A DNA stretch of 56,732 bases. Source: a virus. Its lineage: Duplodnaviria > Caudoviricetes. Shown here piece after piece: positions 1 to 56,732 of the stretch. How positions within the stretch are numbered: the stretch's first letter is position 1; each line of letters opens with the position of its first letter. Where the stretch lies: positions 1-56,732 of the IMG/VR virus record IMGVR_UViG_3300037262_000027. One strand, given 5' to 3'. The notes under the pieces were generated by a model. It was not told the origin of the DNA. It was given only the letters and a program-made list of their open reading frames with translations, and searched no databases. The position numbers and the translations under genes are program-made.

Positions 1-2026
1 CTCATCGCTCACCGCACCGAGTGCTGGCACGAGCGAAGTGGTCGAAGTCTCCTCGGCTTCAGGCTTCCCCACCGAACCTGTCTTTCGACTGGACATGGGT
101 GGAGGCGAGCTCGGGAAGGTCACCGCAGTATCGGGAGTCAAATGGACCGTCGAACGGGGAGCCGAGGGCACGACGCCTGTCACGCACAATGCGGGGCAGC
201 TGGTCGAGTGCGTCCTGACGAAAGGGGCTCTCGAGGCCCTGCCGGTCTCAGAAGCGCAACTGCCGACTTCGGTGGTAAGGGGCAGTCACAAGATCGACGG
301 TGCGAGCAACGTGGCGATCGGCGCGGGGCTCACGGTGTTGACGAGCGGGAAAGAAAATACGGCGCTCGGCCAGGGCGCGTTGCAGAGCGTCACGAGCGCA
401 CAGGGGAACGTTGGCATCGGTACTGCCGCTGGCGGGCTCATCGGGACGGGTGGCGCGACGGGAGCAGCGAACTCCAACGCGAACACACTTATCGGGTGGC
501 TGGCGGGCGCCGATTTCGTGTCCGGCGAGCAGAATGTCGGTGTTGGCAATCAGGCGCTGGCGCATCTGGAATACGAAGGGGACGAAGGCGTCAGCACCTT
601 CGCGGCGAAGTTCAACACGGCGGTTGGGGGCGTAGCGATGGGGCTGGCGACCCACGCTTGGGGTAATAGCGCCGTGGGATACGGTGCGCTTGAACAGATC
701 ACGACGGGCTCTCAGAACTGTGCGATGGGTGAAGCGGCGTTGAGTCTCGGGAAAACCGTCTCGCGTAACGTCGCCATCGGCGAGTCGGCCCTCTTGGAAA
801 ACACCGGCAATGAATCCGTTGCGGTCGGCTACAACGCCGCGGTCCATCAGACCAGCGGCACGGGCAACACCGCTATCGGTGCCTCAGCGCTCGCCACGAA
901 CAAAACGGGCAAAGAAAACACCGCAGTCGGATTTGAAGCGCTGAAAAACACCACGGCCTCAAATAACACCGCCGTCGGCTACAGAGCACTCCGGGTTGCC
1001 ACCACGGGCGAATACAACACGGCTATCGGTGGTGGTGGCGTGATGGAAGCCCTCACGACCGGCGGCAATAACTTCGCCACGGGCATCGGCGCGATGGGTG
1101 TGTCTGTGAGCGCCCAGCACAACATTGCCATCGGTGTGTATACCCTCTCGAACGTCGGGTCCGCCGCAACCAGCACGAAACCCGAAGGCTGGTACAACAT
1201 CGCAATGGGGGACGAATCCCTCCGTGGCTTGACCAATGGCGGCGACAACGTAGCCATCGGCAACGGCGCGGGGATCTCGCTCAACGGCAAACGCAACCTC
1301 ATCCTCGGAACTGGTGCGATGGAACTCAGCACCGGCACTCCGAGCGAAAACGTTGCCATCGGCTACATCGCTCTCGGCAATAGTACGGTCAACAACCTCG
1401 TTGCCATAGGGGCGTATGCCCTCACCTCGAATACCACCGGCAAAGAAAACACGGCAGTCGGTTACGGCACGCTGAAAACCAACATAACCGGCGAAGCCTC
1501 AACGGCCATCGGCAACAAAGCCCTCGCGAACTCCACGGCGAGCTTCAACACGGCTATGGGCAACCTCGCCCTCGGCGCAGACACCACAGGGAAATTCAAC
1601 ACAGCGGTCGGCTACTTCGCCGCGCAGTTGGGAACGGAAGGTAGCGAAAACACCGCCCTCGGCACCGTGGCCTTGGAAGAAGTCACGACGGGCGGCAGGA
1701 ACACGGCAGTCGGCTTCGCGGCACTACGCAAAGCGGCAGTGGCAAGCAAAGAAAACACGGCGATTGGCTACGCGGCGGGAGAAGCTGCCAGCGGCTCAGG
1801 GAACGTCTGCATCGGCTTCAAGGCGGGCAAAGCTGCCGCCTCGAACGAACTCTACATCGCCAACAACGAAACGACGCCGTTGATACAGGGCACACTCAGC
1901 GGGACGCAGAAGCTCGGCTTCTACGGCGTGACGCCGGTCGCTAAGGCAGCGGCTCCCACCGGCACGGAAGCGGAAAAGCTCGCCGCCATCCTGACCGCCT
2001 GCAAAAACATCGGGATCACGGCATGA
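1..2026 (+). CDS. Fibre/adhesin with N-T-A-[VI]-G-x-x-A-L beta-roll repeats; 5' end wraps from 56689
   Basis: Dozens of ~14-aa NTAVGxxAL repeats; N-terminal anchor-like domain (VTAVSG..WTVERGAEGTT); frame open from base 2 and continuous with GTG 56689. Confidence 0.8.
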   Translation, partial: SSLTAPSAGTSEVVEVSSASGFPTEPVFRLDMGGGELGKVTAVSGVKWTVERGAEGTTPVTHNAGQLVECVLTKGALEALPVSEAQLPTSVVRGSHKIDGASNVAIGAGLTVLTSGKENTALGQGALQSVTSAQGNVGIGTAAGGLIGTGGATGAANSNANTLIGWLAGADFVSGEQNVGVGNQALAHLEYEGDEGVSTFAAKFNTAVGGVAMGLATHAWGNSAVGYGALEQITTGSQNCAMGEAALSLGKTVSRNVAIGESALLENTGNESVAVGYNAAVHQTSGTGNTAIGASALATNKTGKENTAVGFEALKNTTASNNTAVGYRALRVATTGEYNTAIGGGGVMEALTTGGNNFATGIGAMGVSVSAQHNIAIGVYTLSNVGSAATSTKPEGWYNIAMGDESLRGLTNGGDNVAIGNGAGISLNGKRNLILGTGAMELSTGTPSENVAIGYIALGNSTVNNLVAIGAYALTSNTTGKENTAVGYGTLKTNITGEASTAIGNKALANSTASFNTAMGNLALGADTTGKFNTAVGYFAAQLGTEGSENTALGTVALEEVTTGGRNTAVGFAALRKAAVASKENTAIGYAAGEAASGSGNVCIGFKAGKAAASNELYIANNETTPLIQGTLSGTQKLGFYGVTPVAKAAAPTGTEAEKLAAILTACKNIGITA

Positions 2027-2256
2027 GCAAGATCAGACTCGTCAAGGTTCTCGTCCAGCCGGTGTTCCTCATTGACCACGGAGATAGCATCGAGGAGGTC
2101 GAGCATCCCGCCGTGGCTATCCCCGCAAGCGAGTGGCCCACATACTCCTCAGAGCGCTTTCCCGCAGAGGTCGAGGCTTGGCAGGCGCAGCTCGACGCCG
2201 AGGCTCCGAAGCCGCCGAACCGCGAGATGCGGCGCGCGAAACCGCCGAAGTCGTGA
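2023..2256 (+). CDS. Hypothetical protein
   Basis: ATGA overlap with fibre stop; 77 aa, coding-like codon pattern. Confidence 0.65.
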   Translation: MSKIRLVKVLVQPVFLIDHGDSIEEVEHPAVAIPASEWPTYSSERFPAEVEAWQAQLDAEAPKPPNREMRRAKPPKS

Positions 2257-2281
2257 CTGCCACAACGTGTGAGAACCGGCA

Positions 2282-2476
2282 ATGACGACGACGATCGCCG
2301 TCGATGACGGCACCTACACAGCCCGACTCGGCGAAGCAGTCCTCGGCCGCATGGTGTTGGGCGCGGGCTCAGTCCCGTATCACGCACCAGGCCGAATCGC
2401 AATCGCGAACGACCGCCAAGCGTCCATCGCGATCACCGACAACCGCCAAGCACTCATCACGATCGAGAGCGAGTAG
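2282..2476 (+). CDS. Hypothetical protein, possible virion accessory
   Basis: 64 aa in same-strand gene run; C-terminal IAI-x-D-x-RQA repeat. Confidence 0.55.
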   Translation: MTTTIAVDDGTYTARLGEAVLGRMVLGAGSVPYHAPGRIAIANDRQASIAITDNRQALITIESE

Positions 2477-2478
2477 TC

Positions 2479-2766
2479 ATGGCCGGGTGGCACGTAGGCG
2501 ATGTCTGGGAACCCGAGGCCACGGTCACGAGCCCGGCATCCTCAGAACCCACGACACCAGTCGAACCCGGCAGTATCACGTTCACCTTCGAGTCGCCCAA
2601 GGGCGCCAAGACGGAAGGCACGGCAACCAAGGTGTCGAAAGGCGTCTGGAAGTCAAGCCAAGAACTCACCGAACCTGGATATGAGAAGGTCAGTGTCACG
2701 ACAGACTCGCCGTTCCAAGCCTCGCAGCCGGCGCAGATCCCAGTCCGCGCCACCTTCACCGAATAG
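2479..2766 (+). CDS. Small beta-rich virion accessory protein (fibre-adaptor-like)
   Basis: 95 aa beta-rich (ITFTFESPKG..KVSKGVWK); clustered with fibre gene. Confidence 0.5.
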   Translation: MAGWHVGDVWEPEATVTSPASSEPTTPVEPGSITFTFESPKGAKTEGTATKVSKGVWKSSQELTEPGYEKVSVTTDSPFQASQPAQIPVRATFTE

Positions 2767-3015
2767 CGCGCCGCGCATACTCCCAGCACCGCGCGTAACC
2801 GGACTGCTGGTCGTCCCCTCAACCGTCAAGCCACCCGAGATCGAGCTGGACGACTACTGCACCGAGCACCATCTGCAAGGCCATGTCTCAGAGCACGATC
2901 CACCGTATCTGCCACATCGCGTCACGATCCACTCAGAGCTTGGCTCTAAGCTGGCTGAGGCAGCAGGCTGGACACCGGAACTCGCAGCCACCGCGATGCT
3001 GAGGAGGCTTGGCCA

Positions 3016-3315
3016 ATGAGCGCGCTTCGCCGCAACGTCGTCTTCGCACTCTGGCGCCTGGCCGCCAAGATCGACACCGGTCACACACTCGTCATAGCCA
3101 GGACGCTCACCCGCGTACATGAGGCACGGCAGGCAGCCGAGCACGCCACGGTGCGGATCGAGATCAGCAGGGCACTCGCTCAGCGCCTCGACGGCTGGTC
3201 AGAACCCGTCCAGATATGCTTCGCTGAGACGAACGACGGCTGGGTCATGTATGTGCGCTCGGTCGAGCAGGTCGTGATCGCCGACACCATCGCGGCGAGA
3301 GCAGCGCGCCAGTGA
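3016..3315 (+). CDS. Hypothetical protein
   Basis: GAGGAGG RBS, ATG start, 99 aa. Confidence 0.55.
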   Translation: MSALRRNVVFALWRLAAKIDTGHTLVIARTLTRVHEARQAAEHATVRIEISRALAQRLDGWSEPVQICFAETNDGWVMYVRSVEQVVIADTIAARAARQ

Positions 3316-3318
3316 ATT

Positions 3319-3386
3319 GGGGGGGCCATCGCGCTCACGGCGATGGCATCAGCGACCGTCGCAGTCGCCGTTTTTTTCTCTCCCCG
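3319..3386. other. Candidate packaging (cos-like) site
   Basis: Non-coding G7, inverted repeat GCCATCGC/GCGATGGC, then T7-CTCTCCCC, directly before HNH-TerS-TerL. Confidence 0.4.
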
Positions 3387-3402
3387 CTTCGCGTAGCGCG
3401 CG

Positions 3403-3705
3403 ATGCGCAGGCACCCCGGACGTAGCGGCGCGGCGTGGCGGCGCGTTCGCGCGCTGGTGCTCAAAGACGCGACGGTCTGCGCGATCTGCGGCGGCGCGCT
3501 CCGGCGCGATGTCCACCCGCGCCATCCGAAGGCGCCGAGCGTCGATCACGTCGTGCCGCTCAAGGCGACCCGCGCGCTGGACGCGCAGTCGCAGCGGTCG
3601 ATGGCGCTCGACCCGGCGCTCCTCCGAGCGGTCCACTACGGCTGCAACAGCGCGCGCGGCGCCCGGAAGCCCAAGCGCGCGCGGGCGACTTCGAGGGAGT
3701 GGTGA
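3403..3705 (+). CDS. Packaging-associated HNH endonuclease (HK97 gp74-like)
   Basis: CAIC...VDHVVP...HYGCNSARG; immediately upstream of terminase. Confidence 0.85.
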   Translation: MRRHPGRSGAAWRRVRALVLKDATVCAICGGALRRDVHPRHPKAPSVDHVVPLKATRALDAQSQRSMALDPALLRAVHYGCNSARGARKPKRARATSREW

Positions 3706-4037
3706 TGCCAGCGGCGAAACGCGCAGCCAAACCCAAAGCGAAGCCGGCAGCGAAGCCGAAAGCGCCGGCCAAACGCAAGCGGGCAGCCAAACCGCCGACG
3801 AAACCCAGCGTGCTCGCCGCCGTCGAGAAGCTGATCGAGTCGATCGAGCTGGACGACTTCGGGCAGGCGCGCGCGGCCATCGCCCGGACGCTCGCCACGA
3901 AGTTCGACAAAGCGGCGGAGCCCGGCACCGCGAAGGAGCTGCGTGAGCTCATCGACGCTTTCCAGGAGGCCAGCGATGACTCCCAGGAGTTCGTCTCCGG
4001 TCTGTTCGCCCCGGTGGGCGACTCCGCGAGTACCTAG
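3705..4037 (+). CDS. terS: Terminase small subunit
   Basis: TGATG coupling; helical (AAIARTLATKFD..AKELRELID); position before TerL; Lys/Ala/Pro-rich N-terminus. Confidence 0.65.
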   Translation: MPAAKRAAKPKAKPAAKPKAPAKRKRAAKPPTKPSVLAAVEKLIESIELDDFGQARAAIARTLATKFDKAAEPGTAKELRELIDAFQEASDDSQEFVSGLFAPVGDSAST

Positions 4038-5523
4038 CCGACGGACGCTCGGCGCCGCGGCGGGCGAGGTCGCCCGCGAGCTCGGCACGCCGCTGATGCC
4101 CTGGCAGCAGCAGGTCGCCGACGTCGCGCTCGAGCTGGACCCGATCAGCGGCCGGTTCGTCTATCGCGAGGTCGGGCTGACGGTGCCGCGCCAGTCGGGC
4201 AAGACGACGCTGATCCTCTCGGTGGTGTTCGCCCGCGCCCTCGCCGAGCGCCGCCAGAACATCCGCTACACCGCGCAGACCGGCGCCGACGCCCGCAAGA
4301 AGCTGATCGACGACTGGCTGCCGGCGATCGAGCACACCTCATTCGACAAGCGGGGCCTGTTCCGCACGCGGCTGACGAACGGCCACGAGGCGCTGAGGTT
4401 CCGCAACGGCTCACACGTCGGGTTGGTCGCGACCACCAAGAAGGCGGGCCACGGCGGCACGCTCGACATGGTGCTCCTCGATGAGGCGTTCGCCCACCCG
4501 GATGCGAGGCTCGAGCAGGCCCTGCGGCCCGCGATGATCACCCGCACACACCCGGGCTCCCAGCTCTGGGTCGTGAGCACCGCCGGCACCCCCGAGGACA
4601 GCCCATACCTGTGGGACAAGGTCGAGAAGTACCGGCAGGTCGTCGAGGCCACGCTCACGCACTCGGTCTGCTACTTCGAGTGGTCGGCAGCCGACGAGCT
4701 CGACCCGGCCGACCCCGCGACGTGGGCGACGTGTATGCCGGCGCTCGGGCATACGCAGTCGGTCGAGGCGATCGAGAGCGAGTTCCAGGGCATGGCGCTC
4801 AACGAGTTCGAGCGCGCCTACCTGAACCGCTGGAAGAACGCCACCAGCGACCCAGTGATCCCACTCGCCGACTGGAACGCCCTGCGCGACCCGGACTCGA
4901 AGATGCTCGACCCGGTGTGCCTGGCGTTCGACGTCACCCCGGACGGCGCGTCGAGCTCGATCTGCGCGGCCGGGCACCGGGCGGATGGCCTGTTCCACGT
5001 CGAGGTCGTCCAGACCGGTGCGGGCACCGGCTGGCTCCCCGAGCGCCTGGCGGAGCTCGTCGAGACGCACAAGCCCGTCGCGCTGGTGTGCGACCCGGCG
5101 GGCACCGCCGGGGGCGTGCTGCCCAAGCTCTCAGAGCTGGACGTGACCACCACTTCCGCGCGCGAGCACGCGCAGGCGTGCAGCCTCCTGTTCGACACCG
5201 TGGCCCAAGAGGGCCTGAAGCATCTCGGCACCCCCGAGCTCGCCGTCGCCCTCGACGGCGCGGTCAAGCGCCCGCTGGTCGACTCATGGGCATGGTCGCG
5301 CCGAAGTTCAAGCATCGACATCTCGCCGCTGGTCGCGGTCACGCTCGCGCTCTGGGGCCTACAGACCCAGCGCCACGACATCCCCGAGGTCTACGACCTG
5401 GACGAGATCGTCGAGCGCCTGGAACGCGAGCGCGCGGGCGAGGAGTCCGAGGCTCAATCCGAGAAGCCCGCTCACCCGCCGGGGTTCATCCCGTTGGAGG
5501 ATATGCCGCGGGGAAGGTTCTAG
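3976..5523 (+). CDS. terL: Terminase large subunit
   Basis: AGGAGG RBS at 3964; LMPWQ, Walker A PRQSGKT, Walker B VLLDEA, STAG motif, nuclease AFDV and IDISP. Confidence 0.95.
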   Translation: MTPRSSSPVCSPRWATPRVPSRRTLGAAAGEVARELGTPLMPWQQQVADVALELDPISGRFVYREVGLTVPRQSGKTTLILSVVFARALAERRQNIRYTAQTGADARKKLIDDWLPAIEHTSFDKRGLFRTRLTNGHEALRFRNGSHVGLVATTKKAGHGGTLDMVLLDEAFAHPDARLEQALRPAMITRTHPGSQLWVVSTAGTPEDSPYLWDKVEKYRQVVEATLTHSVCYFEWSAADELDPADPATWATCMPALGHTQSVEAIESEFQGMALNEFERAYLNRWKNATSDPVIPLADWNALRDPDSKMLDPVCLAFDVTPDGASSSICAAGHRADGLFHVEVVQTGAGTGWLPERLAELVETHKPVALVCDPAGTAGGVLPKLSELDVTTTSAREHAQACSLLFDTVAQEGLKHLGTPELAVALDGAVKRPLVDSWAWSRRSSSIDISPLVAVTLALWGLQTQRHDIPEVYDLDEIVERLERERAGEESEAQSEKPAHPPGFIPLEDMPRGRF

Positions 5524-5863
5524 AGTGCCGTTCGATCGCGGCTTTCTGCTCGGCGGTCATCCCGTCAAATAGCTTGCGCCTGAACTCGTCGGCATCGATT
5601 GGCCCGGCGATCTCCTCGTCACTCGCGGCGATGTAGCCGCACCTGATCGCGTCGAACTCGGCAGCCATGAGCCAGTCCGGGTGATCGCGGAGCCACGCTC
5701 GCAGCCAGCCCTCGCGCATACCGTCGGTCGAGTCTTTGGGGGCGAAGAACTCGATCGGGCCGACACAGGGCACCTCCGTGATCCAGAGCGTGTAGACCAG
5801 CGTGTGCCCGTCGGGGTCATCTTCGCGAAGGTACCGGATGGGCCACGGGTCGGGGAAGTCCAT
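5486..5863 (-). CDS. Hypothetical protein inserted antisense between TerL and portal
   Basis: GGGAGG RBS before ATG 5863; globular composition; fills the + strand gap. Confidence 0.6.
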   Translation of the reverse strand: MDFPDPWPIRYLREDDPDGHTLVYTLWITEVPCVGPIEFFAPKDSTDGMREGWLRAWLRDHPDWLMAAEFDAIRCGYIAASDEEIAGPIDADEFRRKLFDGMTAEQKAAIERHSRTFPAAYPPTG

Positions 5864-5949
5864 CGCCCTCCCGTTCGCTAGCCCGCCCAGCAGCGCCGGG
5901 ACGCGCGGTCGCTCAGCCATCGCCCAAGCATACGACCGGGAGGCGCGCC

Positions 5950-6153
5950 GTGTTCACGAAAGAGAAGCGCAAGGTGCGGCTTCATCTCAAGGACGGCCCC
6001 ACGATCGAGGGCCTCTTGATAAAGCGCCGCCCGGTCTACGTCCTGTGGGCTCCCAAGGCGATCACCGAAACAAGCGGGGCGCCGACCGAGCTGGTGGGGC
6101 ATGTGGAGGTCCCCGTCGAGAACGTCGCGTTCTATCAGGTGCTGAGTCAGTGA
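5950..6153 (+). CDS. Small Sm/Hfq-like fold protein
   Basis: KVRLHLKDGPTIEGLL...GHVEVPVENVAFYQV matches Sm1/Sm2 pattern; GGGAGG RBS. Confidence 0.6.
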   Translation: MFTKEKRKVRLHLKDGPTIEGLLIKRRPVYVLWAPKAITETSGAPTELVGHVEVPVENVAFYQVLSQ

Positions 6154-7526
6154 TCCTCGCGACCACCCGCGGGGACAAGGCCCTAGAGACCCGCTCGAGC
6201 ATCGGCGGGTCCTGGCCGAACGGCTACGGCTACACCGACTTCTCAGCCATTCCGCCGCCGGGCCTCGGCGACATGCAGCGCGCCGGGGTGCTCGTCACCG
6301 AGCACACGCTCCTGCAGCTCGACGTCGTGTTCACCTCCCTGCGGCTCATCACCACCGCGATCCTGCGCACCGGAAACCTGCGGGCCTATGAAGAGAAGCT
6401 CGACAAGGACAACCTCCCGTATCGCAAGTACCTGAAGAAGCAGCCGGACCTCCTCACCAAGACGTTCCTCGGGGCCAACGGCAAGGTCTACCAGTACGAC
6501 GGCCGGCGCAAAACGCTGATGTCGATGGCCCTGTTCGGCGAGGCGTTCTGGTACATCCTCGCCCGCTCGAAACCCGAAGCCTACGCCCAGGCGATCGAGG
6601 TCCTGCACCCCGCCTTCATGGAAGTGAAGGTCGCCTCGCCCCAAGATGTCGCGGCCGGACGGGCGAGCAACGTCGGCGAATCGATGTACATCTACGGCGC
6701 GGCGAACGACAAGAAACTGCTCGACCCCGGCGACGTCGTTCACATCCCGTTCATGTCGATGCCGCAGTCGCGCCGCGGCCTCTCGACGGTTCAGTACGCG
6801 GGCATCTCCGGGGCCCTGGCCCTGGCGGCCTACGAGTTCGGCTCGACGTGGTTCAGCCAAGGCGCCTCGCCGTCGTTCCTGCTGACCACCGACCAGAAGC
6901 TCGGCACGGCCGAGGTCGAGCGCATCGCCGACAAGTTCACCATCGACCACGGCGGCCTTGAGAAGGCGCACCGCCCGCTGGTGCTGGACTCGGGCCTGAA
7001 GGCCGACAAGGTGATGGTCTCACCCGATGAAGCCCAGTTCCTGCAGACCCTCCAATACGCCCGCAGCGTCGTGGCGGCATGGTTCGGCACCGACGAGCTG
7101 ATCCCCGACGCCCTCCTGCGCCAGACCCCCGCGCCGGCCCACACCGCCCAAGAGAAAATGCAGCGCTTCACGACGCTCACCCTCTCCGGCTACACGACCC
7201 CGCTTGAGGAGGTCCACTCAGACCTGCTCCCCGGTGAAACAAAGGCGGCGGTCGAGGAGCACAAGCTGCTCACCCCGGACCCGCAGTTCCTCGCGCAGGA
7301 GATCGAAACGCTCCGCAACACGCAGGTCGCGACCGCCAACGAAATCCGCGTGCGCAAGCTCGGCTGGGCTCCCAGCTCAGACCCGGCCGCAGACGAGCTT
7401 GTCCTGCCGCTCGCCTCGAACGTCTCGCCCGAACAGACCGGCGGCGAAGGCAAGGCGAGCAAGCCGGACGAAGACGACGACGGCGACGAACCGCCGGAGA
7501 AGGGCGACCCGCTGGTGAAGCCATGA
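6150..7526 (+). CDS. Portal protein (HK97 family)
   Basis: VFTSLRLI, SMALFGEAFWYI, VVHIP, RGLS, WFSQGASPS, PLVLDSG, TANEIR motifs; GTG overlaps upstream stop. Confidence 0.95.
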   Translation: MILATTRGDKALETRSSIGGSWPNGYGYTDFSAIPPPGLGDMQRAGVLVTEHTLLQLDVVFTSLRLITTAILRTGNLRAYEEKLDKDNLPYRKYLKKQPDLLTKTFLGANGKVYQYDGRRKTLMSMALFGEAFWYILARSKPEAYAQAIEVLHPAFMEVKVASPQDVAAGRASNVGESMYIYGAANDKKLLDPGDVVHIPFMSMPQSRRGLSTVQYAGISGALALAAYEFGSTWFSQGASPSFLLTTDQKLGTAEVERIADKFTIDHGGLEKAHRPLVLDSGLKADKVMVSPDEAQFLQTLQYARSVVAAWFGTDELIPDALLRQTPAPAHTAQEKMQRFTTLTLSGYTTPLEEVHSDLLPGETKAAVEEHKLLTPDPQFLAQEIETLRNTQVATANEIRVRKLGWAPSSDPAADELVLPLASNVSPEQTGGEGKASKPDEDDDGDEPPEKGDPLVKP

Positions 7527-7972
7527 CCCTCCCCGCCTTCCGCTACCGAGACCGAGCCGAGGAGCGTAAGAAGCCCTCCGAGCTGGGGCCACCGTACATC
7601 TGGACGTTCGATATCGACGATACGGTCACGGCTGCCCCCCAGCGCTTCGTCCGCCTCGCCGAAGCCCTGAAGGCCCAAGGCGACCACATCGTCTGCGTGA
7701 CCGGGCACGGCCCCGTCGAAACCCGCGAACACCTGCTCGAAGCCCTCGGCTTTCCCTATGACGAGATCATCATCGTGGACCCCGGCGAGGACGGCTCCGG
7801 CAAGGCGAAGGCGCTCAAGCACCTCGGCGCGTTCATGCACTTCGACAACGAAGTGGCGTTCGGTCCGGAGATCATCAAGGTGTGCCCCGTCGCGTTTCAG
7901 TACGTGGACCCGCCGGGCGACTCTCACCCAAAGCACGATGCCAAAGCCGCCGCCAAGGCGCTGAAGAAATAG
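7523..7972 (+). CDS. HAD-superfamily phosphatase-like protein
   Basis: FDIDDTVT motif I, CVTG motif II, K motif III, HFDN motif IV. Confidence 0.65.
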   Translation: MTLPAFRYRDRAEERKKPSELGPPYIWTFDIDDTVTAAPQRFVRLAEALKAQGDHIVCVTGHGPVETREHLLEALGFPYDEIIIVDPGEDGSGKAKALKHLGAFMHFDNEVAFGPEIIKVCPVAFQYVDPPGDSHPKHDAKAAAKALKK

Positions 7973-7983
7973 GAGGTCCCGCC

Positions 7984-9378
7984 GTGGACACGTCCGAGGA
8001 GCGTCTGGCCGCAGTCGAGGCGGAGTGGCGCGCGAAGTACAGCACCGCCGATCGAGAGAAGCTGGCGAAAGAAGGCAAGGCCCTCAGCGATGGGTCCTAC
8101 CCGATCGTCGACAAGGAAGACCTGACGAACGCGGCCACGCTCGCGGCCTCCGGTCACGGCGACGTGGAAGCGGCCAAGGCCCTGATCCGAAAGCGCGCCA
8201 AGGAACTCGGCGTCGACGTGGAAAGCCTCCCCGGCTTCGGCAAGGAGTCGAAGGCGGCCGAGCAGTGGGACGCCGAGCACCGCAGCGGGCCGAGTCACAA
8301 CGACACGCGCCACGCCCTCGAAGCAGCGATCCGCGACCTGCCCGAGGCGGGCAAGCTGAGCGCCTACCTGCACGACTTCGACGACGACACCGCCATGTAC
8401 GAATCGGGTGGCAAGATGTTCCAGGTTCCGTACACGATGCAGGATGACGGGAGCGCCAAGCTCGGCGACCCGAAGGAGGTCCAGGCAAAGACCACCTATC
8501 ACCCGGTCGAAAGCAAGTCCGTCCGGCGCAAGGAACGCCGCCGCGCCGTCCCGCTCATGCCCGAGGTCCGCCACTGGGCGATCCAGCCGACCTCCGTCGA
8601 GATCCGCACCGGCAAGAGCACCGACGAAGCGGTCATCACCGGCTCACCGATCGTCTACAACGCCGACTACTCGGTGTTCGACATGTTCGGGGAGTTCACC
8701 GAGCGGATGGCCTCCGGCGTCTGCTCGGAGGTGCTGAAGCGCGGCGTGGACACCCGCTTCCTGTTCAACCATGACGGGCTCTCGCTCGCGCGCACGACCT
8801 CCGGGACGATGACCCTCCAGGACGGCGAGCGCTCGCTGGACTTCGAGGCGCACCTCGACATGCGCCAGCAGCTCTCGAACGACCTCGTCATCGCGATCGA
8901 ACGCAAGGACATCACGCAGATGTCCTGCGGCTTCATCGTCGCCCGCGACGAGTGGGACGAGGCGATGGAGGACCGCACGGTCCTGCAGTTCTCAGACCTG
9001 CTCGACGTCTCGGCCGTCACCTACCCAGCCTCACCGACCACGAGCATCCAGATCGCCCAGCGCATGGCGATGGAGATGCCCGTGGAGTCCCGCGCCCGCC
9101 TGCGCAACTTCATCGTCGCCGAGCGCGCCGGCAAGACGCTCTCCGGCGCCAACAGCGGCAAGGTCGTCTCCGCGATCGAAGCGCTGCACGCCCTCTATGA
9201 AGCGGGCGGCGGAGACCCGGCGGACCTGATCGACGGAGGCGAGTCCGACGAAACCGCCCTGTCGGCTGACGGCACCCGCTCGGAAGACGGCGAGCCGATC
9301 CGCTCCACCAAGGCTTCGACGCTGCGCCTTCAGTTGGAGGCGCGCTCCAAGAAACGTAAGCGGCTCAAGGCCGCCTAG
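7984..9378 (+). CDS. HK97-type prohead protease with long N-terminal extension
   Basis: AGGAGG RBS; FLFNHD..LART.SGT, MSCGF, LDVSAVTYPA; extra N-terminal domains (ALSDGSYPI...). Confidence 0.9.
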   Translation: MDTSEERLAAVEAEWRAKYSTADREKLAKEGKALSDGSYPIVDKEDLTNAATLAASGHGDVEAAKALIRKRAKELGVDVESLPGFGKESKAAEQWDAEHRSGPSHNDTRHALEAAIRDLPEAGKLSAYLHDFDDDTAMYESGGKMFQVPYTMQDDGSAKLGDPKEVQAKTTYHPVESKSVRRKERRRAVPLMPEVRHWAIQPTSVEIRTGKSTDEAVITGSPIVYNADYSVFDMFGEFTERMASGVCSEVLKRGVDTRFLFNHDGLSLARTTSGTMTLQDGERSLDFEAHLDMRQQLSNDLVIAIERKDITQMSCGFIVARDEWDEAMEDRTVLQFSDLLDVSAVTYPASPTTSIQIAQRMAMEMPVESRARLRNFIVAERAGKTLSGANSGKVVSAIEALHALYEAGGGDPADLIDGGESDETALSADGTRSEDGEPIRSTKASTLRLQLEARSKKRKRLKAA

Positions 9379-9484
9379 CGACACGCAGTACCGCCGCGCC
9401 GCCCGTCCGGGAATCGAGTACCGGGGCGCGCGTGGGTCAGGGACCCGTGGGTCATCACACACCCACAAGCAGAAAGGCAGGCAC

Positions 9485-11140
9485 ATGAGCGCTCTAGCAG
9501 AGCTCGTGGAGAACGCCGACGCTGCCCAGAAACGGCGTGACGAGTTGGTCACGCGCCGCGACACGGCAGAGGCGGAGTTCCGCACCATCGTCGACGGCCT
9601 CCGCCAGGAGTCCGGCGAGGACCGCGACCCAGACACAAAAGAGGCAGCTCGCTGCGAGGAGCTGCGCTCGGAGATCGACGAGGCCGACGAAGCCCTCGCC
9701 GAGGTCCGCAAGGAACGCAAGGCGATCCGCCGTCGCATCAAGGAGGAGAAGGAGAACGCCGACGACGCGAGCCTGATCGCAGAGGCCCGTGAGCGGATTG
9801 CATCGGTGGACTCGATCGCCGACGTGACAGTGACGCAGGGCGAGCGGCCGATCTACGGGGTAGCGCCCGACGGTCTGCGCTCGCCGAACTCCTTCTACAT
9901 GGATCTCGTGCTCCGCACGAAAGCGCGGTTCACGGGCGAGAACGACCACGGGGCGAACAAGCGCCTGAACGAATGGGCGCATCAGGTCGAGAAGGAGCAC
10001 GCCCACGGCACGCCGTTCGGCAAAGCCGCGCTCCCGCAGATCCGCGAAACGTATCGAGGCGAGGACCCGATCGGCACGAAGGAGCGGATGAAGGAATTCG
10101 AGGAGCGCGGACGGCTCGGGATCGAGGACAAGTCATCGCTCGAGGCGCGTGCGACCGCGATCGGCACCGACGGTGGTGCCTCGGCCACGGCCCCCGGTGA
10201 AGGCTCGGCGTTCGTTACGCCGGTCTTCGACGTCGGCAAGTACGCTCCGTGGCGCGAATACGGGCGGGCGTTCGCTGACGCTTGCGCGAAAGAACAGCTC
10301 CCGCCGTACGGGATGTATGTCTACATCCCGCACGTCACCGGAGGCGCAGAAGTCACGGGCGTCACCGAGTCCTCCGGCTCGACGACGATCGCCGACCTGG
10401 CACCGACGGCGGGCTACCTCTCGGGAGCGTTGAAAACGTTCGCCGGGCAGGTCGTCGTTTCGCAGCAGCTGCTCGATCGGGCTGGCCCGAACTTCGCGTT
10501 CGACCGGCTCATCTTCGACCAGATGATGCGCAACTACGCGCTCAACTTCGACACCTACGTGCTCGAAGTGGCGCTGACCGAAGCGAAAGTGAACAACTGG
10601 AAAGGCAACGCTGGCACGTTCGTGTTCCTCGAAAAGGAAAAGGCCGGCGGCTTCTACGGGCAGGTTGCCAAAGCGAAGGCCGACGTCCGCACGACTGCGG
10701 GCACGGTCCTGAACCCGACGCACCTGTTCGTTCGTCCGACGCGGTGGGAGTACCTGGCGGCATTCGCCGGCTCGGAATTCCGCCCGCTGATCGCGCCGAA
10801 CTACGCGGGTCCGTTCAACTCGGCCGCGAGTGGCTCGGCCGACGGTGACGAGGGCATCGAGGGAGCGACGGGTTACAAACTCGCCGGTCTGCCGGTGTTC
10901 ACCGACCAGAACATCCCCGACCAGGGAACCACGACCAACGACCAGGCGCTCGTCGGATGTCTGGACGAGACGTGGGTGTTCGAGGGGGCAATCACGCCTC
11001 GGACGATTCCACAGACCAAAGCCAACACGCTCCAGGTAATTCTACAACAGTATAGTTATGCGACCGTCATCAAGAGGTACGCAGAAAGCGTCGTAGCGAT
11101 CAATGGCGAAGGAATGAAAGCGGTTTCCTACACCAACTAG
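9485..11140 (+). CDS. Major capsid protein 1 (HK97 fold, coiled-coil delta/scaffold N-terminus)
   Basis: Follows protease; ~120-aa charged coil; TFAGQVVVSQQLLDR, LAGLPVFTDQNIP. Confidence 0.9.
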   Translation: MSALAELVENADAAQKRRDELVTRRDTAEAEFRTIVDGLRQESGEDRDPDTKEAARCEELRSEIDEADEALAEVRKERKAIRRRIKEEKENADDASLIAEARERIASVDSIADVTVTQGERPIYGVAPDGLRSPNSFYMDLVLRTKARFTGENDHGANKRLNEWAHQVEKEHAHGTPFGKAALPQIRETYRGEDPIGTKERMKEFEERGRLGIEDKSSLEARATAIGTDGGASATAPGEGSAFVTPVFDVGKYAPWREYGRAFADACAKEQLPPYGMYVYIPHVTGGAEVTGVTESSGSTTIADLAPTAGYLSGALKTFAGQVVVSQQLLDRAGPNFAFDRLIFDQMMRNYALNFDTYVLEVALTEAKVNNWKGNAGTFVFLEKEKAGGFYGQVAKAKADVRTTAGTVLNPTHLFVRPTRWEYLAAFAGSEFRPLIAPNYAGPFNSAASGSADGDEGIEGATGYKLAGLPVFTDQNIPDQGTTTNDQALVGCLDETWVFEGAITPRTIPQTKANTLQVILQQYSYATVIKRYAESVVAINGEGMKAVSYTN

Positions 11141-11148
11141 GCGACCTC

Positions 11149-11174
11149 GGCGGGCGGTCTTCGGGCCGTCCGCC
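11149..11174 (+). terminator. Stable hairpin with C(UUCG)G loop after capsid gene (terminator or processing stem)
   Basis: GGCGGGCGGTC-TTCG-GGCCGTCCGCC; no U-tract. Confidence 0.6.
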
Positions 11175-11179
11175 ACCGT

Positions 11180-11251
11180 TGCGGCGTAGTGGAAGGGTCA
11201 CCATCCGGGCCTCATAAGCCTGGGGACTGGGTTCGAGTCCCAGCGCCGCCA
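11180..11251 (+). tRNA. tRNA with CAT anticodon (Met, fMet or Ile2)
   Basis: Acceptor GCGGCG/CGCCGC with 1:72 mismatch, D arm GTGG/CCAT, anticodon arm CGGGC-CTCATAA-GCCTG, T arm CTGGG-TTCGAGT-CCCAG. Confidence 0.85.
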
Positions 11252-11304
11252 TAACGCTGACGACGCGCGGTCAAGCGTCGGATCGACTCCGAACGGAGGA
11301 CCAG

Positions 11305-12618
11305 ATGACGGACGTGGTGTTCACGCCTGAGCAGCAGGCCGAGGTGAACCGGATCATCGGCGAGCGCTTGGCGCGCGACCGGCAGGTGCGCGTGACCCAT
11401 GAGCCGAGGGTCTACGGCCTGCACTCCCAGAACTCCTACTACTCAGACGTGGTGCTCGCCGCTCAGCCGGACAACCCCGGCACCGGGTCCGCGCAGAAGC
11501 GACTCGGAAAGTACGAACGCGAGCTCGGCGTCGAGATGGACCGGGGCTCGGCGGAGGGCCGGCGGGCCGAACGGATCATCCGCGCCAGACTGCGCACCGC
11601 CGATGAGCTGGAACACGAGACGCGCGCGACTCAAGTGCTCAACGAGATCAGGGGCTTTGGCACCGACGGAGGCATCTCCGCCTCATCGCCGGGTGAAGCC
11701 GCGCCGTTCGTCTCCCCGTTTTTCCTCATGGACCAGTGGGCGCCCTTCCGAGGCTCGGCGCGGTCATTCACCGACCAGTGCATCCTGTTGCCGCTCCCGG
11801 CCTACGGCATGAAAATCTACGTGCCCTACTTCTCGGGCACCGACAAAACGGGCGAACAGACCGAGGGCGGCTCAGTGGCGGAAACCGAGCCCACGACCGA
11901 ACTCGAAGCCTCGCCGACGGTGGCCACGATCACCGGGCAGGTCACCGGCTCCCAGCAGCTCCACGACCGCGGCGGCACAGGCGGAGGCAGCACCGACGTC
12001 ATCATCGGCAAGCAGCTCCAGGAGCAGCTCGACGCCTCGATCGACCTGTATGTTCTGAACCAGGCGATCACCCAGGGCTCGGCGATCTCCGGCGAAGCGA
12101 CCTTCTCCATCGAAGGGCTCTACAAGGATCTGACGAAAGCCCGCGAGAAAATCACCGACACGGCCGGGACGCGCCTGCGCCCGACGCACCTGTTCACGAC
12201 CTCGGACATCTACAACTTCGCGACCGAGCAGCTCGATGAAGACAAGCGGCCGATCGTGGTCCCGCAGTTCGTCCCGGGCTTCCCCCTGGCCGCCAACGCC
12301 GACGACCACGACGAAAGCAATCGGCTCCCCAAGTGGGCAAGGTTCACCGGGACCGTCCTGCCCGCCGGCCTGCTCTGGTTCACCGACGACAACATCCCGC
12401 TCGAAGGAACCACCACGCACACCCGCCTGCTCGTCTCGACGCCCGGCGACGCGATCATCGTGATGGAGGATGAGCCGGTCCTGACGGTGTTCCTGGAAAC
12501 GAAAGCCGACACCCTGCGGACGATCCTCAACCTGCGGACGTATGCTGCGGCGGTGACGCGACACTCCGCCGGCACGTCGGTCATCGCCGGAGCCGGATAC
12601 ACCACCACTCAGAAATGA
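11305..12618 (+). CDS. Second capsid-protein paralogue (HK97 fold)
   Basis: Collinear with 9485..11140 (GTDGG.SA..PGE...FV.P.F; LP.YGM..Y.P; TAGT.L.PTHLF; FTD.NIP); GGAGG RBS. Confidence 0.85.
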   Translation: MTDVVFTPEQQAEVNRIIGERLARDRQVRVTHEPRVYGLHSQNSYYSDVVLAAQPDNPGTGSAQKRLGKYERELGVEMDRGSAEGRRAERIIRARLRTADELEHETRATQVLNEIRGFGTDGGISASSPGEAAPFVSPFFLMDQWAPFRGSARSFTDQCILLPLPAYGMKIYVPYFSGTDKTGEQTEGGSVAETEPTTELEASPTVATITGQVTGSQQLHDRGGTGGGSTDVIIGKQLQEQLDASIDLYVLNQAITQGSAISGEATFSIEGLYKDLTKAREKITDTAGTRLRPTHLFTTSDIYNFATEQLDEDKRPIVVPQFVPGFPLAANADDHDESNRLPKWARFTGTVLPAGLLWFTDDNIPLEGTTTHTRLLVSTPGDAIIVMEDEPVLTVFLETKADTLRTILNLRTYAAAVTRHSAGTSVIAGAGYTTTQK

Positions 12619-12863
12619 CCCCGCAGCCCCTACCGCCCGAGCAGATCAGGACCCCGAGAGGCATCGGGATCAATGAGGGAGAGGGCGGGGCGCGGGCGAG
12701 AAGGTGGACTCCGGACGCGACGGGGCTCTACTGCTTGCGCTGTCGGCAGGTCACGTCGGCTCACGTGGGGGTGCGCTGCCCACCCGCGAAGATGCTCCGC
12801 CGGTTTGTGAATCGTGGAGGTCAACTCGTGGAGGTCAGCTCGATAGTGCGGGAGACACGGTGA
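12615..12863 (+). CDS. Small CxxC-containing hypothetical protein
   Basis: ATGA overlap; CLRC...H...C. Confidence 0.45.
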   Translation: MTPQPLPPEQIRTPRGIGINEGEGGARARRWTPDATGLYCLRCRQVTSAHVGVRCPPAKMLRRFVNRGGQLVEVSSIVRETR

Positions 12864-13027
12864 ACGCGATGCTGCCCGTCGGCGAGACGCCCATCCTTGC
12901 CCAGCCCGATGTCTGCTCCGGCTGCCATGAGCGGCTCACGTTTGAGGAGGAGAAGGTCTGCGTTCGCTGGCCGACGGTCGATGTGCCGATGCGGGTCTAC
13001 CACCCGGCCTGCGCTCCGCCCGAGTGA
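12860..13027 (+). CDS. Small zinc-finger-like protein
   Basis: CSGC...HPAC; GTGA coupling on both sides. Confidence 0.5.
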   Translation: MNAMLPVGETPILAQPDVCSGCHERLTFEEEKVCVRWPTVDVPMRVYHPACAPPE

Positions 13028-13506
13028 CGATCATCCTCGCTTCGCACCTGCCGGGCGCCGGGCACTTCGAGTCCGAGCGCTTCATGGTCGATCCGATCGA
13101 GTGCTCAGAGCCCGAGGACTACTGGCGCGGCGTCGCCGAGTGGTGGGACAGCTACGACGTGCTCATCAACGTCGAGCACGACATGCAGGTCTCAGACGAC
13201 CTGATCGGAGCCCTGCTCGACTGCCCCGAGCCGTTATGCACATACGCATATTGGCTCGGCCCCTCCTCCGGCGGCCCCCACTGGGCTCATCGCACCGGCA
13301 GACAGCCCCCGTGTGGAGGAGTCTGGATCGAGGAGGGCGATGAGTGGGCTGACTTCGGGGGAATCGGGTTCTGCAAGATTGCCCCGGAGGTCAGGGTCCG
13401 GGCGTTGCCTGAGCAGACGTGGCAGTTCGTGGACATCGCGGTGTTCGCCTCCGTGCAGCGGCAGGTTCACGTCCACTGGCCCGCCGTGCGCCATGATCAC
13501 GTCTAG
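13024..13506 (+). CDS. Minimal GT-A glycosyltransferase-like protein
   Basis: LINVEHD (DxD-like), GIGFCKI, WQFVD, VHVH; paralogue of 14123 and 22732. Confidence 0.6.
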   Translation: MTIILASHLPGAGHFESERFMVDPIECSEPEDYWRGVAEWWDSYDVLINVEHDMQVSDDLIGALLDCPEPLCTYAYWLGPSSGGPHWAHRTGRQPPCGGVWIEEGDEWADFGGIGFCKIAPEVRVRALPEQTWQFVDIAVFASVQRQVHVHWPAVRHDHV

Positions 13507-14126
13507 TGGAGCTGGCGCACTTCTACCACTGCTTCACCGGAGGCTCCTGGACCGAGCCCGTCCTAGAGCACGTAGACGCACTGGTCGAGGCTGACTTCCG
13601 CTCCCCCGTCTATCTCGGGCTCGTGGGAGCCGAGCTGTGGCGCGGGGCAGCGTCGGATGTCTTTGAGCCGCTGCTGGACGTGCGCGTGGCCGTCGAGGCC
13701 GACTCGGGCTTCGAGCAGGTCACGCTCGCGGCCGTCCGCCGGTATGCGATGGAGCACGACGGCGCGGTGTGTTACGCCCACACCAAGGGCGCCGCAGACG
13801 TGAGCGACTTCCGGGCGAAATGGCGGCGGTCGATGACTCGGCTGCTGATCTCGGACTGGCGAGGGAACCTCGCCCACCTTGAGGAGTTCGACGCCGTCGG
13901 CTCCCACTGGCTCACGCCGGAGCACTTCCCCGGATTCGAGTCCGAGTTCGGGGAGGGCATCCCGTTCTTCGGCGGCAACTTCTGGATGGCCCGGTGTGAC
14001 TACCTGCGGGGGCTGCCGGAGCCCTCGGAGCGGTCGCGGTTCGATGCGGAGCGGTGGATTGGGTTGGGGAACCCGCGCGTGCATGACCTGAACCCCGGCT
14101 GGCCAGCGGCTAACTTGTTCGTGTGA
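13506..14126 (+). CDS. Putative glycosyltransferase-like protein
   Basis: HFYH, FEQVTL, YAHTKG, FFGGNFWMA, RFDAERWIG; located in sugar-enzyme cluster. Confidence 0.6.
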   Translation: MELAHFYHCFTGGSWTEPVLEHVDALVEADFRSPVYLGLVGAELWRGAASDVFEPLLDVRVAVEADSGFEQVTLAAVRRYAMEHDGAVCYAHTKGAADVSDFRAKWRRSMTRLLISDWRGNLAHLEEFDAVGSHWLTPEHFPGFESEFGEGIPFFGGNFWMARCDYLRGLPEPSERSRFDAERWIGLGNPRVHDLNPGWPAANLFV

Positions 14127-14650
14127 GGGGCCATGAGACGCCGGTTGCGCTCCCCTACGTCCCTCCCCTACGCCCCGAAGTAGCAGACGCCCTCGCAGGC
14201 TGGGACGTGGCGTTCGTGGACGTCTCCGGCTCGGATACGGCTTACTGGGAGCTGCTGTCGCAGCTCTGGCGGAAGGGTGTCGGCTTCATCGTCGTGGAGC
14301 AGGATGTGGTCGTCCGCCCCGACTCGCTCAGCGAGCTTGAGGAGTGCCACCGCCCGTGGTGCTCCTTCCAGGTCCCCTACGTGGGCAGAGTCTATGCGGG
14401 GCTCTCGTGCGCGAAGTTCTCGGCCGCGCTGATCGGCAGATACCCGATGGCTCTGGATCGGATCGGCAAGCGAAGCGACGCCGACCATCCCCCGGCCCAC
14501 TGGTGCCGACTTGATAGCTGGCTACAGTCCCTCTTGAACCACGGAGGCGAGGAAATGCACGTACACGGACCACCGCTTGAGCATCTGAGGGACGGGTCAG
14601 AGCCGGAGAGTCCGTGGCAGGTCGGGCCGGCGCATGGGTGCTGGCACTGA
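14123..14650 (+). CDS. Minimal GT-A glycosyltransferase-like protein
   Basis: FIVVEQD, GLSCAKFS, WCRLD, MHVH. Confidence 0.6.
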   Translation: MRGHETPVALPYVPPLRPEVADALAGWDVAFVDVSGSDTAYWELLSQLWRKGVGFIVVEQDVVVRPDSLSELEECHRPWCSFQVPYVGRVYAGLSCAKFSAALIGRYPMALDRIGKRSDADHPPAHWCRLDSWLQSLLNHGGEEMHVHGPPLEHLRDGSEPESPWQVGPAHGCWH

Positions 14651-14835
14651 TGTTCGGACGCGACCCCAAGGCCCGCCACCAGGAGCAGATCCTCCGGGAC
14701 TTCCAACAGGCCACCCAAGCCCGGGAGCGGGCACGCGACCTCCTCTCAGAATCAGAAGCGATAGCGGCGAGGGCTGAGGCTCAGTATCAGTCGGCCAAGC
14801 TGGCGCTCCGGCGGGTGTCGGAGGGGTCGGTGTGA
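14650..14835 (+). CDS. Small coiled-coil hypothetical protein
   Basis: TGATG coupling; helical charged sequence. Confidence 0.5.
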   Translation: MFGRDPKARHQEQILRDFQQATQARERARDLLSESEAIAARAEAQYQSAKLALRRVSEGSV

Positions 14836-14838
14836 GGG

Positions 14839-15153
14839 ATGGGCGACGACGAGATCATCCACTTCGCCGGGCAGACGATGACCTTCGGCGCGGTGCGCCG
14901 ACAGCGATGCCTCTGGTGTGGCGCGCTGATCCAGGAGCATGATCTCGACCGCATAGCTATCAGCGACTCGGGCCGCCCGCCGGAGCGTCAGGGCAAGCCG
15001 TTGGAGCCCGACGAGATCGGGTCCTGGACCGGCCTTGTCGGCGTGAGCGGCACGAACCCGCGCATGTACCGCGCCGTCGACGACCCCGAGGACGGCAAGG
15101 CACCCGACCGCTCCTGCATGATGCTGATGCCCGAAGAGATCGGCGTGACGTGA
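14839..15153 (+). CDS. Hypothetical protein with CxWC motif
   Basis: RQRCLWCGA; 104 aa in operon. Confidence 0.6.
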   Translation: MGDDEIIHFAGQTMTFGAVRRQRCLWCGALIQEHDLDRIAISDSGRPPERQGKPLEPDEIGSWTGLVGVSGTNPRMYRAVDDPEDGKAPDRSCMMLMPEEIGVT

Positions 15154-16058
15154 GAGTCCTCATCACCGGAAACCGAGGCTTCATAGGAGAACACCTCGCC
15201 CGCGAGCTCCTAGACCACGGCTACGAGGTAGAGGGCCACGACAAGGCAGACGGAGACCTCACCGAGCCCGGAGTCTTCGCCGCACACCTCGACGCCTCAG
15301 AACCCGACCTCGTGATCCACCTCGCAGCGCAGGTGGGCCGCCTGTTCGGCGAGCAGGACTTGGAGCACACGATCCGCTCCAACGTCACGATGACCGCCCT
15401 CGTGGCGCTCGCCTGCGGAGGCCGGGGAGTCCCGCTGCTGTACGCCTCATCCTCCGAGGTCTACGGCGACCAGGGCGACGCCGTATGCTTCGAGGATGGA
15501 CCACTGAGCCCTCCGCACAACGCATACGGGCTCTCGAAGCTCCACGGCGAGCAGTTCTGCCAGCTCTACGCGCCCGAGGACCTGCGGATCGTTCGGCTGT
15601 CGATGCCGTACGGGCCCGGCGCCCCTCCCGGAGTCGGCCGGCGCGCGCTCGACACGTTCCTGTGGCAGGCGATCCACGGCAAGCCGATCACGGTGCATGC
15701 GGGAGCCGAGCGCTCATGGTGTTGGATCGGCGATTGTGTTTCGGGGATAAGGGCGGTCCTAGACGGACCGCCGGGCGTCTACAACGTCGGGCGGGATGAC
15801 TGCCCCGTGTCGATGCAGGCCCTCGCCGAGAAATGCTGCGAGCTGGCCGACGCGCCCATTTCCCTGATCGACGTCGTCCCCGCACCGGAGCGCCAGACCA
15901 TCGTCAAGCGCCTCTCCACCACAAAGCTCCAGCTCCTCGGGTGGGAACCGACGGTCGAGCTTGAGGAGGGGCTGCCGCAGGTGTTGGAGTGGGTCCGGCG
16001 GTTCGACGCGGAGGGCCGAATGGTCGAGCACGTCGGGAGTTACGGCGGCTCGGAGTGA
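15150..16058 (+). CDS. NAD-dependent nucleotide-sugar epimerase/dehydratase
   Basis: ITGNRGFIG, HLAA, YASSSEVYG, YGLSK catalytic YxxxK. Confidence 0.92.
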   Translation: MRVLITGNRGFIGEHLARELLDHGYEVEGHDKADGDLTEPGVFAAHLDASEPDLVIHLAAQVGRLFGEQDLEHTIRSNVTMTALVALACGGRGVPLLYASSSEVYGDQGDAVCFEDGPLSPPHNAYGLSKLHGEQFCQLYAPEDLRIVRLSMPYGPGAPPGVGRRALDTFLWQAIHGKPITVHAGAERSWCWIGDCVSGIRAVLDGPPGVYNVGRDDCPVSMQALAEKCCELADAPISLIDVVPAPERQTIVKRLSTTKLQLLGWEPTVELEEGLPQVLEWVRRFDAEGRMVEHVGSYGGSE

Positions 16059-16279
16059 AGGTCAAGATTGTCAGCGACGGAACACCGCATGGCACCCGGA
16101 TCACGGACGAGACCGGCAACCCAATTGAATATGTGGACAGCATCGACTGGGAAATGAGGATGGACCGCTTGGCTACGGCCACCGTGCGATTCGTCGCGAT
16201 CCCCGTCGAGGTCGAGGCAGAGCTGCGCGGCTACCGCGAGACGATCGACCGCTACGTTGAGCCGGACCCCGAGCCGTGA
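16055..16279 (+). CDS. Hypothetical protein
   Basis: GTGA coupling; 74 aa beta-rich. Confidence 0.6.
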   Translation: MKVKIVSDGTPHGTRITDETGNPIEYVDSIDWEMRMDRLATATVRFVAIPVEVEAELRGYRETIDRYVEPDPEP

Positions 16280-16824
16280 AGGTCATCTGCATCGGCGACT
16301 CCTGCACCTACGGCCAAGGCGTCCGCTCCTCCGAGGCATGGCCCGCGGTCCTCGAACGCCTCACCGGCCACGACGTAAGGAACGCCGGGGTGTGCGGAGA
16401 CACGACGCGGTTGGGGTTGGAGCGGTTCTTCCGCGACGTGGCGATGCACCGGCCGGATGCGGTGGTGCTGCAATTCGGGCACAACGACGCGAACCGCTGG
16501 GGTACGGACTTCGGCGTTGAGCGAGTGGGCCTCGACTCATTCACGACCAACGTCGGCGAGCTGATCGACCGCTGCCATGCGATCCAGGCGCAAGTCATCG
16601 TGCTGCGTCCACACGAACCCACGAGGTCGTACGGGAGGGAGACAGACCCCGGCTACGAGGAGCGCGTCATGCTCTACGCCATCGCCCTCAAGCAAACCGT
16701 GGGTGACCACCTCTCCCACTGCGCCCCGGTCGACTCCCTCCTCGATGACGGCTACGGCGTCCACCCGGACCCGGCGATGCACCAGCGGTATGCGGGGCTG
16801 GTGGCGCGGGTGCTCGGGGAATGA
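16276..16824 (+). CDS. SGNH/GDSL hydrolase (esterase)
   Basis: IGDSCT, NAGVCG, QFGHND, DGYGVHP blocks. Confidence 0.9.
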   Translation: MKVICIGDSCTYGQGVRSSEAWPAVLERLTGHDVRNAGVCGDTTRLGLERFFRDVAMHRPDAVVLQFGHNDANRWGTDFGVERVGLDSFTTNVGELIDRCHAIQAQVIVLRPHEPTRSYGRETDPGYEERVMLYAIALKQTVGDHLSHCAPVDSLLDDGYGVHPDPAMHQRYAGLVARVLGE

Positions 16825-17089
16825 TCGTCATACCTGCTGATCGCGAACACCTGATCCGGTCGGGCCGCTGGCCCCAGCGCATCGTCTGCGCTCTCATTGC
16901 GCACCGCCTTCGCATTGGCCCTAGGCCCCGTCTGCGCCTCTACTGTGAGCGCTGCGGCGCGGAGTGGCGGTCGTGACCCGCCTACTCCGCCTCACCGGCC
17001 TCCCCTGCCTCATTGGCTTCCACGAGGACCGGCGCTGGATCGGCTCCTATGTGCGCTGTGTGCGCTGTCAGCGGGTGGAGCGGCGGTGA
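16821..17089 (+). CDS. Two tiny coupled ORFs (16821..16976 and 16973..17089) with C-x4-H...CxxC zinc-ribbon pattern
   Basis: CALIAH...CERC and CLIGFH...CVRC; start/stop overlaps fill the gap exactly; absent from ORF track. Confidence 0.5.
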
Positions 17090-17565
17090 GGACCAACGGC
17101 GTCAGGTTCGCCCATCCGGCTCGAATCAGCGAGACGGCGATCCTAGAGGGCGACATCGAGCTTGGCCCCAACGCCTCCGTCGGCTGGTACTCGATCATCC
17201 GCGGTAAGGTCCGAGCGGGCCGGAACCTCCGCCTCGGCGCGCACTCCTCGATCGAGGGCGAGGTCACCCTCGGCGACGACGTGACCATCCGCGGCAAGTG
17301 CGAGATCCCGAACGCCATCCTCGGCGACCGGGTCTCGATCTACGCCGGGGTGATCTTCTACGACACCCCCCACCCGCCGGACGGCCCGAACCTCCCCCCC
17401 GTGATCGAGGACGACGTGGTGATCTGCTGCAACGCCGCAGTGCTCGGAGGCTGTACGGTCGGGAAGGGCTCGCTAATCGGGGCCCGCGTGTTCGTCACCG
17501 AGGATGTGCCGCCGGGGTCGCTCGTGACCGCCGTCAGCGCCTACAAGGTGAGGCCCCGCCGATGA
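17086..17565 (+). CDS. Hexapeptide-repeat (left-handed beta-helix) sugar acyltransferase
   Basis: HP.A.I start, IEDDVVIC.NA.VLGG.TVGKGSLIGA..FVTEDVP. Confidence 0.88.
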   Translation: MRTNGVRFAHPARISETAILEGDIELGPNASVGWYSIIRGKVRAGRNLRLGAHSSIEGEVTLGDDVTIRGKCEIPNAILGDRVSIYAGVIFYDTPHPPDGPNLPPVIEDDVVICCNAAVLGGCTVGKGSLIGARVFVTEDVPPGSLVTAVSAYKVRPRR

Positions 17566-18140
17566 AGCTCTCGATCGTGCTACCCACGATCCCCGGCCGC
17601 GAGGCAGAGGTTGCGCGGACCATCGAGATATACGAGTACCGGACCCACGTCCCGATCGAGTGGATCATCGAGCGGGGCCACGACAACTGCGGCGCCGCCT
17701 GGAACGCCGGAGCCCCCAAGGCCACCGGCGAGGTCCTGCACATGGGCGCCGACGACATCGAGCCCGAGACAGACCAATGGCTCCCCGCCGCGCTGTGGGC
17801 CTTCCACAACGGCCACGTCCCCCTGGGCTACGTCCGCGAGGATGAGATCGGGACCTTCGGCCGGGACTTCGCCCGCGTCGTGATCTGCCGGCGCGAGTGG
17901 TGGGAGCCGGTGATCGAGCAGCAGTACTGGTCGGACAACCACTTCGATGACCTGATGCGCGCGGCCGGGCACACGCCCGAGATCGCCGAGGGCTTCGACT
18001 TCTACCACCGCAAGAGCATGGTCGGGCGAGACGAGTCACGGATGGAGCGCGAACGGGAGGCGTACCGGGCGCTCCGGGAGGTAGCATCCGAGCATGGGTC
18101 TGAAGCCGGGAACAGTGCCAGCGGTGGCACCGGCACCTAA
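17562..18140 (+). CDS. Glycosyltransferase family 2
   Basis: LSIVLPTIPGR, AWNAG, GADD, YWSD. Confidence 0.8.
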   Translation: MKLSIVLPTIPGREAEVARTIEIYEYRTHVPIEWIIERGHDNCGAAWNAGAPKATGEVLHMGADDIEPETDQWLPAALWAFHNGHVPLGYVREDEIGTFGRDFARVVICRREWWEPVIEQQYWSDNHFDDLMRAAGHTPEIAEGFDFYHRKSMVGRDESRMEREREAYRALREVASEHGSEAGNSASGGTGT

Positions 18141-18207
18141 GCGGGAGCCGATCGTGATGCCGGAGCCCGCTGAGCCGATCAAGAAGCCCGAGCCGGTCCC
18201 GGCGTGA
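18094..18207 (+). CDS. 37-aa Pro/Glu/Lys-rich peptide
   Basis: GGGAGGT upstream; MGLKPGTVPAVAPAPKREPIVMPEPAEPIKKPEPVPA; stop overlaps GTG 18204. Confidence 0.55.
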   Translation: MGLKPGTVPAVAPAPKREPIVMPEPAEPIKKPEPVPA

Positions 18208-18998
18208 CCGCGCAGCTTCAAGCCCCGGCGATCGGGTATCGCGGGTTTCACTGGGACGGCAGCGGGCCGCTGAAGTCGACTGGCGTCGAATCGTGCTGGC
18301 CGATCATGCGCGACCCCCAGCACGCGCGCTGCATCGCCACGACCGACGCCCGGCACCCGGCTCCGCAGGAGGACTGCACCTGCGGACTCCACGCCTACTC
18401 GACGCCGGAGGCCGTCACGGGGCAGGTTGGAGCCGTCGTGCTCGGCTACGACAGCCTGATCGTGCACCCCGACGGCTGGCGGGCAGCGACGGTGGGGATC
18501 GCGGCGCTGGTGTGCATCCCACCCGACCGCGACACCGTGAGGCTCGTCTTCCGGCTCAATGGGCCAACCGAGGCCCACTCGCTTGAGGCCCCGAGCCGCG
18601 ACGCCCTCTCGATGCTGGCCGACGCCTACGGCGTCCCGCTGGTAGACGACTGGGAGCACGGCACCGCGCTCGCCCAGGAGCAGGGCGCGCAGCCGGTCCC
18701 CGAAATCCTGCACGCGGAAGCGGAGGCGTGGGCCAAGCCGACCTTCCTAGAGGCGGGCATCACGATGGCGTTCACCGCCAGCACCGCGAACCTTGCCGCG
18801 GCGATGCAACGGATGTCCGAGGCGATCAGCGCGGCCAGCGTCAGCATCAACGACATGCGCGCCTTCAGCTTCGCGTGGCCGGAACCCGCCAAGCCCGCGC
18901 CCAAGCGCAGAGAACGCCGCTTCGACACGCCCCGCCAGCGCCATGCGGCCTTCAACGCCGAGCTGGCCCGCCGCAGTCGCCCGCGCGCCCTCCGGTGA
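18204..18998 (+). CDS. Hypothetical enzyme-like protein, HxAP-x3-CxCG family, copy 1
   Basis: GYR.F.W, HPAPQEDCTCGLHA, HPDGWRA. Confidence 0.75.
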   Translation: MTAQLQAPAIGYRGFHWDGSGPLKSTGVESCWPIMRDPQHARCIATTDARHPAPQEDCTCGLHAYSTPEAVTGQVGAVVLGYDSLIVHPDGWRAATVGIAALVCIPPDRDTVRLVFRLNGPTEAHSLEAPSRDALSMLADAYGVPLVDDWEHGTALAQEQGAQPVPEILHAEAEAWAKPTFLEAGITMAFTASTANLAAAMQRMSEAISAASVSINDMRAFSFAWPEPAKPAPKRRERRFDTPRQRHAAFNAELARRSRPRALR

Positions 18999-19735
18999 CC
19001 GCGCAGCTTTCAGCCCCGGCGATCGGCTACCGGGCCTTCAAGTGGGACGGGAGCGGGCCACTGAAATCCGTCGGGGTCAGCTCCGAGTGGCCAATCTCGC
19101 GCGAGCCGCAGCAGGCGATCTGTAACAACGGTCGCGCCCACGCCGCACCGCAGGAGAGTTGCTCCTGCGGCTTCTATGCCCACTCGCGTTCAGCCGACGT
19201 GCCGAAGCTGCCTCCCGGTGTCGGGGCCGTGATCTTGGGCTACGGCAATCTCATCATCCACCCGGACGGGTGGCGCGCGCAGTTCGCGGAGCTTGTCGCG
19301 CTCGTCCCATACGCGCGCACCGTTGGCCTCAGCGACCCGAGCGCCGCCGCGATCGAGATGTGCGCCGAGCAGTATGGCGTGCGCGTGTTGAGCTGGGAGG
19401 ACGCGGCGTCGGTCGCCCGCGAGCTTGGAGCCGAGCCCGTTCCGGAAATCCTGCACGCCGAAGCCGAGGGCTGGCAGCTCGGCCCCGAGAAACGCGAACC
19501 GCTGTTCCCGGACGGAATGGCCGCAAGCTACGGCGACGCTGAACAGCGCGTGCGAGAAGCGCTCCCCTGGCTGGAGCGCCACATGATCGGCCGCATGGAC
19601 ATACAGATGGTGTCGGCCCCGATGGCCTACTACGTGGCCGCGGCGCCGATGACGTTCTCGGTCGGCTACGAGCTGCGGCTCAGCATCGTGCACCCCGAAC
19701 TCCGCGCCGAGGTCGAGATCACGCTGCGCATCTGA
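18995..19735 (+). CDS. Hypothetical enzyme-like protein, HxAP-x3-CxCG family, copy 2
   Basis: Near-identical N-terminus to copy 1; HAAPQESCSCGFYA; different C-terminus. Confidence 0.75.
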   Translation: MTAQLSAPAIGYRAFKWDGSGPLKSVGVSSEWPISREPQQAICNNGRAHAAPQESCSCGFYAHSRSADVPKLPPGVGAVILGYGNLIIHPDGWRAQFAELVALVPYARTVGLSDPSAAAIEMCAEQYGVRVLSWEDAASVARELGAEPVPEILHAEAEGWQLGPEKREPLFPDGMAASYGDAEQRVREALPWLERHMIGRMDIQMVSAPMAYYVAAAPMTFSVGYELRLSIVHPELRAEVEITLRI

Positions 19736-19750
19736 TGCGGAGGTCCCTCC

Positions 19751-20416
19751 ATGCTCGACGTGCCGGTGTTCATCACCTGCCGCGACCGCCTGAAAGACCT
19801 CCGCCGCCTAGTCGAGTGGCTTGAGCTAGCCGGGCACCGCCGCATCACCTTCCTCGACAACGCCTCCTCCTACACGCCCCTCTTGCGCTACATGGCGGCG
19901 AGCAAGCACGAGGTCCGCTGGCTCGGAGGGAACCTCGGCTCCCGGGCATTGTGGGCAGCCGAGATGGTCCCCGATGAGCCGTTCGTCCTGACCGACCCGG
20001 ACATCATCCCGCTGGACTCCTGCCCGCTCGACGCCGTGGCCCACCTTCAACGCCTCCTCGACGATCATCCCGGCTACCCCAAGGCCGGGCTCGGGCTCTA
20101 CCTGGAGGACACGCCCGACTTCCCGAGCAAGGACTGGGAGCGCTCGCTTCACTCCCGAGAGATCGCGCCGGGGGCGTTCGACTCCCTCATCGACACGACC
20201 TTCGCCCTGTACCGCCCCGGCTCCGAGTTCGCCTACGAGGCCATCCGCACCGGGCAACCCTACGTTGCCCGCCATTCGAGCTGGTACGTGACCGAGCCCG
20301 ATGCTGAGGACCGGTACTACTTGGACCGGGCAGCGACCGGCGTGACGGGATCGAGCTGGAAGGAAGGGCTAGCCGAACCACGGCAGGCGGCGAAGCAGGC
20401 GGACGTACTCCACTAG
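19751..20416 (+). CDS. Glycosyltransferase family 2-like
   Basis: VPVFITCRDR, FLDNASSY, LTDPD, IDTTFALY; GGAGG RBS. Confidence 0.8.
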   Translation: MLDVPVFITCRDRLKDLRRLVEWLELAGHRRITFLDNASSYTPLLRYMAASKHEVRWLGGNLGSRALWAAEMVPDEPFVLTDPDIIPLDSCPLDAVAHLQRLLDDHPGYPKAGLGLYLEDTPDFPSKDWERSLHSREIAPGAFDSLIDTTFALYRPGSEFAYEAIRTGQPYVARHSSWYVTEPDAEDRYYLDRAATGVTGSSWKEGLAEPRQAAKQADVLH

Positions 20417-20581
20417 GAGCTGAGTCCAGACCTCGCGCATGGCGTTCGCCATCTCGGCCCACTGGCAGGCCAAGGTCTGCGGGGCATCCGCGTAGGGGTT
20501 CGGCCTCGGGCCGTAGCGCTCGCGAATCGCCTCCTCGCTCATCAGTCGCACCATCGCCGCGAGTCTACCTGGAGGTGCGTC

Positions 20582-21565
20582 ATCGCTTTCACCCGACGCA
20601 AAATCACGCACACCTTCAAGGGGCCATCAGGCGAAGCTGCCAGCGGGTCCGCAGAGTTCACGCTCAGCGAACGCATGAGCCAAGTTGGCGAAAGCATCCT
20701 TCCCGAACCCGTCACGGCCGCCTTCAACAGCGCAGGGGAAATGTCGGTCGAACTCCCCTCCAACCGGGATGCCGCGACGACGCCGGGCAACACTCAGTAC
20801 CGGCTCGACCTGCGCGTGGTGGGCCAGGACCCGCAGACCTTCTGGATCACCGTCCCCACCGGCCCCGGCACGACCGACCTCTACTCGCTGCTTCCCCTCT
20901 CAGACCCCGGCAACGCCTACACCTACGACGAGACCCCGCGCTGGTCCACCTTCGTAGATGTGGACCAGGACGTGAAGCCTTGGCTCCAGTTTGACTCGGT
21001 CACCGAATCAAGCGAAGAGCAGAAGCTCAAGATGGTCACCGACTCCGTCTGCTGGGACTTCCAGGACTACCTCGGGCGCCCGCTCGGCCCGGCCATCTTC
21101 GCCCGGCGCTTCTCGGTGTGGAGCGGCAACACCCTCATGCTCCCCTACTACCCGATCGTCGGCTCGCCGATCCGGGTGGCGGAGTTCTGGGGCGTCAACG
21201 GCGAACACCTGCTCGAAGAACAGACCCCCGAGCACCAAGGCTCGAACGAAATGTACACAGTGGACCCGCAGCGGGGCTACATCGTGCGCTCGTTCCAGGG
21301 CCTCATCCCCCGCCCCTACTTCCCCGGCCTGCGCAACATCGAGGTCGTGTGGACGGCGGGCTATGACCCGCTCCCGCCACCGATCCGAGACGCGGCGCTG
21401 AAACAGATCGCCCACGAGTGGCGCAAGGAGCAGCAGGCGTCGCGCAGCGAGGCCCCGCGACCGGCCGGCGGCGACCAGGGGGACTTCGACGGGGGCCTCT
21501 TGCCCGACCTGCTCCCCGAGGTGAAACGGAAGCTGGGGCCCTTCGTCCAAGTAGGAATCGGCTAG
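20582..21565 (+). CDS. Head-tail adaptor (gp6-like) fused to an N-terminal beta-sandwich domain; start uncertain (ATC 20582 or ATG 20675)
   Basis: VKPWLQF..YLGRP..NIEVVWTAGY.PLP..IRDAALKQIAH; position after head module. Confidence 0.7.
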   Translation: MAFTRRKITHTFKGPSGEAASGSAEFTLSERMSQVGESILPEPVTAAFNSAGEMSVELPSNRDAATTPGNTQYRLDLRVVGQDPQTFWITVPTGPGTTDLYSLLPLSDPGNAYTYDETPRWSTFVDVDQDVKPWLQFDSVTESSEEQKLKMVTDSVCWDFQDYLGRPLGPAIFARRFSVWSGNTLMLPYYPIVGSPIRVAEFWGVNGEHLLEEQTPEHQGSNEMYTVDPQRGYIVRSFQGLIPRPYFPGLRNIEVVWTAGYDPLPPPIRDAALKQIAHEWRKEQQASRSEAPRPAGGDQGDFDGGLLPDLLPEVKRKLGPFVQVGIG

Positions 21566-22185
21566 CGCTGGTGATAGTTGCCACCGACGTGCGGCTTGCC
21601 AAGGTGGGCACGTCGCGAGTTCTCGCTGTCCGTGAGCCATCGACAGTTCTCGGGCGTGTAGTCGCCGGCCGGGTCCTCGCGGTCGATGCCATAGTCGGCT
21701 CCCGGCCGTGGCCCCATGTCGGCTAGGAACGCCTCGAAGGACGCGCGCCAGCGCTCGCAGATCTTCACGCCGCGACCGCCGTAGAACGGATAGCTCGGGT
21801 TCTTCGGGTTTGTGCAGCGCTGGATGATGTTCTTCCAGATCCCGTGCTCGGCGGTCCCTGAACGGCCGTGCGTTTCGTGCCGGAAGCGCTCACGATGGAG
21901 ACAGCCGCAGGATTGCGAATGGCCCTGCGTGAGCGAATAGCCGTTCACGGTTTTTTCGGTACCGCAGTCGCAGCGGACGAGATATCGGCGCTGCCCGTGA
22001 CGGTTGGAGCCAGCGGTGTCGATGACGACAAGCCGCCCGTAGCGCTCGCCGACCGAAACGACGGGGGGCGCTGCCACGCCCACGGCAAGGGGGTCGCCAT
22101 GCTTTCTCCAGCGCTGGTAGTGCTTGCCGCAGAGCCCTCGGGAGCGAACCTCAGATTCACATCCGGAGATGGAGCAGGCATCCAT
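21562..22185 (-). CDS. HNH homing-type endonuclease
   Basis: C-x4-C..RGLC.KHY zinc module, CDCG..SCGC, W..IIQRC, YGGRG.KIC.RW, IDR.D..GDY.PENCRW. Confidence 0.9.
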   Translation of the reverse strand: MDACSISGCESEVRSRGLCGKHYQRWRKHGDPLAVGVAAPPVVSVGERYGRLVVIDTAGSNRHGQRRYLVRCDCGTEKTVNGYSLTQGHSQSCGCLHRERFRHETHGRSGTAEHGIWKNIIQRCTNPKNPSYPFYGGRGVKICERWRASFEAFLADMGPRPGADYGIDREDPAGDYTPENCRWLTDSENSRRAHLGKPHVGGNYHQR

Positions 22186-22214
22186 GCTGAGAGCCTATCA
22201 CTAGGCGAGGATAA

Positions 22215-22730
22215 ATGACCGAACAGGGCTTCACCTCCTCGGTGCCCGGCATCTATGAAGGGCTGCTCGCGCTGGTGCGCGAAGCCGCCGAGGAACAGCC
22301 CAAGCCCGTGAGCGTGCTCCCGTTCGAGCTCGCGCAGTATGAGCCGAGCCGCTACGTCATCGTCGGCCCGATCAAGGGCCCGCACTATGAGTGGGAGTCG
22401 ATCCCGATGCAGATGCGCGAGGTCTACGACATCTGCGGCAAGGCGACGGTGTTCACGGGCAGCGGCGGGACGACCGAGACGACCGCGACGAAAGTCCTGA
22501 GCGAAACCTTCGCCCTGCTGCTCAACTGCGTGTGGACCCCGGCGCTCGCCAACCGCGACTACCCGACGTTCGGTCTGAAAGAAACCACCGTCCAGATCAT
22601 GCTGCCGCTGGAGGCGAAATACGACGCCGGCCTGGACGTGATCGCGGGCCAGCCCGGAGGCTGGGGGGGTGTGATCGAGTGGGGCATCCACTTCGAGGTC
22701 GTGCTGAACCCGACGCCCGCGCTGCGCTGA
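22215..22730 (+). CDS. Tail terminator/completion protein
   Basis: 171 aa between adaptor and tail tube; alpha/beta pattern; synteny. Confidence 0.5.
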   Translation: MTEQGFTSSVPGIYEGLLALVREAAEEQPKPVSVLPFELAQYEPSRYVIVGPIKGPHYEWESIPMQMREVYDICGKATVFTGSGGTTETTATKVLSETFALLLNCVWTPALANRDYPTFGLKETTVQIMLPLEAKYDAGLDVIAGQPGGWGGVIEWGIHFEVVLNPTPALR

Positions 22731-22731
22731 C

Positions 22732-23241
22732 GTGCACATAGTCCTCGCCTCGCACCTTGAGGGCGAGGGGCACTTCCGCTCAGCGAGGCACGCTGTCAAG
22801 CCCGCGCTCTGCCGCGGCGACGCCGACTACTACTACGCGCTCGCCGCCGTGTGGGAGTCGGACCTCACGATCGTCAACGTCGAGCACGACATCGAGGTCT
22901 CAGATCGGCACTTGGACGAGCTGCTGGCCTGCCCGCACCCGCTCTGCAGCTTCGCCTATCAGTGTCACTTCGCCTCAACCGGCCAAGCCGAGAGCATCAT
23001 CGCCGCAGGCACCGGGGACTGGGCACACCACCTGCAGGGCGGCGAGGAGTGGGCCGACTGGTCGGCCATCGGGCTGGTGAAGATCACCCCCGAGGCCCGA
23101 ACCGGCCCGCTCGCCTATCGCTCATGGCAGGACCTCGAGCGCTCGGTCCACAACGCCGTGACGCGCCCGTGGCACATGCATGGAAACGGGAGCCACCCCG
23201 GCGATAAGAGCGGCCACGTCGCTCATCACCACTGGGCCTGA
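22732..23241 (+). CDS. Minimal GT-A glycosyltransferase-like protein (paralogue of 13024)
   Basis: LASHL.G.GHF, IVNVEHD, LL.CP.PLC..AY, EWAD...IG..KI.PE shared with 13024..13506. Confidence 0.65.
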   Translation: MHIVLASHLEGEGHFRSARHAVKPALCRGDADYYYALAAVWESDLTIVNVEHDIEVSDRHLDELLACPHPLCSFAYQCHFASTGQAESIIAAGTGDWAHHLQGGEEWADWSAIGLVKITPEARTGPLAYRSWQDLERSVHNAVTRPWHMHGNGSHPGDKSGHVAHHHWA

Positions 23242-23255
23242 CAAGGAGGACCTAC

Positions 23256-23489
23256 ATGCTGCTTTTCAACATCAGCCCCTCACCGGAGATCGTCGGCGGC
23301 GCGCACAACCCCGCCATCTCCCCGGGCGACGGCTACGACTTCGATGAGGAGACGGCCGAGTACCTGTTGAACACAGGGCGCTGGTCGGAGCAGGACCCGC
23401 GGGCGGGCATAGCGGCCGAGGTTCGGTTCAAGCAGGACCGTGACACACAAACCCCGGCGGTGCCGGATAACCAAGGAGCAGCAGAATGA
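23256..23489 (+). CDS. Small hypothetical protein preceding tail tube
   Basis: AAGGAGG RBS; 77 aa. Confidence 0.65.
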   Translation: MLLFNISPSPEIVGGAHNPAISPGDGYDFDEETAEYLLNTGRWSEQDPRAGIAAEVRFKQDRDTQTPAVPDNQGAAE

Positions 23490-24559
23490 CTGGACCGATC
23501 ACCGCCGGCTCGGGGCTTGGCGCATGGGCCACCGCCGCGCGGCACAAAGAATACGTCGAAGCGTTCAACACCTCCAACCCGAGGACGCTCTACTTCAAGA
23601 CGTTCAAGCCGACCTGGGACCCCCACCCGGTACAGGGTGGGCCGTATCTCGCGGGCGGACGGATTGCCGACATCGGCTCGGCGCACATCCTGATGGGCCT
23701 CGACGCGAAAGCCACGCTCACGGGCGACGTGATGACGACCGCCCAGGCGCTGCTTCTCGTGAGCGCATTCGGCTCGAACGGCACCCTCAAAGAGTCCGGG
23801 ACCGGCGCCGCCTATCAGCTGTTCACGGGAACGGGGACGAAAGGGATCAAACTCGAAGCCCCCGAGTCCCACGACTCGGCCAAAGAATCCACGTTCCTCG
23901 ACATCGAAGTCGGGCTGCCATACACGAACGCGGAAAACGTTGGCTGGCGCTACACCGCAGGCGTGGTCCAGAAGGCCGAGTTCGTCTTCGACCGCATGAA
24001 CCTGTGCTCCTACAGCTACGACATCGACTTCCGCCACGTCGCAGCCAACCTCAGCCCAACCCTCCCGACCTTCACCACGAATGGCGTGCCGTTCGCGATG
24101 AACGAAGGCAGCTCGGCGTTCAAGATCGGCACCCCCGGCGGAGCGGCGGCGCTCGCTGGAGTCCGGAAGATGACGGTCACCCTGGAGCACAAGATGGCGA
24201 CCGACCGCTGGTACCTCGGGGAAGCCGAAAAGAGCCTCCCGGTCTCGAACGGGCTGGTGGACATCGGCGTCTCCTGCGAATGCGACAACACGGAAGCCGC
24301 GAAGAACGTGCTCGAAACGTTCCTGAAAAACGAAGCCTCCGAAATCATCGCCGAAGCGACCGGAGCGAACATCGGCTCCTCGGGCAAACCGAACCTGTTC
24401 CTGTTCAAGATGCCCAACGTGTTCATCGACTCGGGCGCCGAGTTCCCGATCGACGGGCCGGACATTCTGAAAACGACGTTCGCCGCGAAAGCGACCATCA
24501 ACACGACGAACGAACCGGTCGTCTCCGCAGAACTAACCACAAGTGATACGACGTTCTGA
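23486..24559 (+). CDS. Major tail tube protein
   Basis: 357 aa beta-rich, upstream of chaperone and tape measure; GSGLGA..P.DGPDI pattern. Confidence 0.8.
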   Translation: MTGPITAGSGLGAWATAARHKEYVEAFNTSNPRTLYFKTFKPTWDPHPVQGGPYLAGGRIADIGSAHILMGLDAKATLTGDVMTTAQALLLVSAFGSNGTLKESGTGAAYQLFTGTGTKGIKLEAPESHDSAKESTFLDIEVGLPYTNAENVGWRYTAGVVQKAEFVFDRMNLCSYSYDIDFRHVAANLSPTLPTFTTNGVPFAMNEGSSAFKIGTPGGAAALAGVRKMTVTLEHKMATDRWYLGEAEKSLPVSNGLVDIGVSCECDNTEAAKNVLETFLKNEASEIIAEATGANIGSSGKPNLFLFKMPNVFIDSGAEFPIDGPDILKTTFAAKATINTTNEPVVSAELTTSDTTF

Positions 24560-24571
24560 CACTTCCTTTTG

Positions 24572-24667
24572 ATCACGCATTGCCACGCGAACATGCGCCC
24601 GGCCTGCGTGCCCTGCAATCGCCGGAAGCAGGCCATCTGGCCGTTTCCGGGCGCTGGCCTGACCTAA
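24572..24667 (+). pseudogene. C-terminal HNH endonuclease remnant
   Basis: THCHANMRPACVPCNRRK then stop; lacks N-terminal half. Confidence 0.6.
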
Positions 24668-24766
24668 GCAGACTTGGCCCCCGCGAGAGGGCCGAGCGCG
24701 GCGACAGCTATGCCCTGCCGCCGCGTCAACTGATAGCTGCCCGGCATAGGGGCGGAAGGAGCACCG

Positions 24767-25186
24767 ATGGCCCAGCAGTGGCTGTTGACCGTAGACGAGA
24801 AGAAGTACCCGTTCGACGTGACGATGCTCACGCCCGAGGTGCTGAAACACATCAAGCAGTGGTACGGGCGCGAACTCGGGCGCTACAACAACTTCATCGA
24901 GGCGTTCTTCGAGGGTGACCCCGACGCGGCCGTGTGCGCGATCTGGGTGGCCCGCCGGGCGGCTGGTGAGACCGAAGTCCCCGAACCGAAGCAGATGAGC
25001 GGGCGCTTCACGATGACCCAGTGGCTCGACGCGCCCGATGAGCCCGAGGACGAGGAGTCCGAGGACCCAAACCCTTCCGGGGCTACGTCGCCCCAGACCC
25101 CCGCATCAACAGAGACCCCGACGAACTCTGGGGAGAGCACCGATGGACCATCGCCGCAGCCTTCCGCTGGCAGCTCCGAGACATAG
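24767..25186 (+). CDS. Tail assembly chaperone (G-like)
   Basis: GAAGGAG RBS; follows tail tube; acidic tail ending near DPNPS. Confidence 0.8.
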   Translation: MAQQWLLTVDEKKYPFDVTMLTPEVLKHIKQWYGRELGRYNNFIEAFFEGDPDAAVCAIWVARRAAGETEVPEPKQMSGRFTMTQWLDAPDEPEDEESEDPNPSGATSPQTPASTETPTNSGESTDGPSPQPSAGSSET

Positions 25187-25263
25187 AGCAGCTGTGGTGG
25201 ATCGACTTCCTCGCCGCCATTGACATCGCTGAGTCGATTCTGAAGACACCGGGAGGGGCCTAG
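25066..25263 (+). other. Programmed -1 frameshift site and G-T extension
   Basis: In-frame C CCA AAC heptamer 25066-25072; -1 frame open to TAG 25263 (PFRGYV..ELWGEHRWTIAAAFRWQLRDIEQLWW..). Confidence 0.75.
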
Positions 25264-25640
25264 ATGGCGCGCGTGGTATGCATCGTGGGGCGTCCGGGCG
25301 TGGGCAAGTCGACCGTGAGGCGGATGCTCGCGGCGCAGCTCGGCTGGGATGCGCTGTCGATCGACGGCGAGAAGGCGCGCGGCGGGAGCTGGCAGACCTT
25401 GATCGCGCGTGCGGCGGGGCTGACGGAGCCGACTCTCATCGAGTCGGTGCTGCTGCCGGCGGCGTATCGCCAAGGTGCTCGCGGCCCACGACGCCGGCCT
25501 GCTGGTGGTCGAGTGCTCGGAACGCGAGCGCAAGCGGCGGCTGTCCGGGCGCCCGCCCGAGCGGCGCGGGTGGTACCGGGACCGCTACTGGCTACCGGAT
25601 CGGCGGGTGCTTCAGATCGCCGCACTCACACCGCCAGCCA
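25264..25640 (+). pseudogene. P-loop nucleotide-kinase-like gene with +1 frameshift near 25470
   Basis: IVGRPGVGKST Walker A; lid-like VVECSERERKRRLSGR found only in the +1 frame. Confidence 0.55.
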
Positions 25641-25842
25641 TCGGTCATCCCATGGATGGGGCAGTCGGCTCTAGCGGTCACGACGCGGACCTGCGGGCGA
25701 CCTTCCCAGCGAACCGCGCAGCCCGTACAGCCGACGCCCTCATCGACTTCGCGCGTGGTCGCTTCAGGCCAGCGCGCAAGCCCGAGGCGGCGGCGGTTGC
25801 GCTCATATGTCTGCCGACGGTCGATGCGGAGGAGCCTAAACG

Positions 25843-26331
25843 ATGCCCGCCACGTTCACGACGGCGACAGCGCAAAGTCCGAGCAAATCCGGCGTCAGCA
25901 TCTACGCCGACACCTCGGGGCTGTCCAGGCTTGCCCGTGATCTTCGCCTCGCATCTCCCGCAGCGTGGAAGGCTCTGCGGACCTCGCTGAGGATGGCCGC
26001 CGAGCCCGTCGCCGAGGATGCGCGCTCGCGCGTGGGCTACTCCTCGCGGATCGAGTACACGATCAAGGTCCGCACGACCGCAGGCGGGAACGTGAAGATC
26101 GTCGCCGGAGGAGAAGCGGCGCCCAACGCCGCCCCGATCGAGAACGGCGGCAAAGGGTTTGTCCGCCACCCGACGTTCGGGAACAAGAGCGCCAAAGGCT
26201 GGACCTCCAAGAACAGCCACCCGGCGTTTCTCGCCCCGGCCTTCGATGCCCACAAGGAGGCCGTGATGAAGGAGATCGAGGCTGACGTGTACGCGGTCGT
26301 GGAGCGCGTGATCGCAGGGGACCGCTTCTAG
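25843..26331 (+). CDS. HK97 gp10-like neck/tail protein
   Basis: AEPVAEDARSR, IENGG, RHPTFG, PAFLAPA. Confidence 0.7.
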   Translation: MPATFTTATAQSPSKSGVSIYADTSGLSRLARDLRLASPAAWKALRTSLRMAAEPVAEDARSRVGYSSRIEYTIKVRTTAGGNVKIVAGGEAAPNAAPIENGGKGFVRHPTFGNKSAKGWTSKNSHPAFLAPAFDAHKEAVMKEIEADVYAVVERVIAGDRF

Positions 26332-29300
26332 TGGCCGCCCGTACCGTAGAGATCGCGTTCCTCGGGAACACCAAGCAGCTCGAGGCCGCGCTCGAGCGCG
26401 CGGGTCTGGTCGCCAAGGGCTCAGGAGACGCCATCGGCGACGCGTTCAACTCGGGATCCACCAAGGCCGGGAACGCCCTGGAGAAGCTGGGCAAGAAAGC
26501 CGAAGGGCTCGGCATCCCGTTCGCGGCTGGTCTCTCGACCGCAGGCAAGCACCTGGACGAAGCCTCGACGAAGACGGGCAAGCTCACCACCGTCATGGGT
26601 GATCTGGGCAAGGCCACCCTCATAGCCGGTGGAGCGGGACTCGCAGCAGTAGGTGTCGAGGCCGTGAAAATGGGCATCCAGTACGAATCGGCCCAGGCCA
26701 AGATCAAGGGCGCCACCGGCATCTCCACGAAGGCCGCGAAGGAAATGACCTCGGCGTTCGGGGACGTCGGCAAGTTCGGAGAGTCCTCGGGTGAGCAGGC
26801 GGAGTCAGCCTACGCCGGAGTAGCGGGGCAGTTGCAGGCGACTGAGGGCCACGCGCTCGGCACCGCCGAAGCGATGAAGGTCATGTCCTCGGCCACGACC
26901 CTGAACACGGCCGTCCAGGGCGAACTGGCGGGAACAACCGCCGCGCTGTCCTCGGTGATGCAGGCGTTTCACCTTTCGGCCGGGCAGGCCGCGGGGACCG
27001 CCGACACCCTCTACAACGTCTCGACTCGCTTGGACGTGCCGATCGGCTCCCTTGCGACAGCGATGGACAAACTGCACTCGCGGCTCGGGGTGCTCGCGCC
27101 GGGGCTCTCGGACATCGGCGGGCTGATGGTCTCCCTCGGCGAGCATGGGGTCACGGGCTCCCGGGGTGTGCAGGTCGTGAACACCGCCTTCCAGACCCTC
27201 GTGGGCGGAAGTGAAAAAACGACGGCGGTGCTCAAGGATCTCGGCGTCAACATCTTCAACCAGCAGGGCAAGTTCATCGGCCTGCAGAACGTCATCGCCC
27301 AGCTTCAGCCGAAGCTCGCGGGCCTCTCCCAGCAGCAGCAGGTGTTCGCCGAGAAAACGCTGTTCGGCTCCGGCGCGGCGCAGATTATGGGGCAGGTCAT
27401 CCAATCGGGTGTCCCGGCGTTCCAGAAGGCGACGGATGCCGCGACGAAAGCCGGGACCGCCCAGGGAGCAGCAGCTCAGCAGGCCAAGACCCTCCACGGC
27501 GAGTTCGAGACCGCGAAGGCATCGGTCGAGACGCTGGGCGGGGATCTCGGCCTCATCCTGATCCCGAAGCTGACGGCCGTCGCGAAGGCGCTGGCCGAAG
27601 GGATCACCTGGCTTACGAAGCACAAGGAAGCCGCGCTAGCGCTCGGGGCGGTCATCGCCGGGCCCCTCGCCGCTGCCATCACCGTCTACGCCTCCCAGAA
27701 GGCCATGTCGTTCATCACCCGCACAGGTGAAATGGCGCAGTCGATGTACAAATTCGGGGCGCGGGTCGTCGAAGTGGTGCCGACGATCTTGGCGAAGATG
27801 GGGCTGATCGGCTCGACCGCGCAGGCGACCGCGGCCGAGACTGCAGCGGCAAATGAGGAGATGGAGGCCAACAACGCGGCCCTCGCAGCCTCCTATGGGG
27901 TGACGGAGGCCGACATCAAGGCCGCCGGCATCGGGATCGTGGACAGCGCCGACACGACCGCCGCTGGTGTGGACACCGCACTCGGCTCGACGGGAGTCGG
28001 GTTGGTGCTGGTCGGGCTCGGGCTCGCCGCGACGGAGCTGGCGACCCACTGGAGCGAAGCCGCACACGCCATGCGCACGGTCGCTGACGAAGTAGCCAAC
28101 GAAATCATCAACGCGCTGAACCGCATTATCCGGGCCTACGACGAAACCATCGGGGAAGTCACGGGGAACGTCAAGGAGCTGAACAAACTCGGGGAAGAAG
28201 GGACCCAAAATACCGGCACTCACAAGCCCGGTGAATTTGCAGGCAAGGGCGTCGAGGGCGAAGGTAAGACCCCCACTCTCAGCGGAGGCACCGCTCAACA
28301 GATCCTCCAGTTCTGGGAGGCCAAGGGGTTCAGCCCGGCAGCAGCAGCGGGATTTGTCGGCAACGCTCAACTGGAGTCGGGCCTCAACGTGCATGAGCAT
28401 GGCGGGGGGCTGTACCAGCAGACCGGCGTCTCGAACTATGAACAGGTCGCACAGGGGAGCGTCGCCCAGCAGTCCAATGTGGTACTCGGCCGTCTGTCGT
28501 CATCTCTGATCGAGGCGCTAAAGCACGTCAAGAACCCGGCGGAAGCGGCGAAGCTCATCGAGCACGACTTCGAGGTCCCGGCTGGCTCTCGACCAGGCGA
28601 ACCGGGCTACGGGACAGCAGAAGAGGGGACCGCCCACCTACGCCAACGCGAAGAAGCGGCGCTGAAGGCAGCGCACCTGAACCCGGCCCTCGCGGGTGCG
28701 GAACACGAAACCGCCCACGCCAAAGAAATGAGCAAAGCCGAAAGCACCGCCGAAAAGAAGGCGTCGAAAGCGGCCGACGCCGTGGAAAAGGCCGCCAAAG
28801 CGCACGAAGCCTACCTCGCCAAGATCACCACCGCGAGCGAATCCCTCCTCAAAAAATACGAAGGCAACGTCCAGAACTCGACCGTCTCGGCGCTTGAGAA
28901 ATCACTCGGGGTCTCGACTACTGGGAGAGTCCCGACAGGCCCCGTAGAGGTCCGCCACGGCGTCCGCATACAGGACACGACGACCGTCTCAGCCCTGACC
29001 CAGAGGGCAGCGGAAACCGGGAAGAACTCAACGCTCGAACACGCCCTCGGCCAGAGCGCCGGCAAGTCCGTGGCGGGGGAGCAGGAGGCCAAGCTCGTCT
29101 CCGAGCTGAAGGCCACGCACCAGAAGGCGCTGGAGGAGATGGCCTCAAAGCTCGTCGCCGCCCACAAACAGGCCATCGCCGCCCTCGCCGCGGAGATGGT
29201 CTCCGCCGAGCGCACCACCCTGGCCGAACAGCTCAAAGTCCAGGCGACCGAGGAAAAAGACCGCACCACCCAGCTCGAACACTCAGCCACCGACCAGCTC

Positions 29301-30296
29301 AACATCGTCAAGGCAGAACAGGCTCAGCAGACCGACGCGGTGAAGGCGGCCGCCACGGCGATCGACGACGCCACACAGTCGATGTCGGCCAGCTTCTCGG
29401 CCCTCACTCAGAGCATCGAAGCTCAGTCCAAGGTCATGGCCGCCGCCTCCAACGGAGTCGTCGAGGGGATCAAGGACCAGACGAACATCGAAGTCTCGAT
29501 CTTGGGCGAGCGGGGGCTGTACGGGCTGAACCTCATCGCGCAGAAGGAGGAAGTCCAGCTCGATGAAATGAAGGCGAGCTACGACCAGCAGATCGCCCAA
29601 GCCCAGCGCGAAGATGCCGAACTCTCACTCTCCACACAGCAGGTCGACGCCGCAGACGAACAGATCGTCATTCAGGACAAGACCGCCTCAGACGCGGCGC
29701 AAGCCAAGGCCCAAGCCCACCTCGATGCGGTGACCATCGTTCAGGACGGCCGGATTCAAGCAGCCCAAGTCGAAGTAGATCAGGCCCAACTGCACGGGGA
29801 CCAGCTCGTCGGCAACGCCGAGCTCAAGGTCCTCGCCGCCAAGAACGAGGGCAAAGCAGCCGAAGCAGCGGCAGCAGCGAAACTCGTCAACGCCGAAGGC
29901 AACGCCACCTACATGGTCTCGCGGGCGGAAAGCAACCTGAAAGGCACCGTCGAACCCGGCGCCAACAGGGAAATCAACCAGGCGTCCAATGAACTGACGC
30001 AGGCGGTCGAAGGCTGGGCAAAAACGATCCGCGAAGCCGAACAGGCCCTCGCCAAGGCCAAGGGCGAAGGAGCCGAACAGCTCGCGAAATCCCAGCAGAA
30101 CCTCCAAGGCATCGAAGACAAAGCCGCCGAAGCCGAGGCCAAAAAGGAAAAAGAAGTCGGCGTCACCAAGGAGCAGAGCCAGACGCAATACGCCGGCTCA
30201 GGGCTTGTCGTGAACCAGTACGGCATGGACTACGGCAACGCGCAGGCGAACGCAAACGAGCTGACCTGGGCGTTGACACACCAGATACCTGTCTAG
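26331..30296 (+). CDS. Tape measure protein with embedded lysozyme-like domain
   Basis: 1321 aa Ala-rich helical; LGVNIFNQQGKF; GFSPAAAAGFVGNAQLESGLN..GLYQ near 28300-28600. Confidence 0.92.
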   Translation: MAARTVEIAFLGNTKQLEAALERAGLVAKGSGDAIGDAFNSGSTKAGNALEKLGKKAEGLGIPFAAGLSTAGKHLDEASTKTGKLTTVMGDLGKATLIAGGAGLAAVGVEAVKMGIQYESAQAKIKGATGISTKAAKEMTSAFGDVGKFGESSGEQAESAYAGVAGQLQATEGHALGTAEAMKVMSSATTLNTAVQGELAGTTAALSSVMQAFHLSAGQAAGTADTLYNVSTRLDVPIGSLATAMDKLHSRLGVLAPGLSDIGGLMVSLGEHGVTGSRGVQVVNTAFQTLVGGSEKTTAVLKDLGVNIFNQQGKFIGLQNVIAQLQPKLAGLSQQQQVFAEKTLFGSGAAQIMGQVIQSGVPAFQKATDAATKAGTAQGAAAQQAKTLHGEFETAKASVETLGGDLGLILIPKLTAVAKALAEGITWLTKHKEAALALGAVIAGPLAAAITVYASQKAMSFITRTGEMAQSMYKFGARVVEVVPTILAKMGLIGSTAQATAAETAAANEEMEANNAALAASYGVTEADIKAAGIGIVDSADTTAAGVDTALGSTGVGLVLVGLGLAATELATHWSEAAHAMRTVADEVANEIINALNRIIRAYDETIGEVTGNVKELNKLGEEGTQNTGTHKPGEFAGKGVEGEGKTPTLSGGTAQQILQFWEAKGFSPAAAAGFVGNAQLESGLNVHEHGGGLYQQTGVSNYEQVAQGSVAQQSNVVLGRLSSSLIEALKHVKNPAEAAKLIEHDFEVPAGSRPGEPGYGTAEEGTAHLRQREEAALKAAHLNPALAGAEHETAHAKEMSKAESTAEKKASKAADAVEKAAKAHEAYLAKITTASESLLKKYEGNVQNSTVSALEKSLGVSTTGRVPTGPVEVRHGVRIQDTTTVSALTQRAAETGKNSTLEHALGQSAGKSVAGEQEAKLVSELKATHQKALEEMASKLVAAHKQAIAALAAEMVSAERTTLAEQLKVQATEEKDRTTQLEHSATDQLNIVKAEQAQQTDAVKAAATAIDDATQSMSASFSALTQSIEAQSKVMAAASNGVVEGIKDQTNIEVSILGERGLYGLNLIAQKEEVQLDEMKASYDQQIAQAQREDAELSLSTQQVDAADEQIVIQDKTASDAAQAKAQAHLDAVTIVQDGRIQAAQVEVDQAQLHGDQLVGNAELKVLAAKNEGKAAEAAAAAKLVNAEGNATYMVSRAESNLKGTVEPGANREINQASNELTQAVEGWAKTIREAEQALAKAKGEGAEQLAKSQQNLQGIEDKAAEAEAKKEKEVGVTKEQSQTQYAGSGLVVNQYGMDYGNAQANANELTWALTHQIPV

Positions 30297-30306
30297 GGGG
30301 GTCCCG

Positions 30307-31203
30307 ATGGCCTTTGTCCCATATGGCGTCTCATGGCCGGGACTGGCCGAATGGCAATGGTCGTTCGGCGGCTACGTGGGGGGTCCCGGCACAAACCTGG
30401 AGTCCCGCGAATGGACTGGACTAGACATGCCCGCCGTCCGCTCCGGGGACTCCGGGCGCCCACGCGATCACGGCATGTTCCGAGGGCTCGACGTGATGGC
30501 CGGCCGGGAACCGAGCCTCACCTCTGACCTGCACGCCCTCTCGGGCACGACCCAGGAAGCCGAAGCCGCCATTGCCAACGCCACGATCCCCGGCGGCTCC
30601 GAAGACACGCCGCTGTTCGTGAACCTGCCTGGTTGGGGCACGCTGGCCTGCATGGCGCGCGTGCGCAAGCGCCAGATGCCGCGCGACATCGAGCTCTCGC
30701 TCGGGAAGCTCGGGAAGGTCGCCCTCCTGTGGGCAGCGGATGACCCGCGCTGGTATGCGGAAACCAAACAGGCGTCCGTCGTCCCGCCGAGCAAAACGGC
30801 GGGCTTCAGCTTCAACGTGAAATTCAATCTGTCGTTCGGCGGGGGCTCGGTGGCGGGGTCTCTCGCGGTCACGAACGCGGGCAACATCGAGACACGTCCC
30901 CTCCTGATCGTGGAAGGCCCCTGCGAAAACCCGTCGATCACGAACATCACCGCAGAAGGCTCACCGAACCTCACGTTCAACCTGACGATCGCCTCGGGCG
31001 CAAAGCTCGTCATCGACACCGACCTGCACACGGCGACCTACTACGGGCCGGGGGCAACGATCGGATCGACACGGCTGGGGACTCTCGCCTACGGGTCGCA
31101 GTGGTTCACGCTCGCGGCTAACACGACCTCGACCCTGCAGTTCCTCGCGGCCACGTCGGAAGGTCAGTTGTCGGTGCAGTGGGCCAACGCCTTCATTCTG
31201 TAG
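30307..31203 (+). CDS. Distal tail protein (Dit)
   Basis: Follows tape measure; DPRWY, TNAGNIETRP, GPCENP, WFTL. Confidence 0.85.
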   Translation: MAFVPYGVSWPGLAEWQWSFGGYVGGPGTNLESREWTGLDMPAVRSGDSGRPRDHGMFRGLDVMAGREPSLTSDLHALSGTTQEAEAAIANATIPGGSEDTPLFVNLPGWGTLACMARVRKRQMPRDIELSLGKLGKVALLWAADDPRWYAETKQASVVPPSKTAGFSFNVKFNLSFGGGSVAGSLAVTNAGNIETRPLLIVEGPCENPSITNITAEGSPNLTFNLTIASGAKLVIDTDLHTATYYGPGATIGSTRLGTLAYGSQWFTLAANTTSTLQFLAATSEGQLSVQWANAFIL

Positions 31204-31214
31204 ATAGGAGCGTC

Positions 31215-32693
31215 ATGCCTTGGCCCAGTATCACCGAAAACGTCACCAAAGCCACCAAGGCATTCTTTGAAGAAATCAAGGCTTTCATCCAGACCGGCGC
31301 AACAGGTTCACTTGTGACGAGCGCCGCGGTGGACGCTCCGGTTATTCTCCAGGAAGCGAACGGGGATGATGCGAACCCGATTACGCTCGGGACCAGCGGG
31401 ACGCCGATGCAAGCTGGCAACACGCTGTTGCTGCTCTCTCAGACCGAGCAGGGGACGGGGAACATCACGGCCGTCAAAGGTGGCGGCGTTACGTGGACGA
31501 AAGTCGCCAGTGTGATTACGACCGGCGGCTTGGTCGGCCTTGCGCTGGATATGTGGGTTGGCTACAACTCACAACCGACCGAACCAAACGGAGAACCCAT
31601 CGAAATCACGATGTCAGGGGGGACCGAAGAAGCTGAAAAAAAAGTCATATGGGTCGTGCAGGAATGGGCGGGCCCCTACGCGCTCGACTCCGTCGTCACC
31701 GTGCCGGCAACTGCGCTGAGTTCGGGGGAACTGGAACCTAAACTCGGGGAACTGACTCCGGCTAACTTCAACGAGACGCTGTATGTGGGCCTGGTCGGAA
31801 TCAACGCGGGCGGCGCTTGGTCATCAACGGTACAGGCGGGCTGGACGACGGTTGAAAACATCGGAAGCTACTCATCGAACCACGCCAAGGCGGTTTACAA
31901 AACCGCCAACTCACTAACGAAAGAGCCCCTGACGATCAAACGGACTGCCAGTGGTGCGCAGACCTGGACAGGCATTTACGCTGCCTTCAGGCTTCGCAAG
32001 GGGGTGGCGGGGCTAACCGACGAAGGGGTGCTCGACACTCGCGTCATTCCCCCGTCCCTTGCGCATGTGCCGGGGAACTGGGAACCCCTCCCATTTCGGG
32101 AAGGCACGGTCGAAGAATCAGGCGTTGCCATACCCACCTGGAAATCAATCTCTAGCAAAATACTGAAACTGACCAAACACGGCCTTACGAACGGTACGCC
32201 CGTACAAATCTCGGGGCTCTCAGGGGGTGCGGGCCCATCCCCGCCGACAGAAGGACTCAGCGAAGGGCAGAAAAGCAGTCCGATACACGCTCCGTTCTAC
32301 ATGGTCACGAATGCCAAAACGAACGAAATTGAACTACTGCTCTACGGGACCGAAACGCCCGTCTCCTGGCCGACGAGCGAAGTCACCGCCGTAACGCTGA
32401 CGCCCCTGCTTGTTGCGTGGCGAGCGGAAGCGGGGGCAGGTGGTATCGGCCTGCGTGGGCAGCTCAAGTGCAAGGCGGGCAAATCCCTAACCGCTGGCAC
32501 GACCCTGTTCACGGCGACGCCGGCGGCACACCCCCTCTATACCCAGACCTTTACGGTATACGTCGGCACGGAACCCAAAAAAGCCGTTCCGGTGACCGCA
32601 ACGATAAACACCCTCGGTGAATGCACGCTGGCCGTCACGGTGGCGGAAGGGGAAACGGTCTACCTGGATGGCACGGGCTACAGGCTCACCTGA
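31215..32693 (+). CDS. Minor tail / receptor-binding protein
   Basis: AGGAG RBS; Thr/Gly-rich beta domains; C-terminal LRG..TLF..YLDG motif. Confidence 0.7.
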   Translation: MPWPSITENVTKATKAFFEEIKAFIQTGATGSLVTSAAVDAPVILQEANGDDANPITLGTSGTPMQAGNTLLLLSQTEQGTGNITAVKGGGVTWTKVASVITTGGLVGLALDMWVGYNSQPTEPNGEPIEITMSGGTEEAEKKVIWVVQEWAGPYALDSVVTVPATALSSGELEPKLGELTPANFNETLYVGLVGINAGGAWSSTVQAGWTTVENIGSYSSNHAKAVYKTANSLTKEPLTIKRTASGAQTWTGIYAAFRLRKGVAGLTDEGVLDTRVIPPSLAHVPGNWEPLPFREGTVEESGVAIPTWKSISSKILKLTKHGLTNGTPVQISGLSGGAGPSPPTEGLSEGQKSSPIHAPFYMVTNAKTNEIELLLYGTETPVSWPTSEVTAVTLTPLLVAWRAEAGAGGIGLRGQLKCKAGKSLTAGTTLFTATPAAHPLYTQTFTVYVGTEPKKAVPVTATINTLGECTLAVTVAEGETVYLDGTGYRLT

Positions 32694-34081
32694 TGGGAGT
32701 CGTTGGCGGAAACCTTGTAGTTCCGTTCTTGATCGGCGAAGGGGCGGAACCGGAACCCACTCCGGCACCGGAACCGATCGCTCCGCCGCAGAAGCCGAGT
32801 GTTCCCAGCTTCTCCTACTACGCCTTCGACTTTCTCACCGGTGCCTTCCAGGGGCAGCTCCCCCTCCGAGGCGTCACCTTCGGCAAACAGCTCAACTCGC
32901 CGGGCACCCTCAAGGCCACTCTCGACCTCAGCGATCCCCGAATCCAGGCGACCTTCCCGCTCCAGAACACGATCCCGAACAAGTCGTTCATCGTCGCCGA
33001 CTACATGGGCGCCCCCCTGTGGGGAGGCATCGTGCTCCCACGCGAACCGAAGACGGAAAGCTCAGGCACAAGCACCACAGGCACCCTCGAAGTGACCTGC
33101 TCAGAGACGTGGGCCTACTTCCAGCACCGCGTCCAGGCGACCGACTACTCGAGCCCACCGTACAACGGCATAGCCGGCCACACGGGCAACCCGTCCGAAT
33201 CCGAAAAGATGGCGCTCTGGAACCAGACCCCGTATGACGCGAGCCTCATCGCCTGCCAGGTCATCAAGGACGCCCTGGAATACGCCGACGGGCTGAGCGT
33301 GCCGCACGGCAACCCGCTCGGCGGCCTGGCGCTGATGCTGAACGGGGCTACGCCCTCCGGGCCGGTGGCGCCTCCCGGAGATTGGATCGCGGTCTCCTAC
33401 CCCTTCCCCTCGATGCAGATGGTGGACACGATCGTAAACCAGCTCTCACAGCTCGGGCTCGGCGTCGGCTTCGACTACGCCGTCGACATCGCCTACTCGG
33501 CCGGCTCACCCTCACCACCAGTCGGCACGATCAACCTCTCCTACCCCCGCCGCGGTCGCACGGTCGCGCAGAACAGCCTGCTCATCGACGTGACGACCGC
33601 ACGCTCCTACTCCTTCCCCGAGCAGGGCTCGGAAACCGCCAACCGCGTCTATGAGCTCGGCGGCACCGGAGCGATCAGCGTCTCTGAAAACACCTTCGCC
33701 CAGGAACAGGGCTACGCGATCTGGGAGCGGATCATGTCGCGCGCGAACATTCAGTCTCAGAACATCGAGGCGATCCTCGGGGTGCTCGGCGAGTCGGATC
33801 TGGCGACCTACACCTACGCACCGGTCACCCCGTCGATCACACTGGGGATCAACGACCCGAACCTCCCGCTCGGCTCGTTTATCGAGGGCGAAGACGTGCA
33901 GGTCATCGTCCCGCAGTACAACGACCAGGGCGACGTATTCGATCCGCGCTTCCCGGCGGGCATGGATCAGGAGTGGCGCATCACCGCCTACGAAGTGACG
34001 GTCGCCGACGCCGGCGACGCGCTCGTCAAGCTGTCCCTCGCCGCCCCGCCGTTCATCCAAGCGCTCTCCCCGAGCATCTGA
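32693..34081 (+). CDS. Baseplate hub / minor tail protein
   Basis: FDFLTG..LPL.GVTF..QLN.PG, LWGGIV, WRIT; TGATG coupling. Confidence 0.75.
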   Translation: MGVVGGNLVVPFLIGEGAEPEPTPAPEPIAPPQKPSVPSFSYYAFDFLTGAFQGQLPLRGVTFGKQLNSPGTLKATLDLSDPRIQATFPLQNTIPNKSFIVADYMGAPLWGGIVLPREPKTESSGTSTTGTLEVTCSETWAYFQHRVQATDYSSPPYNGIAGHTGNPSESEKMALWNQTPYDASLIACQVIKDALEYADGLSVPHGNPLGGLALMLNGATPSGPVAPPGDWIAVSYPFPSMQMVDTIVNQLSQLGLGVGFDYAVDIAYSAGSPSPPVGTINLSYPRRGRTVAQNSLLIDVTTARSYSFPEQGSETANRVYELGGTGAISVSENTFAQEQGYAIWERIMSRANIQSQNIEAILGVLGESDLATYTYAPVTPSITLGINDPNLPLGSFIEGEDVQVIVPQYNDQGDVFDPRFPAGMDQEWRITAYEVTVADAGDALVKLSLAAPPFIQALSPSI

Positions 34082-34782
34082 TGCCGAACTACGCGAAGCC
34101 AGTAGCCCAGAAACCGCAGAACTGGCTTGCGGCGCTCAGGGCGCTCTCGACGGCGAATGCGGCCGGCGGCACAGAGTACATCTACGAATATCCGCGGCGC
34201 TCGAAAACTGAAGCGGAAGCAGGCACACCCGAATCAGAACGTGGAGTGTGCGTCGCGATCCTCGGCAACATCGCCTTTGGGCCAAGGGGAGAACCCACAA
34301 GCCTTTCGGGGTGGGGGATCGCAGTCTTCGCCGGCGGTAAATGGGTCAAGGTCAGCGGCGGGGGAGGCGGGGAAGGACCCCCGGGCCCCGAAGGTCCGAA
34401 AGGCGAAAAAGGGGCAACCGGAAGCACAGGGCCTGAAGGCAAACCCGGGCCATGGAATGAGACGAAGGTCTACGAGGTTGAAGGCTCGATCTCGGCCAAG
34501 ACCTTCCTTCCCTGGATCGCGCCAAAACCAGCGACGTCTGAGGTTGTCAAGTTCGTGGGCGTCGTGATCAAGCTTGCCGCGGGCACGTGCAAAGTCGAAA
34601 TCAAGCGCAACGGCACCCTTGTCACGGGCTACACAGCCTCAGAACTTGAAGCGACGTCGTCAGTCAGTCACAAGTACGGCACGGCTGTCACTCTGAGCGA
34701 AGGCGACGAACTCACGGTGACCGTCAGCGGCCCGAGTGGCGCTGAAGGTCTGACCGTCGAGTTGGTGCTGGAACACTCATGA
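34081..34782 (+). CDS. Minor tail protein with short collagen-like repeat
   Basis: GPPGPEGPKGEKGATGSTGPEGKPGP. Confidence 0.75.
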   Translation: MPNYAKPVAQKPQNWLAALRALSTANAAGGTEYIYEYPRRSKTEAEAGTPESERGVCVAILGNIAFGPRGEPTSLSGWGIAVFAGGKWVKVSGGGGGEGPPGPEGPKGEKGATGSTGPEGKPGPWNETKVYEVEGSISAKTFLPWIAPKPATSEVVKFVGVVIKLAAGTCKVEIKRNGTLVTGYTASELEATSSVSHKYGTAVTLSEGDELTVTVSGPSGAEGLTVELVLEHS

Positions 34783-35327
34783 GCCCGCTCGATGAGCTGT
34801 ACGGCGCGGGGACGACAGCGGCGTTCGCCGAACGGTGCAGCCTCAAAGCGCTGCTACCCGAATCGACCGTCACGGTCACGCAGCAGGCTTCTCCCGACTG
34901 CCCTTGCCACGTCGCGGTCGACTGGCGCACGGGGAAAGGGGTTCTGATTGCCACCGTGGCGATCGACTTCCGTGGCACGATCGCGCACTACTCCAACCGC
35001 TGGATCGCCAAAGCGGTACGCGGCCATGAACTGCACGCCCGCGACGTCACCGCCTTCCGCGCGTTCTACAAGGCGCTCGGGATCGTTCTCGTCACCGCGT
35101 CGCCGGAAAACCCCTACGCGGAATGGCTGCTGAAGCTGGGCGGCTTCGACTTGCACGAATACGAAGGCCAGGAGTACTTCGGCGCCCGTCTGGACGTGCC
35201 CGACAAGACGCTCGAATTCGCAGAATGGGTGAAAGGCGGGAAGGTCGTGGGCGAACGGCCAGCTTGGCTCACGGGCCTGCTCGCGAACCCCGTATCACCG
35301 CCGCCCGAAGGTGAAGAAACTTACTGA
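34779..35327 (+). CDS. Hypothetical protein, possible GNAT fold
   Basis: IAKAVRGHELH...ALGIVLVTASPENPYAEWLLKLGGF resembles GNAT motifs A/B. Confidence 0.4.
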   Translation: MSPLDELYGAGTTAAFAERCSLKALLPESTVTVTQQASPDCPCHVAVDWRTGKGVLIATVAIDFRGTIAHYSNRWIAKAVRGHELHARDVTAFRAFYKALGIVLVTASPENPYAEWLLKLGGFDLHEYEGQEYFGARLDVPDKTLEFAEWVKGGKVVGERPAWLTGLLANPVSPPPEGEETY

Positions 35328-35911
35328 TGCCCGCCGTCGTCGTTGGCATCAAGGAAGACCAGAAGGTCGGCCCGTGGGAAACGCACCCGACCGCCAAAGG
35401 GACGCTGACTTCATGCGTGAGCAGGCCAGGGGAAGTGCAGCCCTCGACGCCCTCGCTGACCAAGTACATACAGGGCCTCACCGTCACCAGTCAAGCCGGC
35501 CAAGTGAAGCTCGAAAAACCCGCCCTCCCTGCCGGCGCGACGGTCACAGGGGGTGCGCTGTGGGTCTACTGCGTCTCCGAACGCACCACATCGATCCTCA
35601 ACGTATGGATCAAAGAAAGCGGCCTCACGGTAGCGGCACCGACTACGGCGGGCTGGGTCAAAGTCACGCTGACGGCCGCGCAGGCGGCGGAACTAAAAGA
35701 AGGCAGCCTCATCGGATTCGCGATTGCCACGGGCAAAGAATCCGAAGCGGCCCTCAACAAAGTCTGGGACGCCTACGCTGAAATCGAATACACGGGTGGC
35801 GCGGAAGGTGGGCTTATGAGGATGCTCGTCTGTCGCAAGCTCCCACTCTGGGTGCCGCGGTCCTGCACGTTCCGGCCTCGGCTCTGGACGCCCGAGCCGG
35901 CGACGATCTAG
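35327..35911 (+). CDS. Minor tail / virion protein
   Basis: TGATG coupling; LPAGATVTG beta-sandwich pattern. Confidence 0.6.
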   Translation: MPAVVVGIKEDQKVGPWETHPTAKGTLTSCVSRPGEVQPSTPSLTKYIQGLTVTSQAGQVKLEKPALPAGATVTGGALWVYCVSERTTSILNVWIKESGLTVAAPTTAGWVKVTLTAAQAAELKEGSLIGFAIATGKESEAALNKVWDAYAEIEYTGGAEGGLMRMLVCRKLPLWVPRSCTFRPRLWTPEPATI

Positions 35912-35923
35912 GAAGGGAGTGCC

Positions 35924-36265
35924 ATGCTGACGATTGTCCTATCTGGCCCAAAGGCGGCCGAGTCACAGGTGCGCAACGCGTTCGCCTCCCAAGGCTTCGA
36001 GGTACAGCGCACCGTGGACAACCACGGGCTCCCGGACTCAGCGACGGAGAAGGACCGTGACAAGAAGTCGAAGCAGCCGATTGCGTTCGTCACCGTCACC
36101 GCCCCGGATGAACAGCTCAACGCCGTCCGCGAGTGCGCCGAAACGCTCTCCTACCGCCTTCGAATGCACCACGACACACCCCCGGAGCCCGCACCCGACC
36201 CGCTGATGGCCACGCTCGAGGATATGCAGCGTGAGATCGATGAGCTGAAGGCGAGGGTCGCGTGA
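35924..36265 (+). CDS. Hypothetical protein with C-terminal coiled coil
   Basis: AGGGAG RBS; 113 aa. Confidence 0.65.
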   Translation: MLTIVLSGPKAAESQVRNAFASQGFEVQRTVDNHGLPDSATEKDRDKKSKQPIAFVTVTAPDEQLNAVRECAETLSYRLRMHHDTPPEPAPDPLMATLEDMQREIDELKARVA

Positions 36266-37260
36266 GCGTCGAAAGCCCACCTAGCTTTATGCAAGCGGCC
36301 ACGTACCCGGCCGAGCAGACACGGCGCACCGTCACCACACTTCTCCAGCGCGGGGCATCCATCGGCTCGATCGCCGGGGGCCTCGTCGGCTCGACCGACA
36401 TGCAGGTCACCGCAGGCACACTCCTCCAGGTGCTCGTCGGGACCGGAGAGGCGTGGGTCCCGGGCTCTAGCTCGGCGGTCCAGTCCGGCTACTACTGCCG
36501 GGTCACCAGTTCGACGGCCCTGAGCATCGCGGCCAGCTCAGAATCCAACCCGCGCATTGACACCGTGATCGCCAAGTGCGTCGATGAATCCTACGCGGGC
36601 TCGGGGACCACGTTTGCCGTTGCGGTCATCACCGGCACAGCAGAATCCGGCGCGACTCTCGCGAACAAAAAAGGCGCAGGTGCGGTCCCCGCCTCAAGCC
36701 TCGTGCTCGCCTACGTGCTCGTGCCGGCGAAAGCCACGTCGATCGAAGCGGCGAACATCGAAAATGTGGCGACACAGGCATACCCTGGCCTGCGGTCTGC
36801 TTCCTACCTCGAAGGTACGGCAGCCAAACGTCCCGCCGCGGGCATCAAAGGGCGCATCTACTTCGCCACTGACACGCGGATCTACACACTCGACAACGGC
36901 TCGGAATGGGTAGAACTCTCCGGCGGGGGTGCTTGGTCGGCGCTGACGCTAGTTGGGGGAGCTACGGCCGCCTATGGCTACGCGCCCTCGGCGAGCCTGG
37001 AACCGGGCGGCCGGGTAAGGCTCAAGGGCGAAGTCGTAGCGGAACCATCGGAAATTGCATCGCTCCCCTACGCCATCGTTTATCTGCCTAGCAGCAAATA
37101 CTACCCGACGCAAAATCTCCGGCTCTCGACACTAAACGCTGTAGAAAAACCGTACAGCCTTGAAGTCCTGACGACCGGGGGCATCGAGATCCTCACAGCC
37201 CTCAAAGCGGGCACGGCCAACCGCATCTCACTCAATGGTCTGAGCTTCACGACAAGCTAG
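36262..37260 (+). CDS. Minor tail protein
   Basis: NPRIDTVIA, VPASSLVLAYVLVPA, RPAAG..GRIYFATDT, C-terminal V.LKG..ISLNGLSF. Confidence 0.8.
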   Translation: MSVESPPSFMQAATYPAEQTRRTVTTLLQRGASIGSIAGGLVGSTDMQVTAGTLLQVLVGTGEAWVPGSSSAVQSGYYCRVTSSTALSIAASSESNPRIDTVIAKCVDESYAGSGTTFAVAVITGTAESGATLANKKGAGAVPASSLVLAYVLVPAKATSIEAANIENVATQAYPGLRSASYLEGTAAKRPAAGIKGRIYFATDTRIYTLDNGSEWVELSGGGAWSALTLVGGATAAYGYAPSASLEPGGRVRLKGEVVAEPSEIASLPYAIVYLPSSKYYPTQNLRLSTLNAVEKPYSLEVLTTGGIEILTALKAGTANRISLNGLSFTTS

Positions 37261-38600
37261 CCCACGTCCACCGTCGCGCTTGGCCCCGCTCGGCCGAAGT
37301 AGTTTTCGTCTTCGCTCACGTAGCGCACGCTGACGCTGTAGGTGCCTGCCGTTGAGAAGGTGAGTTCGCACTGAGCCTCCGCTTGGCCCGAGTAGTTGTG
37401 GACCGCTGAGCAGTCGGCGGAGCCGGGGTCTTCGGGATTGAGTCCGTAGATCGTGTTCACGGCGGTGAAGGAGCCGGGGCCTTCGACTGAGTAGGCCACG
37501 TTGCCGAGCGGGGCTTCATCGCCAGGGAAGTCGCCGGTGGTGCTCACGTCGAGGATGAGGCGTTCGCCCGCTTCGATGTGTGCGGGTTCGGGCGGGGCTC
37601 CGGTCCCGTGGTCCTTGGATGAGCCGCTCGAGCCGATCACCCAGCCCGACCATTTCACGCTCGCGCGGTAGGCGGTCACGGAAGGTGTCACGGGCACGCT
37701 CTGCGGTCCCCATTCCTCGGTCACGGTGCGTTCTCCGCCGGGAGCGAAGGCTTCGGTGTGGGAGCTGGTCGTGCCGCCGGGGTAGCTCACGGTGAGGCCC
37801 GAGGGTTCGCCCGAGACGGTCATCGAGCAGGAGGCCTGGCTCCCGGAGACGGCGGCGACGCAGGTGTCTCCGAGGTTGTCGGTGAGGCCCACCGAGGCGG
37901 CTCCCTCGAAGCTCGGCGCCGACAGCGTGACGCTCGCCGAGTCCTTCACGATCGTCATCGAGGCTTTCAGGCCCGAGCCCCAGACCTGCTGAATCGCAGG
38001 CGGGTTGGGCGGCTCGATCCGCTCTGATTCATCCCCCGACGTGCCCGAGGCTTCGCCCGACAGGTAGACCACGATGACGGTGTGCTCGCCGTAGCTTGAG
38101 TAGCCGACGGGACATTCGCCTTCGCCCGTTGACCCGCCCACGTCCATCGAGCAGGCGAGCAGGCCGTCGGAGTAGAGCTCAAGGACTCCGGAGGGCAGGT
38201 CGGGTTCGGCTTGGCTCACTCCGTCGGTGAGGCGTTGGGCACTCGCGGAGTAGTCGTAGGTCACGGCCAGCGGATGCGAGGGGTTCTGCGTGAAGCTCGG
38301 GTCCAAGCGGGCTCTGAGGGTGAAGGACGGGCTCGCGGGGCTGGCGACAGTTGCCGAAGGACCGGCCACAACTGGCGCAACATGCGGCACCACCTTCGGC
38401 GCGACGTAAACGCAAACCGTCCGCTTGACCTTGATGGTTCGGCCATGCTCCCGCCGCTTCACCTTCTCTACTCGCTTGACGTAGTGGGCGCGGCAGCGGT
38501 GATGCTTGGGGAGGACGTAGGACTTCGGCGGGTTGGCGGCGAGGGCCGAGCCGGTGAGCGTGAGCAGAACGGCAGCGGTGAGGGTGGCGAGTTTCCGCAT
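37257..38600 (-). CDS. Secreted Ig-like-domain protein (moron-like)
   Basis: Signal peptide MRKLATLTAAVLLTLTGSALA; basic Cys-flanked segment; Cys-paired Ig-like repeats (G.Y.V...Y.S.D.NY). Confidence 0.7.
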   Translation of the reverse strand: MRKLATLTAAVLLTLTGSALAANPPKSYVLPKHHRCRAHYVKRVEKVKRREHGRTIKVKRTVCVYVAPKVVPHVAPVVAGPSATVASPASPSFTLRARLDPSFTQNPSHPLAVTYDYSASAQRLTDGVSQAEPDLPSGVLELYSDGLLACSMDVGGSTGEGECPVGYSSYGEHTVIVVYLSGEASGTSGDESERIEPPNPPAIQQVWGSGLKASMTIVKDSASVTLSAPSFEGAASVGLTDNLGDTCVAAVSGSQASCSMTVSGEPSGLTVSYPGGTTSSHTEAFAPGGERTVTEEWGPQSVPVTPSVTAYRASVKWSGWVIGSSGSSKDHGTGAPPEPAHIEAGERLILDVSTTGDFPGDEAPLGNVAYSVEGPGSFTAVNTIYGLNPEDPGSADCSAVHNYSGQAEAQCELTFSTAGTYSVSVRYVSEDENYFGRAGPSATVDVG

Positions 38601-38692
38601 CCGACGCTCGGCGCGGGCCAGCGTCAAGGTCAGCGCCGGTAAGCGGAGCAGGCGCTCCAAGAGGCGGTCGAACAGGTCCACCGCGCGCTGCT

Positions 38693-39109
38693 TCATCGCC
38701 GACCCTCCCCGAGTGCCGCATCGAACTGGTCGTCCACGAGGTTGTCGTTGTCGTCCCGCACGCCGGGCTCGGAGTCAGGCTCTAGGTCCCGTTCCGCTGC
38801 CACTTCATCGCGGTAGCGCTTGACGAGTGGTGAGGCAATCAGCTCGTTGGGCTTGAGATACACGGTGTTCCCCTTTCTTGGGTGATGATCCGCTCGCTCG
38901 CGCTCGCGGTGGTGTTCCGGGCACAGCCACTCGACCTCGAGCGGCTTTGAGTAGTCCGGGTGGTGGGCTTCGACGTGTGAGGCCCCGCACACTTCGCAGG
39001 GCAGCTTCTTGATCTTCCCGTAGTAGACGTAGAGGTTGAGCTTGCGGCGGGCGGCCGCTCGGCGCTGAGCGTCGGGGCTGAGCTCGCAGAGTTTCCGGCG
39101 CTCGGGCAT
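38693..39109 (-). CDS. HNH-like protein
   Basis: PCEVCG..VEAHHPDYSKPLEVEWLCPEHH. Confidence 0.75.
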   Translation of the reverse strand: MPERRKLCELSPDAQRRAAARRKLNLYVYYGKIKKLPCEVCGASHVEAHHPDYSKPLEVEWLCPEHHRERERADHHPRKGNTVYLKPNELIASPLVKRYRDEVAAERDLEPDSEPGVRDDNDNLVDDQFDAALGEGRR

Positions 39110-39326
39110 CGGGCGGCGAGGGTAGCGCCGCAGCGCGCCGCGCGCGCGGCGCGCGCGCGGCGCGACTCCGCAACCTGCGGATGATCGCGCCCGTATGAAC
39201 CCTTGCTCGCGCTCCCACCGCTCTCCGACCTTCTACTTGCACTTCTCCACCCCTTCTCTGTGAAGGCTGTAGTAGTAGGGCCTGTGGATATGTGCGCAAC
39301 GCGCGAAGCCCCTGCAAGGCGGCCAT

Positions 39327-39530
39327 TTACTTGTCCACACGCCTGTGCTCGCGCCGCGCGTGCTCGACCCGCGCCAGCGTCATCCGCCGCTCCACGCTCA
39401 AAGGCGCACCAGCGCCTTCCGCCTCATCCGCGCAGGCCAAGGCATAGACCTCGGCGGCGAACTCCTCATCGCTCATTTCGCGAAGCCGCGCGATGTAAGC
39501 CTGGACCGGCGCTACGATGCTCGCTGTCAT
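39327..39530 (-). CDS. Small hypothetical protein
   Basis: GAGGA RBS; helical, 67-68 aa. Confidence 0.5.
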   Translation of the reverse strand: MTASIVAPVQAYIARLREMSDEEFAAEVYALACADEAEGAGAPLSVERRMTLARVEHARREHRRVDK

Positions 39531-39654
39531 CACGATCCTCTCGTGGTGGCCATGCGCCCGGCGATCTGATCGGAGTCGCGCGGGCGCTTTTCAACTTCTC
39601 GCTCTGACGCTACTCCGGGGTCGGCAACTTGTCAAACTCTTGCGGACGGATGGA

Positions 39655-40053
39655 CTACCGCTCGACCTGCATCACCCTCACCGCCAGACGCTCCAAGGCT
39701 TCCTCCAGGCGCTCATCGACCCGGCCCTCCCCGCGTTCCCTGAGGCGTTTCTCGAACGCCTCGACGTAGCGCTTGCACTCAGGCGAGAGCACCGAGCGGT
39801 CATACAGCGGGTCGCCGTAGCGGCGCCAGCGGCCGAGGTGCAGACTGCAGAACCCGTGGCCCACGTGTGGTCTCGGGCAGCCATCCACCGAGCATCCCTT
39901 GGTCCCGTATCGCCGCCGCCGGTCCGGCTCCGTGGGCGAGCCGTAGCGCTTGAGCTTCCACTCGTGCCGCGAGCAGAGGCCCCTCGCGTGGTTCGGCTCT
40001 GAGCAGCCGTCGACCGAGCACTCGGGTGTGCTGCCTGAAACGCCACGCGGCAT
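39655..40053 (-). CDS. Protein with two C-x4-C-x9-C-x2-H zinc modules and no nuclease domain
   Basis: CSVDGC..RGLCSRH..RYGSP and CSVDGC..HGFCSLH..RYGDP. Confidence 0.7.
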   Translation of the reverse strand: MPRGVSGSTPECSVDGCSEPNHARGLCSRHEWKLKRYGSPTEPDRRRRYGTKGCSVDGCPRPHVGHGFCSLHLGRWRRYGDPLYDRSVLSPECKRYVEAFEKRLRERGEGRVDERLEEALERLAVRVMQVER

Positions 40054-40116
40054 CGCTCTCGCTTCGCGCCAGAGCGCGCGCGCCCTGCGAGTGCACGGCT
40101 GGTAGCCTGACCCCTG

Positions 40117-40671
40117 ATGGCCGACGACCACGACAGGCGCCTTGGAGAGTTGGAGCGATGCCTGCGTGGTCTCAACCGGCGTGTAGACCAAATCGAAAGG
40201 ATCCTCATGTCAGAGCAGGAACAGGTCGACGCCCTGGAAGCGGCCGTCGCCAAAGTCGCCGATGATCTCGCGACCGCCACCACCACCTTGCAGGACGAGC
40301 TGAACACGCTCGCCGAGCAGAACCCCGGAGTCGACCTCACCGCCCTCACGGCAGCCATCGGCAACCTCGATCCCGCCGTGGAGGCCCTCGCGGCCCTCAA
40401 GCCCGCGTCAGAGCCCACCCCAGCGCCGGACAAGCCCGTCTACGTCCACAACCAGGCCGACGGCCCCACCGAAGGCTGGACGGCCTCGGGCTTCGAGGTG
40501 CCGGCGGTCCCGGCCACCACCGGCCCGGAGGGCGAAGCGATCGCCGAATCGCCCGCCGTCCCGCTGTGGTACTTCGACGCCGACGCCGTGGGCGGCGAGC
40601 CCACCGGAGCTGTCGAAGGCGTCTGGACGGTCTACACCGGCCCGACCGAGCCGGTTCCCGCCGCCGAGTAG
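40117..40671 (+). CDS. Coiled-coil/acidic hypothetical protein at start of lysis region (alternative start 40207)
   Basis: Heptad N-terminus, Pro/Glu-rich C-terminus. Confidence 0.65.
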   Translation: MADDHDRRLGELERCLRGLNRRVDQIERILMSEQEQVDALEAAVAKVADDLATATTTLQDELNTLAEQNPGVDLTALTAAIGNLDPAVEALAALKPASEPTPAPDKPVYVHNQADGPTEGWTASGFEVPAVPATTGPEGEAIAESPAVPLWYFDADAVGGEPTGAVEGVWTVYTGPTEPVPAAE

Positions 40672-40677
40672 GTATCG

Positions 40678-40850
40678 CGCCCGCCGAGTGCGGGCGAAGC
40701 TGGCGGTCGCCCTCGACCTTGGATGTGGGGTCGGGGGCGACTACGCCTCCCAATCGTGCTCGCTGGCCGTGAGCGTGATCCCTCTCGCGCCTCTCCTCCC
40801 CGGCCAGCGGGCACGTCCGAGGGGCGCAGCAATCTAACCCCACCCCTCAG
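40678..40850 (+). ncRNA. Structured non-coding leader upstream of endolysin
   Basis: Four consecutive stems, two of 15 bp (40706-40741 and 40755-40815). Confidence 0.4.
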
Positions 40851-40864
40851 ACAGGAGGCCCCGC

Positions 40865-41761
40865 GTGAGACTTCTGCCCCTGCTCATCTGCTTGGCCCTC
40901 GTCGGCTGCGGCAGTGAAGGACACCCGAAACCGCTCCCGCATCCCCCGGTCGCATCCGTCGGGTTCGTCGAGCCCGAATCGGCCTACACGCCGGAAGGCG
41001 CGCAGCCCGCTCCGCCGCCACGCTTCGCCCTGACAGCGCCCGGCGAGCGCTCGATCGACGCTGCCGGCGTCAACCTGATCGGCGGCTTCGAGGGCTTCTC
41101 ATCCTGTCCCTACCGTGACGTGGTGGGCGTGTGGACGATCGGCTATGGCGTGACCTCGGGCTCGGGGATCTTCGTCGGGCCTGGCACGCGCTGCGAGTCT
41201 CGAGCGACGGGCCTCGCCCAGCTCCGCCAGCTCATCGTCACCCGCTACGAGCCCGCAGTCCACGCGGTGAGCCGGACGTTCGGCCAGCACGCGCTCGACG
41301 CCCTGGACTCGTTCGACTTCAACCTCGGGGCCGGGATCTTCACCGGAGCTCTCAGGGCAGACCTCGCCGCCCACGCCTACTTCGCGGCAGGGAACATCAT
41401 GCTCGGCTACGACCACGCGGGCGGCCGGGTCATCGAAGGACTGCGGACACGCCGGGAGGCCGAGGTCCGGCTCCTGCGAGAGCCCGACGCCTCGCCGCCG
41501 CAGCCGACTCACGCTCAGCTTGAGGCTCAGCTACGCGCCGCCGAAGCCAAGCGCGCCGGGATTCGCTCAGCGATCAACCACTACCGCATCCTCATCGACC
41601 GCCACCGCTGCCGCCTGGACGCCAAGGGCCACATGAGGCCCCTACCGGATACGCACCACCAGTGGGGCGTCTGCGAGGGCTGGCTGGCGAAGGGGAACGC
41701 CGAGCACCGCGCCGGCGCGCAGGTCAACCAGACGATCGCGGCGCTCAAACGCGAGCTGTGA
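40865..41761 (+). CDS. Endolysin, GH24 lysozyme with lipoprotein signal
   Basis: E-x8-D-x5-T triad (FEGFSSCPYRDVVGVWTIGYG), GL..RR.AE; lipobox LVGC; AGGAGG RBS. Confidence 0.9.
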   Translation: MRLLPLLICLALVGCGSEGHPKPLPHPPVASVGFVEPESAYTPEGAQPAPPPRFALTAPGERSIDAAGVNLIGGFEGFSSCPYRDVVGVWTIGYGVTSGSGIFVGPGTRCESRATGLAQLRQLIVTRYEPAVHAVSRTFGQHALDALDSFDFNLGAGIFTGALRADLAAHAYFAAGNIMLGYDHAGGRVIEGLRTRREAEVRLLREPDASPPQPTHAQLEAQLRAAEAKRAGIRSAINHYRILIDRHRCRLDAKGHMRPLPDTHHQWGVCEGWLAKGNAEHRAGAQVNQTIAALKREL

Positions 41762-41767
41762 TGCCGG

Positions 41768-41983
41768 GTGCCCGGATACCGGCACTACCCGGCGCTCGAG
41801 GAGCTGTGCGAGTGCGCTGAGCGTTCGGGCCTGCAGGTGAGGCTGAGCGTGAGCTCCGGGGCGCGCCTAGAGCTCTGGGCGCACCTCTCGATGCGCATTG
41901 TGGAGCGCCCCGTCGCCACCGAGCCGATCTACGGCGATGACCTAGAAGCTGCCGCGCTGGAGCTGCTGCAACGCGCGGCCTGA
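41768..41983 (+). CDS. Hypothetical protein
   Basis: 71 aa in operon. Confidence 0.5.
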   Translation: MPGYRHYPALEELCECAERSGLQVRLSVSSGARLELWAHLSMRIVERPVATEPIYGDDLEAAALELLQRAA

Positions 41984-42002
41984 TGCACAGAAGGAGGGCA
42001 AG

Positions 42003-42353
42003 TTGCCCGAGACGGATCTACAGCGCGAGGACAAGGCGCTGACACTCGCCTACGAGACGGGGCGCCGAGAGGCGGTCGTCGATGCCCGCCTGGAGGGCCT
42101 CGAGCGCCACGCGCGAGCGCTCAACGGCCAGATCGAGCGCGGCGCGAGAGCGACAGAGCGCGTCGGCGAGAAGGTCGATGCCCTCGCCCAGCAGGTCAAA
42201 GAGGAGGGCGCGGTCAGCCGCGCCCTGGCGAAGCACGCCGCCGCGGCCATCTCGGCCGGCGTCTCACGCAAAGAAGCCCTCATCGGCATGGCGGTCGTCT
42301 TCGCGATGCTGCTCGGCACGCTGGTCACCGCAGTCGTCGCCGTTTGGCACTGA
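42003..42353 (+). CDS. Coiled-coil protein with C-terminal TM helix (lysis accessory)
   Basis: AAGGAGG RBS, TTG start; hydrophobic C-terminus. Confidence 0.7.
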   Translation: MPETDLQREDKALTLAYETGRREAVVDARLEGLERHARALNGQIERGARATERVGEKVDALAQQVKEEGAVSRALAKHAAAAISAGVSRKEALIGMAVVFAMLLGTLVTAVVAVWH

Positions 42354-42354
42354 G

Positions 42355-42669
42355 ATGCTCCACCTCGCGTTCCTCCTCGAACTCAACCACTGGGACCTGA
42401 ACCACCCGCTCACCGGGAACGGCTACCAGAGCTGGTCGGGCATCCTCTCGGACGTCAGCGAGGTCACGCTGCCCGTCGGCGTCGCGGCCTTCTACGTCCA
42501 ACACACCTGCAAAGCCTCGCGCTGGTGTCCGCGGTGGGCGCACCACAAGGTCGACGGCACGACGGCGAGCGTGTGCCACGTTCACCACACACCGAAGCAT
42601 CACCGCAAGCTCCAGCTCCGCCACAAGCGCAAGCACCCGGAGCGGCTGGCGCACGGCGAGTCGACGTGA
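42355..42669 (+). CDS. Membrane-associated Cys/His-rich protein
   Basis: GYQSWSG..SD..E, hydrophobic stretch, HTC-x5-C.R..C..HH. Confidence 0.65.
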   Translation: MLHLAFLLELNHWDLNHPLTGNGYQSWSGILSDVSEVTLPVGVAAFYVQHTCKASRWCPRWAHHKVDGTTASVCHVHHTPKHHRKLQLRHKRKHPERLAHGEST

Positions 42670-42971
42670 CCGCGCTCGAGCTGGCCGTCCTCGCGGCCGG
42701 CGCGATGATCATTCAGGACACCGTAGCCGTCGTGATGGTCCAGGCCGAGGCCAAGAATCTCGGCTGGACCGCGGGCTTCATGGATGCGATCGGCTGGCTC
42801 GTGGCGTTCGTCTCGCTGCGCATCTCGATCACCTCTCACGGTGTAGGAGAGATCGAGGCCGTGGTGTTCGTCTCGATCGCCAACGTCCTCGGGACGAAGC
42901 TCGGCCAGCTCACCGGCCAGCACTTCCTGCGCGAGAAGGTCCGCGTGAACCCCGCCGACCCGCGCCGATGA
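42666..42971 (+). CDS. Multi-TM membrane protein (holin candidate)
   Basis: Three hydrophobic segments in 101 aa, basic C-terminus. Confidence 0.6.
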   Translation: MTALELAVLAAGAMIIQDTVAVVMVQAEAKNLGWTAGFMDAIGWLVAFVSLRISITSHGVGEIEAVVFVSIANVLGTKLGQLTGQHFLREKVRVNPADPRR

Positions 42972-43132
42972 GGTTCGCCGCGAGCTGGACCGAAGTCATC
43001 GAGCTCGGGGTCGTCCTGCTCGGGCTGTTCGGGCTCCGGCTCCACATCTCCTGTGATCGACCCGGCTGCTATCGGCGGGAACTCTCGCCGTCTGGATTCT
43101 GTCGCAAACACCAATCCGAAAGGACCACATGA
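42968..43132 (+). CDS. 54-aa TM plus C-x4-C...CxxH protein
   Basis: MRFAASWTEVIELGVVLLGLFGLRLHISCDRPGCYRR..FCRKH; ATGA overlaps at both ends; absent from ORF track. Confidence 0.55.
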   Translation: MRFAASWTEVIELGVVLLGLFGLRLHISCDRPGCYRRELSPSGFCRKHQSERTT

Positions 43133-43404
43133 GCACGCTCCAAACCCGCATCGTCGCCCTCATCACCGCCGTCGTAGGCCTAGTGGTTGGCCTCGGAGTC
43201 CTCTCGGCCGGGGTCGGCCAAGACGTCATCGCCATCGGCGGAATCGCTGCTGCGCTGGTCATCGAAGTCGTGGGCGCCGCAGACCGGCACTCGCAGGCCG
43301 TCGTGAAGGCCGCAGTCGCTGCGCGTCCCGAACTGATCTCATCGAGCATCGGAGCCACCGTCGAAACCCGCACGGAGACGAAGCCGAAGGCAGCGGGCAA
43401 GTAG
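43129..43404 (+). CDS. Holin candidate (2 TM)
   Basis: Two hydrophobic helices, charged tail; AAAGGA RBS. Confidence 0.65.
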   Translation: MSTLQTRIVALITAVVGLVVGLGVLSAGVGQDVIAIGGIAAALVIEVVGAADRHSQAVVKAAVAARPELISSSIGATVETRTETKPKAAGK

Positions 43405-44160
43405 ATGGGGCCTCTCGGCTGCATCATCCCGAAGGACAAACCGCACGTCCTGGCGAGCCCGCTCGCGGCGACTCCGGGCGGGGCGCCGGTCGATGTGCCG
43501 GTCGTGGTCGGCTTCAACTGGTGGACGGCGTTCGACACCCCGAAGCAGACCGAGGACGGGAGCTGGCACCTGCCCGACGTGAGCCAAGGCGCGGACCTCG
43601 GCTCGATCCGGGGGGAGCATTGCTTCTGCTTTGAGCCGATGGGCGCCGTCAAGCTCGACCGGAGCGCAGCGCAGGTGTTCTACAACCAGGGCGAAGAAGG
43701 CGCGTGCGTCGGCTTCGGCAACAGCCGGGCGGTCACGATCGCCAAGGGCCTCGCGCAGAACCGCGGCGAACCGGAACTCTTCGACGCGTTCTGGCTCTAC
43801 GACCAAGCCCGCATCCTCGAAGGAACCTACCCGTCCGGCGAAGGCTCCTCGGTCCACTCCGGAGCGCAGGTGCTGCTCCAGAAAGGCCACCGGCTCCAGA
43901 CCGGCCAGACGGTCTGCACCCGGGACGCCGGGGACGCGGAACCCTCGCTGATCGACGGCGTCAAGGCGATCCGCTGGGCGACCACCCTGGACGAAGTGCT
44001 GGCCGCGCTCGCCCGCCCGGGCGCTCAGGCGATCCCGTTCGAGAACTCCTGGGGCCTCGCCTATCCCTCCGCCGAGACATCGGTCGTGTGGATGCCGAGC
44101 CCAACGTTCGCGCAGCTCCTCGGTGAAGGCGGCGAAGCTGGGGTGTACACCGAGGCGTAA
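43405..44160 (+). CDS. Papain-like (C1) cysteine peptidase with rearranged motif order
   Basis: NQGEEGACVGF, ENSWG, and GSIRGEHC placed N-terminal to the Cys. Confidence 0.75.
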   Translation: MGPLGCIIPKDKPHVLASPLAATPGGAPVDVPVVVGFNWWTAFDTPKQTEDGSWHLPDVSQGADLGSIRGEHCFCFEPMGAVKLDRSAAQVFYNQGEEGACVGFGNSRAVTIAKGLAQNRGEPELFDAFWLYDQARILEGTYPSGEGSSVHSGAQVLLQKGHRLQTGQTVCTRDAGDAEPSLIDGVKAIRWATTLDEVLAALARPGAQAIPFENSWGLAYPSAETSVVWMPSPTFAQLLGEGGEAGVYTEA

Positions 44161-44192
44161 GATCAGAAGCGAATCCTCCTCCTGCTGTAACA

Positions 44193-44229
44193 GGCCCTCC
44201 GGCGCATGACGCGCCGGGGGGCTTTTTTC
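44193..44229 (+). terminator. Rho-independent terminator ending the late/lysis operon
   Basis: GGCCCTCCGGCGC-ATGAC-GCGCCGGGGGGCT followed by T-tract. Confidence 0.85.
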
Positions 44230-44270
44230 GTTCTCCCCGCAAACTGCGGAGGATTTGACAACTAGGCACC

Positions 44271-44300
44271 TTGACACGCTTCCGATCGGCCCTCTAGGCT
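44271..44300 (+). promoter_or_regulatory. SigA-type promoter, probably leaderless into HTH gene
   Basis: TTGACA-18 bp-TAGGCT, ATG 7 nt downstream; second TTGACA at 44255. Confidence 0.65.
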
Positions 44301-44307
44301 GCCCGTC

Positions 44308-44517
44308 ATGCCCAAGCGCATCATGGAATCACCCCTCGATGAGGCCCTGGACGCAGCCAAGCGCGACGGGAACTGGCTCGCCAAGCGCCTCGGCGTCACC
44401 ATCTCGGAGGTGTCGAGGTGGCGTCGGGGTCGGGTCACTCCGCTGCCCTCTACGCAGGCGAGGATCGCCAAGGCTCTCGGCGTGAAGGTGGAGTCGCTGT
44501 GGCCGGAGGGGTGGTGA
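44308..44517 (+). CDS. Cro/XRE-family HTH regulator
   Basis: LAKRLGVTISEVSRWRRG...P......IAKALGV....LW. Confidence 0.9.
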   Translation: MPKRIMESPLDEALDAAKRDGNWLAKRLGVTISEVSRWRRGRVTPLPSTQARIAKALGVKVESLWPEGW

Positions 44518-44870
44518 GCGCCACAGACGTCGTCACTGGGCTCGATCTCATCGGGCGCAAACGGGACGGGCGCCCGAGGCCCATCGCGTGCTGCCCGCGC
44601 TGCTCTGAGCCGACGCCGCTCATCGGCACGATCGCGTTCTATAGGGCCGAGTTCTACTGCCTCGACTGCGGGGCGCGCGTCGGGTTCCTCTCGCCGCGCG
44701 TGGGGGAGCCGACGCCGGAGCTTCAAGCCAAGCTCGCCGCATACGAAGCGGAGTGGGAGGAGCACGCGGGCGCCAAGCTCTACCCCGAGGGCCATGAGCC
44801 GGATGACGAGGACAAGCTAGCCGCGCACCGCGCAGCGCTCGACTGGCTCGGAGCGAGGATCACCCGGTGA
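44514..44870 (+). CDS. Zinc-ribbon hypothetical protein
   Basis: CPRC...CLDC. Confidence 0.65.
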   Translation: MSATDVVTGLDLIGRKRDGRPRPIACCPRCSEPTPLIGTIAFYRAEFYCLDCGARVGFLSPRVGEPTPELQAKLAAYEAEWEEHAGAKLYPEGHEPDDEDKLAAHRAALDWLGARITR

Positions 44871-45117
44871 GCATCCTCATCCCCTGCGCCATCGTGGCCT
44901 ACTGCCTCGTCGTGCTCGCCACCTGCCGCGTGCTGCGTCACCTGCGGCGGGCCACGACGCACACTCCAAGACTGCGCGGGCGGCGATGACGCCCCCATCA
45001 CCTGGCGTCGGGTCCGCAGACCATCCGTCGCCCGTGCAGAAGCTACCTGTAGCCGAGGCGCGAGCCAGCGAGGGTCCCTCCTCCCTTGCCGGTGTAGACC
45101 GCTCTGAGGGTAAGCCA

Positions 45118-45339
45118 ATGCCCAGGCTGTCGCGGGATGAGGTTCGGCCTCCGCGATACGGGCAACTCCTCGCAGTAGAGCAGTGGCGCAGAGCCACGCG
45201 GGAGTCCCGGCTCCGCTCCGAGGCCCGAAGGCATGAGCCGAAAAGCTCGGGCCTCCCCGCCCTCCTGTTCGGTGTCCTCCTGGCTGTCGTGGGGGCGTGG
45301 CTGCTGCTGGCCTATCTGGGTGTGGGGGTCGGCTTATGA
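45118..45339 (+). CDS. Small membrane protein
   Basis: C-terminal TM helix. Confidence 0.55.
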   Translation: MPRLSRDEVRPPRYGQLLAVEQWRRATRESRLRSEARRHEPKSSGLPALLFGVLLAVVGAWLLLAYLGVGVGL

Positions 45340-45620
45340 GCGAGGCCCTGGAGCTGGTGCGCGAGATGAAGCCGTGGAAAGCGGGTCAAGAGCTGGCGCT
45401 GTACCGCCAAGGCTCGGAGTACATGGTGGTCTCGACGGTCAACCTCTCCCAAGCCTTCCTCGGCGGCTACGCGACGGCTGGCGAGGAGACGATGGCGTTC
45501 GCCGCAGACGAGCAGGGCGAGGTCACGGACTGGGGCGAGCTTGCCTGCGCCAACGGCGAGGGCAGCCGCGCGGACGTCATCGAGCAGCTTGCATCGGGCC
45601 ACCGCGAGGCCCGCTGGTGA
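45336..45620 (+). CDS. Hypothetical protein
   Basis: YMVVS..ETMAFAADEQG.V.DW.EL; coupled overlaps. Confidence 0.65.
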   Translation: MSEALELVREMKPWKAGQELALYRQGSEYMVVSTVNLSQAFLGGYATAGEETMAFAADEQGEVTDWGELACANGEGSRADVIEQLASGHREARW

Positions 45621-45952
45621 CCGCCCCCCGCGTCGCCCCCCGAGCCAAGATCCGGGTCCTGCTCTCCGGGGAATGGCTCTACGGCACCGTCAACCGCCGC
45701 GAGTTCGCCCGGGCCACGCACCCCGATGAGAAGCTCTCGACGTTCAAGCTGACCAAACGGGGCTGGAAAGGGCTGCGCTCGGTGGTAGAGGTCGTGGGCT
45801 CTCAGGTCGCTGCGTGGGAGTGGCAAGCGCCGCCCGCCGCAGCGAAGCGGAGGCGTCCTCAACCGAAAGCCGAACCGCCCACCGTCCCTGCCGAAATCTC
45901 CGAGGCTGATCGTGAGGCCCTTTCAGCGCATATGGCGGGGGTGCGGGGGTGA
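45617..45952 (+). CDS. Hypothetical protein
   Basis: GTGA coupling; 111 aa. Confidence 0.5.
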   Translation: MTAPRVAPRAKIRVLLSGEWLYGTVNRREFARATHPDEKLSTFKLTKRGWKGLRSVVEVVGSQVAAWEWQAPPAAAKRRRPQPKAEPPTVPAEISEADREALSAHMAGVRG

Positions 45953-46157
45953 AGCGCACCGTCACCACGCAGATCGTCGGGGACCTCGGAACCCGCTGGA
46001 CCCGACGGGGTGCCCAGCGCCTCGCTGACGAGTCGAACCGAGGCCCCGCCATGAACCGGCCCGTCGAGTACCGGGTGCTCCGGGTGAGGCTGCTCTGCTG
46101 GTCGGTCATCGGCTATCAGGCGGTGCTTGAGTCGACGGACCGGACGCGGGGTGAAGG

Positions 46158-46364
46158 GTGACGACCGGCACTCAGGTTCAAGCGGCGGCCTGTCTGGGCT
46201 GCGGCGTGACGTGGCTGTTCCCTGACGACCTGCCCGAGTCTGAGGACCCACGCAACCAGTTTCCCGTCGAGTCCGGACCGTGGGGCCTGCCGTGTCCTGA
46301 CTGCGGGGGTGTGATCTGGGTCACAGACCCGATGGCCCGGACCGAGCTTGAGGAGCGGCCGTGA
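46158..46364 (+). CDS. Zinc-ribbon protein
   Basis: CLGC...CPDCGG. Confidence 0.55.
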   Translation: MTTGTQVQAAACLGCGVTWLFPDDLPESEDPRNQFPVESGPWGLPCPDCGGVIWVTDPMARTELEERP

Positions 46365-46423
46365 CCACCGCCGAGGCCGACCTCTCCACCACCCCCGGAG
46401 CAAACCAACCCAAGGAGCAATGC

Positions 46424-46675
46424 ATGTTCGAGATAGGCGAGAAGGTCTTCATCCGTACCGTCACGTTCCACTACATCGGCGAGATCAGCGAGCGCGATGG
46501 CGACTGGCTGACCCTGAAGAACGCGAGCTGGGTTGCTGATAGCGGTCGTTTCCACGTGGCGATCCGCGATGGGAAGCTAAACGAGGTCGAGTTCGTCGGT
46601 GACGCCTCGGTGAACCTCGCGACCGCGACCGATGCGCTGCCGTGGAAGCACGATCTGCCGTCAGAGAGCAAGTAG
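46424..46675 (+). CDS. Small Sm-like/SH3-barrel protein
   Basis: AAGGAG RBS; IGEKVFIRTVTFHYIGEI....DWLTLKNASWVADSGRF..EVE..V...AT.DA. Confidence 0.7.
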   Translation: MFEIGEKVFIRTVTFHYIGEISERDGDWLTLKNASWVADSGRFHVAIRDGKLNEVEFVGDASVNLATATDALPWKHDLPSESK

Positions 46676-46682
46676 AACGGCC

Positions 46683-46931
46683 ATGACGCCAGCTATCTAC
46701 ATCGGCAGTCCGTGGTCGCGGTCGTGGTCGTGGTCGCGGTCGTGGTCGCGGTCGCGGTCGCGGTCGTGGTCGCGGTCGCGGTCGCGGTCGTGGTCGCGGT
46801 CGTGGTCGCGGTCGTGGTCGCGGTCGTGGTCGCGGTCGCGGTCGCGGTCGTGGTCGCGGTCGTGGTCGCGGTCGTGGTCGCGGTCGCGGTCGTGGTCGCG
46901 GTCGCGGTCGTGGTCGTGGTCGCGGTCGTGA
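46683..46931 (+). CDS. 82-aa RS/WS dipeptide-repeat protein
   Basis: ATG plus 10-aa leader, then 36 X-Ser units; TGA exactly at repeat end, overlapping next ATG. Confidence 0.6.
   Translation: MTPAIYIGSPWSRSWSWSRSWSRSRSRSWSRSRSRSWSRSWSRSWSRSWSRSRSRSWSRSWSRSWSRSRSWSRSRSWSWSRS
46713..46928 (+). repeat. Tandem hexamer array (C/T)GGTCG x36
   Basis: Only two unit types: TGGTCG (15) and CGGTCG (21). Confidence 0.97.
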
Positions 46932-47092
46932 TGGCCGGTCGCGGTCTACCAGACCAGGCGACGCGGGGTTATGACTTCGACCCGCTGCCCGAGAGCGGCT
47001 GGTGCCCGTTCTGTGGTACCGAGGGCATCCTGCGGCATGTCGAGTCGGCTCAGGACCTACTCAGGCGCACCGCCCCGGAGTTGTTCCGATGA
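46931..47092 (+). CDS. Small CxxC protein
   Basis: TGATG coupling; WCPFCG. Confidence 0.5.
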   Translation: MAGRGLPDQATRGYDFDPLPESGWCPFCGTEGILRHVESAQDLLRRTAPELFR

Positions 47093-47640
47093 CCACCGCC
47101 GAGGCCGACCTCTCCACCACCCCCGGAGCCCTGGAGCAGCCAGCGCGGCAGATTCCGCTCTGGGCTCGCGATGGCAGCGTCCGCGCTTGGGTGCTCGTCG
47201 ACGATGCCGACTTCCAGTGGCTCAGCCGGTGGCGCTGGCATATGCACTTGGGCTACGCCGCCAGAACAGTCCGTCGGATGTACAAGATGCGGATGCACCG
47301 CCAGATCCTTGGCTTGGAGCCCGGCGACCCGCGCATGGGCGAGCACATTGACCGCAATCCGCTCAACAATCAGCGGTCCAACCTACGCATCGCCGAGCAC
47401 GGCCAGCTCGACAACAAACAGAACGTCGGAGAGCAGGCAAACAACACGTCGCGCTTTCGTGGGGTGTTTCGGGACAAGCGGCGACTGAGCAGGCCGTGGT
47501 ATGCGCAGGCGCAGATCGGCCGAAAGAGATACTGCCTCGGCACCTTCGCCACCGGGGAGGAAGCGGATAGAGCGGTCAAAGCGTGGCGAGCTGAGCACAT
47601 GCCGTTTTCCGACGACGCGCGGGTCGGGGTCGAGCCGTGA
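47089..47640 (+). CDS. HNH endonuclease with AP2 domain
   Basis: LVDDADF, MHRQIL, EHIDRNPLNNQRSNLR, NTSRFRGV, WYAQ..LGTF.T.EEA. Confidence 0.9.
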   Translation: MTTAEADLSTTPGALEQPARQIPLWARDGSVRAWVLVDDADFQWLSRWRWHMHLGYAARTVRRMYKMRMHRQILGLEPGDPRMGEHIDRNPLNNQRSNLRIAEHGQLDNKQNVGEQANNTSRFRGVFRDKRRLSRPWYAQAQIGRKRYCLGTFATGEEADRAVKAWRAEHMPFSDDARVGVEP

Positions 47641-48542
47641 ACGTCGCTGTGGTCGACGGCGAGGTACTTGACCGGGACATCCCCGGCGTCGGGCTACTGC
47701 ACTTCGAGGATCTCGGGCCCGGCGAATGGCTCACCAAGGCGGCCGAGCCCGCGAAGGCGAGACGACGCCGCTACATGCTGGACGGCGAGGAGTACATCTC
47801 CGTCTCACAGATCACCGCGACCTTAGGCAAGCAAGAGGCGCTGGTGCCGTGGGCCGAACGCGAGAGTATCGAGGCGACCATCCGCGCGATCCAGAGTGGC
47901 GCGCTCGACCCGCGCACCGCGCCTGAGGAGGCCGTGCGGCTGTTGCGCGAGGAGAAGCTCGGCGCCGCAGGCGTGCGCGACCGGGCAGCCCAGCGCGGCA
48001 AGGCGATCCACGCCGTCATCTACCGCTATCTGACCACGGGCGAGTTCCCGCATCGCGGCGAGGACCCCGCCGACTGGTGGGCGTGGATGCAGGGCACCGC
48101 CAAGGCGCTGCTCGCGCTCCTGCCCGAACCCGAGGAGGCCGAGCAGCCCGTCTGCAACCCCATGCACCGCTACGCCGGCCGGCCGGACCTGATCGCCCGC
48201 TGCCGCTGGCGGGGGCGCTCGACACGGCTGCTGCTGGACTACAAGACCGGCAAAGGCCGCATCTACGACTCGGCCCACTACCAGACCCGCCTGTACGACG
48301 CGTGCCTAGAGCCATGCCAGATCGAACCGGTCGAGGACATCCTGATCCTCGGCATCGACGACAGCGGGGGCTTCGAGCTCGTACGCTGCGAAATCAGCGA
48401 GTCCGACGCGCTCGACCTGCTGTCGGTCCACCGCTCACGCAAACAGGTCAACGCCGGGATGGCCGCTCAACGCAAGGCGAAACGGCCCATCGACTCAGCG
48501 TGCGAGAGCCGGAACCGGGCGGAGAAGAAGGCGCGGGCGTGA
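47637..48542 (+). CDS. PD-(D/E)XK exonuclease
   Basis: SVSQI, RGKAIH, YAGRPDL, LLDYKTG, Q..LY. Confidence 0.85.
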   Translation: MNVAVVDGEVLDRDIPGVGLLHFEDLGPGEWLTKAAEPAKARRRRYMLDGEEYISVSQITATLGKQEALVPWAERESIEATIRAIQSGALDPRTAPEEAVRLLREEKLGAAGVRDRAAQRGKAIHAVIYRYLTTGEFPHRGEDPADWWAWMQGTAKALLALLPEPEEAEQPVCNPMHRYAGRPDLIARCRWRGRSTRLLLDYKTGKGRIYDSAHYQTRLYDACLEPCQIEPVEDILILGIDDSGGFELVRCEISESDALDLLSVHRSRKQVNAGMAAQRKAKRPIDSACESRNRAEKKARA

Positions 48543-48699
48543 GCAGCCATGCCATCACGCTGCGGATCATCGTCGCGGTCGATGATGACGAGATCGAGAA
48601 CGCCGAGAGCGTCGAAGAAGCCGCGCTGATCTCCGCACGCTCCGGCGGGATGCTCGACGCCGAAGTGATCGACTACGACGGCGCCGAGGAGCCCGACTC

Positions 48700-49107
48700 G
48701 TGACCACGAGCTCCGAGGCCAAGGCCAACGTCAAGCCCGTCCCCAAGCCCGGACCGAAGCGCAAGCCCCGCGAGCGCGAGACCCTCTACACCTTCGGATG
48801 CCTCCCCGAGGAGATACCGGCGTGCTTCCTCGCTCAGTTTGCCCCCAACGTCTCCTGCGGCGGCCGGATGGAAAAGGCCCACCTGATCCGCGAGCAGGTC
48901 ATCCGCCGCGAGGTCTCGCGGGCCAAGGTGGTGCTCTGGACGCCTGCGGTCTGGCGACCCGCCTGCTATCGCCACCACTCGATGCTCGACTCGTCAAAGC
49001 GCCTGCGGATCCCGCGCTCGGCGATCCCCGCCGAGACCGAGGCGTGGGCTTCTGAGAACGGGCTGGGCTGGTGGCTTGACGAAACGTACGGGGCGCGGTC
49101 GGCGTGA
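48700..49107 (+). CDS. HNH-like protein
   Basis: C..CGGRMEKAHLI...CYRHH..LD. Confidence 0.55.
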   Translation: MTTSSEAKANVKPVPKPGPKRKPRERETLYTFGCLPEEIPACFLAQFAPNVSCGGRMEKAHLIREQVIRREVSRAKVVLWTPAVWRPACYRHHSMLDSSKRLRIPRSAIPAETEAWASENGLGWWLDETYGARSA

Positions 49108-49436
49108 GCACCGGCATCACCTTCACACCCCTCCCGATCACCGGCATGATCGGCTGCGGAGTCCCGGTCCTGCCGGGGACGCCCGACGTTGACGCCCCGC
49201 TGGAGGAGCGCACCGAGCTGTGCGCGGTCGATGCCAACTGGCTGATCGGAGCAGTCCCTACCTGCGACTCCCACGCCCGCGTCGTCTGCGAACTCACCGA
49301 GATCGACTGGTCCGGGGTCGTCGCTGAGGCTGGCCGCGAGATGGAGTCAGCCGAACGCCCGTGGGCGGACCGGGAACGGCACTCCCAAGCTGAGGCCCGC
49401 GACCATCTGGCGCACTTCACCGGATCCTGCGCGTGA
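49104..49436 (+). CDS. Hypothetical protein
   Basis: GTGA coupling; C..C..CxxH. Confidence 0.55.
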   Translation: MSTGITFTPLPITGMIGCGVPVLPGTPDVDAPLEERTELCAVDANWLIGAVPTCDSHARVVCELTEIDWSGVVAEAGREMESAERPWADRERHSQAEARDHLAHFTGSCA

Positions 49437-52063
49437 ACAAGCGCGCCTATTCCCGGTTCCTGCGTCAGAAGGCGACGCTGGCATCGAACGATGGCTTTGA
49501 GATCGACCGAGCGGAGCTGAGCCCGGTCCTCAAGCCGCACCAGGCGGAGCTCGTGACGTGGGCGGTGAGGGGTGGCCGGCGCGCGATCTTCGCGGCGTTC
49601 GGGATCGGCAAGAGCGTGATCCAGCTTGAGACGCTGCGGCTGACGTTGGCGCACGGGCCCGTTAACGGCCGTGGGCTCATCGTCTGCCCGCTCGGCGTCC
49701 AGCAGGAGTTCGCCCACGACGCGCAGCTGCTCGGGCTGCCCGAGCTCGTCCGGGTGCGCACGACCGAGGAGGCGCAAGGCCTGCCGCCGGGAACGCTGGC
49801 GATCACGAACTACGAGCCGGTCCGCGACGGCAAGCTCGACCCGAACCTGTTTACGGCCGTGTCGCTGGACGAGGCGGCGATCCTGCGGTCGTTCGGCTCG
49901 AAGACCTACCAGACGTTCCTGACCCTGTTCGATGAGGTGCGCTATCGCTTCGTGGCCACGGCCACGCCCTCGCCGAACCGCTACAAGGAGCTGATCCACT
50001 ACGCCGGCTTCCTCGGGATCCTCGACACCGGGCAGGCCCTGACCCGGTTCTTCAAGCGCGACTCCACACAGGCGAACAACCTGACGCTGTTGGAGTCTCA
50101 GGAAGCGAGCTTCTGGCTATGGCTGGCGAGCTGGTCGGTCTGGCTGCAGAGCCCGGCCGAACTCTGCGAGTGCTCATGCCACGCGCGCCCGCGCAAGTGC
50201 CGACGCTGCGCCTGCGCGGATTACGTGCTACCCCAACTCGACCTGAAATACGAGGAGGTCGCCATCGACCACCAGGCGCGCTCGCAGGAGGAACGCGACG
50301 GGCAGACCTACCTGCTCGCGGACGCGACGCTCGGCGTCTCACAAGCTGCACGAGAGAAGCGCGCCACGCTCGATGACCGGGTGGCGCGGACGATCGAGTT
50401 GGGCCGTGGCTACCTGGACGCCGACCCATCCGACCAGCTCATCATCTTCTGCCACCTGAACGACGAGCAGCGCGCGCTCGAGCGAGCGCTCGACGCCGCC
50501 AGCATCAGCTACTCCTCGATCGACGGCTCGATGAGCTCAGAGCGCGTCGACGGTCTGCTCGCCGACTGGAGGGCCAAGCGGACAACGGTCCTGCTCGGCA
50601 AGCCGGTGATGCTCGGCGTCGGGCTCAACCTGCAGCAGGCGAACAAGATGATCTTCGCCGGGATTGACTTCCGCTTCCACGACACGATCCAAGCCTGCCA
50701 CCGGATCCAGCGCTTCGGCCAGACGCGCACCTGCCGAGTCCACCTGATCCACGCAGAATCCGAGCGCTCAGTGCTGGACGTGCTGGCCGCGAAGTGGCGC
50801 CAACACGAGGAGCTGACCGACAACATGAGCAAGCAGATTGCAGAGCACGGGCTCGCCCACGCGAACCTCAAGGAGGCGCTGAGCCGCAGCCTCGGCGTCG
50901 AGCGCATCGAAGCTGCCGGCGAGCGCTGGACGCTCGTCAACAACGACTGCGTCCCGGAGCTGATGGCGATGGCCGCCGAGTCGGTCGACCTGATCGTGAC
51001 GAGCATCCCGTTCTCGAACCACTACGAGTACACGCCCGCCTATGAGGACTTGGGCTTCACCGAGGACAACGCGCACTTCTGGGAGCAGATGGACTTCCTG
51101 ACCCCCGAGCTGCTGCGAGTGCTGCAGCCGGGCCGCGTCTATGCCTGCCATGTCAAGGACCGGATCCTGTTTGGCAACGTCACCGGCGCCGGCCTGCCGA
51201 CGAGCTCGCCCTTCCACGCCGAGGCGATCATGCACGGCATCCGCCACGGCTTCGACTACCTCGGCATGGTCACGGTCATCACCGATGTCGTGCGCGAGAA
51301 CAATCAGACCTACCGGCTCGGCTGGTCGGAGCAATGCAAGGACGGCACGAAGATGGGCGTCGGCTCGCCCGAGTATGTCCTCCTGTTCCACAAGCCGCAG
51401 AGCGATCGGAGCAAAGGCTACGCCGACGCGCCGGTCACGAAGGACAAGCAGGTGTACTCACGCTCGCGCTGGCAGACCGACGCCCACGCCTTCTGGCGCT
51501 CAAGCGGCGACCGGCACCTGACGACCGAGGAGATGGCGCACATGGGACCCGACAAGCTCGCCGCGCTGTTCACCGCGCAGAGCCTTCAAGGCGTCTACGA
51601 CCATGAGGCGCACGTCCACATCGGCGAGGAACTCGACGCCCGCGGCGCGCTGCCCTCATCCTTCATGGCGCTCGCGCCCGGCTCGCATGATGAGATGGTC
51701 TGGCACGACGTGAGCCGGATGCGGACGCTCAACTCAGAGCAGCGCCAGCGCCACGCTGCGCTCCACGTCTGCCCGCTGCAGCTCGACATCGTGGATCGCC
51801 TCATCCGCCGCTACTCCAATGAGGGCGAGCTCGTGCTCGACCCGTTCTCAGGACTCGGCACGGTGCCAGTGCGCGCACTCGCGCTCGGCCGGCGCGGCTA
51901 CGGCGTCGAGCTGAACAACAGCTACTTCCTCGACGCGATCGCCTACTGCCAGGCGCAGGACCGCGAGCAGTCGATGCCCTCGCTGTTCGACGCGCTGGAG
52001 CCCTCAGAGCCCACCGAGAAGCCTCCCGCGCGCCGCCGAGCACGCAAGAAGGCCGCGGCGTGA
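49433..52063 (+). CDS. SF2 helicase / N4-N6 DNA methyltransferase fusion
   Basis: AFGIGKS, DEAA, TAT, HRIQRFGQ; TSIPF and DPFSGLGT (beta-class order). Confidence 0.92.
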   Translation: MNKRAYSRFLRQKATLASNDGFEIDRAELSPVLKPHQAELVTWAVRGGRRAIFAAFGIGKSVIQLETLRLTLAHGPVNGRGLIVCPLGVQQEFAHDAQLLGLPELVRVRTTEEAQGLPPGTLAITNYEPVRDGKLDPNLFTAVSLDEAAILRSFGSKTYQTFLTLFDEVRYRFVATATPSPNRYKELIHYAGFLGILDTGQALTRFFKRDSTQANNLTLLESQEASFWLWLASWSVWLQSPAELCECSCHARPRKCRRCACADYVLPQLDLKYEEVAIDHQARSQEERDGQTYLLADATLGVSQAAREKRATLDDRVARTIELGRGYLDADPSDQLIIFCHLNDEQRALERALDAASISYSSIDGSMSSERVDGLLADWRAKRTTVLLGKPVMLGVGLNLQQANKMIFAGIDFRFHDTIQACHRIQRFGQTRTCRVHLIHAESERSVLDVLAAKWRQHEELTDNMSKQIAEHGLAHANLKEALSRSLGVERIEAAGERWTLVNNDCVPELMAMAAESVDLIVTSIPFSNHYEYTPAYEDLGFTEDNAHFWEQMDFLTPELLRVLQPGRVYACHVKDRILFGNVTGAGLPTSSPFHAEAIMHGIRHGFDYLGMVTVITDVVRENNQTYRLGWSEQCKDGTKMGVGSPEYVLLFHKPQSDRSKGYADAPVTKDKQVYSRSRWQTDAHAFWRSSGDRHLTTEEMAHMGPDKLAALFTAQSLQGVYDHEAHVHIGEELDARGALPSSFMALAPGSHDEMVWHDVSRMRTLNSEQRQRHAALHVCPLQLDIVDRLIRRYSNEGELVLDPFSGLGTVPVRALALGRRGYGVELNNSYFLDAIAYCQAQDREQSMPSLFDALEPSEPTEKPPARRRARKKAAA

Positions 52064-52094
52064 TGGGAACCGGTTTCACCGCAAGGGGTCGCGC

Positions 52095-52229
52095 TTACGC
52101 AGCCGCCAAAGCCCCCTGCGTAGACGCCGAATCCGCACGTTCCGAGGCTTGCGTAAACCGCATACGCACGCAACGGGTCAGAGGCCCCCGCTGCACGGCG
52201 TTACGCAGGCGAACCCATGCGTCTACGCT
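52095..52229. promoter_or_regulatory. Candidate res-like recombinase-binding region
   Basis: TACGCA/TGCGTA half-sites at 52096, 52117, 52150, 52163, 52202; inverted GCGTAGACGC/GCGTCTACGC. Confidence 0.55.
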
Positions 52230-52236
52230 GGAGGCG

Positions 52237-52920
52237 ATGGCACTGCAGCTGATCGGCTATGCGCGCGTCTCGACCGACGAGCAGGCGCTCTACGGCTACG
52301 GCCTGGACGCCCAGGAGTCAAAGCTCCGCGAGCACGCCCGCCGCGCCGGCGCTGAGATGGTCGTGATCCGCGACGAGGGGATCAGCGGCAAGGCGCTCGA
52401 GCGGCCGGGCCTGATGCGCGCGCTCGCCCGGATCGCCGCAGGAGACGCCGACGGGCTCGTGGTCGCGAAGCTCGACCGGCTGACCCGTTCAGTGATCGAC
52501 TTCGCGATGCTCCTGGAGTGGTTCACGGTCGCGGACGCGCTGCTCGTCGCGCTTGACTTTGACTTGGACACCTCGACGCCCGCAGGCCGGCTCGTCGCGA
52601 CGATCATGGCGGGCGTCGCCGAGTGGGAGCGCGGCGTGATCGCCCAGCGCACCCGCGAGGGCCTGGCCGCGGCGCGGGCGCAGGGACGCCCGGTCGGACG
52701 CCCGGCGATCGCCGATGAGCTGGCACAGCGCGTCCGCCGGATGCGCGAGGAGGGCACGACGCTACAGGCGATCTGCGACCAGCTCAACGCCGAGAAGGTG
52801 CCGACGGCGCGCGGCGCGAGCGAATGGCGCCCCTCAGCGATCCAGCGGGCGCTCGGCTATGAGCGCCGGCCGCGTCGCCGCAAGATCGCGACGCTACCCG
52901 AGCTCCCCCGGCGCCGCTGA
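52237..52920 (+). CDS. Serine recombinase (resolvase/invertase type)
   Basis: GGAGG RBS; YARVSTDEQ, DEGISG..RPGL, KLDRLTRS, C-terminal HTH. Confidence 0.95.
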   Translation: MALQLIGYARVSTDEQALYGYGLDAQESKLREHARRAGAEMVVIRDEGISGKALERPGLMRALARIAAGDADGLVVAKLDRLTRSVIDFAMLLEWFTVADALLVALDFDLDTSTPAGRLVATIMAGVAEWERGVIAQRTREGLAAARAQGRPVGRPAIADELAQRVRRMREEGTTLQAICDQLNAEKVPTARGASEWRPSAIQRALGYERRPRRRKIATLPELPRRR

Positions 52921-52947
52921 TGCCACGATGCCAAGACAGGAGAGAAG

Positions 52948-53160
52948 ATGAGCGACAGCGAGTATGGAAATCGGCTGCAGGAGGTGCGTATCGAACCGTC
53001 GGGGCTCGTCCGGGTCCAGCTCTCGCTGAGCGATCCGCCGCACTTGCTCGGTTGGCACAAGGCAGAAGAACTCGGCGAGCGAATCATCGAGGCCGCTCTC
53101 ACGATCAGACGCCGAGAAGAGGCATCTGAGCGCAGAGACAAAGCGAAGGCGAGGCCGTGA
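52948..53160 (+). CDS. Hypothetical protein
   Basis: AGGAG RBS inside repeat; 70 aa. Confidence 0.6.
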   Translation: MSDSEYGNRLQEVRIEPSGLVRVQLSLSDPPHLLGWHKAEELGERIIEAALTIRRREEASERRDKAKARP

Positions 53161-53361
53161 TGCCAAATCGCCTTACTTCTATTTCTTGGGACAAACCTTC
53201 TTGAACCACACGCTAGCCACTCTTGACCCACTTTCCATCGATTAGGATGTAGCTACGTCGCCAGCTAATAGGCTTCTTCTTACGTTCCTCAGCGGTCATT
53301 CAGCGCCAAAGACTTCGCAGACCCTACCGCGTGGCTAGAGGTTATTTGCTGATGACCCTCG

Positions 53362-53577
53362 ATGACACAACCCCCAACCCCAAGCCCTAATGACGACGCC
53401 CAGGCGAGATTCGAGGCTGCTGAGGCACAGGTTGCCACGATGGAAAGTGTGGAGACAAAGGAGTTGCAAGACACCAAGCGAAGGCTGCGGGAGGCGACCA
53501 GCGTTATAGAACGATGCCGTGATACACATTGGCACTCCGCCAAGCGTATCTGCCTTGATTTTCTAGGTAGGCCGTGA
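53362..53577 (+). CDS. Hypothetical coiled-coil protein
   Basis: 71 aa; lower GC. Confidence 0.5.
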   Translation: MTQPPTPSPNDDAQARFEAAEAQVATMESVETKELQDTKRRLREATSVIERCRDTHWHSAKRICLDFLGRP

Positions 53578-53596
53578 TGCCAAGACAGGAGAGAAG

Positions 53597-53806
53597 ATGA
53601 GCGAGAAATTGCGCGCTATTGACGTTGAATGTCCTGACTGTGGGTCTGGGCCAGGCGATCCCTGTATCTCGCTGAAGGACCTACACAACCCCCGCAACAC
53701 GGGGTTCATGCACCGAGAGGTCAAGAATCTCCACGCTGGCCGCTACTGGGAGGCCCGGTTCCTGCGCTCGGTGTCTACGAAAAGCACGATGAAAGGCCGT
53801 CGATGA
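53597..53806 (+). CDS. Zinc-finger protein
   Basis: VECPDCGSGPGDPC...H.GR. Confidence 0.65.
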   Translation: MSEKLRAIDVECPDCGSGPGDPCISLKDLHNPRNTGFMHREVKNLHAGRYWEARFLRSVSTKSTMKGRR

Positions 53807-54075
53807 GCAAACAGGATGGGTCAGAGCCACCGAGGGTGTGGGAGATGCGTTGGACTTCTGAGCCGGGAGTTGGATGGCTCGTGATGGGAGAGATGCCCGA
53901 GAAGTTTGAGGTCACTCAGACGGTCGAGGCTCAGCCTGTAAAGGAGTTGCTGGAACGGTGGAGGGATCTTGCAGCCCCCCAACCCGCTTTCCCCGCCGAC
54001 ACAGAAAGCGCTCGGCAGAGACTCAGGGACGAAACCCAGGCCCTCCTCGCCGCACTCCAGGAGGAGAAGTCGTGA
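53803..54075 (+). CDS. Hypothetical protein
   Basis: ATGA coupling; 90 aa. Confidence 0.55.
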   Translation: MSKQDGSEPPRVWEMRWTSEPGVGWLVMGEMPEKFEVTQTVEAQPVKELLERWRDLAAPQPAFPADTESARQRLRDETQALLAALQEEKS

Positions 54076-54134
54076 GCGCCAGCGCTCATGCACGCTAACG
54101 CCTAGCAGCACGCCAGCGGGATACTTGGCGGTCG

Positions 54135-54890
54135 ATGATCGTCGCGCAGACCGAGCTGGACCAGATCCTCGATCGCAAGATCCGAAAGCGCCTCCTAGAG
54201 CTCCCCGTCCGCCACGGCAAGTTCGGCGAGCGCAAGCGCTGCCCCGTGCGCCTCGGCCAGCAGGTAGACCTCTACCCGCCCATCCCCTTCGAGCGGATGC
54301 TCGCTCGAGCAGAACAGCGCCAGCCTCGCAAACATGCCGTCGTGTGGCTGATAGGCCGCGTGGAGCGCTGGGAACCCAAGCCCGTCACGATCACGGTCAG
54401 CCAGACGCCCGTGATCCAGGGCGAGGTCTGGCTCGTGCGCTTCATCCGAGGCTCAGAGCGCGAAGCGTTCGACACCTCGGCTGTCTACCTCTCAGCCGAC
54501 GGGGGATTCACGACGGTGGCATCACGGCAAGCCGTGCCCGGCGACCCGGAGTACCTGGCACCATTCGCCGAGGACCTGGCGCGAGCAAGGCTGGACGCGC
54601 GCGAGAAACGCCTCACGCCCCAGCTCGCAGACGTGCGCCGGCTGACCGGCGACCTGCAGAAGTGCCGCGACGTGATGACCAACGTCAAAGCCGGAACGCT
54701 CCTCAAGCGCGCCCAGCGCAACCTCGAAGCGGCCCAGCGCGCACTCCTCTCAGAGGGCGTGCTAGATTCAGACTCGGTTGCCGCCTCCGTTGGGTCCGCC
54801 GCTGGTGAAGCAGACCGACCGCCCTCGGCAAGTACTTTGGGCAACCCAGACACAGCGCAGACAATCTCACCCGCGCAGCTCGGCGAGTAG
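54135..54890 (+). CDS. Hypothetical protein
   Basis: 251 aa, strong GC3 bias. Confidence 0.7.
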   Translation: MIVAQTELDQILDRKIRKRLLELPVRHGKFGERKRCPVRLGQQVDLYPPIPFERMLARAEQRQPRKHAVVWLIGRVERWEPKPVTITVSQTPVIQGEVWLVRFIRGSEREAFDTSAVYLSADGGFTTVASRQAVPGDPEYLAPFAEDLARARLDAREKRLTPQLADVRRLTGDLQKCRDVMTNVKAGTLLKRAQRNLEAAQRALLSEGVLDSDSVAASVGSAAGEADRPPSASTLGNPDTAQTISPAQLGE

Positions 54891-55030
54891 CCCCTCGATC
54901 TCTCGCCGCCACCCCGGAAGCCGAGCCTCCAAGTCCGCCACGACGTTGCGCATCTGCTCCAAGCGCACGACCATCCGCTCGTCTCGGCGGGCGCGCACGT
55001 CGTCGTCGAGCGACGGCTGGCGAGGCTCGG

Positions 55031-55312
55031 CTACAGCTTCACCTTCTGCAAGCGACTTGTGATCCCGTCTTTGTCGGTGGCGAAGCCAATCTCGACGTGG
55101 GCTTCGGCCTTGGCGATGAGCTGGCCGTCGGCGTCTGAGAGCACCACCATCACCCGCTCGCCATGCGAGAGCTGGGGCATGTCCTCGCCGTCGACGTTGA
55201 GCTGCTCGGAGCCGAACTTGCCAGCCACGCTGATCGTGACCATGTCCGGGCGCACGCGCGAGCTGCCCGGCCGTGCATCGAATGAGAGCTGCCCGATCGC
55301 TACGCGCTGCAT
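55031..55312 (-). CDS. Hypothetical protein
   Basis: TGATG coupling with upstream gene; beta-rich. Confidence 0.6.
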   Translation of the reverse strand: MQRVAIGQLSFDARPGSSRVRPDMVTISVAGKFGSEQLNVDGEDMPQLSHGERVMVVLSDADGQLIAKAEAHVEIGFATDKDGITSRLQKVKL

Positions 55313-55539
55313 CAGAGCTTCTCGGCGCGCTTGCGCCCCTTCGCCATCAGCTCGAAGGTCACGGCCTTGCGACCGCCCGTCTTTGAGTTTTTGGCTTCGC
55401 CCGCTCGCTTGATGAGCTTGTCGGCTGAGAGCTTGCCGAGCGCGTAGCGCGTCAAGCCGAGCTGCTGTCGGGTCTTTGCTCCCTTCAGCATCTTGACGAG
55501 GGCCTTGTCACTGGGTGAGAGCTTGGTATCTGTGGGCAT
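55312..55539 (-). CDS. Small winged-helix DNA-binding protein
   Basis: GGAG RBS; KTRQQLGLTRYALGKL....LI.......GGRKA..FEL..KG. Confidence 0.6.
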   Translation of the reverse strand: MPTDTKLSPSDKALVKMLKGAKTRQQLGLTRYALGKLSADKLIKRAGEAKNSKTGGRKAVTFELMAKGRKRAEKL

Positions 55540-55627
55540 CGCGGGTCTCCGATCAGGTAGAAGCGAACGTGTCGGCACCATCTTCTAGAACGTGTCGGAC
55601 ATCTTCTCACCGCAGTATCCTTCATGG

Positions 55628-55945
55628 ATGCCGCGAGCCCACCCGGCCCTCAAACACGGACACGCGCGCGGAGGGCCGTCGCCTACATACAACATCTGGC
55701 AGGGGATGCGGCAGCGCTGCACCAACCCCAACAACGTCCGAATGTTCGCTGATTACGGTGGCCGCGGGATCAAGGTCTGCGAGCGCTGGGGCAAGTTCGC
55801 CAACTTCCTCGCGGACATGGGCGAGCGCCCAGGACCCGAGTACAGCATCGAGCGCATCGACAACGACGGCAAGTACGAACCGTCCAACTGCCGCTGGGCC
55901 ACCCGCAAGGAACAGCGGGCGAATCGGCGCGACTCACCGCGCTAG
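55628..55945 (+). CDS. HNH endonuclease
   Basis: [44 protein letters not shown]; TATCCT -10 just upstream. Confidence 0.88.
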
Positions 55946-56151
55946 TCCTCATCCCACAGAACCTCGCGCACAAGATGAAGCGGAACCGTGCGCCGCGGCC
56001 GAGGTCGGTACTCAACGACGCCGTTCACGATCATGCGCAGGCTGCCGTCGATCGTCACGGCCCTTCCGTCGTAGACCGTCCATCCCACGTAGCTGTAGCC
56101 GTTCTTGAGGCGCACGACGGCATAGCCGGAGATCGAAGCTGGATGGCTCAT
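55942..56151 (-). CDS. Small Sm-like fold protein
   Basis: [13 protein letters not shown]...VTI.....[12 protein letters not shown]. Confidence 0.5.
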
Positions 56152-56301
56152 GGGCAGTTCCTTCCGCAAACCCTCGGATATACTTTAGGGTACGGTGCCG
56201 ACCATGAGGAAATGGAAGCTGTCCAGCAAACAGGCCAAGCGCGTCCGTAAACGCGAAGTCGCGCGAGGACGCAAGCGGCGCAAGGCCGAGAAGCCACGGC
56301 G

Positions 56302-56595
56302 ATGACCGACCGAGTCTCCAAGCGCAAGCTCACTCTCAGCGAGGCCGCCGAGCAGTGGGAGCACGCCAAGCGCGAGATCGACCGCTTGAAGCCGCTTCTA
56401 GAGGAGGCCGCGCCGGTCCTGCTCGCCCACTTCGAGCGAACCGGCCGCTCGACCTACCGCGACCGCATCGCGCTCACCCTCGGAGCCTCGAAACTCGTCC
56501 TCGACCAAGCGAAGGTCCGCGAGTACCTCGGCGAGAAGCTGTCGAACTTCCAGAAGCGCACCGAGCCCAGCCGCTCGCTGTCCCTTCTCAAATAG
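56302..56595 (+). CDS. Hypothetical protein
   Basis: 97 aa; LDQAKVREYLG motif. Confidence 0.65.
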   Translation: MTDRVSKRKLTLSEAAEQWEHAKREIDRLKPLLEEAAPVLLAHFERTGRSTYRDRIALTLGASKLVLDQAKVREYLGEKLSNFQKRTEPSRSLSLLK

Positions 56596-56688
56596 CTGAG
56601 CTGAGCCGCTAAGCGCCCTCATCCTTCTCGGCGCACCGGCCGGCGCCGCCTCTCTGCAGGCGGCGAACCCTTGACGTAGGAGGTGGCA

Positions 56689-56732
56689 GTGACCGAGCAG
56701 CTCGCCAACCTCGCCCAGACGACACTGGCCTC
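56689..56732 (+). CDS. 5' end of the fibre gene continuing at base 1
   Basis: AGGAGG 56678-56683, GTG, MTEQLANLAQTTLA then TC|C joins in frame. Confidence 0.85.
   Translation, partial: MTEQLANLAQTTLA

Follow-up and report, generated by a model that had tools for sequence, protein, structure and literature searches.

The window, i.e. the complete 56,732-nt stretch of viral DNA that we analysed (Caudoviricetes; IMG/VR record IMGVR_UViG_3300037262_000027), carries a pair of small genes, of which the first encodes an acidic protein and the second consists, apart from a short leader, entirely of hexanucleotide units (Table 1). By sequence reading, the 83-aa ORF runs from an ATG (46424) to a TAG (46675), and the second ORF starts 7 nt past that stop with an ATG (46683), a leader of 10 codons (46683-46712) and then 36 hexamers, whose order according to the unit count is aperiodic. 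The TGA (46929-46931) follows directly on the last array unit and overlaps by one base with the ATG (46931) of a 53-aa ORF, while two extra hexamer units lie past the stop, out of register (46936-46947). Sequence reading and unit count confirm the layout given in the original prediction (gene, 7-nt gap, leader and 36-hexamer ORF), including the stop exactly at the array end and its coupling to an ORF with a CxxC motif. The accompanying claim that all Ser codons are TCG and all Arg codons CGG holds for the array (36/36 and 21/21, respectively) and fails for the leader, the single Ser of which is encoded by AGT. In the output of Tandem Repeats Finder the array is by far the top of the 46 rows for the window (score 360), and the window contains the 12-mer YGGTCGYGGTCG 37 times, 35 times of which inside the array, compared to a shuffle mean of 0.18. 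A second copy of the array was not found in the window.

Table 1. Features of the locus, in positions of the window
Feature	Positions	Strand	Remarks
Left 40-nt direct repeat	46362-46401	+	Runs across the stop of the zinc-ribbon gene located upstream
Shine-Dalgarno-like AAGGAG	46412-46417	+	6 nt before ATG 46424; sequence reading
Gene for 83-aa acidic protein, predicted Sm fold, family A	46424-46675	+	pI 5.0, net charge -5
Gene for 82-aa peptide	46683-46931	+	10-aa hydrophobic leader, then (Trp/Arg-Ser)x36; pI 12, net charge +20
Hexamer array, 36 units	46713-46928	+	21 CGGTCG + 15 TGGTCG; coding body of the peptide gene
53-aa ORF	46931-47092	+	One CxxC; start derived from the array
Right 40-nt direct repeat	47090-47129	+	Located where the HNH-AP2 endonuclease gene (47089-47640) starts

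That the array might be an artefact of assembly was a concern already attached to the original prediction, and on this point the independent contigs vouch for the junctions of the array: those of run X1 cover 46372-46740 and 46901-47119 with 0 differences, and runs X2 and X3, which stem from other studies, contain pieces of the cassette, again with 0 differences. No independent contig of these three runs spans the array interior (46741-46900). The array and its ends can therefore be taken as real, whereas the number and order of the units are without an independent check. The reading that the array is an assembly artefact, or slippage DNA without meaning, draws on this unbridged interior and on the fact that such arrays often coincide with contig ends (including those of L011, L013, L015, L018, L020, L027 and L041). 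Nevertheless, next to the matching junctions and the pieces from two other studies, homologous arrays lie within chromosome-scale MAG contigs of 2.3-2.5 Mb, and frame, leader and stop are kept in 67 of 80 loci (see below), which makes this reading barely conceivable.

The repeat-bounded cassette that had been predicted is borne out, as the genes reside in an insert of 688 bp flanked by two copies of a 40-nt direct repeat that are 100% identical (0 matches expected). The left copy includes 13 codons that are shared exactly with the beginning of the HNH gene. The insert is located at the head of recombination and replication genes: an exonuclease of phrog_298 adjoins the module, both here and in locus L004, helicase and recombinase genes lie downstream, and the endolysin gene is found apart from the module at 40.9 kb. 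The 53-aa ORF, which had been described as coupled to the array ORF, has to be left out of the module. Its last 40 codons (from 46967) correspond to the C-terminal portion of a gene for a 112-aa four-Cys protein that is whole in other phages, and it has no counterpart beside other arrays; judged by its sequence, it is probably the truncated remnant of a zinc-ribbon gene that does not belong to the module. The upstream zinc-ribbon gene was considered as a paralogue of this fragment and rejected (E 0.11 and 0.15, not significant). A repeat-bounded insert with a foreign zinc-ribbon fragment, situated among recombination genes, suggests that the insert arrived, and could leave, by recombination. 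An exact search of viral contigs with a 39-nt repeat yielded no match, the HNH protein has one distant relative only, and a cassette-free sister genome by which the insertion might be dated was not found. In the contigs no joint across the 40-nt repeats (i.e. a cassette-free form, lacking the 728-bp unit) was seen, and the depth of cassette versus flank is mixed (9.4 and 17 versus 14.2 and 14.4 in X1; 3.8 and 3.4 versus 7.1 and 5.3 in X2) and as such cannot show cassette-free genomes. Neither a sigma-70-like promoter nor an intrinsic terminator was detected in 45000-48500, and the RNA runs shared at most 0.06 of words, a value that has no bearing on expression.

In the case of the 83-aa protein, sequence and structure have to be considered separately. 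The protein has no Pfam or PHROG family match; the profile PF01423 has no match to the window at E<=1 (in the control it matches 11 of 14 genomes), the LSM model matches 0 of 39 family members, and neither Hfq models nor the sequences of solved Sm proteins match its family (family A). Profiles of family A and of a sister family B (see below), compared to PDB sequences, gave one chance-level match (E 0.049) and none, respectively. One neighbouring cluster in the Atlas contains PF22253 (DUF6948) in 14% of its members, and this domain matches neither the window protein nor any of the 39 members. AlphaFold2 predicts (mean pLDDT 95.9) an Sm-type beta-barrel, small and strongly bent, with its five strands at residues 7-12, 16-25, 28-39, 54-64 and 68-73; of the 45 matches that Foldseek lists against the PDB, 44 are to Sm, LSm or LSm-domain proteins or to entries containing them (best match E 6.6e-4, TM 0.63); and in an all-against-all structure search yeast SmF came out on top (Z 8.9, rmsd 1.9 A over 64 residues), the best 32 rows comprising 31 Sm, LSm or Sm-like proteins or complexes with them and one hypothetical protein. 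The Sm-like fold of the original prediction is thus upheld by a confident model and two kinds of structure search, and the protein can confidently be modelled as an Sm/LSm-type barrel, the family of which is absent from Pfam.

Family A is large, namely 1,902 cluster representatives at E<=1e-3 (clusters at ~50% identity), and the window gene matches the family profile with E 2.1e-42. RNA binding by Sm proteins involves an Asn in loop 3 (Sm1) and an Arg-Gly in loop 5 (Sm2). In alignment A1, inspected by eye, family A does not seem to keep these usual uridine-binding positions, with a variable loop from strand 2 to strand 3 and no Arg-Gly between strands 4 and 5. The conserved patches of the family lie outside these positions and are RTVT.H, ASWVADSGRF and EVE. 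Among the 12 longest representatives there are four tandem two-domain fusions (P0064, P0065, P0070 and P0194), which hint, indirectly, at assembly into a ring; the other long ones have N-terminal extensions or upstream arrays translated in a wrong frame, and none of the 12 has a Ser-X tail (X being Arg, Gly or Trp). A search for longer fused forms of the Sm-like protein found none.

The association between the two genes is not peculiar to this phage. An array adjoins the Sm-like gene in 6/6 of the relatives found first, an adjacent same-strand ORF consisting of a leader and (Ser-[Arg/Gly/Trp])n is present in 67 of the 80 viral loci (63 by the strict pattern plus 4 degenerate arrays), and the four loci in genomes all have an adjacent array (4/4). 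No array was found in 12 of the 80 loci, three of which are cut by the contig end and five of which represent one phage. Two of the four genome loci, prophage-like ones, belong to Solirubrobacterales MAGs, where the Sm-like protein shows 69-70% identity, the leader has 8 of 11 residues identical to that of the window, and two to three whole tandem peptide genes are accompanied by a remnant or cut copy. Seen from the side of the array, a same-strand family A gene is present in 30 of the 53 array loci that have a 5' flank of at least 500 nt, family B is found in 12 more, and 11 of the 53 are without any Sm-like gene; of all 80 array loci examined, 36 have a family A gene, in 34 cases upstream of the array. 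Family B is related to family A (hhalign 94.8%, E 4.9e-8), also models as Sm-like, with an N-terminal helix, and pairs with the same Ser-X peptides under a different leader: a basic one (mean K+R 3.25, n=12), compared to the hydrophobic leaders found next to family A (mean K+R 0.33, n=24). The number of peptide-gene copies per Sm-like gene varies from 1 to 6, and the module ranges over phages of 27% to 69% G+C and over MAGs assigned to Solirubrobacterales and Phycisphaerales.

Within 1.5 kb, no third neighbour besides the Sm-like gene recurs in more than one phage lineage. This includes RiPP modifying enzymes, none of which recurs within that distance beside the precursor-like gene, and the idea of a RiPP precursor made up of leader and core was discarded on that account. 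Among 50,697 deposited phage records, three queries yielded a single match, GenBank MW202573.1 (Caudoviricetes sp. ctTUS972), in which the same pair is present: the Sm-like gene overlaps with a Ser-X ORF of 43 aa, and the deposited call uses the Ser-X frame (CDS UOF78857.1 and UOF78858.1); both are annotated as hypothetical protein only. DNA searches of deposited phages, near as well as distant, gave no match. The predicted two-component module is hence substantiated by actual loci, and so are the similar small genes that the original prediction placed next to Ser-X or Gly-X repeats of other phages; the copy in the window is one instance of a widespread, self-contained phage gene pair.

The comparison between loci also reveals at which level the array is conserved. 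Different phages use different Ser codons (TCG, TCT, TCA, AGC and AGT; in total TCN in 1,777 and AGY in 508 of 2,285 units), and because the codon box varies while the Ser-X frame stays, the peptide frame is the conserved level. In the viral loci an ATG and leader precede the arrays and a stop comes within a few codons after them, and the leader in the window is homologous to those of loci L090 and L091. What the phages have in common is the Ser-X frame, together with the leader and a residue make-up of Arg, Gly and Trp; the order and the number of the units vary. The hexamer array, in other words, encodes a small repeat peptide of Trp/Arg-Ser that is strongly basic, and the gene for this peptide, starting so shortly after the stop of the Sm-like gene, is probably coupled to the latter in translation. 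The arrays themselves change by gain and loss of blocks, more quickly than their flanks: L034 and L042 are identical in Sm-like gene and leader and differ in the array by a 12-nt indel and four substitutions, and in L091 the 30-nt leader is present in four exact copies, whereas its arrays (26, 28 and 28 units) differ in the order of their units. A diversity-generating retroelement was rejected as the source of this variation, as neither a reverse transcriptase (PF00078; the control matches 3 of 14 genomes) nor a template copy is present in the record, which is 62% complete.

The window array is open in all three forward frames (W/R-S, V/A and G-R), and the V/A frame, starting with a GTG at 46712, continues into the CxxC ORF without a break. 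One could therefore suppose that the protein actually made here comes from the Val/Ala frame (46712-47092; 126 aa) and carries the CxxC tail as a fusion, given also the GC3 of 0.90 in this frame. However, that frame contains TAG stops in TCT-type arrays and is consequently not conserved family-wide, the CxxC part is the gene fragment described above, and an evident ribosome-binding site is absent, all of which renders this product very improbable. On the opposite strand the R-P frame is open from stop to stop without a start codon; a Pro-X product from it, in which the variable base would be a synonymous third position, was rejected on this ground as well as for its stops in TCA-type arrays (242 units) and a second residue that is not kept.

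The peptide does not account for everything. The X codon is NGG in 88% of the 2,285 units (36/36 in the window). Arg in the arrays is encoded by AGG or CGG in 96% of cases versus 26-36% in ordinary ORFs of the same loci, and Gly by GGG in 93% versus 14-25%. A share of NGG so far above background points to a constraint at the nucleotide level, since a function of the peptide alone needs no NGG. The original prediction had put forward two alternatives, i.e. that either the repeat RNA or the peptide is what matters, and of these the peptide is the better supported (Ser codons vary; frame, leader and stop are kept), with the proviso that the GG period is kept too. In the former alternative the array would act as RNA, the GG per six bases being the ligand of a putative ring of the Sm-like protein in an autoregulator or sponge, and the peptide would be secondary or the array dual-coded. 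Sm and Hfq rings do bind periodic single-stranded RNA, and the codon preference persists in loci below 40% G+C (188 AGG versus 26 AGA and 138 GGG versus 30 GGA plus GGT, with background shares of 26% and 14%). In addition, the window array can, as RNA, fold into one long hairpin containing G-U pairs (-167 kcal/mol, z -6.5), and 0 of 200 shuffles were as stable. Yet the three spacer bases always form a Ser codon in the frame of ATG and leader, drawn from two unrelated codon boxes, and the stop is close behind the array; AGY-type arrays (508 of the 2,285 units) lack the self-complementary GGUC core, which implies that the hairpin is not general; the array has no match in Rfam; and the NGG could come from fast array turnover, given that Trp has TGG only and that Arg and Gly are one first-base step away. 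We consider a primary role of the RNA to be unlikely.

Three further observations concern the array. A 14-nt complement of it within the Sm-like gene (46618-46631) is not kept in L090 and L091 and was taken as chance. The residues Trp, Arg and Gly are spread slightly more evenly than in shuffles (mean runs-z 0.4-0.5 for 74-85 arrays; 2.6 in the window), from which we draw nothing as higher-order repeat units could explain it. The suggestion that the peptide senses tRNA supply is without support, for the single tRNA of the window is a Met tRNA located far away.

Returning to the peptide, the best explanation as a whole, which we hold with modest confidence, is that of an Sm-fold platform with a detached polycationic tail that acts on nucleic acid. 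The Sm-like protein and the Ser-X peptide would probably act together, and the most likely target of the pair may, tentatively, be nucleic acid, in the early or middle phase of infection. The Sm-fold protein would then be a structured, probably oligomeric platform and the peptide a multivalent Arg/Trp tail, detached from it, by which RNA or DNA would be bound, coated or condensed, with the leader as the part that might recognise the cognate Sm-like protein. The net charges of the two products are opposite (-5 and +20). A complex prediction for the Sm-like protein and residues 1-40 of the peptide, made with alignments, scored 0.00 without control runs and bears neither way on binding.

The same charges, together with the presence of Trp or Arg at all 36 X positions, are also compatible with an Arg/Trp polycation that harms membrane or nucleic acid, similar to Arg/Trp antimicrobial peptides, and that is held or dosed by the acidic Sm-like protein; the 7-nt gap between stop and start suggests tight coupling, and one to six peptide genes occur beside one Sm-like gene. 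Conversely, the peptide has neither a signal nor a membrane segment, Gly, which elsewhere makes up 28% of X on average, dilutes the amphipathic character, and the module keeps company with recombination genes and not with the endolysin. Such an effector is improbable in our view, and its conceivable uses to a phage, i.e. takeover of the host, exclusion of other phages or the timing of lysis, are equally doubtful. Decidedly unlikely is a role in counter-defence. The peptide would in that case be a decoy or inhibitor that evolves fast and either masks the nucleic acid of the phage or blocks a defence protein of the host, and the array would be the surface of an arms race. The rapid change of the array relative to its flanks, the variable copy number, the movement of the module among unrelated phages (27% to 69% G+C) without fixed neighbours and the repeat-bounded insert described here would fit such a role, whereas what is kept is a composition rather than a sequence, unlike in most known specific inhibitors. 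Finally, the array may be dual-coded, such that the Sm-like ring reads the mRNA (GG every six bases) and thereby sets the peptide dose, and ring, RNA and a peptide of Arg/Trp 'stickers' and Ser/Gly 'spacers' form an RNP condensate that captures host or phage RNA; this combination we rate as quite unlikely. If true, uncultured phages would possess, on a wide scale, a minimal granule system of their own without a described bacterial counterpart.

Irrespective of the mechanism, the Sm-like family comprises some 1,900 representatives that have neither a Pfam model nor a functional annotation, and the single match among the 50,697 deposited phage genomes implies that it has been missed by culture-based phage biology. 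Several database proteins found here are Gly-Leu or Val-Glu misreadings of Ser-X genes; such genes are easily called in the wrong frame, and the result thus bears on gene finding in repeats. Should the pair act on RNA, it would constitute a new and very compact viral use of the Sm fold, as well as a natural test bed for function that follows from Arg/Trp/Ser/Gly composition alone. The NGG rule raises a question of cause, as it could reflect selection at the level of either the peptide or the RNA, or else the way in which repeats turn over.

In the literature that we searched, no description of a gene pair of an Sm-like protein and a Ser-X peptide was found, and several known systems share part of its characteristics. 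Eukaryotic SR proteins join an RNA-recognition motif (RRM) domain to Arg-Ser repeats, and the original prediction had referred to their RS domains; the likeness turned out to be one of composition alone, as an RRM is lacking and the one Pfam match of the peptide, PRP38_assoc, is a low-complexity match below threshold (E 0.17; 12.9 bits, where 25 is the cut-off), and we rejected an SR protein as the identity of the product. The eukaryotic proteins SmB, SmD1, SmD3 and LSm4 carry Arg-Gly-rich tails and, like the phage pair, combine an Sm-type barrel with a basic, low-complexity dipeptide-repeat segment. Unlike those tails, the phage repeat is a separate gene with a leader of its own and contains Ser-X with Trp instead of Arg-Gly, and the phage family, the Sm likeness of which derives from models, has no match to the LSM model and occurs in phages of bacteria. 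The GGGGCC expansion of C9orf72 gives rise to poly-GR and poly-PR, is pathological and lacks a start codon. It resembles the phage array in being a hexamer array that is open in several frames, with Arg-containing dipeptide repeats and a structured G-rich RNA, and differs in that the phage array has a defined ATG, leader and stop and is conserved across phages. For the array as an RNA ligand, the Bacillus TRAP ring, which reads (G/U)AG repeats spaced 2-3 nt apart in a non-coding leader, can serve as a model, since there as well a G-containing triplet with a period of 5-6 nt is read by a protein ring; unlike in the phage pair, the fold is a different one, the target is non-coding and there is no peptide partner. 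A further parallel is provided by the Sm ribonucleoproteins of Borgs, which are described as Sm proteins of archaeal mobile elements that keep the Sm1 and Sm2 motifs and are linked to fast-evolving, disordered tandem repeats, the latter being fused N-terminal extensions with units of 4 to 17 aa (Schoelmerich et al. 2023, PMC9879509). The two have in common that an Sm-type protein is combined with a fast-evolving repeat in a mobile element, whereas the phage module distinguishes itself by its split gene, its dipeptide repeat and its divergent family.

The Sm-like gene and the Ser-X peptide gene downstream of it (a leader, then Ser alternating with a variable residue X) are laid out in the window exactly as in the original prediction: an 83-codon ORF, a short gap, a leader, 36 hexamers of two kinds and a stop that overlaps an ORF with a CxxC motif (see table). 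The array counts 21 CGGTCG and 15 TGGTCG units, it lies far above chance expectation by tandem-repeat and shuffle statistics, and the TGA of the peptide ORF shares a base with the start codon of the next ORF, which has 53 codons and a single CxxC. The encoded proteins carry opposite charges (the Sm-fold protein is acidic, net -5; the peptide is +20) and the two genes are encoded together and probably coupled. The window array is atypical only in its two-letter make-up, so that there is no Gly among X. Within its 3' end the Sm-like gene contains 14 nt (46618-46631) that match the reverse complement of array units exactly, a feature not conserved in the bacterial loci L090 and L091.

Features of the window in which the gene pair resides, and loci with the sister family B
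Feature	Position	Remark
Terminase, portal, protease, head and tape-measure genes	first 35 kb	
Endolysin gene	40.9 kb	small genes next
Perfect 40-nt direct repeats	46362-46401 and 47090-47129	
Sm-like gene (83-codon ORF)	46424-46675	AAGGAG precedes
Peptide ORF	46683-46931	7 bases 3' of the first ORF; 10 leader codons and 36 hexamers
HNH-AP2 endonuclease gene	47089-47640	
PD-(D/E)XK exonuclease gene	47637-48542	phrog_298
Helicase-methyltransferase gene, then serine recombinase gene	3' of the exonuclease gene	
Family B genes	upstream of arrays	L097, L101, L108, L117, L120, L140, L141, L144, L156, L169, L170, L174

In the case of the 83-aa protein, no match was found among Pfam and PHROG families, and none of the 63 relatives recovered by a word-based search carries a name. 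Searching 1.84 billion representatives with a profile yielded 1,902 relatives at E<=1e-3 (1,261 at E<=1e-10), together denoted family A. The AlphaFold2 model, built from an alignment of 39 family members, is a five-stranded barrel (mean pLDDT 95.9), for which Foldseek returned from the PDB almost exclusively Sm, LSm and LSm-domain proteins (top match E 6.6e-4, TM 0.63); a Foldseek-independent structure search placed yeast SmF at the top (Z 8.9, rmsd 1.9 A, 64 residues), ahead of archaeal SmAP1 and numerous LSm chains, with Hfq ranking lower (Z 5.4-6.0). The predicted barrel and both structure searches identify the modelled fold as Sm-like, as had been proposed. Membership is not apparent at the sequence level: the LSM sequence model matches neither the protein, nor any of the 39 family members, nor any part of the window, and the family A profile has no match among the solved Sm sequences of the PDB. 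Four family representatives are tandem two-domain fusions, which is compatible with side-by-side packing of the protein.

Whether homologues bear an adjacent hexamer repeat, a check put forward with the original prediction, can be answered positively. An array adjoins the gene in all six of the first viral relatives (39-60% identity, widely differing G+C). Searching with the alignment gave 115 viral stretches, 107 of them relatives; among the best 80 of these 107, four of which are identical with contigs L002-L005, 63 have by a strict pattern an ORF of leader and (Ser-X)n on the strand of the Sm-like gene, degenerate Ser-X versions occur in four more (L025, L032, L066, L072), and L065 has an acidic Gly-X array in place of Ser-X. 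Twelve of the 80 are without an array, including three that end <100 nt past the gene and five that are one phage sampled five times; no array lies beside the Sm-like gene in L022, L026, L079 and L087. Among bacterial genomes, four of 47 candidate stretches are relatives and all four have arrays. Two of them, L090 and L091, are Solirubrobacterales MAGs (69-70% identity, contigs of 2.3-2.5 Mb) with two and three complete peptide genes in tandem, plus a remnant leader and a cut-off fourth copy, respectively, and with a leader identical to that of the window at 8 of 11 residues. This sequence kinship points to an actinobacterial host for the window phage, and the contig sizes imply that such arrays survive chromosome-scale assembly. 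In L090 the third, decayed leader (3130-3210) lacks an array, lies 3' of the second peptide gene and is followed by a G+C-rich hairpin resembling a transcription-unit end. Same-strand GGC-NAT arrays, encoding acidic Gly-(Asp/Tyr/Ser) repeats, adjoin Sm-like genes in L006 (2690-2890 and 4020-4074, co-occurring with three Ser-X genes) and L065 (1265-1362), and look like a second flavour of repeat partner.

Starting from the array instead, at least 120 viral stretches with at least six [C/G/T]GGTCG units were found, 80 of which were examined. In 30 of the 53 listed array loci with at least 500 nt of 5' flank, a same-strand family A gene lies no more than 600 nt away; in another twelve, a different family of small proteins (family B) is encoded directly upstream of the array, and 11 have neither. 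The family B proteins (85-127 aa), encoded directly 5' of Ser-X genes with basic leaders, have no Pfam match and their kinship to family A is visible only at the profile level (hhalign 94.8%, E 4.9e-8, 76 columns), by which measure they are distant relatives; the family B model is an Sm barrel with an N-terminal helix (pLDDT 78.8). Family A is accompanied by short, hydrophobic leaders (mean K+R 0.33, n=24) and family B by basic ones (mean K+R 3.25, n=12), a pattern that fits a leader recognising its own cognate Sm-like protein and that could alternatively stem from shared descent.

The window record (56.7 kb, estimated 62% complete) has a siphovirus-like gene content, and the module sits at the start of its recombination/replication gene block. 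Recombination/exonuclease genes adjoin the pair in three (the window, L004 and L007) of the eight phage/prophage contexts inspected, i.e. the window and seven loci, and the pair is found in phages of many hosts. Since no protein family besides the Sm-like gene recurs within 1.5 kb of the pair beyond one phage lineage, the unit comprises two genes and nothing more. Elsewhere in the window, an 876-aa helicase with a C-terminal DNA methyltransferase-like region has a start-stop overlap with the serine recombinase/integrase gene next to it (49433-52920), and a single tRNA-Met gene (11181-11250) lies between a 551-aa ORF (9485-11140) and the major head protein gene.

The left 40-nt repeat contains the end of the zinc-ribbon gene that lies upstream, with its stop within GTGA, and a copy of the initial 13 HNH codons; directly after it begins the 5' leader of the module, which resembles an A/C-rich stretch 5' of the gene in L090 and L091. 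Two further array units, out of register, lie 3' of the array stop, and at 46967 begin the 40 C-terminal codons of a gene whose version in L008 and L009 has 112 codons with two Cys pairs (80% identity); the rest of L008 does not match the window. The proposed CxxC gene, which overlaps the array stop by TGA/ATG, is thus probably a chimeric remnant and not a part of the module. Given the flanking repeats and the captured gene fragment, the module in the window is, on sequence grounds, a recombinational insert. Recombination between the repeats would excise a 728-bp unit precisely, with the coupling of the zinc-ribbon gene to the HNH gene preserved; a cassette-free sister genome was not found by DNA searches of deposited phages, an exact repeat search in viral contigs or among HNH relatives.

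Contigs from sequencing run X1 (peat; possibly the source sample) cover 45800-46391, 46372-46740, 46901-47119 and 47100-48000 with zero differences, and runs X2 (permafrost) and X3 (peat; left flank not covered), from other studies, contain cassette pieces with zero differences. Contigs break at the 40-nt repeat and within the array, and none bridges 46741-46900. Because the summed depth over the array bins (X1, X2, X5) exceeds that of the flanks 10- to 300-fold, like arrays are carried by many further organisms in the samples, and GGTCG-type arrays from other organisms must be abundant in this peat and permafrost. At 46688-46983 summed contig depth reaches 329 (X1), 1,012 (X2) and 2,919 (X5), with 3-14 in the flanks.

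The original prediction allowed either the peptide or the repeat RNA to be the functional product, and a codon census (2,285 units from 68 of 85 sources) speaks to both. Ser is encoded by TCG (808), TCT (679), AGC (346), TCA (242), AGT (162) and TCC (48), i.e. by two boxes that are not interconvertible by a single synonymous step, and across these the peptide frame is kept; the Ser-X frame has an ATG and a recognisable leader before the array and a stop soon after, and the remaining frames, two sense and the antisense ones, have products that differ or are interrupted from phage to phage. In MW202573.1, the single GenBank record with the pair, the 43-aa ORF is called in the Ser-X frame and annotated as a hypothetical protein. 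The gene after it (1891-2232) bears the annotation zinc finger domain protein; apart from Cys pairs in both, nothing was found to relate it to the CxxC fragment of the window. In automatic annotation arrays are often read in the wrong frame; in gene calls P0083, P0164 and P0207 the Sm-like gene is fused to an upstream array that is translated as Gly-Leu, Gly-His/Gln or Val-Glu.

A role of the array at the RNA level, despite the preserved Ser-X frame, draws on the X codons, 88% of which are NGG (TGG 606, GGG 595, AGG 565, CGG 251), far above the background of ordinary long ORFs in the same loci: AGG/CGG make up 816 of 854 array Arg codons versus 26-36% of Arg, and GGG 595 of 640 array Gly codons versus 14-25% of Gly. 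This bias weighs against a peptide-only view, and is explained either by fast array turnover, each X codon being a recent one-step derivative of TGG, or by selection on GG as nucleic acid; variants of X codons are no more frequent at the third position (88) than at the second (123). The window array RNA is strongly self-complementary via G-U pairs (-167 kcal/mol, z -6.5), a property that AGY-type arrays lack.

L034 and L042 have identical Sm genes (222/222 nt compared) and identical leaders, and what separates their arrays is an indel of two units plus four substitutions, three of these at the variable base; the sole other close pair with arrays, L037/L038, is identical. L091 has its 30-nt leader in four exact copies, with arrays of 26, 28 and 28 units besides the cut-off one, whose variable-base strings have shifted blocks in common. 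Over 94 array segments the mean X composition is Trp 0.27, Arg 0.37 and Gly 0.28, and unit order is not kept, as would be expected if function rests on charge and aromatic content and not on folded shape.

From the sequences we infer that the Sm-like protein and the peptide act together: the former would be a structured platform and the latter a detached basic tail for binding or condensing nucleic acid. Rival readings, besides a role of the array RNA, are an effector-and-keeper pair and a counter-defence decoy. Full-text literature searching retrieved no description of an Sm-like and Ser-X gene pair. The nearest published case (PMC9879509) is that of the Borgs, in which repeats are fused N-terminally to true Sm proteins, whereas in the window the repeat peptide is encoded by a separate gene.
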